Source: Octopus vulgaris
Taxonomy: Eukaryota
DNA length: 64,000 nucleotides
Assembly: GCA_951406725.2 (NCBI GenBank)
Contig: OX597820.1
Coordinates: 97,588,001-97,652,000 of the forward strand
Direction: 5' to 3'
A program made the position numbers and the translations under genes. The notes under the pieces are model-generated. The model was not told the origin of the DNA. It did not search any database and saw nothing but the letters and a program-made list of their open reading frames with translations. Each line of letters starts with the position of its first letter. Positions within the stretch are counted from its first letter, which is position 1. This document shows positions 1-64,000 of the stretch, piece after piece.

Positions 1-310
1 GTCCAGTACTTATTCTATCGGTCTCTTTTTGCCGAACCGCTAAGTGACGGGGACATAAACACACCAGCATCGGTTGTCAAGCTATGCTAGGGGGACAAAC
101 ACAGACACACAAACACACACGCACATATACATATATACATATATACGACGGGCTTCTTTCAGTTTCCGTCTACCAAATCCACTCACAAGGCTTTGGTCGG
201 CCCGAGGCTATAGTAGAAGACACTTTGCCCAAGGTGCCACGCAGTGGGACTGAACCCGGAACCATGTGGTTGGTAAGCAAGCTACTTACCACACAGCCAC
301 TCCTGCGCCT
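1..310 (-). mobile_element. tRNA-derived SINE, family 1 (3' end cut by window edge)
   Basis: Minus strand begins GGCGCAGGAGTGGCTGTGTGGTAAG (A-box-like) then GGGTTCAGTCCC (B-box-like). The body GACGGAAACTGAAAGAAGCCCGTCG, internal (TA)/(TG) tract and 3' part are shared with more than 10 copies in the window. Confidence 0.9.
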
Positions 311-415
<105 letters not shown>

Positions 416-420
416 ATATA

Positions 421-604
421 TATGAGCGGGTGCTGAAAGGTTCCTGGATTTGGGTAAAAGAAGACACAGGAGGATCAGTTAATTGTTATTTTATTCAATA
501 TATCCCCCTCTCAGATTCACGCACTTATTGCAGCGGTTGTTCAGTTTTTCTAAACCCTTTCGCGATATACAATTAAAGCCAGGAACTTTTCACACACCCT
601 CGTA
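421..604. mobile_element. Tc1/mariner-type MITE
   Basis: Imperfect ~30-bp TIRs TATGAGCGGGTGCTGAAAGGTTCCTGGATTT / AAAGCCAGGAACTTTTCACACACCCTCGTA with TA at both ends; inserted at the edge of a (TA)n tract. Confidence 0.8.
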
Positions 605-974
605 TATGCCTTTTATTATGTGTAAAACGTGTTAGAGTAACGTCTAAGCTTTAGGCCTGGTCAAGCAGGGCGTTAACAATGTGACTCAATGTCAGTTACT
701 TTCAGTTACATTAGATATACCTCGGAGGAAGTCATGAACAACGCAAACTCTCATTTATTTTTATTTCATTGCTTCAAACGTTGCAGACCTTGTGCCTAGG
801 TAAGCTAATCGATAGCGTTGTTGATTGACGTCATGTTTATTGATAACGACCATACTTTGGATCTGATGTGACCCAGGGTTCAATCGATAACTGAGTGCGC
901 ACGCACACTTATACACCCACACAAATACACAAACACGTACGCATATACTCGAACTTTCAGACGCACACTCACAT

Positions 975-993
975 ATATATACACACACAAACG

Positions 994-1064
<71 letters not shown>

Positions 1065-1225
1065 TTAGGTACGCACATATTCACATGAACACTGAGATAC
1101 GAACTAGCTGACACATTCTCATATATTCTCATCTACGTATACTCATAAAACACACACACACACATACACACTCGCATACATACACTTGAGCGCACGTAAT
1201 ACACAAGCAATATATATACATATAC

Positions 1226-1305
<80 letters not shown>

Positions 1306-1370
1306 GTATGTATATGTATATATATGTATATATATGTATATATATGTATATATATGTATATATATGAATA

Positions 1371-1438
<68 letters not shown>

Positions 1439-1441
1439 TAT

Positions 1442-1506
<65 letters not shown>
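975..1506. repeat. Compound (CA)n / (TA)n microsatellite block
   Basis: Seen directly; source of the YI/CV/TH pseudo-ORFs. Confidence 0.95.
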
Positions 1507-1507
<1 letters not shown>

Positions 1508-1508
<1 letters not shown>

Positions 1509-1672
1509 ACAGGCTTATTCTCACTTTCCGTCTACCAAATCCACTCACGAAGCTTTGGGTGGCCCCAGGCTATAGTAGCAGACACTTGCCGAAGGTACCA
1601 CTGTAGGGGGACTGAATCTGGAACCATGGGGTTTGGAAATAAACTTCTTATCACAGTCGTACCTACGCCTAT
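1508..1672 (-). mobile_element. SINE family 1, diverged 5' part
   Basis: TTTCCGTCTACCAAATCCACTCAC...CTATAGTAGCAGACACTTGCC matches 130-310. Confidence 0.8.
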
Positions 1673-1991
1673 ATACATAACCAAATAAAAAAACCCACAA
1701 AAAAAGCAAACAACAAACAAGAAAATCCCATATAAGGAGGTATTGATCACGGTTAGAAATATTTTTGATTACTGATCTGTTTGGTCTGGACTAACGACAT
1801 GAACGTCATAGTTATTTGCTGGATTTCCCGTCGGTTGCCTCGATGAGGGTTCCGTAGTTCAACCAAGAGAATTCCTGCTCGTAAATTTAACATATCCCCA
1901 ATGTAGTTCCAAGGCCGAGATTACGTAACGGTATGTGTCACGGCAAGATCATTAAATTGCAGGCACAATACAATCGCACATGTGTGTGTAT

Positions 1992-2045
<54 letters not shown>

Positions 2046-2057
2046 GGGAGAGAGAGA

Positions 2058-2093
<36 letters not shown>

Positions 2094-2560
2094 AAATAGA
2101 GCCCAGTATTAATCAGATATTTATCTATCAATTCCGGAAAGATGAAGTTAAAGTTAACTTGGAAAGGATTTAAGCTCAGAGTTCACAGACTCAGAATGAG
2201 CATCGTAAGGCAGTCTAACCTACCTTTAACGACTATGCTAGTTTTCCCCTTTCATATGATTGTATGGAAATTGTGAGAGTGTCCCTTTAGTGATTTCTCC
2301 GAACGCCGTTACTCGAGCTAAATTTGGTCACCTAGCAAACCGGGAAAGCGAAACGGTTTCAAATTTTTGTTCTTAGTACTTTAATTCACACCATTAGCAT
2401 CTTTAATAGACTCAGGTGTCGGGGAGAAAAGTTTGTATTTACATAGTTATATTTCTCTTATTCCGCATAAAAGCCTCTACGAAAACAACAGCCAAGTCTC
2501 TCTCAATTCGCAGATTAAAATATTAAGATGCAGACATATTAAACAAAGTAATATTATATA

Positions 2561-2642
2561 AACCTCAGTTTCTAGACATGAGTGGTCCCGAAACCAAGGC
2601 CTCTACCACAATTTTTTAAAAATACGGTGGAAAACCACCACT

Positions 2643-2682
<40 letters not shown>

Positions 2683-2764
2683 AGTGGTGGTTTTCCACCA
2701 TATGTTTTAAAAATCGTGGTAGAAGCCTTAGTTTCGGGACCACTCATGTCTAGAAACTGAGGTT
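2561..2764. repeat. ~86-bp inverted repeat centred on (TA)n at the 5' end of an RTE LINE
   Basis: AACCTCAGTTTCTAGACATGAGTGGTCCCGAAAC...ACCACCACTATCA (2561-2646) is the reverse complement of 2679-2764 with a few mismatches. Confidence 0.9.
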
Positions 2765-4932
2765 GGGAGTAAGAAAGGGCATGCTCCCCGTAGAAAATCC
2801 AGCTACGAAAAAACCTCATGAAAATAGCAAAGAAGAATGGGCACCACCCAGCCCAAAGATTGGGGTGGGATGCACCTGTCTACCTGAAAAAGGAAGGTGC
2901 AAACCCTTATCCTGGGTTGCGCAAGCATGACTTGCCTTATGATGGCCGACGACCTGAGGAGAAGCTTGGGGTGAGGTTGGGAAGTTGGAATGTGGGCAGT
3001 CTGTGTGGAAGGGGAACTGAGGTGTGTGAGGAATTGAGGAAGAGGAGGGTGAATGTGTGCTGTGTGCAGGAGGTTAGGTCGAGGGGCCAGGGTGCAAGAT
3101 TTGTGGGGGTCAAGGGAGGAATGTACAAGTTGTGGTGGTCGGGAAATAACAGGGAGACTGGAGGTGTGGGAATTTTGGTGAAGGAAGAAATCTGTGAGAA
3201 GGTGGTGGAGATCAGGAGAAAGAGTGACAGAGTGATGACAGTAGTGTTAGCATTTGAGGAAGAAGTGGTGAGGGTGATTTGAGGGTATGGTCCGCAAAGT
3301 GGAAGAGGGATCGCTGAGAAAGAGCAGGTCTTTGATGAAATGGCGAATGAGTGGGACTTACAAAAGGTAGATGATCTGGTTTTGGGCATGGGTGATTTTA
3401 ATAGTCATGTTGGGAAATGGATCCAGGGCTTTGAGGGTGTGCATGAGAGGAAATGGAATTGGGGAGAGAAATTTGGAAACAAGGATGCTGTTAGAGTTTT
3501 GTGATGAGAAAGAGTTGTGTGTGGCGAATACGTGGTATAGGAAAACGGACAAAAGGAAGGTGACTTTCAGCGCAGGAAGGAATGAGACAGAGGTTAATTT
3601 CGTGTTAATTGGCAGGAAAAACAGAGAATATCTGAGATATGTGAAGACAATACAAAGGGAGTTGCAGCACAGGTTGGTGGTTGCTGACTTGAATAAGAGG
3701 AAAGTTTTTAAAATGTGTGAGAAGAAAGGTGTGGAAACTGAAGGAAGAAGAAACAAGAGCAAGGTTTGAGGAGAGAGTTGGGGAGTTGGTAAGCATTGAT
3801 GCACCGGATTTGTGGAAGTCTTTTAAAGAATGGGTGCTAAAGGCATGTAGCGAAGTATGTGGAAGGACGAAGGGTAAGAGCGATCGAGGAAATATGTGGT
3901 GGTAGAACGAGGAGGTGAGGGATGCGATAGCGAGGAAGAAGGAGGCGCACAAAGGTTTATGTAATAATATGACTGAGCAAATGAAAGCCAGGTATAATAA
4001 CACGAAGAATCGTGTAAAGAGGGTGGCTGCGAGATCTATGAATATGGAGGCTGAGGAGAGGTTGAGCGGGCTGGATGAGAACTCGGATAGAGCGTTTAGG
4101 TTTATTAAATCAAAGAAAATTGATTGAAGAGATGTTGAGGGAGGAAGATACACGGTGGGGAGTGATGGAAGGTTGAATTTTAGTGAGAAGGACAATGGAA
4201 GGCTTTGGAAGGAGCATATGGAGGGAATTATGAATAATGGTGAAGGGGACAGTGGAGAGGGTTAGTCGGGAAGAAGTAGAGGCAATGAAGGAAATGAAAA
4301 CAGGAAAGGCAGCTGGTCCATCAGAAGTAAGTGTGGAAATGATAACTGCAAGTGGAGAGATAGAGATTGTTGTGATGATAGAGCTCTACCAGGGCGAGCT
4401 GGATGGAAGCTGGATGCCAGATGACTGGGCACTAAGTGTGGTGGTACCGATCTTCAAAGGGAAAGGGGATGCGATGAGTTGTGGGGCGTATAGAGGAGGG
4501 AAGTTATTGGAGCATGCAATGAAGATTGTGGATAGGGTACAGGAGAGGTGAATTCGGAAAGGGGTGGATATGGATGAGATGCAATTTGGTTTTATGCCAG
4601 GAAGTGGGGAAGGAACAATAGATGCAGTGTTCATTGTAAGGAGATTGTAGAAGGAATGCCGAGATAATGGGAAGGAGTTGTATATGTGCTTCGTTGATCT
4701 GGAGAAAACATTTGATAAGGTTCCAAGGAAGGTGATTGAGTGGGCACTGAGGAAGAGAGGTACTAGAGGTAATAGTGAGAGCAGTGATTAGTTTGTATGA
4801 GGGGGTAAAGACAAGAGTGAGAATTGGATCAGAGCTGTCGGAGGATTTTGCGGTGGAAGTTGGTGTGCATCAGGGATCTGTGTTGTCACCATTGTTGTTT
4901 GTAATAATGGTTAATATGACGGAGAGTACAAG
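2765..4932 (+). mobile_element. RTE-clade LINE pseudogene: AP endonuclease plus N-terminal RT, truncated before the YADD motif
   Basis: RLGSWNVGSL, CCVQEVR, GGVGILV and GDFN (APE domain); MKTGKAAGPSEV, VVVPIFKGKGD, QFGFMPG, MCFVDLEKTFD, VGVHQGSVLSPLLF (RT domain). Many stops and frameshifts. Confidence 0.92.
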
Positions 4933-5660
4933 AAAGATCAGGAAGCATCATGGTGGTGGCTCAGCAAGGGTGACCTAAAAAAGAAGAATGAAAACCTAAT
5001 CATCGCTGCTCAGGATCAGGCATTGAATACCGATTCAGTGAAAATATATATATACCACACAAGTGCAGCGAACCTCTGCAGAATGTGTGAGAAGAGGGCC
5101 GAAAGCGTGACTCACATTGATCGTGCTTGTGAAAGTCTTGCACAGAAAGCATACAAGCGCAGACACGACAAAGTTGCGCAGAACCTTCACTGGCTACTAT
5201 GCCGGAAGTATGGTCACGAGGTAACGGGTGCTTGGTGCCAACATACACCAGAAATAGTAATGGACGAAAAGGGGAAGCCAAATATCCTCTGGGACTTTGA
5301 CTTCCAAGTAGACAAGGTGTTAGAGCACTGAAGGTTGGACGTAGTAACCTTTAGGCGGGAGAAACAAGAGTGCCTAATAATCGACATGGTAGTGCCAGGA
5401 GATCAGCTTATCGATAAATATGGAGACTGAGAAATGAGATCGTAAAGATTGTCCCTGTTGTCATCGGAACATTGGGTTCGATACCACCCAACCTGAAGAA
5501 ACATCTGGAAACTTTAGAAATACCCTACAATCTAGGTGCATTGCAAGAATCGGCATTACTTGGAACAGCACGCATATTGCGTAAAGTACTGTCTGTCTGA
5601 GGTCCTTGTTGTGACTTGACAGACAGTACAAATCCCCGTTAGACACAATATCTTCAATCA
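4933..5660 (+). mobile_element. 3' fragment of an R4/Dong-like LINE (CCHC zinc knuckle plus restriction-like endonuclease)
   Basis: CRMC..ESVTHI..C, YKRRHDKVA, ILWDF..QVD..LEH, CLIIDM..P, ALLGTARILRKVL ending in TGA at 5598-5600. Confidence 0.88.
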
Positions 5661-5680
5661 ATGTTACGATACTGGATACT

Positions 5681-5877
5681 TATTTCTTTACCACCCACAA
5701 GGGGCCAAACACAGAGGGGACAAACAAGGACAGACATAGGTATTAAGTCGATTATATCGACCCCAGTGCGTAACTGGTACTTATTTAATCGACCCCGAAA
5801 GGATGAAAGGTAAAGTCGACCTCGGCGGAATTTGAACTCAGAACGTAACGGGAGACGAAATACGGCTACGCATTTAG
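5681..5877 (-). mobile_element. SINE family 2, tail type A, 5'-truncated, 8-bp TSD
   Basis: Core GAGGTCGACTTTACCTTTCATCCTTTCGGGGTCGA and tail ...GTGGTAAAGAAATA; TSD TGGATACT at 5673-5680 and 5878-5885. Confidence 0.9.
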
Positions 5878-6666
5878 TGGATACTGTGCAACAACTTAAA
5901 TAATAATAATAATAACAATGACAACAACAATATATAATTAATACCTTTATATGCACTTCATACAAGACCCCTATATGATCGTTCCACCTGCTGGGAACAA
6001 TAACCTAATCTCATTTTAAATTAGACCCTAAAGTCTTTCAACCGGAAGGTCACATTAGCTAATGTATCTCTAGCCATAAGCTATGTCTGAAAATGGTCGT
6101 ATGATCACGGAACGAATGTTTTAGATCATATTTATGTTTGACTAATGTTAGAGAACTGCAACAAGGCATTGTGGCTTCGTGAATTCCACAGAATGTTGCT
6201 ATGTCGTCAAAGATCTGCGGAACATATTGATTTCGTGAAATATTTTTATAATCCAAGGTTTACTCTAATAGGAAACCTACTGTAACCCATGATCAACTAC
6301 ATTATAGTCATAAATATGTCATATTTTATTAAGACAGTGTAACTGGGACTATTCAATATATCTTTAACATTTTTAATGCAATAAGGTGTGATTTGAGAGA
6401 TATTTGGTTGCTATTATAGCTGTTTGAACGACTCCATCAAAAACTTCATACCTCTTTTCTGCCTGTATTCCTGTGGTATATCTTCCACCAAGGGGCCATT
6501 CACACATACACTAGAAAGAATCGTAGATATGAGGGTTACAAAACGTGGGGCTGCAAAACAGGTTATATGTAAGCAAAATGGGTACGGACGTTGTTCAATG
6601 AACGCATTAAATTTGATGTAGAACACATACACACACATACATATTCACACACACACGTACACACTG

Positions 6667-6739
<73 letters not shown>

Positions 6740-7579
6740 CAATATATGTATACATCTGTGTAAATATGCTTATATATATATATATAAATGGTACAAATAT
6801 GCACCAATATTTACTGGAAATCGCATTCGATACACACACACACGCACACATACACAAACACACGCACACATACACAAACACACGCACGTACGCACGCACA
6901 CACACACACGCGCACACACACGCACGCACACACACACACATGCACACACACACACATATATACGCACGTGCATACACATGGATGCTAAAACACGCCTGCA
7001 CATGCGCATATGCATATGCGACAAGCACCCAATTTCTCTGTTTCTATCCCTAGTAGGATATAGCTGCTCTCTGTTCCCTAACTGGACGCCTTGCTAGATT
7101 TAATTACAAGGGAATTCTCTGTTTCATCATACAGGTTTCTGGAATTCTAGGGCAAATTTCACGCACCATTGCCACCCAATGGCTACAAAACTTCATAATC
7201 TGCAATATTCATGCGAGAAATGAAACACATAACATACTTGAAAGAGATATTTTGATTTTGATATTATTTCAAGATAATATTAAAGTTTTTTCTTTTTCTT
7301 CGCTAAATCTAGACAGTCTACATTTTAAAGGTATAAAGTTTTAAAATCAAAACTCAGTGAAAACGATGTTTTCAGATAAAAAGCAAAACAAAATTTTATA
7401 TTTTCTTAGTAAAACGATAAGCTTCTGTTACCATATTTATTCTCTTGAAACCGCCTCGACACTGGAATAATTGGTAAGACACCAGTATTCGAAATTTAGA
7501 ATATATAGATTTCGATTCTTATCTAGAGACCTCCACCTCCAACAAGAATATGCATGTCTCTATATATATATAAGTATAT

Positions 7580-7634
<55 letters not shown>

Positions 7635-7764
7635 CATAATACATTTATATACAAACATATATATATATATACGTACATACATTTATATACAAACATATAT
7701 ATATATATATACATATACATACATATATATACATATACATACATATATATACATATATACATAC

Positions 7765-8290
7765 TAGCTCACTCTTTTACCTACGGACCTCGTAGCCCCT
7801 AGATGGTAGATTATATGCCTTCAACTTATGGGGCTTCTAGGCCATGTTTTCTTTCCTTTTCCTTCTTCCCTTTATATCTTATGGTCTTGATTTTTACTCG
7901 GATGAAGCTCCGTGCCTTAATTCGAATGTCTTATGAAGATGAAGAACTTTATTCTCGCATTTATTTATAGACAGCGTTTTGGTAACGGATCGGAAACGGC
8001 TGTAAGTTATGTTACTTCACCTTTTTGCTATGTCATGCTTTGCATTAAAAAATAAGCTATAAGTGTGGTCCAATCGTTGTGTTTGTTAATCTGAGGTTTT
8101 CTCCAGTTTCTCATTATTTGCATTGGTTCTTTATTAAACTCTTGTTTATCCTGTTGTTACCTGCACTCCACGTGCATAGTGTGCCCGCACACCAATGCCT
8201 GGTGATAACACGGGTAACGGATACCGATAGTATACACAGATATTTTATCCCTTTGTCGGTTATTATAACCGCTAACTCTGTTTTCACTTG
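7765..8290 (+). mobile_element. Putative Penelope-like pLTR fragment with a variant hammerhead motif and long stem II
   Basis: ACT-CGGATGA-A...GAAA-CGGCTG-TA-AGT (7896-8007); bounded by (TA)n and (CA)n. Confidence 0.4.
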
Positions 8291-8368
<78 letters not shown>

Positions 8369-8389
8369 ACACACACACACAGACACACA

Positions 8390-8427
<38 letters not shown>

Positions 8428-8479
8428 CATAACAAGAATATTTATACATATATACCTCTCTAGATACATGTATGTATAG

Positions 8480-8640
8480 CGCAGGCGCATGTGTGTGGTA
8501 AGAAGCTTGCTTCCCAACCACATGGTTCCGGATTCAGTCCCACAGCGTGGTACCTACGGCAAGTGTCTGCTTCTATAGCCTTCTGCCGACCAAAGCCTTG
8601 TAAGTGGACTTCGTATACAAAAACTAAAAGAAGCCCATTT
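8480..8640 (+). mobile_element. SINE family 1, 5' part
   Basis: GTGTGGTAAGAAGCTTGCTTCCCAACCACATGGTTCCGGATTCAGTCCC. Confidence 0.85.
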
Positions 8641-8809
8641 TATATAAATATTGTATAAAAGATCGTGGGTAAGGCCAAACAAAATGCGAAGTAAATGCAA
8701 GGTAAATCACAAAAAAATAGGTGAATTAATGTAGACTTACCTTGTATTCAATATTTCGCGGTTATGGCCCCATTTTCAAGAAATTGACGAATGGTGCCGA
8801 TGTGCGTGT

Positions 8810-8992
8810 GTACCATGATTGACCGCTAATTCCCCCCAATTTTTTTTTTGTATATCCTCTCTCCGTTTATTTCATCGTGTTCCTTTCTGTTGTAGAGCGT
8901 AGGCTTGAAACGTAAAAGACTTTCTCACCTTCCTAAGCGTCAAACTAATACACCTGCTTGTTGTTTTCGTCTTCTGCTTTTCTGTAAATTTC

Positions 8993-8996
<4 letters not shown>
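8810..8996 (+). mobile_element. Hammerhead-like pLTR repeat, family P1 (degenerate copy)
   Basis: CTTTCTGTTGTAGAGCGTAGGCTTGAAACGTAAAAG (8883-8918); homologous to 49541-49704; ends in (TA)n. Confidence 0.7.
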
Positions 8997-9039
<43 letters not shown>

Positions 9040-9308
9040 ATTCTTGGGCAACAAGTTTTCAAATGCATAAGGAACACACAAGCGCACACACACAAACTCT
9101 GTTATATATATATATATATATATATAAAATACAAAATGGGACAAGAACGCAAAACATCCAGACAGTTAGGTGTACAAAAAAGCGACAACAAAACTTCCAG
9201 ATAGACGATACAAAGAAAACAAAGACGGGTCATTCGGAGTTTTCTTTCCTCAGTCGAGTTCCAGATTATCTTTGCAATTTCGACTGGTTAAACTCGAGAT
9301 TGCTCCAT

Positions 9309-9719
9309 AGGCGTAGGAATGGCTGTGTGGTAAGTAGCTTGCTTACCAACCACATGGTTCCGGGTTCAATCCCACTGCGTAGCACCTTAGGCAAGTGTCT
9401 TCTCCTATAACCTCGGGTCGACCAAAGCCTTGTGAGTGGATTTGGTAGACGGAAACTGAAAGACGCCCGTCGTATATATGTATTTATGTGTGTGCGTGTG
9501 TGTGTATGTTTGTGTGTCTGTTTTTGTCCTCCTAGCATTGCTTGACAACCGATGTTGCTGTGTTTATGTCCCCATCACTTAGCGGTTCGGCAAAAGAGAC
9601 CAATAGAATAAGTACTAGGCTTACAAGGAATAAGTCCCGGAGTCGATTTGCTCGACTAAAGGCGGTGCTCCAGCATCGCCACAGTCAAATCACTGAAACG
9701 AGTAAAAGAGTAAAAGAGA
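9309..9719 (+). mobile_element. SINE family 1, full length
   Basis: tRNA-like head, body, internal (TA)(TG) tract and 3' tail ending in GTAAAAGA repeats. Confidence 0.92.
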
Positions 9720-9794
9720 ATCTGGCCAGCCCCAAGGAAAAACTAAGCTAAGGGCATTAGATTCCTTTGAAGATCACAGCGAATGTATACGAAA

Positions 9795-10700
9795 GCAAGG
9801 ACACGCACCAGCGTCATTCGTGATCTGCTTTTTGCGCTCGCTGCTGTACTAGTAGCGACTTCGTTAGAAGAAGCTCAGAAACTTCGAGACCGGTTTTCTG
9901 CAGCATGTAAAAACCTCAGCTTGATCATCAGCTTAAAGAAGACAGAAGTGATCCACCAACCTTGCCCTACTCCTAAGTAAATTCGAGGCGTTAAGCACAG
10001 GCAGCCGGTTCACTATTCCCTTGACACTCCTATACAGGTTGACGGGAAAAGGTATTAAACTTGATACTAAAGTACAGGCCTGTAAAACTGCAATTCTTAT
10101 GGTTCTCTTGTATGGCTCGGAATCGTAGACACTCTATAGGTAACACATTAACCAACTATGTGTCTTCCACAAAGTCTGTTTCAGGACAATCTACGGATAT
10201 TCACTAAAAGACAGAGAGTCTAACGTCGACCTGTTTAGCAAGTGTAAGATTGGTGGAATCGAGAGCTTCCTTATGCTGTCGCAATTGCGCTGGGTTGGCC
10301 ATGTCGTCAGAATGAATGACGAAAGAACACCCGAAGTTCTCGTATACAGCCAGCTTGATAGTGGGCACAAGAATGTTGGTCGAACATGGCACAGATATAA
10401 GGACAAGCTGAAGAGTCAATATAGCCTACAACACCTTTGAGTAAACAGCCTTGGAGCGAATAAAATGGAGATCGTCGCGTCAAAATGGTAACAGGCTTAA
10501 TAGTGCAAAGCAAAGAAGAAAAGTTGCTGCAAATGTACCGCCTGCAGTGACCCGCAATCCTCATACTTGCAGCATCTGCTGGCTTTTTTACAAATCATTG
10601 GCAGGATTCAAATTTGACATAATCATTTGACATAATCATTATGATTGACAAAAAAGTGTCGGATCCTCACAACTCGAAACCGATTGGGGGAAGTCCATCA
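9795..10700 (+). mobile_element. RTE-clade LINE, 3' fragment with internal deletions
   Basis: IRDLLFA(DD-degenerate)..., SLKKTEVIHQP, LLYGSES, LRWVGHVVRMNDERTP; followed by (TACA)n. Confidence 0.85.
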
Positions 10701-10707
10701 TATTCAT

Positions 10708-10860
10708 ATACATACATACATACATACATACATACATACATACATACATACATACATACATACATACATACATACATACATACATACATACATACATACA
10801 TACATACATACATACATACATACATACATACATACATACATACATACATACATACATACA

Positions 10861-10892
<32 letters not shown>
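10708..10892. repeat. (TACA)n microsatellite
   Basis: Seen directly. Confidence 0.95.
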
Positions 10893-10894
<2 letters not shown>

Positions 10895-10993
10895 GTTAAT
10901 CCAAACACGAAAACACAAAGAGAAAACACAACTCGTGGACGTGGAACAAGTATAGTGTTATTGGACGCCCAGGAAAGGAAGGAAAGAAGGAGG

Positions 10994-11028
10994 ATTTAAC
11001 GTTTCGAGCGGAGCTCTTCGTCAGAAAC
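10994..11028 (-). ncRNA. Minimal type I hammerhead ribozyme motif within a ~200-bp repeat (10893-11100)
   Basis: Minus strand reads TTT-CTGACGA-A-GAGC-TCC-GCTC-GAAA-CG-TT-AAA: intact core, stem II GAGC/GCTC and palindromic AACGTT stem III. Confidence 0.75.
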
Positions 11029-11187
11029 ATAGGAAAGGGAAAGATCCAAGGAAGGGAAGACGGAGGAAAAAAAATCGCCAACGGTACACACGCAGTCGTA
11101 CATATACATGAATGCATACATACATACATACATACATACATACATACATACATACATACAATACATGCATGCATACATACATACATA

Positions 11188-11250
<63 letters not shown>

Positions 11251-12144
11251 TAATTTTGAAAGTGACTTCGAAGTTTCGTCAATTATAACGAAAATTGGAA
11301 GACACGGTCAGCCTTAAATTTGGAGAAATAAATGTGATACTGTTCTTAAGTGCATTGAGTGATGCCATAATTAATATTTCACTATTTTATGTGTTAAACT
11401 ACGTATAAAAACAGACATTAAATTTATTTACACACACGTATACATATACACGTGTACACACAAAGTCAGATATATCTAAACGTAGACACGAACTTATATG
11501 AACACGTTATGTATATATGTGTGCATGAACACATGCATGTATGTGTATACATTTTAAAAGTGAGTTTCATAAAGTAATGGGTTGTGAAAACTCTACTTCA
11601 TACTTTGTTTTCATGCCGCGTATCTAGGGATAAATCAAGTTGGCCACTCAAGGGATGATTTCACATATCCAGCTCAGCTGAACCGTGAACACTTTCGACA
11701 GTCTCGTTATATCATACTGGTCCTTCCCAATGTTTACAGAAGCACACTGGATTCATTGGCTCATATCACATATACTTACCCCACTGCATACGCACATACA
11801 CATACACACAGACATCTAGATACATACACACAGAGAGAAGAACTTGTAGCGTTGGCTAATAGGTTCAGTTCTTCTGTTTGCAGTGTAATTTGATGAGGGT
11901 AACAAACGATGGTAAAGTTTAACTGAGTTAAACGCGAGAAAATCACCCTTGAGTTTACCTTGGACACGGATGAGCTAATTAATTGGGGATTAATTATTTG
12001 GCGACCTAGTATATGTAGTAGGTGCGCCGTTTGTAAAAATACATTTAACTGCGCGTTCGCGCACACACTCACACATACATATATGCTGGTATGTGTATAT
12101 GTATATACATATATACGCATACATGTATGTATATATGTATATAT

Positions 12145-12377
12145 ATTTCCTTATTACCCACAAGGGGATAAACACAGAAGGGACAAACAAGGACAGACAA
12201 ACGGATTAAGTCGGTTACATCGACCCCAGTGCGTAACTGGTACTTAATTTATCGACCTCGAAAGAATGAAAGGCTAAGTCGACCTCGGCGGAATTTGAAC
12301 CCAGAACGTAACAACAGACGAAATACGGCTACGCATTTCGCCCGGCGTGCTAACGTTTCTGCCAACTCGCCGCCTTA
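12145..12377 (-). mobile_element. SINE family 2, tail A, full length
   Basis: Head AAGGCGGCGAGTTGGCAGAAACGTTAGCACGCC, B-box GGGTTCAAATTCC and the shared core. Confidence 0.92.
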
Positions 12378-12409
12378 TATGAATATATGTATATAGGTGT
12401 GTATGTGTA

Positions 12410-12907
<498 letters not shown>

Positions 12908-12985
12908 ATATATGTATATATATATATATATATATATTTGTATATTTATATATATATATATATGTATGTATGTATGTATGTGTGT

Positions 12986-13260
12986 GGAGGCGCAATGGCC
13001 AAGTGGTTAGGGCAGCGGACTAGCGGTCGTAGGATCGCGGTTTCGATTCCCAGACCGGGCGTTGTGAGTGTTTATTGAGCGAAAACACCTAAAAGCTCCA
13101 CGACGCTCCGGCAGGGGGTGGTGATCCCTGCTGTACTCTTTCACCACTCTTTCTTCTGTTGGCCTGCTCGCTTAGCCAGTCATTCGAAGGCTAAAACAAT
13201 GCGAACGCATTGTGACCAGCGATGTGTAATTACATCTGATGGACTGGTCGGTCACGTGAT

Positions 13261-13268
<8 letters not shown>
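12986..13268 (+). mobile_element. tRNA-derived SINE, family 3
   Basis: GGAGGCGCAATGGCCAAGTGGTTAGGGCAGCGGAC...GGTTTCGATTCCC head; homologous heads at 33300-33404, 63330-63436 and 63800 onward. Confidence 0.9.
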
Positions 13269-13309
<41 letters not shown>

Positions 13310-13377
13310 GTGTCTGTGTGTGTCTATCTGTCTGTGTGTATATATGTATATATGTTGTATGTGCGTATGTATATAGC

Positions 13378-13590
13378 TTCTTTTACGTACGAGAGAAGAT
13401 TTATGGAGTGGGATGTACTCGTCTGTTGCAGACTTGCTGATGCTCAACGAGTCAAATTGAGGACGGCGAGCTGACACGGCTTCACAGGACCTGCTCAGGA
13501 AGGCTGGTTGTTTAGTGTTGGTCGTAGTGTCTTTGTACCTCTTCTTTGGTGCTCCTCTTTCCATACCGCATAATCTTCGCAAATTGATGT
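13378..13590 (-). mobile_element. RTE LINE, extreme 3' fragment
   Basis: RGAPKKRYKDT motif typical of the post-RT region of RTE elements. Confidence 0.6.
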
Positions 13591-13654
13591 GTGTGCGTAT
13601 ATGTAAAAAAAATTATGGAAGTACATCAAGAATAATAATAGCTGATTCCGAGGT

Positions 13655-14400
13655 GGCTAATAATGTCGTAAATCCAAACCAACATGGATTTCGTTGTGAC
13701 CATGACTGTTTAACATAGCTTCTGCAGCCTTTGACGATCGATATTGTTAATGTTTTGGAAAGGGCTCAAACACTGATGCATTATACCTGAATGCCAGCGA
13801 AACTGTACGAGCTTCGTTAGCTTTGACCAGAAAGAGAATTACGGCTCTGCCTTGTTTCCTGGCAAGCTGAGTACAACATGTAAGTTGACAGATCCATTGG
13901 ATTTCGACAAAATGCCATTAGTGGTGTCTCCTAAAGCACTCTGTTGGGCCCCTTATTGTTTATAATTTGCATAAATGACACCATAAATGTTTTCAGATTC
14001 AGCGAATTAAAATTTTCAGAGACGTCTCTTAACTTTAGGAAGTTACCAGTGGAGTAGGTAATCGGATAAAACTCCTATTTGACACGTATGCCATAACTTA
14101 AGGAGACCCCACCACCACAAAAAAAAAAAGAAAAGAAAATGAAAAAATATGCTATGTGTTAGATGAGGAAAAAGTTGAACTCATCCACTTCGTAAAAGAG
14201 GATGTGCTTAAACAGCGATATTCTCTTCCCTCGGGAGAAACTCTAAGGACGTTTAACAATACCAGAGACTAAGAACTAATTGTTGACAATATTAACTGGA
14301 GAGCCTACTTTAAGACTGTGGTCTGCATTTTGAGGCCTGGGACAGTCAGAGATTTACGGTTCAGAGAATCATATGTTATCATCGACAGGTTTTGTACACT
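13655..14400 (+). mobile_element. Highly decayed CR1/L2-like LINE RT fragment
   Basis: NPNQHGFR...CLT*LL and a degenerate SGVPQG..LGPLLFII.IND at 13920-13985. Confidence 0.7.
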
Positions 14401-14529
14401 CTCACTCAACTCTCAAAATATTTTGTGTCATATAATAACAATAATAATAAATAAATTGTACGATAGGAATGGATAATTGAGCTCACCTCAAAATTTTCAA
14501 AATTTATTCTCTTCAATGTCACTGGGATA

Positions 14530-14925
14530 TCAACATTATTTGTTCAATGTGGAAAATATATCATTAGCCCTGATCAAATGAAATGACCTGCAAGTTTAAA
14601 AATTAATAAAATCGAACTCACAGCAGCAAAAAATTTTTGTAGCGCAATATTTTAAAAGTTATTTATCTTTGCTCTATTCAACTCTATCTCAAAATAGATC
14701 AAAGAAGAGAAAGAACCCATAGTTTTCAAATGGTACTTGAATTCATGCGATCTTTAATCAAAGCCTTATATACTTTATAAACGTCAGCAAAAAGTGTAGC
14801 TTCTGTACTGTGGGGAAAAGTCTTCTGAAACACTACTGCAGCCTGGAGTTTATTTAAACGCTAAGTCAGAGACGTTCGATAAATGTAAGCATGTCGTTAA
14901 TTTCATATTACGTAACTGGTCAGAG
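14530..14925 (+). pseudogene. Decayed Penelope-like GIY-YIG endonuclease C-terminus
   Basis: ...FKW, then KKCSFCTVGK and (after a frameshift) LNAKSETFDKCKH..NFIL, matching the CxLC..EK / LN.RSE...CRH ending of Penelope ORFs. Confidence 0.6.
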
Positions 14926-15570
14926 CAATCCTAAACGAGAAATTGTTTTTCGATGTAGATACGAGCGATGATAGAAAGAATACGGTATTTTCGAACATGT
15001 GTTTTCGTTTTCTGTCCTTTTCTGTCCTTGCTTCTTGAGTTTCTTATGGAACTGAACTTTATGCAGTTGTTTTCTTCATTGGATTTCATTCTGTTCATCA
15101 AGACATATTTCTTCAGTAGGCCTTTTTTAAAATTCACTAAAAGTAAATATGTCTAATTATCAAGAGACACACTTCTTTTATTTATCTGTTACTTACCTTT
15201 GATCATAATTTGCGAATTTAGGGAAAGGAAAAATTTTCCCTGATTGCTTAGAATGCACCAAGTGAAAGTAAAAGGAATTTCCATTCTGTGTTCAAAATAC
15301 ATTTCTAAATTTACACCGTATAGCTGTTATGAAATCGATCTATGTATGGCATTCACGTTTTTTTAAAGTTGAAAATATAGTAACAATGGATCAACAAGAT
15401 TAGTTTCAGCATGCGCGCGCGTGTCTTATTACATACAGTTATATACTAATTATGCAATTAAATATGTCTCTAGTGAGTTCCACTATTCTGTGTTGGTATT
15501 AGACCTATTACAAATAACAGCCAAATCTGTTCGACCCATGCCGTACTCTTTTGAAGAATGGACGGCGGTG

Positions 15571-16024
<454 letters not shown>

Positions 16025-16947
16025 GTAGATTTACTCCACGACGACAATGTATACAAGGTTTTGTTGCGAATAAATAGATCTCTTTTGTTAGCATAGAGAA
16101 TCATTAAAAACGACGAGGTAAACCGCAAACGTCGTAATGAGTTGGCTGTTTATGAAAAACTAACTTGAACTGGCAATTACTATCGCTATTTTGCTTTCGT
16201 TTTCCTGCAGAGTGACAGTTGCTATAAAAATACTTTTATTTTGATAGAGGCGTGTCTGTTTGGCAAACAACTACAGTGTTTTACTAATTGTATAATTTTG
16301 ATGGTATATATTACTGATTTAGGCACAAAACCAACTGTTTTGAGAAGGAGTAAACCGATACTAACGTGGTACCTTATTTTATTGACCTCGGAGTGATGAG
16401 CCAAGTTGACTTCGGTGGAGCTTCAACACAGAATGTAAAGAACCGAAACAAATGCTGCAAGGTGATATTTTTCCGACTCTTTTTACGATTCAGCTACACC
16501 AGTGCCGCATTTATAATGTGCCTAACGAGCTCCATTACAATATACTGCGTGGTTTCTCAGCGTATTAAAAATAACAGCCAAATGTCCCTCAAATCAAACC
16601 TCACTCTTTTGTATATTGTAGTTCAAACAGGCACGATAGTCTTGGCTTGAACACCTTTGAATATAGTTTTGTAGCTCACGGCAACCTGGGTGTAAATAAC
16701 AACAGTAACAACAACTGGACAAATAGCGAGGTTGATTTAAAAGACTGTATTTTATCCTTGTATGTGTGTTTCTGTGCTACTGTCAGAAATCAATGTAATG
16801 TTTGATCTAACCTGATCCTCTTCTTAGCACAACCCCACCGTGACTCTCCTTTGTGATCAAGAGATCTACCTTATGGGTCATTTAACGAGTTTTCGATTGT
16901 TTTTTTTTTCTCAATTATTTAAAAATATCTTTCGTCAACATTCACAT

Positions 16948-17113
16948 GGTGTAGGAGTGGCTGTGTGGTGAGTAGCTTGTTTACCAAACACATGATTCCG
17001 GGCTCAGTCCCACTGCGTGGCACCTTGGGCAAAGTGTCTTCTACTATAGCCTCGGGTCAACCAAAGCCTTGTGAGTGGATTTGGTAGACGGAAACTGAAA
17101 GGAACCCGTCGTA

Positions 17114-17115
<2 letters not shown>
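16948..17115 (+). mobile_element. SINE family 1, 5' part running into (TA)n(TG)n
   Basis: GGTGTAGGAGTGGCTGTGTGG...GGAACCCGTCGTATA. Confidence 0.9.
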
Positions 17116-17204
<89 letters not shown>

Positions 17205-17281
17205 GCATATATATACAGACATACATTCACACTCCTGTATATGCAAACAAATATCGAGGTCTCTTACTTTTGGTGTTATAA

Positions 17282-17355
<74 letters not shown>

Positions 17356-17375
17356 ATATATATATACATGCATAG

Positions 17376-17407
<32 letters not shown>

Positions 17408-17408
<1 letters not shown>

Positions 17409-17559
17409 GTTGAAATTTATAGACAAACAAAAGACGAAGATAGGTGTATGAACAACAAGTAAGTGTATTAGTTTGACTCTCGCGAAAAATGAAAAAGTCT
17501 TTTACGTTTCAGGCCTACGCTCTTCAACAGAAAGGAATAAGAGAAAATAAGCAGAGAAA

Positions 17560-17562
<3 letters not shown>
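17408..17562 (-). mobile_element. Hammerhead-like pLTR repeat, family P1
   Basis: Minus strand CTTT-CTGTTGA-A-GAGCGTAGGCCT-GAAA-CGTA-AAAG (17499-17534); (TA)n on both sides. Confidence 0.7.
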
Positions 17563-17621
<59 letters not shown>

Positions 17622-17784
17622 TTGTGATTTCTTGAATGGTGAGACGATTTAGCGTCTATTTCTCAGCATATAGGCTAGGAAGATTTCTTTCCATGCCCTT
17701 ATAATTACATATATAATTTCAGCTTAATTGGTCCTTTTTTTATATACTGGACACCAATAAAATCTTTTAATATATATATATATA

Positions 17785-17844
<60 letters not shown>

Positions 17845-17857
17845 CACACACACACAC

Positions 17858-17918
<61 letters not shown>

Positions 17919-18746
17919 CCAAACGACAATATTCTGCACTTTTCTGGTGATTCATTTGCCTCCGAGAAATTTTTCCTTCGCAATGAATTCTTCGCTCGCT
18001 TTCGATTCTGAAGAACCCTATGCCAGTTTTACGACACTTTATTGTGTTTAATCGGTTCTAAGAAAAATAGTTTTTCGTGTCAGATTCGGCACACATATTT
18101 CGTGAAGACGCGCAGATTGAATGCAAAATTCCAGCGACCAGATAACGGTTAAAAAGCATTTTTACTTATCATTATTTCATAGTTGTGATATTACATATTC
18201 ATGACTTCGAAGCACACATGAAAAGAGCGGTGAGATCAATGTATAAAAAACTCCATCCAATATTTTTAAAGACTATATCTCAGTCATGGTAGTCTAGATA
18301 ACAACATTCCTTAACCAAAGGCATTTTTTTGCATTAAGACTGACCCCATACAACTGGCAAGGTGCTGGTGTTGGGGATGGTAGTGGTGGTGGCGGTGAAG
18401 ATATTTTACATTCCTTTTTGTTAGTCAGCTGATAGAAACTGTGAGATAGTCAATGCTAAAGAATATATTGATATATATGTCCTTCTCTGTTTTACTTTTA
18501 TTTCTATTTTATCTTTCTCACTTGTAAGAAAAAACCGATTATATTATAACTGTGATAATAACTAATTAGGCATGAGCAGAAGTAAAATTTTGCTAGGGAA
18601 CATATTAGGAGTGTCTTCAGGTGTCAGATCGACGATTGCCCTTCAGATGCCAAGGCTAGTAATGCTACAAACATCTGTAGAGCTCATACAGCAAATGTAC
18701 TATTAGGCTGCAATAAGACGCAGGTTGCACGCAGCATTCTAATACC

Positions 18747-18980
18747 TATTTCTTTACTACCCACAAGGGTCTAAACACAGAGAGGACAAACAAGGACAGA
18801 CAAACGGATTAAGTCGATTATATCGATCCCAGTGCGTAACTGGTACTTATTTAATCGACCCCGAAATTATGAAAGGCAAAGTCGACCTCGGCGGAATTTG
18901 AACTCAGAACGTGACGGCAGCCGAAATACCGCTAAGCATTACGCCCGGTGTGCTAACGTTTCTGCCAGATCGCCCCAGAT
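18747..18980 (-). mobile_element. SINE family 2, tail A, 17-bp TSD
   Basis: TSD CGCAGCATTCTA[A/G]TACC at 18730-18746 and 18981-18997. Confidence 0.92.
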
Positions 18981-19209
18981 CGCAGCATTCTAGTACCGTA
19001 GCAATGTGAACAGTGACGATTAATCTGTACTATGAAGTTGTGTAAATATTCTAAAATGGCATACTATCTTTTAGTTGTTTGTAACATTCTGCATAAATTT
19101 CACACCGTGTTGTCAGATGTTAGAAATGTCTCTTTTAAACCACACTCCTTTCGCGCAAGAACATAGTAACTCGAAAATCCACAATGATAAGCAATATTTG
19201 CAGTGAACT

Positions 19210-19385
19210 AGGCGGCGAGCTAGCAGAATCGCCGGTCAAAATGTTTAGTGGTATTTCGTCCGTCTATACGTTTTGAGTTCAAAATCCGCCGAGATTGACT
19301 TTACCTTTCATCATTTCGGGGTCGATAAAATAAGTACCAGAGTTGAGTACTGAGGTCGATGCAAATGACTGTTACCCTCCTCCGA
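19210..19385 (+). mobile_element. SINE family 2, older tail-B type
   Basis: AGGCGGCGAGCTAGCAGAATCG head and a diverged core. Confidence 0.8.
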
Positions 19386-19760
19386 GTTATTCAGTTCTTT
19401 TACACTGTTAATAGAGTTGTAAGTGAGTCTGAGTTTATTCCTATAAAATAGCTTTCTGTATTGGTTACTAATAGAATAAATGTCTATTTATTAAGGTTCG
19501 GAAGATTTTAACAGTGTTAGACTTAACATTTAGCAAGAAGGGGATGTGGGCAGTACAGTTAGTGATAAAGCAGGAGGAATTGAGGAATAAAAATGCGGTT
19601 ATAGCTGCAGCTTTAATGTGCCACCTGGTTGTGCTCTTTTGCAAGCTTTTAAAGCATGATCCGGTTTGAGAGTAACTTTCTCTGTTCCGCACTCTAGTAC
19701 TAAAGACACTGACAATAAACAAAAAACAAAGAACAAAACAAACAAACAAACTAGCAAACT

Positions 19761-20162
19761 AGGCACCGGAGTGGCTGTGTGGTAAGTAGCTTGTTTACCA
19801 ACCACATGGTTCCGGGTTCAGTCCCACTGCGTGGCACCTTGAGCAAGTGTCTTCTACTATAGCCTCGGGCCGACCAAAGCCTTGTGAGTGGATTTGGTAG
19901 ACGGAAACTGAAAGAAGCCCGTCGTATATATGTATATATATGTGTGTGTGTGTGTGTTTGTCCTCCTAGCATTGCTTGACAACTGATGCAGGTGTGTTTA
20001 TGTCCCTGTTTCTTAGCGGTTCGGCAAAAGAGACCGATAGAATAAGTACTGGGCTTACAAAAGAATAAGTCCCGGGGTCGAGTTGCTCGATTAAAAAAGG
20101 CGGTGCTCTAGCATGGCCGCAGTCAAATGACTGAAACAAGTAAAAGAGAGAGTGAGAGTAAA
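19761..20162 (+). mobile_element. SINE family 1, full length, 8-bp TSD
   Basis: Near-consensus copy; AGCAAACT on both flanks. Confidence 0.93.
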
Positions 20163-20421
20163 GAGCAAACTGATTGTTAACATTCTCATTCTCTCCCTAA
20201 CTAAGCGGCAAAAAGAAGCATCAGAACAGATGAAGCATATATCTAGATGCTGGCAAGAAAATTTGAATTTCTGACAGCTACTTTACAATGTCGTTGGTGC
20301 TTTGCAACAGACAGCTGACATACTTGCTAGTCTGTTTCTGGTAATTTTTCTTCTTATTGCCCTCGTGACTTACAAAGAAAACATTATTGTTTTCATAATA
20401 TAGGAACTCTCAATAATAAAC

Positions 20422-20442
20422 AACTAGTTACTAGTACTACTA

Positions 20443-20501
<59 letters not shown>

Positions 20502-20646
20502 CACCACCACCACCACCACCACTACTACTACCACCACCACCACCATACTACTACTACTACTACTACTACTACTACCCACCACCACCACCACCACCACCAC
20601 TACCACCACCACCACCTCCACCACCACCACCACCACCACCACCACC

Positions 20647-20689
<43 letters not shown>

Positions 20690-20800
20690 ATAATAATAAT
20701 AATAATAATAATAACAATAATAATAATAAACAATCCTAATGATAATAATAATAATAATAATAACAATTTTTATCATCATCATCATCATCGTCATCATTGT
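20422..20800. repeat. Compound trinucleotide array (ACT/ACC/AAT/ATC)
   Basis: Seen directly. Confidence 0.95.
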
Positions 20801-21069
20801 TATTGAGCTTCAATTTAGATCGGAGCCTTTATATCTCATTACTCCAAAATTTCACATCATGTTTTTTTGTTTTTGTTTTTGTTTTCATGCTCTTCTGGGA
20901 TCGCTATAATAAGAACAAATAAGAAAATGGAGTCAAATGGTTCGAATATCTTCCCAACAGTAAGAAAATAAGGATTTCAGAAAATGAATATATTAATAAC
21001 AGCAGAAGGAAACAACACAATCCATATTATCTTTTTCATATGCAAAATAAAAATAAAAAGTTGCCAACG

Positions 21070-21370
21070 TCAACATCATCATCAACAACAACAATAGCAA
21101 GGATGAACCTATGACGACGACGACTACAACAACAATAAAAACTACAACAACAAATGCAACAGCGAAAGCAACGCTAGCAACATCACCAACAATGACAACA
21201 ACATCACCACAACCACCACCACCACCACCACCACCACAACAACAACAACAACAACAGCAGCAACAGTAGCAGCAGCAGCAACAGAAACTACAAACAACGT
21301 CTTGCAAAATGTTTTCTGCAAGAATTGCATATATTTGGAATTGCACGACTCAGCTGTTGATGGTACAATG

Positions 21371-21410
<40 letters not shown>

Positions 21411-21560
21411 AGAAGAAGAAGAAGAAGAAGAAGACGAAGAAGAAGAAGACGAAGAAGAAGAAGAAGAAGAAGAAGAAGAAGAAGAAGAAGAAGAAGAAGA
21501 AGAAGAAGAAGAAGAAGAAGAAGAAGAAGAAGAAGAAGAAGAAGGAGAAGGAGAAGAAGA
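21070..21560. repeat. Compound trinucleotide region (AAC/ACC/AGC/AAT/AAG)
   Basis: Seen directly. Confidence 0.9.
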
Positions 21561-21561
21561 A

Positions 21562-21953
21562 TTGTTTCAAATTATTCCACCAGAGCAGCCATTTTGGGGA
21601 AAGGGAATGAATCGATTGCATCGACCGCAGTGTTTCACTGGTACTTAATTTATCGATCTCGAAAGAATAAAAAGCAAACTCAACCTCGGCGGAATTTGAA
21701 CTTAGAACGTAAAGACGGGCGAAATACCTATTTCTTTACTACCCACAAGGGGCTAAACACAGAGGAGACAAACAAGGACTGACAGACGGACTAAGCCGAT
21801 TATATCGACCCCAGTGCGTAACTGGTACTTAATTTATCGACCCCGAAAGGATGAAAGGCAAAGTCGACCTCGGCGGAATTTGAACTCAGAACGTAACGGC
21901 AGACGAAATACCGCCAAGCATTTCGTCTAGCGTGTTAGCTCTTCTGCCAGCCC
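21562..21953 (-). mobile_element. SINE family 2 composite: one tail-A unit nested in an old tail-B copy
   Basis: Junction GAAATACC|TATTTCTTTACT at 21728/21729; the outer parts are diverged while the inner unit is near consensus. Confidence 0.85.
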
Positions 21954-21956
21954 TTG

Positions 21957-22058
<102 letters not shown>

Positions 22059-22499
22059 TTTTATCAAGATCTCATAAGATCGTAGTTTAAACTCTACCAG
22101 GACAAAGGTCTCATTTTTACATGACATATACATCAATATAATTAATACCAGTAATATTATAAGAACAAAGAATAAAGAGTGCTTCTGTGGAGCCCCGTTT
22201 AAACAGCTGCATAATTTCAGTTTCGGTTTATTACTGCACTCCGTCGTAATTTATTTTCGTAAGAAAGGTATTATCAGCCTATTGTTTCGTCCTTTATAAA
22301 TCCAGGTCTTTGTGTTTTTGTTTTCCGAAACGAAATTATTATAAACTAAAATAAATGTGAGCATCCCAGCGAGAAATCTGCTGTTAATAATGGATTTTAA
22401 CATTTCCTCTTGTGACTCTGTCATTGAAAACACTGGAATAAACGTCACACAACGACTTACACACACGCACGCACACACAGACACACAGACACAGACACA

Positions 22500-22574
<75 letters not shown>

Positions 22575-22575
<1 letters not shown>

Positions 22576-22700
22576 GTTCAAATGTAAAAAAAGACAAAAG
22601 ACGAAAGTGTATTAGTTTGACGCGCTCGGAAGAAGTGGAAATGTCTTTCATATTTCGAGCCTACACTCTTCGACAGAAAGGGATGAAAGGGAAATAATAG
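22575..22700 (-). mobile_element. Hammerhead-like pLTR repeat, family P1
   Basis: Minus strand CTTT-CTGTCGA-A-GAGT-GTAG-GCTC-GAAA-TATG-AAAG (22645-22680). Confidence 0.65.
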
Positions 22701-23379
22701 AGAGAGATAGAGAGATAGAGATAGATAGATAGAAAGATAGATAGATATATAGAGAGAAAGTGAGAGAAGAGAGAGAAAGAGAGAGAAGAGAGAGAGAAAA
22801 CGGAGAGAGAAAAAACGTACCAATTTGGGTATAAACTTTGTCTAAAGCTCGTCTACAGGTGATCAACTAACAAATGTTATCTTCGACCATATTGCTGGAT
22901 ATACACCTGGAAGTTCATTATATCCGTTGAGTATATATATATATATATATGAATAATAGAAAGCAGATTGGGTAACAATTTTTATTGCATAACATCGAGC
23001 CAACGACCGAGCTCTTTATGCAATCGAACATACCTATCCAGAAATGCAGCCAAATTTCCCTCAAACAACACTGTACTACTTCAAATAAGGACATATAAAA
23101 CATTCTAGTCCTCCATATACAATGTAGTCCTTGATCTGGATGGGGCGGGATTGGATTAAACAACAACTGCCTAAAAATACTTCTTTAAAACATTAAGAAG
23201 CAACGGCTGTTTTCCAGTTCAGAAACAGCAATAATGTAAAAACCGGCGTGCAAACAAAGCTACATTATTACTATGAATATAACGACTTACACTTATTGAT
23301 TGATAAGATTTCAGTTCTATGAGATAAAGGAATACATGTTAATTATTGTTGCAGTTGTAATTGTGTACCCCCAGCTCAA

Positions 23380-23960
23380 TGTCAATCAAGCGATCATTAA
23401 AGGTGTTCCAACCAACCGCGACAATCCCGTTTTTTTTTTCCATAATTCAAACAGTATCTAGGATGACATCATTCAATAGGTTTTTCTTCTCTAAAACTGT
23501 CGGGGAGTGATTTGAGGGTAGATTTAGTCGCTATTTCTAACAGGTAGTGTGGTCGCCTTGAAGTTCTCTTACTGGCTTGTCAATTTTTATTTCTTTATTG
23601 CCGACAAGGGGCTAAACATAGAGGGAACAAACAAAGGAAAGGCAAAGGGATTAAGTAGATTAGATCGACCCCAATGCGTAACTGGTACTTAATTTATCGA
23701 CCCCGAAAGGATGAAAGGCAAAGTCGACCTCGGCGGAATTGGAACTTGCTACTTTGTTCTTGTTTAGCTCCAGTTCTTCCCCGAAACAAGCAGGTTTAGA
23801 TCAAAATCCTTATAAAATAGCGACGCTTGTTTTCATCCATGTGAACTACATTATTCAATGTTCTTTTCTTAATTTAAGATGGTTGACTGTAATTTTGAAG
23901 GAGATTTAGCTGCTACTTGTAGCAGGTCGAGTGACCACTTAAAGACTTCCTCGTTTTGTT
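23380..23960 (+). repeat. Old interspersed repeat, two tandem copies split by a truncated family 2 SINE (23588-23747, minus)
   Basis: Motif GTGATTTGAGGGAGATTTAGCTGCTATTTCTAGCAGG recurs at ~23505, 23890, 6385, 40050, 60820 (+) and ~2485, 5990, 15515, 16570, 23045 (-). Confidence 0.65.
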
Positions 23961-24758
23961 GTTAAGAGGAGTGAATCTTTTCACTCTACTTTATTCCTAC
24001 CAATCCAAAGACACGGCGATTATCCCCATTATTTCCGTGGTGCAAAATGGATGAGAGACGCATCTACTTCGCTGATATATTGCAAGAAACTCCTACAGTT
24101 GGAAGCGTTGAAATCTTAACTCCTTTAATTTCAAGTGAAGCATAGAGTGCTAACAACAGATCTCTATCCGCCTCGACCTTTGGCAACGGATTGCAGTTTG
24201 TCTCCAGGTGTAGCTGCCTGTCAATTCTTCAGTTTCTGTGGACTTTCTCACAGTTTGTTTTTGATCTGCTATACTTCGGCGGTTTCCCTTGGGTGTGCAT
24301 CGGAGGGAATTGCGTTGTAATATTGGAAATAGCTTTCCGTGGGATGTGTCCAAAACTACATAATCACACCACAATTGCAACAACTCCGATGTTGATGCTT
24401 ACACAAGATAATTAAACTAAATAAGTAAATGGTTCCTCTACCGGTTTCGACGATAATTACTCCAGTAGACTTAACAATTGAATTACCATCCCAATGAATT
24501 AAAGCAATGTTGTATGAATATTCGTTCTATCGATACGTGTATCCTTCTCATAGTCACCAGACAGAATCAATGATACAGTGTGCGACACAGGTGGACGTTT
24601 GACCATCGAATTACAGACTCAATCTATACCACTGGCACCCCGTTTTACCCGATTTTATTCCTTTATTCACAATCCTTCAGTCGATTGGAGGAAACTGGAG
24701 AAGATGCCCAAGATGCCGCGTGTGTGTGTGTGTATGTGCATACACACATACACATATG

Positions 24759-24792
<34 letters not shown>

Positions 24793-24905
24793 AAGGCGCA
24801 TGGCTTAGTGGTGAGGGTGTTGCACTCACGATTGCGAGATCGTGGTTTCGGTTCCCAGACCGATTGTTACGCTTAGTTCTTGAGTAAAACACTTTATATG
24901 ACATG
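24793..24905 (+). mobile_element. tRNA-like SINE head, truncated
   Basis: GGCGCATGGCTTAGTGGTGAGGG...GGTTTCGGTTCCC with A/B-box-like motifs. Confidence 0.7.
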
Positions 24906-24915
24906 TGGCACGGTG

Positions 24916-25013
<98 letters not shown>

Positions 25014-25549
25014 TATGTGTGTATGTGTGTGTATGTGTGCGTCTTGGGTACCGATCTCAAGAAATCAAACCACGACTGGTTTACTATTAAGGATATCAGT
25101 TCCGAAACGGGATTTCCATAATAACTCCCTTTGCTTGAATGACGTCAAAGAATGACCCCAATAGTTCACTTACGTCGATACTAGTGCAGAATGAAGAATC
25201 CGCCCCAGGGGTTGAGCCCGTCCCTTTTCAACACTCATGGGGGAAACCTGACCTCAGCACTGCAAGTTAATGAAACAGCCGTTTATATAAAGTCTTACAT
25301 CTTACAAGGGCTGAATCATAGTCATTCATGTAAAGGACCTGGTGTATATAAAGCCCTTTGAGAGTCAAATGTCTTGGCTTCGATGATATAGCACCAGTGC
25401 CCGTATACCAACGACTAATCTTCGGATTACCCCATCAAGTCACAATACTCCCTAATCGTCTGAAATAAGTTGAATTTTAAGAGAATATTCAGCAATTTAT
25501 TACATCTCGTTTATTCTCACTTTCAGCTGCTACTTTTATTTACCAATTC

Positions 25550-25616
<67 letters not shown>

Positions 25617-25754
25617 TCGTTCTTTCTGTCTTTCTTTCTTTCTTTTAAAGTAGTTCGTTATATTCTTTCAATATTTCTCTCGACATATTATCTCCATCTC
25701 GCCCTCCATTCACTATCTCACTTTCGAACCACATTTCTCTTTTGTTCAAATTTC

Positions 25755-25786
<32 letters not shown>

Positions 25787-25815
25787 TTTTTCTTTCTTTC
25801 TTTCTTTCTTTTTTT

Positions 25816-25861
<46 letters not shown>

Positions 25862-26011
25862 CTTCTTTCTTCCTTCCTTCCTTCCTTCCCTTCTTTGTTT
25901 CTTTGTTTCTTTGTTTCTTAGTTTCTTCCTTTCTTTCTTCCTTTCTTTCTTTCTTTCATTCTTTCTTTCTTTCTTCCTTCCTTCCTTCCTTTCTTTCTGT
26001 CTCTCTGTCTG

Positions 26012-26066
<55 letters not shown>

Positions 26067-26090
26067 GTCTCTCTGTCTTTCTTTCCTCCC
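25550..26090. repeat. (TTTC)n/(TTCC)n polypyrimidine array
   Basis: Seen directly. Confidence 0.95.
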
Positions 26091-27855
26091 CTCCATCATT
26101 CCCCTCCCTCAACGTTCACTACTAAACACCCAAGGGATTCAATGTTTGACGTCTAGCATCAGTAAAACTGCTTGGAAAACAAAACAACAAAATTAAGCAA
26201 ATAAAAAAATATAAACAAAAACAAAAAAAGCAAAATTAAGCAAATAAAAATACAAACAAACACAAAGAAAACCAAAAGGACCCCCCCATCCCACCACCAA
26301 AATAACAAAAGCTAAAATCAAAACAACCCTCCTTGCATTATCCGACCCCTCCTCACGAGGAAATATTTAGGGCGATCCCCACACATACACTACCTCATCA
26401 ATGTGTAAATGCTACAAGACTCCTCAATAACTAATGGTCCCAGATAAATTCTGGATTTACGCAACACTAGGAGTTTAAGTTTATCTAAGAAATAACGCCG
26501 AATTTAATTCAGTCGTCCATGAAGTATAGAGCTAGGTGCGTGTGCGTGCGAGTGTGTGCGTGTGTGTGTGTGTGTGTGCGTGTATGTGTGTGAGTGTATA
26601 TGTGTGCGATTGCGTATGTGTATACACATACTTATACATATGTTTACATGTCTGTGTAAATGTATTTATATAAAGACATGCATATATGTATATGTTTATA
26701 AGCATGCATGCATATATTCACACACATATATATATGCATAAATACACGCATACACACACGCAGACACACTGAGACATAGACGCACATGCACAGACACAGA
26801 CACAGACACACATACATACACACATATATAAATAAATATTGGCACACACACACACATATCTAAAGAGATAGATAAATACATAGATATGCCGAAGAATAAA
26901 GAAACCATAAAAAAGCAAAAATAATCACAAGATTATTAGTTTCACACTTACAGAAATGGAAAGAGTCAAACTATTATATTGTTTCGGACATTATCGTTTT
27001 CCAGAAAAGAGTGTAGTGTGTAAAAGAGGAGAAAAGAAAAAGACAAAAAAAAATCGCAGCTATAGTCCAGGTAAAAATGCCCACGGTGAGCTAGTCTAGA
27101 GTGTGGTAGTTGACTAGACTATATGTATAGACTATATGTATAGACTATATGTATAACACGGATATAACACACGAGAAATAAAAGAGGAATACAGAACTGT
27201 TAAATATTATTAAATCCGGTGATGACGAGTTTATTATTTACAACATTGTTAGTATGGAGCTTTGCTGTGGCCATCAAATCACAACAACAAAGCGCCGTTA
27301 ATCCTGATTTTATTTGGAAACTGAGGCCAAGGCCATGAAATGTTTATAAACTTAGAAACACACACAGACACAGACATATAGGCACATGTGTGTATTGTTG
27401 AGGTCATAAGAATCTCTAAACTGTTGAAAGATTGTGAAATCAATTTTTGAAGTGAAAAGAGGATCTCGAAGCACACAGAGCAATAAATAATAGCATGTCT
27501 CAGGAGATGTGGGTTTTTGTTCCACGGCAATCTTTGATTATTTTTTCTATTAAAAAAAAAAGGTTTTTCAATAAAACATTTACATGTTATTACCTATTCA
27601 GCAAAAGGAGAAAAAAAAAGCAAAAGCAAAAAAGAAAAACCAATGACTTTTAGTTATATATTCCCGTTACAATTCGAAATTCGGCCATCACATGGCTCCT
27701 TCATTTAATATGGGGAAATGTCAGTTGTTTCACCTTTATAGATGTAATAAATTATTACGAAAAGTGGCTTATAATCTAGGAGTCATGTTTTGTAATTTTC
27801 GACACTGGTTTCTATTGAGTACTATGTTTTGGCGTGATGTATTGTCATTGACTGG

Positions 27856-27977
<122 letters not shown>

Positions 27978-28054
27978 GCGTGCGTGTGTGTGTGTGTGTA
28001 CAAATTTCGTATCTTATCTAAATTAACTATTGCTTAACCAATTTTGTCATACCC

Positions 28055-28100
28055 TCTCCGATGAAGGCATATAATAAATATCCTGGAAACAGCTGTAAGA
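28055..28100 (+). ncRNA. Variant minimal hammerhead motif (U4C) in a ~170-bp insert between microsatellites
   Basis: TCT-CCGATGA-AGG...CCT-G-GAAA-CAGCTG-TA-AGA with palindromic ACAGCTGT stem III. Confidence 0.55.
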
Positions 28101-29039
28101 CCTTTTATTTATAAATGTTCTAAATCCTCACATCCTTGGTTTTTTTTATCTCATTCTGAAAAAAATTTATACATATATATATGTGTGTGTGTGCTTAAAC
28201 GTTTTTGTGATCATTAGTTTGTTAAATATTAAGAAAAATCTAGGGATTTGATTAGCAGAAGCTTACTTATGGAAAAGCAACTAGTTATAAGCAGATAAAT
28301 TTAGGAAAAACACACTTAAATTAAAGTTGATCGCCACATCAAAGTGGCTGTTCCATGTTTCTACTAGTTTAACCCCAGGCACTCAACAAATACAGTTAAT
28401 GATAATATCTGCAAATGTGATATTTAGCTTAACGATATAATATTTCAACTATGCATTAAACCAAATGATTCAATTTTATAAATAAACCATAATTCCAATC
28501 ACATACCTTCCGTGTATTTATAGAAATATAGCTACTATTTTAGGTTAAAGAATATCGGGCATACATTATGACTAATCTATGCGATAATGCACTAAACAAA
28601 ATCATTAACTTAGGCGAAATGAAAAAGACAAACCACATGGTTTAATCTACCATATTCAGTCGGTGTTGGCATCCCGGTAAGGATATACTTTCCTTTTGGA
28701 TATAAGTAAATAATAATAAGCAATAATAAATTTCAGAGCGAGTTATATCTCAGAGACGGGTCAATACTCAGAAACTCGAGTCCGTGTGTATCATAAGTTG
28801 AAGACGGGAAGGATGGCTTCCCTTTGCAAACATTGATAGGGCACAGAAAGTGTGTCTATTGTCAGCTGGAGGAGGTGTCCTTCTGGGGCTACAAACTACA
28901 GTAGCATCCACCCTTAGGCGTTAGCCATATTTAAATGGCAAATATACGTATATAATAATAAAAGTAAGTCAAAGCCAATCAATCAAATGATTCATTTTCT
29001 GTAGTCTCAATGACAAATATACCCAGATGCGCTAGTGTG

Positions 29040-29530
29040 TACAGCTAAAACAACAACCATAGATGGTATAGAAAATCCAAATCAAAAGCACCTAGAAAAA
29101 TGCAGAACATATTTAAATGCAGGTTCATATAGTGCGTTTCTTCAGATTTAGCTAACCGTTCTCTCCAAGTAAATTTGAAAATCGAAAAATGTATATGGCA
29201 ATATTGTTGCAATATTGTTGCAACCACACTATCCCATTCGGAAGGTTCTAAATGCTGCAAATTTTGTTCGGCTGAGAAAAACATGCCGATGCAACGCTTG
29301 AAAATGTTGAAAAAAAAAAAGAAGGATTTTATAACTGCAAATATGAGAATAAATCTCTTAAAATAACCGTCCCAGCTGCGAACGTGATTATCATACCACT
29401 GCCAGCATAATAAAAAAAAGCAGCAGCTATGTGAAAGTCTGTAAAGACATAGCAGTAAACATTTAATCGTGCAGTGTGTATCTACCATAGCTTCTGCGAA
29501 AGCCAAGTAACACGACCTATGCAATAGAGT
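29040..29530 (+). pseudogene. Possible decayed DNA-transposase N-terminus (Sola1-like)
   Basis: PRKMQNIFKCRF.C...IWQY...YVKVCKD resembles the Cys-rich / VRVCK region of Sola1-type transposases; broken by stops. Confidence 0.3.
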
Positions 29531-29731
29531 CTTATAACTATAAACATGTTACTACACTGCCTTGCCTAAGGATCCTCAGCAATAAGAACTGACCAAATCT
29601 GACCTATGAGAAATAGATAGAACAGTGAGCGTGTTCAATATTTATGTAGTCATAACGAATGTATATGCACCAGAAATTCTTCACAGTAGCGACAGAGCGA
29701 AACATCATCAGGCTGGAATTTATATAGTACG

Positions 29732-29772
<41 letters not shown>

Positions 29773-29775
29773 TAA

Positions 29776-29856
<81 letters not shown>

Positions 29857-29938
29857 AGGTCCCGGGTTGAGTCGGGGTTAACCACAGTAAATAAGGTACT
29901 CAATACATAGCAGAGTAAAGTAATTTATTTTATAGAAG

Positions 29939-29991
29939 GAGCTTCTACAGGACTAGAACTGTTTCATTCAGATGAAATCTTCAGGAAGCCC
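29939..29991 (-). ncRNA. Type I hammerhead ribozyme with intact core inside a fold-back element (29856-30050)
   Basis: Minus strand GGGCTTC-CTGAAGA-T-TTCA-TC-TGAA-T-GAAA-CAG-TTCTAGTC-CTG-TA-GAAGCTC: 7-bp stem I and stem III ACAG/CTGT. Confidence 0.78.
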
Positions 29992-30286
29992 TGAATTTCA
30001 TCTGAATGAAACAGTTCTAGTCCTGTAGAAGCTCCTTCTATAAAATAAATAAATATATATATATATATATATATATGTACATGTATCTATATATGTCTGT
30101 GTGCCTGAGTTTGCGGGTGTGCATGTATATGTGCGCGAGCGCGCGTGTATTAAAACTATAGAGATATATTATACACATATACATGCATATAAATACACAC
30201 CTACATATAAACAAACAGTCAGATACATAACTATGCATATATGTATATGCATGTATATATACATACATATATATATGTATATATAA

Positions 30287-30317
<31 letters not shown>

Positions 30318-30341
30318 CACACACACATATATATATGTATG

Positions 30342-30393
<52 letters not shown>

Positions 30394-30399
30394 TATATG

Positions 30400-30462
<63 letters not shown>

Positions 30463-31052
30463 GTTATCTTTGAGTCTAAAGACGTACGCAAAGGTTGCTT
30501 AGAAAGATTGGCAATCATATTTAATGAGCCGTGCAATGAGTGCTGGTGCTCAGTTGTATGTCATTCTGGAAGACCTCCCAGTTTGGTCGACAACATCTGC
30601 TTCTGCAATTGCATTGCAAGATAGCGAGCGCCGCCTGACGACAAATTCTGGTATTTCATCATTCGTTTTCTGTTTTTCTTTTGTATTTCATATTTATTTC
30701 ATTGTTGTTGTTGTTTCTTCTACTTGTTAACTATGGGAAAATACGCAATCTACAATGTTCGCTGCAGTTATATATATATATATATATGAATGTATGTATA
30801 TATGTGTGCATATATATATGTGCATACATCCATATTACACTTATATATGTATATAATATGTATACATATGTATATGTGTGTACAAATGTATAAAAATATT
30901 TACTTGTACATATGCGCACATATATATGTGTATATATTTCTATGCACGTATGTATGTATATATGTATGCACATACACATATATACATACATACATATGTA
31001 CATATATGCATAGATACCGACGCTTGTGTATGCAGATGTGCAGACGATTATA

Positions 31053-31415
<363 letters not shown>

Positions 31416-31597
31416 ATATCTAGAGTCAATAGCGTATATAGTTTCGTCCCGGATTGGGCTGCTCACGACAGTCGTAAACATTCCAACCTGACGTGAACCC
31501 GTGAGTAGACTGTCAACTATTTACATCCCGCATATTGAGCTCTGTATGCGATAATGCTTGCACTGCGTGAAGCAGTTCTTAATATCCTTCACAACTA

Positions 31598-31815
31598 AGG
31601 CGTTGAGCGGGCAGACTCATTAACGTGCCGGTCATAATGTTTAGCGATATTTCGTCTGTCTTTACGTTCTTAGTTCAAATTTAGCCGGAGTTGACTGCGT
31701 CTTTCATCCTGTCGGGGTCTATAAGATAAGTAGGTACCACTTGAGCACTGGAGACGATATAATTATCTTAGCCCCTCGCTCGAAGCTGCTGGCCTTGTGC
31801 CAAAATTTGAAACCG
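31598..31815 (+). mobile_element. SINE family 2, old tail-B copy
   Basis: Diverged head and core; tail GCTGGCCTTGTGCCAAAATTTGAAAC. Confidence 0.75.
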
Positions 31816-31900
31816 ATATCCTTCACAACCCTTTATCTTACACAGCGCGCTCGCTCATATATATATGCGTACGCACACTCACATTTATACATAGACATAT

Positions 31901-32123
31901 ATATTTCTTTACTACCCACAAGGGGCTAAACACAGACGGGACAAACAAGGACAGACAAACGGATTAAGTCGATTATATCAACCCCAGTGTGTAACTGGTA
32001 CTTAATTTATCGACCCCGAAAGGATGAAAGGCAAAGTCGACCTCGGCGGAATTTGAACTCGGAACGTGACGACAGACGAAATACAGCTACGCATTTCGCC
32101 CAGCGTGCTAACGTTTCTGCCAG
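31901..32123 (-). mobile_element. SINE family 2, tail A
   Basis: Near-consensus copy. Confidence 0.92.
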
Positions 32124-32367
32124 TGTGTATGTGTGCGTGTGTGGACATAGACATATATATATGTCCACACACGCACACATACACACACACACACATATAT
32201 CTGTGTGTGTATATATATGTTCATATATATACTCATGCACACATACGCACACACACGCGCGCGCACATATATGTGTATGTATGTATTTTTAAATGCATAT
32301 ATATATATTATGCCTGCGTATACATATAAATTTGGGTGAGAATATGTATGCAGCTATGTATGTACAA

Positions 32368-32424
<57 letters not shown>

Positions 32425-32695
32425 GAATACATACACATGAAATATTAGCGTGACCGATATAGAGTATGAAGCTGACACGGTCATACTCGTAATACTCCCT
32501 AAGGGACATTTTATTTACTCCACCCTCCGTCTCCCTTTCTCTCTCTCTGACTCACTCATATTTTGATCATCAAAACAAAAATAACAACTACAAGAAGAAC
32601 TGCACAAACAAAGCCTTACTGAATATTTTCCGGTTATTGTGACAATTCCTAATTATAACGGAAAAATGTGATCGGAGTCTGCGATCATCTTACGC

Positions 32696-32855
32696 AGGCA
32701 TGGTTGGATTTTTCGAGGGGCTGGATACATGACATGGTACATCACCATGTGGGCCGCACTGCTAAAAGAATCCAAGACAATTTTTCGTTAGGCGTACCAT
32801 TAAGAAAGTTCCGCGGGCTACATGCAGTCTGCGACCCGTAGAATGCTCATGACTC
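32696..32855. mobile_element. Possible decayed hAT/Charlie-type MITE
   Basis: CAGGCATG...CATGACT ends with GGGCCGCA / CGCGGGCTACATGC subterminal motifs. Confidence 0.35.
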
Positions 32856-33032
32856 AACTAACTCTATCTACGCGACCCTAATATAATAGCCCTGAAGCAA
32901 CAGTGAGATGGTCCAGTTATAAAAAGTACTACAATATATAACTACCACTTCTATTTAATTTCTAACATTGCTGTTAGTTTATTAACTCTTGCTACTGTTT
33001 TCTTTGATGTTGCTGCTGTTGTTGTTGCTGTT

Positions 33033-33404
33033 GAACGAACGGTCTTCGTCCCAGAGCTCGCAAGATGGGAGAAGTCCGAAACGTGGTCCTTTGCTATTCG
33101 TAAGACCCGCAGAAGAGAAAGCAGGTCAACCTCCGACACCGAGAGCATCGAGGGATGGATGAATGCGCATCCAGGCTCAGCGGTTGCGTAGGAAGTCGGG
33201 GACAAGAAACAGGAAGAAAGAGTGAGAGAAAGTTGGAGCGAAAGAGTATAACAGGGGTCGCCACCTCCTCCCCTGCCGGAGCCTCGTGGAGCTTTAGGTG
33301 TTTTCGCTCAATAAACACACACAACGCCCTGTCTGGGAATCGAAACCGCGATCCTCCGACCGCGAGTCCGTTGCCCTAACCACTGGGCCATTGCGCACCC
33401 CTCC
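33033..33404 (-). mobile_element. SINE family 3, full length, alternative tail, probable TSD TGTTGTTGCTG
   Basis: Head homologous to 12986; the 3' half is unrelated to that copy. Confidence 0.88.
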
Positions 33405-33699
33405 CTGTTGTTGCTGCTTCTATGGAATGACAAAACTGCTTTGTTATTTCTTTGAACAGGGTGTGTGCTATAATGAATACTTCACAAGAAATTCGCTTAG
33501 CTCAGTTCACGGTCAGTTACTGCAACTAGACTTATTCGTTCGCAGAAACTAATTAAGCATCCAGTGATGGTTAAGTTGTTAAGTTGACTTTGGTGTAAAT
33601 TTGGGAATTATTTTCAGACAAGGCAATGTACAATCTGTTAAATGTTTTATTTTTCCGCATGAAGTTAAATTGAAAAGAAGAAGAGAAATATTTTCCTTC

Positions 33700-33860
33700 A
33701 GGCACAGGCATGATTCTGTGGTTAAGAAGCTAACTTTGCGATCGCGTGATTTCAGGTTCAGTTCAATTATGCAGCATCTCGGGCAACTACCTTCTGCTAT
33801 AGCCCCAGGCCAACCAATGCGTTTTGAGTGGATTTCGTAGTAGATGGAAGGAGACTGTTG
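33700..33860 (+). mobile_element. SINE family 1-related, diverged
   Basis: CTGTGGTTAAGAAGC...CTATAGCCCCAGGCCAACCAA...GAGTGGATTTCGTAG. Confidence 0.7.
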
Positions 33861-33920
<60 letters not shown>

Positions 33921-33938
33921 CATACATACATACATACA

Positions 33939-33972
<34 letters not shown>

Positions 33973-34877
33973 CATAGATACATACACGCACACATATATT
34001 GTTTAATGATCGCAGTGTATATTCTTAGGAGCTACTAATACGTAGTTTCACACAATGAAAACGACGCAAGCTCTGATCTCTTCATGCAATCTTTAGCCTG
34101 GACATACCAGACCTGTTATAAAATACTGTCTGTGTCGTTACCATTGCATGAAACTATTAGTAACTCATAAAAATATATATACTGTGTTCATTAATCTTTC
34201 ATCAGATTGAGTACTTTTTTTTCTTGATCTTGCCTTCACGGAATAGTTTACAATACACACACACACACACATTCGGAAACTTGGGAAATAATAGTTTATC
34301 ACAGCCTCGGGTTAACCGAAGCTTTGTAAATGAAATTTGGTGAATGGAGATTGTGCGGTTGCGTTTCAAACTGAGTCGATGAGAAAACGTCGGCCTGTCA
34401 GGAATACCAGACAAGATATTTTCAAATCACAAACATCCGATATAGCCTCTAAACAAACAGCATAATCACAACTAGAATGCAGTTGATTATATATCTGCTT
34501 GATCAAAAATAGCCTTGGATTAAGCAACAGGAACACAAGCAGATTGATTTTGAAATTGTTCTACTTCTGAAGATACAAAAATACTTCCTGTTGAAAACAC
34601 TGTATTCAGACAATTTTGAATACATCTCGTCTATGTTTTCCTTCAAACATAAACAAATAGAAGTTTATCACTGTTTCTCTTAAGGTAACCCTTTTCTACT
34701 TGCCTGTCACATAGAAATAGTTTTCACGCTTCAAGGAAAGGAAATTCAACCTTACAGACTCTCCGCGTTTTAGCCAATCTGATCATTTTATGAAGGTCAA
34801 TAGAACGAGCTCATCCATGAGAATATGCACCACTTCTCTTGGAAATTGGTCAAGCAGAATGGATGGCCTATTGATCC

Positions 34878-35097
34878 TTTTTCTTTACTACCCACAAGGG
34901 GCTAAATACAGAGAGGACAAACAAAGACAGACAAACGGTTTAAGTCGATTATATCGACCCCAGTGCGTAACTGGTACTTAATGTATCGACCCCGAAAGGA
35001 TGAAAGGCAAAGTCGACCTCGGCGGAATTTGAACTCAGAACGAAATACGGCTACGTATTTCACCCGGCGTGCTAACGATTCTGCCAGCTCGCCCCCT
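34878..35097 (-). mobile_element. SINE family 2, tail A
   Basis: Near-consensus copy with a small deletion. Confidence 0.9.
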
Positions 35098-35099
35098 TT

Positions 35100-35905
35100 T
35101 GATACTGTCGCTCGTCGCCTTTCCTGGATGGGTAACTTCCAGAAACTCGACGCGTGGGTGCTACACACTTCAAACAAAAAGGACAAACTTCAGGGCACCT
35201 CTATCGCCACCGGTTTGTTCGATCGACACGAGATTACTCTTTGATAAAGAAATATCTTTATCGCATCGTCATTGTCGATGAAAATGGTGTGTTTTCGCAA
35301 ATAGGAAGTAGAGGAAAAAGGCTAAGTCTCAATAAATAAACAACACCTCGAGCCATGTCAAAGATGCATCCACGCAAGAATGATCTGCGTTTGATGGGAC
35401 TTGGAAGGGCTAATCCACTACAAGGTACTTGAAAATAACCACACGGTCAAAGTAGAGCTTTACGTTCAGAAAATGTACCGGCTCATCGATCCAATCCAGC
35501 TTAAATGATCCGACCAGTGTGTTTCTTCAACATGATTACGCTCGCCCCGACTTCACAAATTTGACCAAAAATACTATTCAAGAGATCGGTTGAGAAGTTC
35601 TACCTCCCTCTACGTATTCTCCTGATATAACACCTTTAGATTATAATCTTTTTCTGTCATTATCCAATAGTTTGTGAAGTGCTTCGTTCAACAACAACGT
35701 GTAAGTGAAAACGTGACTCGATGAATTCTTTGAGTCAAGACCCGGCGATTTCTATCTTCAAGGTATTGACAAAGTCGTAGAGAATTGGCAATAATTCATG
35801 AACAATGAAGAAGAATATATTATTGACAAATTTGTTAAAACTGTTGACGAAAAATAAGGATTAATATAAATGAAAAAAACCCCAGCTAATTTATCTGACA
35901 ACTCA
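35100..35905 (+). mobile_element. Mariner transposon, decayed 3' two-thirds
   Basis: KLDAWVLH (WVPHEL), YRIVIVDE (first catalytic D) and YSPDITPLDYNLF (YSPDLAPSD); TIR-like end near 35875-35905. Confidence 0.88.
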
Positions 35906-36563
35906 ACACATACACATAAGATATATATATGTGTATATGCATGTGTGTACACACACACACGCACACACACATACACAAAGAGGGATTAATAAGGGATTAG
36001 TAATCCAGGCGAAATATTTCTTAAGCTTACAGTAGATACAGCTCGCTAACAAAAAAGTCTTGTGATCAGTATTGAACTCCAAGTAATCCGAAGTCAAAAG
36101 CCAAAGTCAAAGTCTATCACCAATCAAATTTGCAAATCCATGGCTACATTACCCAGCTGAAATAATATGCTTTTACAGAGTGATGCATAAAATTGAGAGA
36201 AATAATGGGTTATATACGTTTACTTATTTATTATAAGCTGTAATAAATAAATATATTAAATAAATGTGTATAACTCATTATTTCGTCGGTCGTTCATATA
36301 TCTGCAAAAGAAGCACATTTGAGCAGTAACATATTTAGAAGCTTGATTGTTATGACCGATCAGAGGGTGACCATTGGTTTCCAATCTATACAGCACTTTG
36401 CTGTACAGGCGACTCTTCAGATTCAAATGGTAGCATGTACACAACCTTTCTACAACTGACGAGTTGCCTATACAGCTAAACGCTTTATAGGTGCGAAGCT
36501 AATAGTCGCTCTATGACAGGCCGTAACAATCAACCTTCTATATATATATATATATATATATAT

Positions 36564-36770
36564 AATAATATGTTACAATTACTCAATAGTCAAGATAAAA
36601 CTCAGTTTCAGATGCCGAAGTGGAAATCCACAACACCACTTCGGCATCTGAAACTCAGAGTTTTATCTTGACTGTTGAGTAATTGTAACATATTATTTTA
36701 TAGATAAATTTCCTCTATTTACATAATATTGAGGTCTCTTTCTTTCTTTTGTTATCTTACCGTTTTACCG
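36564..36770. repeat. Fold-back element (~60-bp arms) inserted in (TA)n
   Basis: 36564-36623 is the reverse complement of 36636-36697; the right arm continues ~70 bp to the next (TA)n. Confidence 0.9.
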
Positions 36771-36782
36771 ATATATACATAC

Positions 36783-36877
<95 letters not shown>

Positions 36878-36984
36878 GACATGACAGAAATAAATAATCA
36901 CTATAATTTATTTAATCATTAAAATTTATTTAAATCTGAAATTATACATTCAAATTATTTATTATTTATCATAATGTAAACATT

Positions 36985-37123
36985 TAAGTAGCTTGCTTAC
37001 GAACCACATTGTTCCGGGTTCAGTCCCACTGCGTGGCACCTTGGGCAAGTGTCTTCTACTATAGTCGTGCCGACCAACGCCTTGTGAGCGGATTTGGTAG
37101 ACAGAAACTGAAAGAAGCCCGTC

Positions 37124-37205
<82 letters not shown>

Positions 37206-37498
37206 CATATATATATATATATACATATATATATACATATATATATATATATACATATATATATATGTAAGTATGTATGTATGTATGTGTGTGTATACGT
37301 TTGTGTGACTGTTTGTCCCCCCAACGTCGCTTGACAACCGATGCTGGTGTGTTTACGTCCCCGTAACTTAGCGGTTCGGCAAAATAAACCGATAGAATAA
37401 ATACTAGGCTAACAAAAAATTAAGTCGTGTGGTTGATTTGTTCGCGTAAAGGCGGTGCTCCAGCATAGCCGTAGTTAAATGGCTGAAATAAATTAAAG
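36985..37498 (+). mobile_element. SINE family 1, slightly 5'-truncated, expanded internal (TA)n
   Basis: Family 1 body and tail. Confidence 0.9.
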
Positions 37499-37664
37499 AT
37501 GTTTAGCAAAAGCTTCTTTAATAAACTCGCTTTTATTATTATTATTATTCTATGTTTGACTTTTGCTTTATGTCTGTACAAGTTGGCTCCAAGTCTCACC
37601 CAGAGACCTCAAGAGACAACAGGTTGGACGTTCTGTGCCATATATTTGGGGTTTTTTTTTGGTG

Positions 37665-37746
<82 letters not shown>

Positions 37747-37748
<2 letters not shown>

Positions 37749-37965
37749 CTGTGAGCTGGCAGAATTGTTAGCACACTGGACGAAATGCTTAGTGGTATTT
37801 CGCCCGACCCTACGTTCTGAGTTCAAATTGTGCCGAGGTCGTCTTAATTTATCGATCCGGAGAGGGCTCGATAAATTAAGTACCAGTTGAACACTTGGGG
37901 TCGATGTAATCGATTTGTCCCTTCCCCTCAAATTTCAGGCCTTGTGCCTTTAGTAGAAAGGATTA
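37747..37965 (+). mobile_element. SINE family 2, tail B, inserted in (TTA)n
   Basis: Tail ...CCTTGTGCCTTTAGTAGAAAGGATTATTATT. Confidence 0.85.
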
Positions 37966-38528
37966 TTATTATTTTATTTTTTTTGATATCTTAGTTACAA
38001 AGGATTTTTGAATGGAAGAGTAACGAATAAGCAGTTACTTTGTTTTTGACACGGAGTGGAACAAACAGTCGCTTTCTGTTGAGTTCTTTAACATTAGCAC
38101 AATAAACCGGTCGTTGACACCAGAGATACCCAAACCTTGTTCTTTGTGATACATGTGTCACATGCCTCAACACACCGAAATGGTATATTGTTGCATGTTG
38201 TCATCTAAATTACAAATATAACACCGTGAACTCCCCTTAAATAGCTCAGCCTATGTGTTGATAAAATAGAATAGATTAAAGCTGCACATTTCTAAATATA
38301 GTCATTTATAAATTTTGCCACTTAACAACCTGTCCAAATCTATTCTGTAGGGACTCATTCATGCCATTGCGCATGCGCATTAATCAGTAAGCCGACCGAT
38401 AACCCAGCTGTTATACTATCACAACCAAGTTATTATTTTATACCCTACAAACACCCTACCAATAAAGTAACTTGTAACTTACAGTAATGTATAGTGCGAT
38501 AAAATGGATTATGTTCCCCCATAAGAAA

Positions 38529-38598
<70 letters not shown>

Positions 38599-38603
38599 CC
38601 TAC

Positions 38604-38648
<45 letters not shown>

Positions 38649-38653
38649 CATCC

Positions 38654-38709
<56 letters not shown>

Positions 38710-38808
38710 GTTTATTACACTATTGTATGACTGAACGCCCTCGCGTCGATTCGATTCGATTCGTTTCGTTTCGTTTCGTTCTTCCTCTTCTCTAAGCTGG
38801 TTTGTATT

Positions 38809-38854
<46 letters not shown>

Positions 38855-38857
<3 letters not shown>

Positions 38858-39048
38858 GGAAAGTTTACGAAAATAAACAAAAGACGAAGGTAGGTGGAGT
38901 ACAAACAAACAAATGTATTAGTATAGCGCTCAGGAATAGAAAAAGTCTTTTACATTTCGAGCCTACGCTCTTCTACAGAAAGATACACAGAAAAAAAACA
39001 AGGAGAGAAACAAGGAGAGAAAAAAATGCGTATAGGAGCTAACGATCT

Positions 39049-39051
<3 letters not shown>
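38855..39051 (-). mobile_element. Hammerhead-like pLTR repeat, P1 subfamily (same as 52327-52517)
   Basis: Minus strand CTTT-CTGTAGA-A-GAGC-GTAG-GCTC-GAAA-TGTA-AAAG (38947-38982); (TA)n on both sides. Confidence 0.7.
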
Positions 39052-39079
<28 letters not shown>

Positions 39080-39082
<3 letters not shown>

Positions 39083-39365
39083 CTTAGGCGTGGCTGTGTG
39101 GTAAGAAGTTTTCTTCCCGCCCAAATGGTTCGGGATTTAGTCCCACTGTGTGCCACCTTGGTCTAAGCGTCTTGCACTATTGCCTCGGGCCGACCAAAGC
39201 CTTGTGAGTGATTTTGGTAGAGGGAAACTGAAAGAAGCCCGTTGTAAATATATATATCTATATTTATGTGTTTTTGCATCTGTGTTTGTCCCGTTCTATA
39301 GCATTATTTGTCCCTCGTAACATACCAGTTCGGAAAAAGTGACCGATAGAATAAGAAGCAGCGTG
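39080..39365 (+). mobile_element. SINE family 1, diverged and 3'-truncated
   Basis: GGCGTGGCTGTGTGGTAAGAAG...GAAACTGAAAGAAGCCCG. Confidence 0.85.
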
Positions 39366-39403
39366 AGTGTCTGTCTGTCTGTATGCATGTATGTATGCAT
39401 CTA

Positions 39404-39460
<57 letters not shown>

Positions 39461-39737
39461 AGAGACACAGAGAGAGAGAGAGGGAGCGAGAGAGTGAGAG
39501 AGAGAGAGACAGAGACAGAGAGAGGAAGAGAAATAGTGAGGGGAACGTATTCATACAAAACCTCAAAAACGACACATCCGGTAACAAATAGTATCTAAAT
39601 ATTTAGCAACAACAGCAGGTGTACCATATTTACTGACTGACCTTACGTGATTAAAGATATTTATTCATCGATGGGATATTACCGTCGATATTGACTTCAG
39701 GAAATAGGTAACTGGATGTTAGTATCATCGTTTATCT

Positions 39738-39935
39738 CAAGGCAGCGAGCTGGCAGAATCGTTAGCACGCCAGGCGAAACGCTTAGCTGTATTTCGTCCG
39801 TCTTCACGTTCTGAGTTCAAATTCCACTGAGGTCGACTTTGCCTTTCAGGGTCGATAAAATAAGTACCAGTTGAGTACTGGGGTCGATGTAATCGATTTA
39901 GCCCTTCCCCCGAAATTCCAGGCCTTGTAAAAGGA
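39738..39935 (+). mobile_element. SINE family 2, tail B
   Basis: AAGGCAGCGAGCTGGCAGAATCGTTAGCACGCC head. Confidence 0.88.
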
Positions 39936-40769
39936 TTATTATCATTTGTCCCACTGTTAATCAACCCCGATTTGGAGCAGCTATGTTCATAGTTTTATCA
40001 TCCTCAACAATATTTATTTTACTCTAAGCATAGAAATGAGTAATTCAAAAGAGATTTAGCTGCTATTTCGAATGGTCACTCTGTGTTTACCTCTTTCATG
40101 TAAAACTTTATGGTATTAAACCTATTAAGTGACGTGAAAGAGCCACTATCAGGAATAAAACTTAGGCCCAAACCTCATTGCAATAGGAAGGATCCCCTTA
40201 ATCTATAATGCTCTCTAAATCAGAGTCGAATTGGATTAACCATTCAGTGACATATTCTTTATGGAGAGGAAAATCGTTATTTGTATTGTGTGGGGTGGCG
40301 TGTTTGAGAATCGTTAGTCAGATTAAATGCTTAGCGGTATTTCTTCCGGTTCTTTAAGTTCTGAGTTCAAATCCCGTCGAGGTCAGGTTTGCCTTTCATC
40401 CTTTCAGGATTGAGAAAATAAAATACCAATCAGGTGACTGGAAGTGAAAGCGTGTAGCTTAGTGGTTAGGTTCTCGCACTACCAGTCGTAAGATCGCAGT
40501 TTCGATTACTGAAACGGGCGGTGACTAGTTCACTCAGCTGTAAATGAGTAAAGCTGTTATAGTATGGCGTCCCATTTAGGGGTAATGTTGTGAGTTCGGT
40601 CAGTTATACGCCATGGGATCTGGGGAATCGGCCCTATGGGTCCTACGACTCGACGATTGTAATGTCCAGAGCACTTACTCACAAGTTCTGTGGTAGATGG
40701 AATCGCCTCATTCCTTGCTTTTACAGTTGCTGGCCTTGTGCTTAAATTAGAAACCGTTATATTGGTTTA

Positions 40770-41201
40770 AAATTTTGCCACAAGGCCAGCAATTTTGGGG
40801 GAGGGTAATAAGTCGATTACATCGACCCCAGTTTCAACTGGTACTTATTTTATCGACCCCGAAAGAGATGAAAGGCAAAGTCAACCTCGGCTAAATGTCA
40901 ACTCAGAATGTAATAATGAACGAAGTGGCGCTAAGCATTTCCCCCGGTTTGCTAACGATTCTGACAACCCGCCAGCTAAATTAAATGGTTTCAAGTTTTG
41001 GAACAAGGCCAGAAATTTCGAGGGAGCGGGTAAGTCGATTATATCGACCCCGTTACTCTACGGGTACGTATTATATCGAGCCCGAAAGGGATGCAAAGTA
41101 AAGTCAGCCTCGACGGAATTTGAACTCAGAACGTGATGACGGACTAAATGCCGCTAAGCATTTTACCCGGTGTGCTGACACTTCTGTTAGCTCGGCGCCT
41201 T
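40770..41201 (-). mobile_element. Two adjacent tail-B family 2 SINEs
   Basis: 40770-40977 and 40995-41201, each with its own head. Confidence 0.82.
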
Positions 41202-41360
41202 AAAGGAACTGTTATATTGTGTTTCATTGTATTGTATTTATTACCACAGAAAAATGAATTAATCTTTCGATAAACTAACTTAGAGATTTGGTTTCAGTAC
41301 TGCTTAAAGCTATCTAATTACACTCGTACTCATTGTTCTAGTAAGATGAATGACAATCAT

Positions 41361-41942
41361 AAGGCGGCGAACTGGGAGAATCGTTAGCACGCCGGGCGAA
41401 ATGCTTAGCGGTATTTCGTCTGCCGCTACGTTCTGAGTTCAAATTCCACCGAGATCGACTTTGCCTTTCATCCTTTCGGGGTCGATTAAATAAGTACCAG
41501 TTACGCACTGGGGTCGATATAAATGACTTAATCCGTTTGTCTGTCCTTGTTTGTCCTCTCTGTGTTTAGCCCCTTGTGGGTAGTAAAGAAATAGGTATTT
41601 TGTCTGCCGCTACGTTCTGAGTTCAAATTCCGCCGAGGTCGACTTTGCCTTTCATCCTTTCGGGGTCGATTAAATAAGTGCCAGTTACGCACTGGGGTCG
41701 ATGTAATCGACTTAATCCGTTTGTCTGTTCTTGTTTGTCCCCTCTGTGTTTAGCCCCTTGTTGGTAGTAAAGAAATAGGTATTTCGTCTGTCTTTATATT
41801 CTGAGTTCAAATTCTGCCGAGGTCGAATTTGCCTTTTATCCTTTCAGAGTCGATAAATTAAGTACCAGTTGCGTACTGGGGTCAATCTAATGGACTGGCT
41901 CCCTCTCCACAAATTTCGTGCCTTGTACCTAGACTAAAAAAG
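41361..41942 (+). mobile_element. SINE family 2 composite: two 184-bp tail-A units inside a tail-B copy, one outer TSD
   Basis: Junctions GAAATA|GGTATTT at 41594 and 41778; GAATGACAAT at 41348-41357 and 41945-41954. Confidence 0.9.
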
Positions 41943-42044
41943 ACGAATGACAATTACATCACTTATGACAATTTCATCCAAACCATGGTCAAAGTAAATG
42001 TTTTATTCTAATTGACTAAACTGGTCGATGTGATATTCTTTTAT

Positions 42045-42385
42045 TTTTTTATTCGTTTCATTCATCTGGCTGCGGCCATGCTGGAGCACCGCCTTTAGTG
42101 GAACACATCGACCCCCCAGGACTTATTCCTTGTAAGCCTAGTACTTATTCTGTTAATCTCGCTAGGTTACGAGGACGTAAACACACCAACATCGGTTGTC
42201 AAGTGATGATGGGGGAAGAAAAACACACACACAAACTAACACACACACACACACACATGTATATATATACACAACGGGCTTCTTTCAGTTACCGTCTACG
42301 CGTCTTTGGTCGGCACGAGGCTATAGTAGAAGGCACTTGCCCAAGGTGCCACGCAGTGGGACCGAACCCGGAACCATTTGGTAGT
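42045..42385 (-). mobile_element. SINE family 1 with deletions
   Basis: TGCGGCCATGCTGGAGCACCGCCTTTAG tail through the head region. Confidence 0.85.
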
Positions 42386-43080
42386 AGTAATATTACTGTG
42401 CTAAACCTATAAAATATCATTTTAGAATCCTTGTTGCAGTTCATACATAAATTTCCTCTTCAGGTCGAAGTACGACAAGTCAAGTGTCTTGTTCAAGGCC
42501 AGAACAGAACGCAACGGCTGTCACAAGATAGAAAAAAAGTATCTCACAACTGACTGATGAGTGGAGAAAATGTGAAACTCTATCGCAAACGGCTGTCGTG
42601 CTTGCTTGTCAAGTGTCTAAAATAATGTTACCAATTAGAAAGTGAGATGTCAAGCAAGGATAGTGAGGTGGGTGAGTTTATGAGTAGGTTGAAGGTGCTT
42701 CAAGTCTTTTTTTCCTTTTCTTTTCAACACCTTTCAGCTGATAAAGTTTACCTTTGCTGATTAGCCTGTTTCATTACTCCACCTTACTAACTTACACGCG
42801 CTGACATCGTACTGCTTACGTTTCATTCATTTTATCTATCCATTAATTTATTTGTTCTTCGCTTATTATCATTCTTTCTTTATGTATTTGTACGTTCATT
42901 CATTCTTATTGTTGTTGTTGTTAGGTGTGGGAGGATAGTAGAATTGGTAAACTACAATAAAAATGGCCTTCAGAATTTGGTCATGTCCCATTATGTTCTG
43001 AATTCAAAGTTCTGAGTTCAAACCTTTCCGAAGACCACATTGTCTTACAATCATTATTCATTCATTATTTGCAATAAATA

Positions 43081-43285
43081 AAGCGGCGAGCTTTGTAGAA
43101 TCGCTTGCACGCCGAACAAAATACTTATTGACATTTCGTTCGTCTTCACGTCCAAATTCCGCCGAAGTCGACTTTGTCTTTCTTTCTTTCGGAGTCGATA
43201 AAATAAGTAACAGTTGAACACGGGTCGACCTAATTGACTTACCCCTCCTTCGATATTGCTGGCTTTGTGTCTAAATTTGAAACCA
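43081..43285 (+). mobile_element. SINE family 2, old tail-B copy
   Basis: Diverged head, core and tail. Confidence 0.75.
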
Positions 43286-43689
43286 CTGTAGAGTAATAAT
43301 TAAACTTATGCTCGTATCTCTCCGAATTAATTCCCTTGTTATATTCTTCTTTCGTTTTCCTTCATTACAGAAATGTTCAGCTCCTATTGTTAGTTTTCCA
43401 TATAAGTGTGTTTGTACGGCTTTTTTGGAAGGAACGTCGAACAAGCTTATTCTGAAGTCAGTTTCTCGCAACATTGATCATCGTTGTATGGGTTGTTCTT
43501 TTGTACGTGTTCTGTTCTTGTTGCACACGAAATCCAAATTAGATACTGTAAACTCACGCTCATACAAACACACAACTATTCACGTAAATACACACATACG
43601 CATATGCAGATACAAACGTGCACACACATCTATGCGTAATTAAATGCAGATGTTTCTTGAATTGTTAACCTGATTTATCTGTTATTCTT

Positions 43690-43890
43690 TATTTTTTTAC
43701 TTGCTTCAGTCATTGGACTACGGCTTAGTCGAACAAATCAACCGCAGGCATTTATTTTATAAACCCAGTACTTATTCCATAGCTCTCTTATGTCGAACCG
43801 CTAAACTACGGGGATATAAATAGTCTAACACGATCTATGAAGCAGTGTTGGGGAACAAACACAACACGAACACAAAGAAACATACCTATA
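43690..43890 (-). mobile_element. SINE family 1, 3' half, diverged
   Basis: CAGTACTTATTCCATAG...GAACCGCTAA. Confidence 0.7.
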
Positions 43891-43902
43891 TATATATACA
43901 TA

Positions 43903-44700
43903 TGATGTATTCTCTCGTCGTGGACGACAAGTGAGGGTTCAGTAAAATAAAGCAGTAATCATGTTCTCTGGACACAAATGCGTCCCCTGAGGCCTGCTGG
44001 TACCTTGCAAACGTTTTTGAGAAGTGGGAGTAGTTGAAGACTCAGTTTGTGGATCATTTACCAAGTGTTTTCTTGAATGGACAACATGCTTGCTTTGCTT
44101 CATGCCACAAACCCACGATGACATTTAGAAGAGCAGCATTTTGCCGGCGTGCATTCATAATTGCTCGAAGTTGGTCCCGATGTTGGAGTCGACTTTGCTC
44201 AAATCTTAGAACCGAGGAGAAGCAGGACTGGTGCCAAGTCCTGCGTTCTGATGCTTTGTTTTTCTAGTCTTTTAGTTTGCCTTTGAAGCGCAAGAGTGGC
44301 CATCCAACTGACCTTCCTGTTGGGAATTGGCCAAAAGAAGTTGCTTCGGAATTCTGTTATCACTCATTCGTGAGAGATGACCTGACCATCTAAGCTGTAT
44401 TTTGATGAGGATGGCTTCAATACCTGGTACGTTGCATTTTGTTTGCACCTCACTGTTTTGAATATGATCAATCAGTTTTATGTCGGTGGTAGTACGCAAG
44501 CATTGCATCTGATGAATGTCAAGCGGTTTGCTTTCCTGTGGGTATACATAAATATCTCATTTATTTCCCATAAGTATGCTCTGCTGATGAGGAAAAGCCA
44601 TTGGGCAAATCCAGGAATTGATCAATTCTATGTTGTTATTAATTTCCATTCGCTGGTTCCCTCGATTTCAACACAAGTGTAACTTTGTGATGATCGTCAA
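43903..44700 (-). mobile_element. RTE-clade LINE, 3' fragment
   Basis: QCLRT...PGIEAILIKIQLRWSGHLSRMSDNRIPKQLL and a terminal C..C zinc-knuckle-like region. Confidence 0.85.
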
Positions 44701-44859
44701 GGTGTTGAGACGATTTAGCATCTTTTTTCAGCTAATGGGCTAGAGTTTTTTCTATGCCCTTAATTATAATTATATATATAATTATAATTATAATTGTATA
44801 TATGACCTTAACAGGTCTATTTTTATATACTGACCATTGATGAAATTTAAAAAAAAATG

Positions 44860-44913
<54 letters not shown>

Positions 44914-45779
44914 GTTATTATTATTATTATTATTATTGTTGTTGTTGTTGTTGTTGTTATTATTATATGTATATACACACACATATATTATATATATAGA
45001 CACACACATATAGATAGATATACACACACATATATATATACAGCTAGAGATGTACATATATATAGATAAATATTTACATGCACACACACACATATATGTA
45101 TGTATAGATAGACAGATAAATAGATAGACAGATAGATTGATACACATACATATATATAATATACAATACATGCACACTCAGACACACATACACACATATA
45201 TCGTATACGCATACATACATACATGCAGACACGCATACAAACATACACATGCACATACATACATGAAGATATCTAAGAGAGCTGTATTAATGACTACATG
45301 TCAGGTTCGGCTTGATAATTAAACGGAAAATACCTGATAACCTAGATTTTCGTTTATCAAATAAAATAAATACAGAAAATAATACAGAAAAAAAATAAAC
45401 AAAATTCGAAAGTAAAAAGAAATAGTGAAAAATAACAAAACAAAGCAGAAGCAGTTAAACTAAAGAGACAGCAAAAAAATTGCTTTGCGCTTTTTCGTCC
45501 TTGCCATGTTTTAAAGACTACGCACCTTTAATCGGTACACCTTAAATTAATAAGCTCTTAGTAATTGAGGCAACTTTATCTGTAATTTCTAGTAGTCGAC
45601 ACATACTTTGGCCATAAGCCTCGTTCTATCTAACCGGACTTCCACCCACGACGACGATCAGTTCCATCCCATCATCACCAATCATCACTGACAAACGCCT
45701 ACAACCGACCATCATCATCATCATCATCATCATCATCGTCGTCGTCGTGATTATCGTCGTTGCTGACGTTGTCGTCGTT

Positions 45780-45810
<31 letters not shown>

Positions 45811-45924
45811 ACACAACCTCCGGCACGTTTCATTATTTTCGGATCCTCACCGGCTTCTTCTACAAGAATATGCATACACACATATATACGTAGGCACCCT
45901 CATAGATGGATGTGTGTAGGCGTA

Positions 45925-46253
45925 TATATATATATAAACATATTTATATATCCTCATGTATAACCTATATATATCTATATGCATTAGGTATATATATATA
46001 TATATGATACACAACCGTGTCTATACATACACGCATACGTATATACACATATATGTATATATGTTTATACATAGAGTCAATGAGAGAGGGAGAGAGAAAT
46101 AGACTGGTATATATGTGTGTGTGTATATATATATATATGCATATATACGAAATATACATGTATATATATATATACATATATATATATATACATACATATA
46201 CATATACATACATATATATATATAAATATATATATATGTATATATCTATATAA

Positions 46254-46297
<44 letters not shown>

Positions 46298-46509
46298 ATA
46301 TATATATATATATATACATATATATATGTATGCATATATACTGCTATGTATGTATTACATATTTATACACGGAGATTTCCGTTTCACTTATTTTCTCAAA
46401 TAACATTTGCGAATATCTTATTGTTTTAATTAAACTTTTGTTTTCATCTACTTTTTCTTACCTTAAATATTTATGTGTGTGTATGACTGTGTGAGTGTGT
46501 GTCTATGGA

Positions 46510-46575
<66 letters not shown>

Positions 46576-46631
46576 TATTTTATATATATATATATATGTA
46601 TTATATTATATATATATATATTATATCTATC

Positions 46632-46681
<50 letters not shown>

Positions 46682-46791
46682 CACACACATATATAAAGCT
46701 ATATATATTTATATATGTTTATGTGTGTATGTGTGGATTTCTATACACACATCCACATTTATACATCTAAACACATGTAAACACACACTCA

Positions 46792-46851
<60 letters not shown>

Positions 46852-46967
46852 AACACTTCTTGTTTCTACGTTTCCTCTGTGAATGAAATCTCGTTATACC
46901 AAAACTTAATATTGCAGAAATTTAACAGTTCCATTATGAACAACTATACACGCGCGCACTCACGCAG

Positions 46968-47060
<93 letters not shown>

Positions 47061-47133
47061 CCCACACACACCCATACACAGACGCACCCACACACACGCA
47101 TACGCACACACACACACACACATAGACACAGAA

Positions 47134-47186
<53 letters not shown>

Positions 47187-47195
47187 TACACATAT
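45925..47195. repeat. Large degenerate (TA)n/(CA)n field
   Basis: Seen directly. Confidence 0.9.
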
Positions 47196-47534
47196 AATGT
47201 AATTCACGTTATTTAGCCGTCTCTGGAATTTCCTGCTGAAATTTGACTCGCCCCATGAAGTACCATCTTGTGTTATTAGTGAACACAAAGCAATCAGCTG
47301 GTCACACTTGGTTTGCTTTTGCGTTCTGGGTTCTTGCGCCTACTATATCATACCATATGTGTTGCAATTTCTTAATTCCTGAAAATACAATAATTTTAAA
47401 GAATTATTCTGTTTTCTTTTTATGCCATAATATCACGTAAAAGAAAAGCGATATCACATTACAAATTAAAGATTGTGAAAAAAGAAAAAAATATGCATGC
47501 GTTAAAATCGAAGTAATGTTGCATAATAATAATA

Positions 47535-48295
47535 ATCCTTTTCTACTAAAGACACAAGGCCTGAAATCTATCGGGGGGTATGGGATAGTAGATTACATCG
47601 ACCCCAGTGTTCCACTGGTACTTGATTTATCGACTCCGAAAGGATAAAAGGCAAAATCGACCTCGGCAGAATTTGAACTCAGAACGTAGCGACGAGCGAA
47701 ATACCTATTTCTTTACTGCCCACAAGGGGCTACACACAGAGGGGACAAACAAGAACAGACAAACGGATTAAGTCGATTATATCGACCCCAGTGCGTAACT
47801 GGTACTTAATTTATCGACCCTGAAAGGATGACAGGCAAAGTCGGCCTCGGCGGAATTTGAACTCAGAACGTAGCGGCAGACGAAATACCTATTTCTTTAC
47901 TACCCACAAGGGGCTACACACAGAGGGGACAAACAAGGACAGACAAACAGATTAAGTCGATTATATCGACCCCAGTGCGTAACTGGTACTTATTTAATCG
48001 ACCCCGAAAGGATGACAGGCAAAGTCGACCTCGGCGGAATTTGAACTCAGAACGTAGCGGCAGACGAAATACCTATTTCTTTATTACCCACAAGGGGCTA
48101 AACACTGAGAGGACAAACAAGGATAGACAAACGGATTAAGTCGATTATATCGACCCCAGTGCGTAACTGGTACTTATTTAATCGACCCCGAAAGGATAAA
48201 ATCAATGTCGGCCTCGGCAGAATTTGAACTCAGAACGTAGCAGCAGACGAAATACCGCTAAGCATTTCGTCCAGCGTGCTAACGATTCTGCCTGC
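47535..48295 (-). mobile_element. SINE family 2 composite: three 184-bp tail-A units inside a tail-B copy
   Basis: Junctions AAATACC|TATTTCTTTA at 47705, 47889 and 48073. Confidence 0.9.
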
Positions 48296-48329
48296 TAACG
48301 ATTATGATGATATTAATAATAGTAATTAT

Positions 48330-48526
48330 TTCTACCCTAGGCACAAGGTGAGGGGGAAGTCGATTACATCGACTCCAGTGCGTAACTGGTACTTATTTCA
48401 TCGACCCCGAAGAGATGAAAGGCAAAGTCGACACCGGCGGAATTTGAATTCAGAATGTAACGATGAGCGAAATATCGCTAAGCATTCCACCAGACATGCT
48501 AACGATTCTGCCAGCTCGTCGCCTTA
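48330..48526 (-). mobile_element. SINE family 2, tail B
   Basis: Full head (GCCAGCTCGTCGCCTT on the plus strand). Confidence 0.85.
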
Positions 48527-48585
48527 ATAATATTAGTAATCATAACAACAACAACAACAGCAACAACAACAACAACAACAACAAC

Positions 48586-48617
<32 letters not shown>

Positions 48618-49029
48618 TAATTATTTGCACTATTAACTTTAAAGACATAATGAATCAATTTTAATGCAAAATTCAAGAGAGCATAACGCTCTCCAATCGA
48701 CATACACACGCCATAAAATTATGGAAATATAGAAATAATGTTAATGGTTTGGGTAAATGATTTTCTTACAGCGTTATTTGCCACTGTTCGAAACCATTGA
48801 CCACTAATAGGCATTAGATTCAGAAATCAGTCGAAGCATGAAGAATCTGAGAATGTCCCTGAAGTCTTTGTTACTACTCGTAGATGTTTCAAACTTCCTG
48901 TAGAGTTTTAAACTTCTATTGATATCATCTCATTAGCATTCGGGTTGAGTAATAAGAGAAATTAGCATCTGCTGATATCCAGATTGCATCGGAGTTTCCA
49001 GCCTAATTGAAATGTTTTATAGAAAGGGG

Positions 49030-49070
<41 letters not shown>

Positions 49071-49499
49071 GCTAGCAGTATAGCCCGGCGTTTCTCGGGT
49101 TTGTTTTTTTAGTTGCGCTTAAAACGGCAGACTTTGATGTCGCGTTAACAAAGTTTTGACATAGTTTCAATCTTTTTTGAAAAGTAAAAATTTGGCTTTA
49201 TGTAGCTTGTTATCCTCTTTAAGTGAACATTTATCTGGTTGAAATACACCGAAAAATGGCGACACAGCAATCAAAAAATCGTAAGAAATATTGATTTTCA
49301 TAGAAAGAAAGCACCTTTCTGATGTAAATAATTTTTGGTTTTAACATGGTCCGATTTGAATTTTTTCTTCTACGGAATGAAGAGCAAACCTTCTTCTATC
49401 ATACTCTCAATTTTGATCAACTTTGTGCCGCAGGGTCTCGGAAGAGATAGTGTTAGTTGAAGGCTACTAAACCTGCCACACACACAGATAACTTCAGCT

Positions 49500-49510
<11 letters not shown>
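49071..49510 (-). mobile_element. Non-autonomous Helitron
   Basis: Minus-strand 3' end has a GC hairpin CCCG-AGAAACGC-CGGG followed by ...CTAG; the 5' end has ATAAAGCTGAAG followed by a (TG) tract; inserted in (TA)n. Confidence 0.72.
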
Positions 49511-49540
<30 letters not shown>

Positions 49541-49543
<3 letters not shown>

Positions 49544-49704
49544 CTTTTTATTCTATCTCTGTTTATTCCCTCGTGTTCCTTTCTGTTGAAGAGCGTAGGC
49601 TCGAAACGTAAAAGACTTCCTCACCTTCCCGAGCGTCAAACTATTACACCTACTTGTTGTTTATACACTCGTTTTCGTCTTTTGTTTTTCTGTAAATCTC
49701 AACT
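49541..49704 (+). mobile_element. Hammerhead-like pLTR repeat, family P1 (best copy)
   Basis: CTTT-CTGTTGA-A-GAGC-GTAG-GCTC-GAAA-CG-TA-AAAG at 49579-49614; (TA)n on both sides. Confidence 0.75.
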
Positions 49705-49724
49705 ATATATATATGTATACATAC

Positions 49725-49765
<41 letters not shown>

Positions 49766-49962
49766 CATACATACATACATACGTACATACATATAGCGGT
49801 CTTGTTCTCAGCTTGATAAATGGCGAAATGAATGTTATTTCGACCAGGAAACTCTGGGTATCTGTATTTAACAAGATTTGTGGCTTTTTTTTTTATCATA
49901 ACATCATCTTTACTTTCTTAGCTGATCGTGTCCTTTTCTACTTGCTGTCTCATTACCATATA

Positions 49963-50044
<82 letters not shown>

Positions 50045-51254
50045 TCAAGTATTAATGATGACGACTGTCCACTAGTTTGGAAATGCTTACTCTTTTAAAG
50101 GATGGGAAAAGGCGTCAAGGATATAAAGAAGTAAAAGACCGTTTCCCATTGTTGTAAGGAGTAAATGCCACAGGAGGGCATTTACTTGTTTACTATTTCA
50201 ATACTCCAAGAACAATGAAAGATATCCCCAGTCTAGTCTACCTATTATATGGAAAACTTACAGAAAATCTTAGCTTACTCAGCATGTTCATGGAATGATA
50301 TCTTTTTACTTTTTACTTGTTTCAATCACTGGGCTGCGGTCATGCTGGGGCACCCGGTATGTTTGACATTTTTACCCTGGTTGTCAAACGTTGCTTGAGG
50401 AATAGTTTCGAGCCCAAATCACTTCTATCGAAACATACGTACCTAATGAAGTTATTCTCAATGCACCAAATAAAATTCCACTTTTACAGCTTAGGCGTAA
50501 GTGTGGTATTTCAGTTTTTAAGGCATATTAGCCAACAAGAATGTGTAAGTCAGTTGATTATAACGATTGATGATAAGCACAATTCGTCAAAAAATTCCGG
50601 AAAAATTACATTATGCAGACAACACAACTTACCAAAGATGTCTGAGACGTAACTGTTGCTGAGGAAGGGCAATGCACGCTGAAATCACGTGATGAAACAA
50701 TTTCACCACTGGTGCTTGGCATTTCTCATCCACTACTAATATCTCAGTGATTTTGTACACTAGACACCTATACGAGATACTTTCTCAAGGAGAATACTGT
50801 AGTAATACGGCGCTCCTATAATACATCTGCGTTAAATGGGATAGAAAGGTTGCCATTCGATACTAATAATGTTTCCGTTGCTGATATCTAATTATTAAAT
50901 ATCTATGTTTCATTAGGGTTTGAAAATAATTATGTCCAAATGAAAGACCATATGATAGAAGAGGAACAATCTTTACCAGCGATAGCCTTGTATTAATAGA
51001 ACAGGAAGTAGGAGTTGAAGAAGTGGATACAAGTAATATTCAGGACTCCTTGTATGCAAATAATGAGATCCCCACCTTTACCTTTAATCACTTTTAGGTG
51101 TTAATAAAACTACAAATTCAGAGAGCGAAGAGACTGATGCACAGTAAAAAAAATAAATAAAAATAAAAAATACAAAAATGGTGAAATAACTCGCGATTTT
51201 GAGTGACTTTCAGTAAAGGATCAAAATTTTGAACGAAGCATGAATTTCAATATA

Positions 51255-51575
51255 TTTAACTGGCATTTCGTCAGTTACGACGACGAGGATTCTAGGTGAA
51301 ACGATTAATAGAGCAACCTGCTTCCGAAACTAACGTGCAGATGGCTGAGTACTCCACAGTCACGCATACCCTTAACGTAGTTGTCAAGGAGGTGCAGCGT
51401 GACACAGAATGCGACAAAGCTATCCTTTTTGAATTATAGGTACTGCTGATTTTTGCCAGCTGGGTGGACTGGAGCAACGTGAAAAAAAATGTCTTGCTCA
51501 AGGACACACCGCGCCGTCTGGAATCGAACTGAGGACTTTACGATCGGGAGCCGATTACCTTAACCATAAGCCATT
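51255..51575 (-). mobile_element. tRNA-derived SINE, family 4 (CORE-like central domain)
   Basis: Minus strand GGCTTATGGTTAAGG...CAGTTCGATTCC then GTGTCCTTGAGCAAGACA; decayed relatives of its tail at ~1820-1940 and ~24435-24580. Confidence 0.75.
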
Positions 51576-51905
51576 TATAATGGCAGAGATGAAAAATTAG
51601 ATCGTTCGCAACAAGACAAAGCAGCCAAAACTTTAACGCATTGTTTTAGAATGAAAATAAAAATCTAACAGAACCAGTATTACGCCATATTTATTTCTAT
51701 TGTCTCGTGATTTTTTTTTTTTACTTGTTGTGTAAACTGAAGGAAGTATGTATATATGGGTTTTCATTGAACTGCAGATAGCTTTATTAAAAAGTATTTC
51801 CTTCAACACACACGTATAAATAGACATACATTTACACATATATACACATACACACACTCATGCGCGCGCACACACTCTCTCTTTTCTCTCCCTCTCTTTC
51901 TCGCT

Positions 51906-51942
<37 letters not shown>

Positions 51943-52226
51943 TATATGTTTGTTTTCACGTGAGGTTATATATAAATTTACTCAACAATAAACTGAAAGA
52001 TTACTCAATACTTTTTTGTAGAGTATATATTTATTTATTTATTCTTAAAAGGAAAAGACATAGCTTTCAAGAATGTTTAAATCGGTTGAATACAATGGCT
52101 AACGATAATGATTACAACGACACTATTACAGTTACACATCAATTTACATTCAGTGATGTCGAAGTTTCCGCTTGCATACAGTTATCAAGCTGAAACTTTG
52201 AAGTCACTGCCGAACTTTTCCTTATA

Positions 52227-52326
<100 letters not shown>

Positions 52327-52516
52327 GAAGAAAAAAAAACAACAACCAAAAGACGAAGACAGGTGGTGTACAAAACAAACAGATGTATTAGTATAACGCT
52401 CAGGAATAGAAAAAGTCTTTTACGTTTCGAGCCTACGCTCTTCTACAGAAAGGGACACAGAAAAAAACAAGGAGAGAAAAAAATGTGTGTAGTGGCTAAC
52501 GATCTATCATGGCGAC

Positions 52517-52517
<1 letters not shown>
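52327..52517 (-). mobile_element. Hammerhead-like pLTR repeat, P1 subfamily
   Basis: Minus strand CTTT-CTGTAGA-A-GAGC-GTAG-GCTC-GAAA-CG-TA-AAAG (52417-52452); highly similar to 38855-39051. Confidence 0.75.
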
Positions 52518-52567
<50 letters not shown>

Positions 52568-52617
52568 CAGTGTGTGTGTGTGTTTTTGTGTGAGTGTGTA
52601 TGTATATATATGCTTGT

Positions 52618-52718
52618 AATTTATGATTTCAATGGAGGCAATAGCAACAGAAAACTAGCGGTACATGCAATGTTCCTCTAGTTTTCTACTGGTATTGTCT
52701 CCATTGAAACCACAAATT
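52618..52718. repeat. 41-bp-arm imperfect hairpin
   Basis: 52618-52658 versus 52678-52718, about 6 mismatches, 19-nt loop. Confidence 0.85.
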
Positions 52719-53310
52719 GGAAATTAGCTCAATTAGAGTGCTTTATTTCTAGCCTGTTTCTGGGTATTGTTAAACTTAACAACCTCTACTTAAAATTGTA
52801 TAATTTATATATGCTTGTATGCATATATACATGTTCGTATGTGTATGGGGATATTCGAGATCTACTGTATCTCAAATAAGTGTGTATTTTGTTCAGTAGT
52901 GAAAAGAACTTATTTGCATACAATGATATACCACCGTGTGATATCGAAGTTTCTAATATCAAAATAACGCGTGTGCGTGCACAAACACACACATACACAC
53001 ACACATATATATCTATATCGTGTGTTAAGTTTAGAGCTCCATGTAGATCATAATCGTGTAGCCTACTTGGTTAAACACAACTGTTATACTTAGTAGTATT
53101 AAAAGTTATAATAGGCAGAGCAAATATAGGAGAAATTACGATAAACACAAGTATATATAACTTGCACCTACGTACGCTTCATGGTTGTTCTATGGTTGTT
53201 AGAACTCTGCAGTGGATGTTCTAAGTGCAATTGGATGCTTAACCACAAAGAGTTCCCTGATGATCTGGTGTGCATCGTAATTTTCATATCTATCTGCCTG
53301 CCTGCCTGCC

Positions 53311-53372
<62 letters not shown>

Positions 53373-53395
53373 CCTGCCTGTCTGTCTGTCTTCTA

Positions 53396-53435
<40 letters not shown>

Positions 53436-54566
53436 GCTATCTATCTATCTGTCGCTCTCTCTATCTATCTACCTTTTACCAATTCAAATGTGCTTGAGAT
53501 ACATTCGGATCGGCAAGGAACACATTCACTATATTTTGTCTTGCAAGAAAATTATCGCAATCACTAGCCAAATTGATCGACGCATACATTTCGGGGCAGT
53601 TATCTCTTCGGCAACATCAAACGCTAGAAAAGGTGACACTAAGAATTGACAAGGAGAAAACGGCTCTCTCTTATTCTCTCTTATTATATTCCACTCATTG
53701 TACTGTGATTGGTTGCACTAATCGTAGGTCTGGCTGTTATATAATACAGATTAGGAACGCTAAGCAGTGATGTACACACACACGTGTGTGTATATGTATG
53801 AACATGCGTTCAAAATATTGTCGAACGTAATGAGACGGAATTGTATGTCAGTTACAATGGGGCTTGGAATCAGAGCATAAAAAAACAAACAAAAAGCAGA
53901 AACATAAAAAGCAAAACAAAACAAAAGAATTGGAACTCAGCAACGTTATTCTGTTAATTTCTTTCTCTATATTGTCTCTTAATTGGCCGCCATTACAATT
54001 TTTTATGTAATCATGTTTTGATTTGATATACTTTTATATAGTTCAATAATGTTTCCTCCGTATGTGCGTATATGTGTATGCGTACAGGTGAATGTGTCTG
54101 TATATGTGTCTATCTGTTTGTCTGTGTGTATTATTTATTTATTTATTTATTTATTTATCTCTCCTTGATACAATGTCCCTGTTACACTTCTCTTCTGGTA
54201 ATCACTGATCTTATCATGATATTATATCGATAATTGATAAAACTTCAACCACTTACACTTTGAACACTTTCGTGTTAGTTTATTATTATTATTATTTCAT
54301 TTTATTTTATTTTTATTATAGATTTTTTAGTTTGGTGTGCTTCGCCACGCATACACACATACAAACACATATATAATGCGCATACAAATATATCCAGACA
54401 TTTATGCTCACATACACATATACATTCAATTGTGATCCTTCAATTCACACTTTTATATAACAACGAAGAGTCAAACCCTTCATCCCCTACTCCATCCCTA
54501 CTACACTTTTATCCTCTAGCTTTTTCCTTTACCTTACACCTTTCTCCCTTCTCCAAAATATCATCA

Positions 54567-54679
<113 letters not shown>

Positions 54680-55109
54680 TTCAACTGACCGTAACCAGTT
54701 GAGCATGTCTCTTGCTGGCTGACGATATATGCATCTCTGATGACGAGCAGAAGTAGTGGTTGAGCATCATAGCCGCATGTAGAGAGGAATTCTTAAGGAT
54801 TTGAATAATTCACCACAGGAAACATGGATGTTTCGTTCAACATCCTTAAACAACTCTTATTCGGGGACCTTTTTAGTGGGATGGGGTACTCGACCTGAAG
54901 AAAATTCTAACTGCCACTCTTCTGCATGGTCATGCGCTGTTTATCTTGATATGAGATCACCATGTCGTGCACATATGGTTGTGATGCATGTGTCTGGTGT
55001 ACCCATATCAGACGAGTCGTCATGATGGATATATTGGGCTTCATATATTTTACCCCAGTGTCACTTTGATGGTGTGCACTGCCCTCTCACTCAATAATAA
55101 TAATAATAA

Positions 55110-55378
55110 TTTCTTTACTGCCACAAGGGGCTAAACATAAAGGGGGCAAACAAGGACAGAAAAAGGAATTAAGTCGATTACATCCACCCCAGTGGGAAAC
55201 GGGTACTTTATTTAACGACCCCGAAAGGATGAAAGGCAAAGTCGACCTCGGCGGAATTCTGAGTTCAAATTCCGCCGAGGTCGACTTTGCCTTTCATCCT
55301 ATCGACCCCGTAACAGCAGACGAAATACGGCTACGCATTTCGCCCGGCGTGCTAACGTTTCTGCCAGCTCACCGCCTT
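55110..55378 (-). mobile_element. SINE family 2, tail A, with an internal inverted duplication
   Basis: 33-bp perfect arms at 55226-55258 and 55268-55300. Confidence 0.9.
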
Positions 55379-55985
55379 TTCGTCCATTACCTTTTCTGGT
55401 GTATGTTGGCACCAAACACTCGTTGCCTCGTGTCCATGGTAACCGGCATGGTAACCAGTGAAGGTTTTGCGCTACCTTGTCGTGTCTGCGCTTGTACACT
55501 TTCTGAGTTAGACCTTCACAAGCACTAACAATGCGACTAACAAAGCCCTCTTCTCACACATTCTATAGAGGTTCGTTGCACTTGTGTGGTATATATTTCT
55601 TTTCAATGCCTGGGCAGCGATGGTTATACTTTCATTCTTCTTTTTTAGGTCACCATTGCTGAGCCACCACCATGGTGCTTCCTAATCTTTTAAGTTGCTA
55701 GTTTCACGGTGGAACTCACCATGTAATTCCATACGGAGTAGAGTTTCTCCTTTCTTGTTGACTATTCGTGATCGGAATTGATTAGCACTTTCAAGTCCAT
55801 TTTTGATAAATCTTTCTGCATTAGTAACATACTGAAAGCAGGTCTTGTTTGCTTTTTACCAAAATTTCTATTGTTTCTTCTTTCACTGTTGATGCACTCC
55901 TGCACGCAAATCAGCCTACGTCCACCTTTACTCCTTTTCATGGAGAGACTGTGTAGTTCACCTTACAGTTCTCATTCTTAAGGTA
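55379..55985 (-). mobile_element. R4/Dong-like LINE fragment, same family as 4933-5660
   Basis: YKRRHDKVAQNLHWL; the nucleotide stretch CATGGTGGTGGCTCAGCAA..GGTGACCTAAAAAAGAAGAATGAAA is shared; GGRRLICVQEC lies upstream. Confidence 0.85.
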
Positions 55986-56035
55986 TTTTTCGATTTTATT
56001 CTCCTCCTCCTTCTCCTCCTCCTCCCCTTCTTCTT

Positions 56036-56129
<94 letters not shown>

Positions 56130-56183
56130 TCACTGTCAGGAATCGAACTAACCTCAAGATTCGGAGTTCGATTCCAGGAGTGA

Positions 56184-56237
<54 letters not shown>

Positions 56238-56289
56238 TAACATCGAAAAATACCTTAGGAATGAGGATCCAGGTTCGAAATTTCCCCAA

Positions 56290-56335
56290 AACACCTGATG
56301 AAGGCTGGAGGGTATATCAGCTGAAACGTTGTGTT
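56290..56335 (+). ncRNA. Minimal type I hammerhead ribozyme motif
   Basis: AACAC-CTGATGA-A-GGCTG-(10 nt)-CAGCT-GAAA-CG-TT-GTGTT: 5-bp stem I, 5-bp stem II and palindromic AACGTT stem III. Confidence 0.8.
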
Positions 56336-56401
56336 GACAACAAAGAAGACGAGGACAAATATCCGTCAAATGTAAATAATATAAATAATGTAAATAATAT
56401 A

Positions 56402-56929
56402 ATAAAGATTCTTTGGGACTTTCCAGAATGTACAGACCGGACCATCAAAGCAAATAAACCAGCTATTGTTGTGAAAAGTCTGTTTACTGGTTGACATGAG
56501 CATAGCCAGTGACCATAATATCTCGGCAAAAGAATTTGATAAGCTCAGAAAATACAAAGATTTGCTAATGGAAATTGAAAAAACGTGGCATCGCAAGATG
56601 GTAGGAGCACTTGGAATGATGAAAAATGGAATGATCCCTGGCTTACCACCCATGCAGGAAGTGCAAAAGACTGTCTTAACTGGTACGTCACACGTACTTA
56701 GAAGAGCATTGTCGCTGTGAATTTTCTTTCCTTTTCCCTAATATTTTTTCACCATTTCCTTTTTCTCTCTGTCTTTCTTCCCCTTTTTCTCTATCACATG
56801 ACTTTGTAATTGAACAATCTGGTGTGTATATTTTAATGGCCTACCAATATATACAGTGCGTGTCTCTGCCCTTGGTGTCAGGAAGACACTCGGCAAGAGA
56901 TGGAAACAGAATTGAAAATTGAAAATGAA

Positions 56930-56932
<3 letters not shown>
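56402..56932 (+). mobile_element. 3' end of a second R4/Dong-like LINE family ending at (TAA)n
   Basis: ILWDFP..TDRTIKANKP, VDMSIASD, KYKDL..EIEKTW, VGALG, QKTVLTGTSHVLRRALSL*; 3' UTR, then (TAA)n from 56930, consistent with the TAA-repeat target of Dong elements. Confidence 0.88.
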
Positions 56933-56984
<52 letters not shown>

Positions 56985-57064
56985 TTATAATTATAATAAT
57001 AATTGCCAAGGTCGATTATGGAAAGCGGATGTTACGTAATGAAATATTGTACTTAAGTGAGTAA

Positions 57065-57270
57065 AATTTCGACACAAGGCCAGCAATTTCGGGAGAGGTG
57101 GTAAGTCAATTGCATCGACTCCAGTGCCCAGCTGGTACTTATTTTATCGACCCCGAGAGGACGAAAGGCAAAGATGACCTCGGCGGAATTTGAACTCAGA
57201 ACGTAAAGAGTAGGATGAAATGGTGCTAAGAATTTTGTCCGATGCGCTAACGATTCTGCTTGTTCGTCTA
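57065..57270 (-). mobile_element. SINE family 2, tail B
   Basis: Core and tail homology. Confidence 0.8.
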
Positions 57271-57311
57271 ACAATAATGATAATAATTTAATAAAGATGA
57301 TAGTCGATGAC

Positions 57312-57361
<50 letters not shown>

Positions 57362-57849
57362 CGATGACGATGATGATGATAGTGAGGATGATGGTGATGA
57401 TAGGAATAATGAGGAAAATGATCACGATAAGAATATTGATAATTATAATTATCATAATTGTAAATATAATTACCAAGGTCGATTATAGAAAGCGGATGTC
57501 ACGCGATGAAATATTGCACTTTAGTGAGTAAAATTTAGTTGAATTGTTTCATAGCAATGAAAGAAACTTTAATTCAGGAAAACTAAGATCAGACAAAAAG
57601 CCTTGGTTGTTTGGTTAAAAGGTTTCGTAATCTACAAGGAATATCATGATGAAGCCTACGATTTCGATTTGTGACAGCAAGCAAGAGATTGTTTGCGGGG
57701 ATTAGTAAAGGATTTAGAGGCGTTCGTGATAAGTGGGTGGTTACAACAAATCATTTCACAACCAGGTAGTTCCTGGTTCGTTCTCAATGGGGAAATTTGG
57801 TAAAATGTCTTCAAACATTTCTAAGTGTGAACAATGCAGAAACTTTCTC

Positions 57850-58280
57850 AGTCACATGGTTCGGGTTTCAGTTCCACTGCGTGGTACATTGGGCAAATGT
57901 CTTCTACTATAGTCTCGGGCCAACCAAAGCCTTGTGAGTGAATTTGGTGGAAACTGATAGAATCCCACTGTATATTTATATATATGAATGTGTGTGTGTG
58001 TGTGAGTGTATGTGCGTATATGTGCGCGTGTGTGTGTATCCATGCGTGTAGTATGTATGTGTATACGTGTTTATCTTTGTGTTTGTTCCTCGACTCACCG
58101 ATAGACAACCGGTGGTGGTGTACTTACATCCCAGTAACTTAGCGGTTCGGAAAAGACCCCAATATAATAAGCAGCAGGCTTTAAAAAATAAGTACTGGGG
58201 TCGATACATTCAACTTCAAATTTTTCAAGGCGGTGCCCCAGCATGACCGCAGTCTAATAACTGAAACAAGTAAAAGATAA
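57850..58280 (+). mobile_element. SINE family 1, diverged
   Basis: Body, internal microsatellite and tail ...CTGAAACAAGTAAAAGA. Confidence 0.85.
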
Positions 58281-58337
58281 ACGATAAATGACGCATACAT
58301 ATGAATATACATATCTGTGTATACGTATGTATATATG

Positions 58338-58411
<74 letters not shown>

Positions 58412-58561
58412 AATTAAGGACTGAACACGAAATGTGGACAGTCAACATGCTAGATATAGACGTCAAATCGCCATTCTCCACAAAAGATTATGTTCTCAGA
58501 TCAAACTCAGCACAAAACCAAAGCAATAAACAAGTGAAAATATACGAAATAAAATAATTAC

Positions 58562-58625
58562 CCATGTACTGATCAGTTTCGGCTATTATTATCCGCAAGG
58601 ATAACTGCAGCATTCATCAGCATGG
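58562..58625 (-). ncRNA. Type I hammerhead ribozyme (left arm)
   Basis: Exact reverse complement of 58825-58888. Confidence 0.82.
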
Positions 58626-58824
58626 TCCGTTATAAATGCAATTTGCTGGACTAGATGCAAAAACGATACCGAAGTATCGCGTGCATGGAGTTCAGCCTAT
58701 TACATTCGAATGTATCTTTCAAATGCCTTTACTTTGGCGCGTTGAGACCCGAGAAAACCAGCCTGCAGCTAATAATTAGCAGCAGTCAATTTATCGGTTA
58801 GAGAACATATTTATTTATAACGGA

Positions 58825-58888
58825 CCATGCTGATGAATGCTGCAGTTATCCTTGCGGATAATAATAGCCGAAACTGATCAGTACATGG
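58825..58888 (+). ncRNA. Type I hammerhead ribozyme (right arm)
   Basis: CCATG-CTGATGA-[AT-GCT..TTATCC-TTGC-GGATAA..AGC-C]-GAAA-CTGATCAG-TA-CATGG; GUA cleavage triplet and palindromic ACTGATCAGT stem III. Confidence 0.85.
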
Positions 58889-59125
58889 GTAATTATTTTA
58901 TTTCATATATTTTCACTTGTTTATTGCTTTGGTTTTGTGCTGAGTTTGATCTGAGAACATAATCTTTTGTGGAGAATGGCGATTTGACGTCTATATCTAG
59001 CATGTTGACTGTCCACTTTTCGTGTTCAGTCCTTAATTGGTATATATAAATATTTTAATCTTCGGATTCTTTTTTAATATGCTAGACCACTGGTTTTAAT
59101 TGATAAATATCAATTTCTACCCTTA

Positions 59126-59179
<54 letters not shown>

Positions 59180-59476
59180 AATTAAATTAAAGATAAAACC
59201 ACTATTAGGCAAATCAAACAGTGAAAAACATAAACCAAAACATAGAAATAAAAATAATTAATATAATATACAAAATATACAAAATATGAAATTTAAAATT
59301 TAAATTATTTAAATTTAAAGTTAAAAATTTAAAATTATTAATTTATTTTTATAAATTTTTATATATATATATATAGTTTTCATTTTTATTTTTTATTTAT
59401 TTATTTATATAATAATTTTTTAAAATAAATATATATAACTATCAAAAAGTATTAAAAGTTTAATATAAGATAAAAA

Positions 59477-59517
<41 letters not shown>

Positions 59518-59677
59518 TAAAAATAATTATAAGAGTTTCACGTTTTGCCACAAGGGCAGACATTTGGGAGGAAGGGATAAGTTGATTTCATCGACCCCAG
59601 TGTTCAACGAGTACTTATTTTATCGACTCCGAAAGGATCGAAGGCAAAGTTGACCTCAGCGGAATGAAAATAGTAAT

Positions 59678-59709
<32 letters not shown>

Positions 59710-59734
59710 CGACGACGACAACAACAACAACAAC

Positions 59735-59772
<38 letters not shown>

Positions 59773-60374
59773 TAATAATAATAATAATAATAATCAGAAA
59801 ACTTTTATGGTGGAAAGAGGATGTCATATGATAAAATATGTCACCTTCGGAAAGTGGAACTTAGCAAAATTGTTGGCTATATAGTAATGTAAAAATATTT
59901 TTTACAGGAAAACTAAGATGAAACGAATAGCTTCGTTTGTTGGGTTAAAAGGTTTCCTAATCTGGAAGGAAAGCCATAATGAACCTAAGAAACTTGAGTA
60001 CTAGCTGAGGTGATGATGGTAGATTGGTGTATTATGTGGTATTAACGTAAAAAGATGTTGGCCTTGGTGGTGAGTGGTTGATGTGGTAGGGAATATTGGT
60101 GAATTTTAGAGAATTATTTGCGTTTTAGGTGATAGTGGTTACAGAATTTGATATTAAGAGGAGAGACCTGTCATGGTAGTCGTGATGTTACCGGTGGCGA
60201 TGATAATGATCGTCGTCGTCATCATCATCATCATCATCATCATCGTCATCGTCATCGTCATCATTGTCGTCTTCAATTCTTTAGGCAGGAAGTAATGTTA
60301 GAGTGTTCACTTGATCCACCTCACTCAACTTCGGTGCCCAACACTCACGAACTATTTCCTTCCACGTCAGATAG

Positions 60375-60437
<63 letters not shown>

Positions 60438-61039
60438 ACATTCATGTTTTTAGTTTATCCTGAGCTTTCAGGATTATTTTCAGCTAGATGTTATCCAGTG
60501 CATTTTTCTGGAACATCTTTATGGTCGTATACATGTAAATAGTTTTGTGTGTTCACTTGAATGATCCATTCAACAACCCATATGGTTGTTACACCGTATG
60601 GCTTGCATAATTGCTGTTTTTAGAATTATTCGGAAATACTCACTTATCAAAAGCAAATCCGTCGAGTGTGATCATTTTGAGAACAATTGGTATCGTTTAG
60701 ATCCATACTGATTCTGACTGGGCAAGAATATGTTCGAAAATATTCCAGCTACGATCAACCCGACATAATTTCAAGTATAGTCTACTTAGGACGCCATAAA
60801 CCAATGTGTATGTGTTAAAGACTGTTGGATATTTGGCTGCTTTTTCTAGCAGTTGTTGAGTCGGCACTGAGGCTCCCACGTTGAAATTGGATGGTTAGTC
60901 TTCTGCTGTCCTGCTTGCAGTGAGTGGCAAAACAGTAGGGCTCTTGTCTAATATCTTTGTCCTACAACGTTCATTTCTTTCCAAAGTTCAAATCCCACCT
61001 AGATCAAATTTATGTTATCTTTTGATAGTCTGAAACAAT

Positions 61040-61302
61040 GTGATCACGTGACCGATCAGACTATCAGAACTTGTTACACATCGCTGGTCACAATGCGCTT
61101 TGCATCGTTTTAGCCTTCGAATGACGCTACTCCGCTGGTTAGGCGAGCATGCCAACATTTCGATCAACCCCACTGATCAAAAGGGGGACTGTAGCAACGT
61201 AAAATGAAGTGTTCTGCTAGAAAACAACGCACCGCCTGGAATCGAACCCACGATCTAACGATGGTGAGTACAACAGCCTAACCACTAGGCCACATGCCTT
61301 CA
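61040..61302 (-). mobile_element. SINE with the same tail as 12986-13268 but a different, diverged head
   Basis: GATCACGTGACCGA..CAGA...ACACATCGCTGGTCACAATGCG is the reverse complement of 13200-13265. Confidence 0.8.
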
Positions 61303-62039
61303 TATAAAACAATATATCAGTAAAAAATTTAGGCTAATCTACTCAAACTATATGTTTCTCTCAAATCAGTACTTATGTGCCTATTTCAGCAAAAATTATA
61401 ACAATTGTTATTTGTGTGGTCCTTCGCCGTTAGCGAGCTAGGGATTATCTTTGGTCTATTTTTTATTTACTGAATGAGATACAAATATATGAAAACTGAT
61501 GCAGAATATGAGATAAGCTCTTTGAGAGCAGGAACACCAGTAATATTCTCAGTGAATTCGATCTACTCCTATCTTAGTAAACAATGATTCTGTTTACGTT
61601 TTTGGATTTGGTTTGCAAGATTCTTTATATGAGTTCGTGTATTGAAGCATATTTTACCGGTGAGTGTGTTAAAATATAAGACACAAAAAGAAAATGACTC
61701 TCCCCAGACACAACAGAATGAGTCTGTTGTTCCTCTTCTCACGAGACTTTTAATTTCATAGAAAAGAATAGAAGTTTAATTGGTTGAAAGGACAGGACAA
61801 GGAGTAACAAGAGAAGAGTTTGTTTCTTTCGTTCCGATCTCATGGCATCCACGCTTGAATGACTTTTATCTACGTCTTGTTTTTAACTTCCATCGCTGTC
61901 CACTTGATTTTTCATCATATTTCCTATGTCATGTAAAACAAGTAAAAAATAGCTTATTCTTGGGCCATTACTTGCCAACTACTAAAATCATACTCATAGC
62001 TATTTATGTAACATGTTTAATACATATACACCGTTGGCT

Positions 62040-62640
62040 GGTAACTTACAACGGGTTACGTACTTAGTTGTTGAATGAAACGCCTCGCAGAGCGACTGGA
62101 AAAGTTGATAATTTGAAGGCGCTACATCAAAAGAATACAGTGTGGGAGGTAGAACTTCCCAATCGAGTTCTTGAATAGCATTTTAGGCCATATTAGAGAA
62201 GTGGAGGATGTGTTTGTTGTAGAAGCATGCTTTGTTGCTGGATGTATCGTTCAGATGGATTACCACGTTGCGTCAGTGCATTTGCTGACCGTAAAGTTTT
62301 ACACTGGTTGTTTTCAAGTATTTCGTAGCAGTTGATCCTTTCCTAATCCCACCAAGTGCCGATCATTGTTTCGTGTGGATGCAACTCTTAGTTGGCTCGA
62401 GGTGTTGTTTATTTGTCGGGTTTCAGCCATTCTTTCCTCTACTTCATATCGATGTAAAGACACCAGTATTCTTCACTGGTGACGATGCGGAAAATAATAT
62501 TTTTGTAGCGCTATTCTTCCTCTGCAACTTTTATTTATGGTTTTCGAAATTTGAAAATGTCAGACATATGATGATGGAGCACTAATCAACATTTTTGACA
62601 CCTGCTTTTCTTCGCTTTCCGTCAAGGTTCCGAAACTAGA
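62040..62640 (-). mobile_element. Decayed mariner transposase fragment
   Basis: Minus strand RIVTSEE.WCLYID, EWLKP, ELHPHETM..WW, LDWEVLP, YSFDVAPSNYQLFQSL. Confidence 0.8.
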
Positions 62641-62649
62641 AGAACCGCT

Positions 62650-63125
62650 TTGGAACCTTGACTGTGTACCACCGTACGCAACACAAATATCTTTGTGCTG
62701 TGTACAGAGGAGGCGTTATTACTGAAACAGCTGCACAGAAACGGCTTTCATGATTCAAGGAGCGGAAATTTAACCTCATCCACGCTCCGCATTCCGGTCG
62801 ACTTGTCCCTCACCCTCCCTACAATCTCTGTCAAGAGGCTGCTTCCCAGGATGCTCATCCCTGATCACCTTGGAAATAAACTTTGCACAAATGTTGCTCA
62901 TGTTCAGATCTTCATGAATAATTCTGTGTTCAGTTGCCGCACCAACTCCGAACAGTATAGTTGTTGTCTTGATAGGCATACGACGGTCTTCATCAAGAAA
63001 ATGGCGAATTTTCTCAATTATCTTTGTCGTTCTGATATGTCTCTCCTTCTCAAAACTTTCACCATCTCTCACTTCTCCTCTACTGTCCTTCAGCCTCTTG
63101 CGTCAGCGGAAAGGCTAATCCATTA
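62650..63125 (-). mobile_element. Second mariner-family fragment (HTH region)
   Basis: IEKIRHFLDEDRRMPIKT...GVG..T.HRIIHEDLNMSNICAKFISKVI (degenerate WVP region). Confidence 0.78.
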
Positions 63126-63436
63126 GTTGTTGCTGTTTGTGACCTTCTCGAGCCATACCTGGCTCATAAGGGCCGGTTTCCCGGTTTCATTGGCGTATAG
63201 GTTCCCACCTGGACGGGGCGTCGGTCTGTCACACGTTGAGCTGCTAGATACAAGAGTAAAGATTGAGAGAATGTTGTAGCGAAAGAGTCAGCAGAAGTTC
63301 GCCATTACCTTCCGTCGGAGCCGCGTAGAGCTTAAGTGTTTCGCTTATAAACACACACATTGCCCGGTTTGAGACTCGAACTCGCGATCCGCGACCGGGA
63401 ATCCGCTACTCTAACCACTTGGCCACGTGCCTCCAC
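63126..63436 (-). mobile_element. SINE family 3 with a third tail type
   Basis: Head GGAGGCACGTGGCCAAGTGGTTAGAG...GAGTTCGAGTCTC; tail contains CCGGGAAACCGGCCCTTATGAGCC. Confidence 0.82.
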
Positions 63437-63535
63437 TAATCGATAAGTAGTCTGGAATATTTCATAAATTTCTATAGCGGTTTTTTTCCCATTTAATAAA
63501 AAAAAAACTTGGCAGGTCAGTGTATTAGACGTATA

Positions 63536-63767
63536 TATTTCTTTGCTACCCACAAGGGGCTAAACGCAGAGGGGACAAACAAGGACAGACAAACGGATTA
63601 AGTCGATTACATCGACCCCAGTGCGTAACTGGTACTTAATCTATCGACTCCGAAAGGATGAAAAGCAAAGTCGATCTCGGCGGAATTTGAACTCAGAACG
63701 TAACGGCAGACGAAATACGGCTACGCTTTTCGCCCGGCGTGCTAACCTTTCTGCCAGCTCGCCACCT
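63536..63767 (-). mobile_element. SINE family 2, tail A, 19-bp TSD
   Basis: TCAGTGTATTAGACGTATA at 63517-63535 and 63768-63786. Confidence 0.93.
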
Positions 63768-63799
63768 TCAGTGTATTAGACGTATAGTAAAGATATACT

Positions 63800-64000
63800 G
63801 GAGGCGCAATGGGCCAATGGTTAGGGCAGCGGACTCGCGGTTTCAATTCCCAGAACGGGCGTTGTGTGTGCTTATTGAGCGAAAACACCTAAAGGCTCCA
63901 CGAGCCTCCGGCAGGGAGTGGTAGCGACCCCTGTTGTACTCTTTCACCGCAACTTTCTCTCACTTTCTCTTCCTGTTTCTTGAGTAACGCTGCGATGGAC
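63800..64000 (+). mobile_element. SINE family 3, runs off the window
   Basis: GGAGGCGCAATGGGCCAATGGTTAGGGCAGCGGACTCGCGG head. Confidence 0.9.

Follow-up and report, generated by a model that had tools for sequence, protein, structure and literature searches.

Animal non-LTR retrozymes are non-coding tandem repeats, AT-rich and strongly folded, with one type I hammerhead ribozyme per unit, for which help from Penelope-like elements (PLEs) and insertion as tandem cDNA have been proposed (PMC7229834; bioRxiv 10.64898/2026.07.22.740005). A circular template has been proposed for them as well (PMC7229834), and the view that retrozymes are non-autonomous PLE derivatives is in print (bioRxiv 10.64898/2026.07.22.740005). 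Insertions of EN+ PLEs, in turn, place an inverted, 5'-truncated copy head to head with its partner, carry a tail at one end only, target microsatellites and show microhomology at their 5' joints; inverted copies with a one-sided tail are thus already published (PMC3846280, PMC8557442). PLE hammerheads combine a long helix II and a short helix I with an additional nucleotide that sits after position 9 and before 10.1 and a palindromic helix III, and pairs on opposite strands, 100-700 bp apart, have already been reported from Schistosoma (PMC4209133). Finally, the lizard PLE PAc Poseidon, studied in vitro, cuts and extends both strands of AT-rich targets and uses two internal start sites that bound the tail; these lie 7-8 nt apart in a loop that is AC-rich and does not resemble the target, and they are used without strand preference (PMC11167929).

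In the window, by which we mean the whole 64,000-nucleotide stretch of Octopus vulgaris DNA under analysis, an insertion lies between a (TA)29 target tract (58352..58409) and a (TA)12 target tract (59134..59157), neither of which is assigned a strand. Its left arm (58410..58637, minus strand) comprises positions 1-228 of a repeat unit described below and terminates at the short end of the family; the type I hammerhead of this arm occupies 58562..58625 on the same strand, with a predicted cut after 58567. The right arm reads from the plus strand: the portion mirrored by the left arm (58813..59040, again unit positions 1-228) contains a second type I hammerhead at 58825..58888 (plus strand), predicted to cut after 58883, and is followed by a 93-bp 'tail' (59041..59133, plus strand) that spans the interval from the short end to the long end. 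The apparent spacer (58638..58819) is the minus-strand continuation of the left arm, corresponding to unit positions 325-506, and at the inversion joint (58813..58819) the 5' ends of both arms have seven nucleotides of microhomology, ATTTATA, in common. The plus strand accordingly represents unit 1-321 and the minus strand unit 325-506 followed by 1-228, so that copying extended over 0.81 and 0.63 of a unit, neither strand has a whole unit, and the 182-bp middle of the locus is present once only.

The initial annotation had described inverted arms of ~235 bp with two mismatches, a right arm longer by ~85 bp, (TA)n on both sides, one outward-reading hammerhead with a GUA site on each strand, and a Penelope-type insertion geometry. 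We recover 228 bp of unique sequence in each arm (99% complementary; 241 bp when the shared TA is included); genuine mismatches number two (58905/58545 and 59017/58433), and one more falls inside the TA flank. The extension measures 93 bp, CUGAUGA...GAAA...GUA is present in both arms, and the inverted 5'-truncated copy, one-ended tail and microsatellite target agree with the geometry proposed. The locus contains no tandem hammerhead pair on either strand and no long reading frame (where stem II begins, an ATG gives an open frame of only 41 codons), and a tblastn search of the window with a 781-aa PLE protein gave no match, i.e. no RT/GIY-YIG ORF.

Elsewhere in the genome the 321-bp arm and the reverse-complemented 182-bp spacer alternate head to tail with a period of 505-507 bp, and the spacer therefore belongs to the element. 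Judged by its sequence, the window locus is an incomplete copy of a non-coding hammerhead repeat of ~506 bp, that is, of a non-LTR retrozyme whose unit is larger than the typical ~300 bp and falls within the range of 51-972 bp given by Li et al. 2026. A search of the octopus's own genome (2.8 Gb, 227 contigs; best 40 of 1800 candidates scored) returned at least 169 matches. Counted by exact pattern, there are at least 443 hammerhead copies in the young group and at least 752 when older copies are included, against 0 for reversed control patterns, and the multi-copy family that had been anticipated is thereby borne out. It falls into three age classes, the older waves being ~70-80% and 66-73% identical, and both older waves retain the tandem junction and the two ends of the young unit. 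Each unit of the head-to-tail arrays, which across the family reach up to ~5 units per arm, contains a hammerhead, and the unit as a whole is AT-rich and strongly folded (z=-6.4), as in the published retrozymes. Copies have fixed 3' ends, variable 5' ends and differing flanks and are found on many contigs, indicating dispersal by retrotransposition. A MITE with terminal inverted repeats was rejected as a description of the element, given its unequal arms, inner breakpoints that differ from copy to copy and the tandem arrangement of its units.

Contigs of four runs whose RNA origin is a guess cover the unit, carrying no strand, cut-site or circle information; one of them crosses the tandem junction, as genomic arrays also do. 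We also considered an intron beginning at a donor-like GTAAT site after stem I and set it aside, as no matching joint was seen in those contigs. A separate set of four runs has contigs that contain the family, and among the pieces listed none bridges the joint of the window locus by 31 letters on each side.

The type I hammerhead core (C3 U4 G5 A6 N7 G8 A9, G12 A13 A14, A15.1-U16.1, H17) is complete in both arms, where stem I measures 5 bp and stem III is palindromic; in the right arm (plus strand) stem I is formed by 58825-58829/58884-58888 and the core by CUGAUGA at 58830-58836 and GAAA at 58870-58873. The hammerheads had been called intact, which holds for the 13 core nucleotides and fails at the base of stem II. 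Here, following an extra A (58837), the 10.1-11.1 pair, usually G-C, is replaced by U·C (U10.1 at 58838 opposite C11.1 at 58869). Whereas G10.1-C11.1 is conserved in the published PLE hammerheads (PMC4209133), large subfamilies of the octopus element mostly have G·U or U·U at this position: among the first 100 family copies listed, 94 have G at 10.1, mostly opposite U. The hammerhead haplotype of the window has three exact copies genome-wide, and its stem II is predicted at -10.8 kcal/mol, compared with -13.5 to -15.0 kcal/mol in three G-bearing copies.

An Rfam search did not detect the hammerhead in the locus at E<=10, and over the window no hammerhead was found among the best 150 of 263 matches. 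Two observations nonetheless argue that the motif is not a product of chance: the empty reversed controls, and covariation in two of the stems, II and III. Among 12 copies picked by hand, pairing holds in 97.6% of stem cells, and two-sided (compensatory) changes affect 4 of the 21 pairs, which belong to those two stems, keeping in mind that kinship inflates such counts; in the older waves, stem I and the palindromic stem III are kept through compensatory changes. Pyrimidine mismatches at 10.1-11.1 can still permit cleavage (PMC7229834, PMC3088659), and an axolotl family whose helix II has U·U at its base retains cleavage, which is more efficient in the dimer (PMC7229834). By analogy with cleavage at U·U elsewhere, the window ribozyme is predicted to be slow, not necessarily dead. 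In its additional base following A9, its long helix II, its short helix I and its palindromic helix III, the motif would likewise fit, by comparison, the PLE-type hammerheads that act as dimers (PMC4209133).

Other hammerhead-like motifs occur in and outside the window. A lone hammerhead of another family, with an extra A after CUGAUGA and a minimal stem III, lies beside (AAT)n at 56289-56345 (plus strand), and a hammerhead-like core sits in the middle of a ~90-bp palindrome adjoining (TA)n at ~29930-30030 (minus strand), a similar motif being present in L057. At L039, positions 208 (minus) and 455 (plus), there is an inverted hammerhead pair that belongs to yet another family, in which stem II is long. 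In the oldest wave of the present family (L162-L191; ~1800 candidates), core position 4 is often C (CCGANGA) and the 10.1-11.1 pair U·U. The window further contains a ~85-bp inverted repeat around (TA)n at 2560-2765, which scores below threshold against several miRNA models, and, at 2794-5328, fragments of a LINE-type endonuclease and of zf-RVT.

Ends, arms and joints were compared across 69 distinct loci: 25 from the first 30 matches (five duplicates removed), 35 chosen by hammerhead pattern alone from the first 100 matches on C1-C4, and nine more arrays. Two outward-facing arms are present at 56 of the 69 and a single arm at 13. The unit has two end sites, a short one at ~228 and a long one at ~321, each followed by TATATAAAT. 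Focusing on the 45 two-armed loci where both ends fall on one of these sites, we find that 43 pair short with long, two pair long with long and none pairs short with short (p=6e-11); in the pattern-picked set the pairing is short with long in 25 of 25. An off-site end at one side is seen in 11 of the 56 two-armed loci. Two-armed insertions with fixed PLE-type ends are a difference from the published animal retrozymes; the word 'inverted' is absent from PMC7229834.

The two arms of an insertion resemble each other more than they resemble other loci: arms differ by 0.69% within insertions versus 3.37% between loci (0.53% and 1.6%, respectively, in the main subfamily). At least one unit is contained in 64 of 125 arms and at least two in 19. 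Forty-one variants are fixed across all repeats of their locus; four are private to a locus, and three of these are on both arms. One locus, L004, has different hammerhead haplotypes on its two arms. Near the cut site we count 2 of 110 5' ends against an expected 1.5, and hence no clustering. At the joints, an overlap of at least 2 nt is found in 35 of 55 cases, compared with 29.5% in a matched simulation passed through the same BLAST (p=2e-7); an exact-match measure of microhomology is confounded by private substitutions. Classical L1 twin priming was rejected, because the arms overlap in sequence rather than abut. Two loci on different contigs, L005 and L021, have the same inversion joint (unit 282 to 3), owing either to recurrent microhomology or to the copying of a two-armed structure. 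A recurrent breakpoint in L107-L111, tried as a trace of an autonomous parent, turned out to be a segmental duplication, in which an old two-armed insertion is carried along with an apparent intron and apparent small exon.

What might produce these structures? We consider it highly probable that, taken as a whole, the explanation is a daughter insertion into (TA)n made by the RT and GIY-YIG endonuclease of a PLE acting in trans. The unit, its arrays, the two fixed ends and their pairing, the haplotype common to both arms, the microhomology joints and the TA targets are observed. In the mechanism that we propose to connect them, an array would be transcribed and its hammerheads, probably acting as dimers by way of their palindromic stem III, would cut it into unit-length RNA, which might circularise. 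The helper enzyme would nick both strands of (TA)n, and from each nick a cDNA would be started, in one case at the short site and in the other at the long site 93 nt further on, both of them UAUAUA stretches. Both cDNAs would copy the same RNA unit, over anything from a fraction of it to ~5 units, and their 3' ends would anneal over a few bases and be filled in, leaving outward-facing arms with a tail on one side only. This is consistent with PAc Poseidon, which in vitro extends both strands from two tail-bounding sites (PMC11167929), and with the short-long pairing of an intact PLE family in the same genome (see below). Imagine now that the template were one hammerhead-made RNA circle, copied from two fixed sites for up to five turns and the cDNAs joined head to head. 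A circular template would explain multimer arms of a single haplotype, and we entertain this step tentatively, somewhat short of an even chance.

Certain features sit less comfortably with the mechanism. The tail, at 93 bp, exceeds the 30-40 bp published for EN+ PLEs, and the start sites of the unit resemble the target, whereas the published PLE priming site is non-homologous to it; compared with PAc Poseidon, the octopus sites are UA-rich, 93 nt apart and used once each per insertion. Against the mechanism also count the lack of a matching pLTR in the PLE families sampled (see below), the two haplotypes of L004 and the 11 loci with an off-site end. An apparent common template could, moreover, result from gene conversion between the arms. 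We also asked whether the short and the long start site pair with each other when the RNA folds; circular folds gave no support. Set beside EN+ PLEs (PMC3846280, PMC8557442), the octopus unit has no RT or GIY-YIG ORF and may form multimer arms, and the rule of one tail per insertion is counted here (43/45).

For the cleavage and copying steps, and for these only, there is a rival that we rate a serious contender, if rather less than evenly probable: the template might be a multimer transcript, linear and left uncleaved, of an array that is young and homogeneous, with the hammerhead irrelevant to mobility. PLE insertion proceeds in vitro without hammerhead cleavage (PMC11167929), and subfamilies whose 10.1-11.1 pair is U·U or U·C have been widely amplified, both as this model would have it. 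The variants segregating within arrays speak on both sides. Of 76 such variants 25 recur in another locus, as would be expected from a linear multimer template or from recurrent mutation; at the same time 69 are confined to one repeat, which a linear template does not readily account for. Nor does it readily account for arrays of the type seen at L086, where ~7 repeats show 0 differences across both arms, or for a covariation that preserves the ribozyme fold across subfamilies.

A different view of the locus, close to that of the initial annotation, would make it a truncated pLTR plus an inverted pLTR of an autonomous PLE, among the youngest active copies. The geometry does agree with published PLE insertions (PMC8557442, PMC3846280), and frog retrozyme units are related to pLTRs (bioRxiv 10.64898/2026.07.22.740005). 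As regards age, however, the window locus, proposed as the best candidate for a recently active member, ranks 27th of 45 loci in internal divergence (2 differences in 225 sites; at least 200 comparable sites per locus). Twenty-six loci are less diverged, five of them with no difference at all, one of these over 9543 pairwise site comparisons, and divergence between arms averages 2.2% in the older subfamily to which the window copy belongs versus 0.5% in the main one. As to the pLTR of a full-length PLE, the sequence is instead a self-contained tandem unit, found head to tail without an ORF in all three age classes, and the search for an ORF-bearing parent gave none. That search, based on GIY-YIG, scored the best 150 of 6136 candidates and spanned few PLE families, which leaves the autonomous view some room; on balance, we think it unlikely.

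The genome does contain PLEs that could have been such a parent or might serve as helper. At least two young PLE families have long open frames, and both end in (TA)n. The first, with a 781-aa frame for RT and GIY-YIG, a zinc-finger-like motif and a 40-nt tail, is intact, with many whole-frame copies, and is labelled Neptune-like following PMC8557442; one full-length member (L061:1930-7172) comprises an upstream ORF, the 781-aa RT/GIY-YIG frame, 456-bp pLTRs and a 3' UTR with short repeats. Among 62 loci of this family examined, all five two-armed loci with both ends seen pair short with long. The second family is young and very large, with 19,329 candidates whose open frames reach up to 1214 aa. 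A 5'-truncated copy of it lies 1.3 kb to the right of the window (L192:1350-3770) and has a minimal hammerhead close to its (TA)n end. A profile of the unit matched no pLTR when compared with 32 GIY-YIG loci, with 30 loci that represent pLTRs of the 781-aa family and with 33 loci that belong to or adjoin the second family. The two profile matches found near PLE loci are both separate old unit copies beyond the TA tract, and in none of the six cases inspected (L024, L063, L155, L182, L183, L196) is a PLE ORF joined to a unit, TA tracts intervening in all six, which speaks against an autonomous parent. Unit copies and autonomous PLEs are repeatedly found in one and the same (TA)n tract (L024, L155, L182, L183, L196), so that insertions appear to pile up in tracts left by earlier insertions.

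Could the inverted arm instead derive from a single cDNA that primed itself or folded back at a palindrome, or from a later inverted duplication at the DNA level? Such self-priming has been proposed at the junction palindromes of rotifer PLEs (PMC3846280) and would account directly for the haplotype shared by the arms. It predicts joints at which both arms break at the same position, which is the case in 5 of 55; the remaining 50 connect different unit positions, and in the window the 182-bp middle is single-copy. Copying one arm cannot add a tail that the other arm lacks, yet 43 of 45 insertions pair short with long, and either arm may be the longer (the long-ended arm in 29 of these 43, the short-ended arm in 14). 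We therefore regard an origin by self-priming or duplication as quite improbable. Least probable of all, to the point where we give it very little credence, is a hairpin that the host has retained for regulation, be it as a substrate of ADAR, a source of siRNA or a ribozyme switch, since, despite a 228-bp duplex predicted on either strand and the small RNAs that rotifer PLE copies yield, two-armed structure is the default by-product of the family (56/69 loci) and no host exon was recognised in the window, where eight long frames were scanned and the two that matched Pfam are both LINE-type.

Returning to a daughter insertion made by a PLE in trans, we most likely see in the window a dead end. 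Having neither a whole unit nor tandem hammerheads on either strand, the window copy cannot release unit-length RNA, and its stem II is weakened. In a read-through transcript the antisense arm would be made first, and the model predicts that the ribozyme would then be caught in the 228-bp duplex; with a computed fold-back energy of -464 kcal/mol, the long sequestering hairpin foreseen in the initial annotation is likewise predicted.

The window locus is ordinary, given that opposite-strand hammerhead pairs and one-tailed, inverted insertions of PLEs are already published; the family is more informative. In the literature, most subscription papers and supplements aside, we found no account of the family and no counted end-pairing rule for retrozyme arrays, some of which may already appear in figures such as those on PLE structure and Supplementary Figure S9 of PMC7229834. 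Interest in the family stems from a task that PMC8557442 still sets for PLE research, namely to explain how tandem and inverted pLTRs, tails and the bias towards microsatellites came about, and from the helper and template of animal retrozymes, which are so far only proposed. A short, young, high-copy non-coding unit beside intact PLEs with the same target offers countable predictions, for which the near-strict end-pairing rule and the single-haplotype arms provide the basis, and a small substrate for work in vitro. If the tentative model of one circular template is true, a single reaction would account for the inverted pLTRs and one-sided tails of PLEs and for the arrays of retrozymes.
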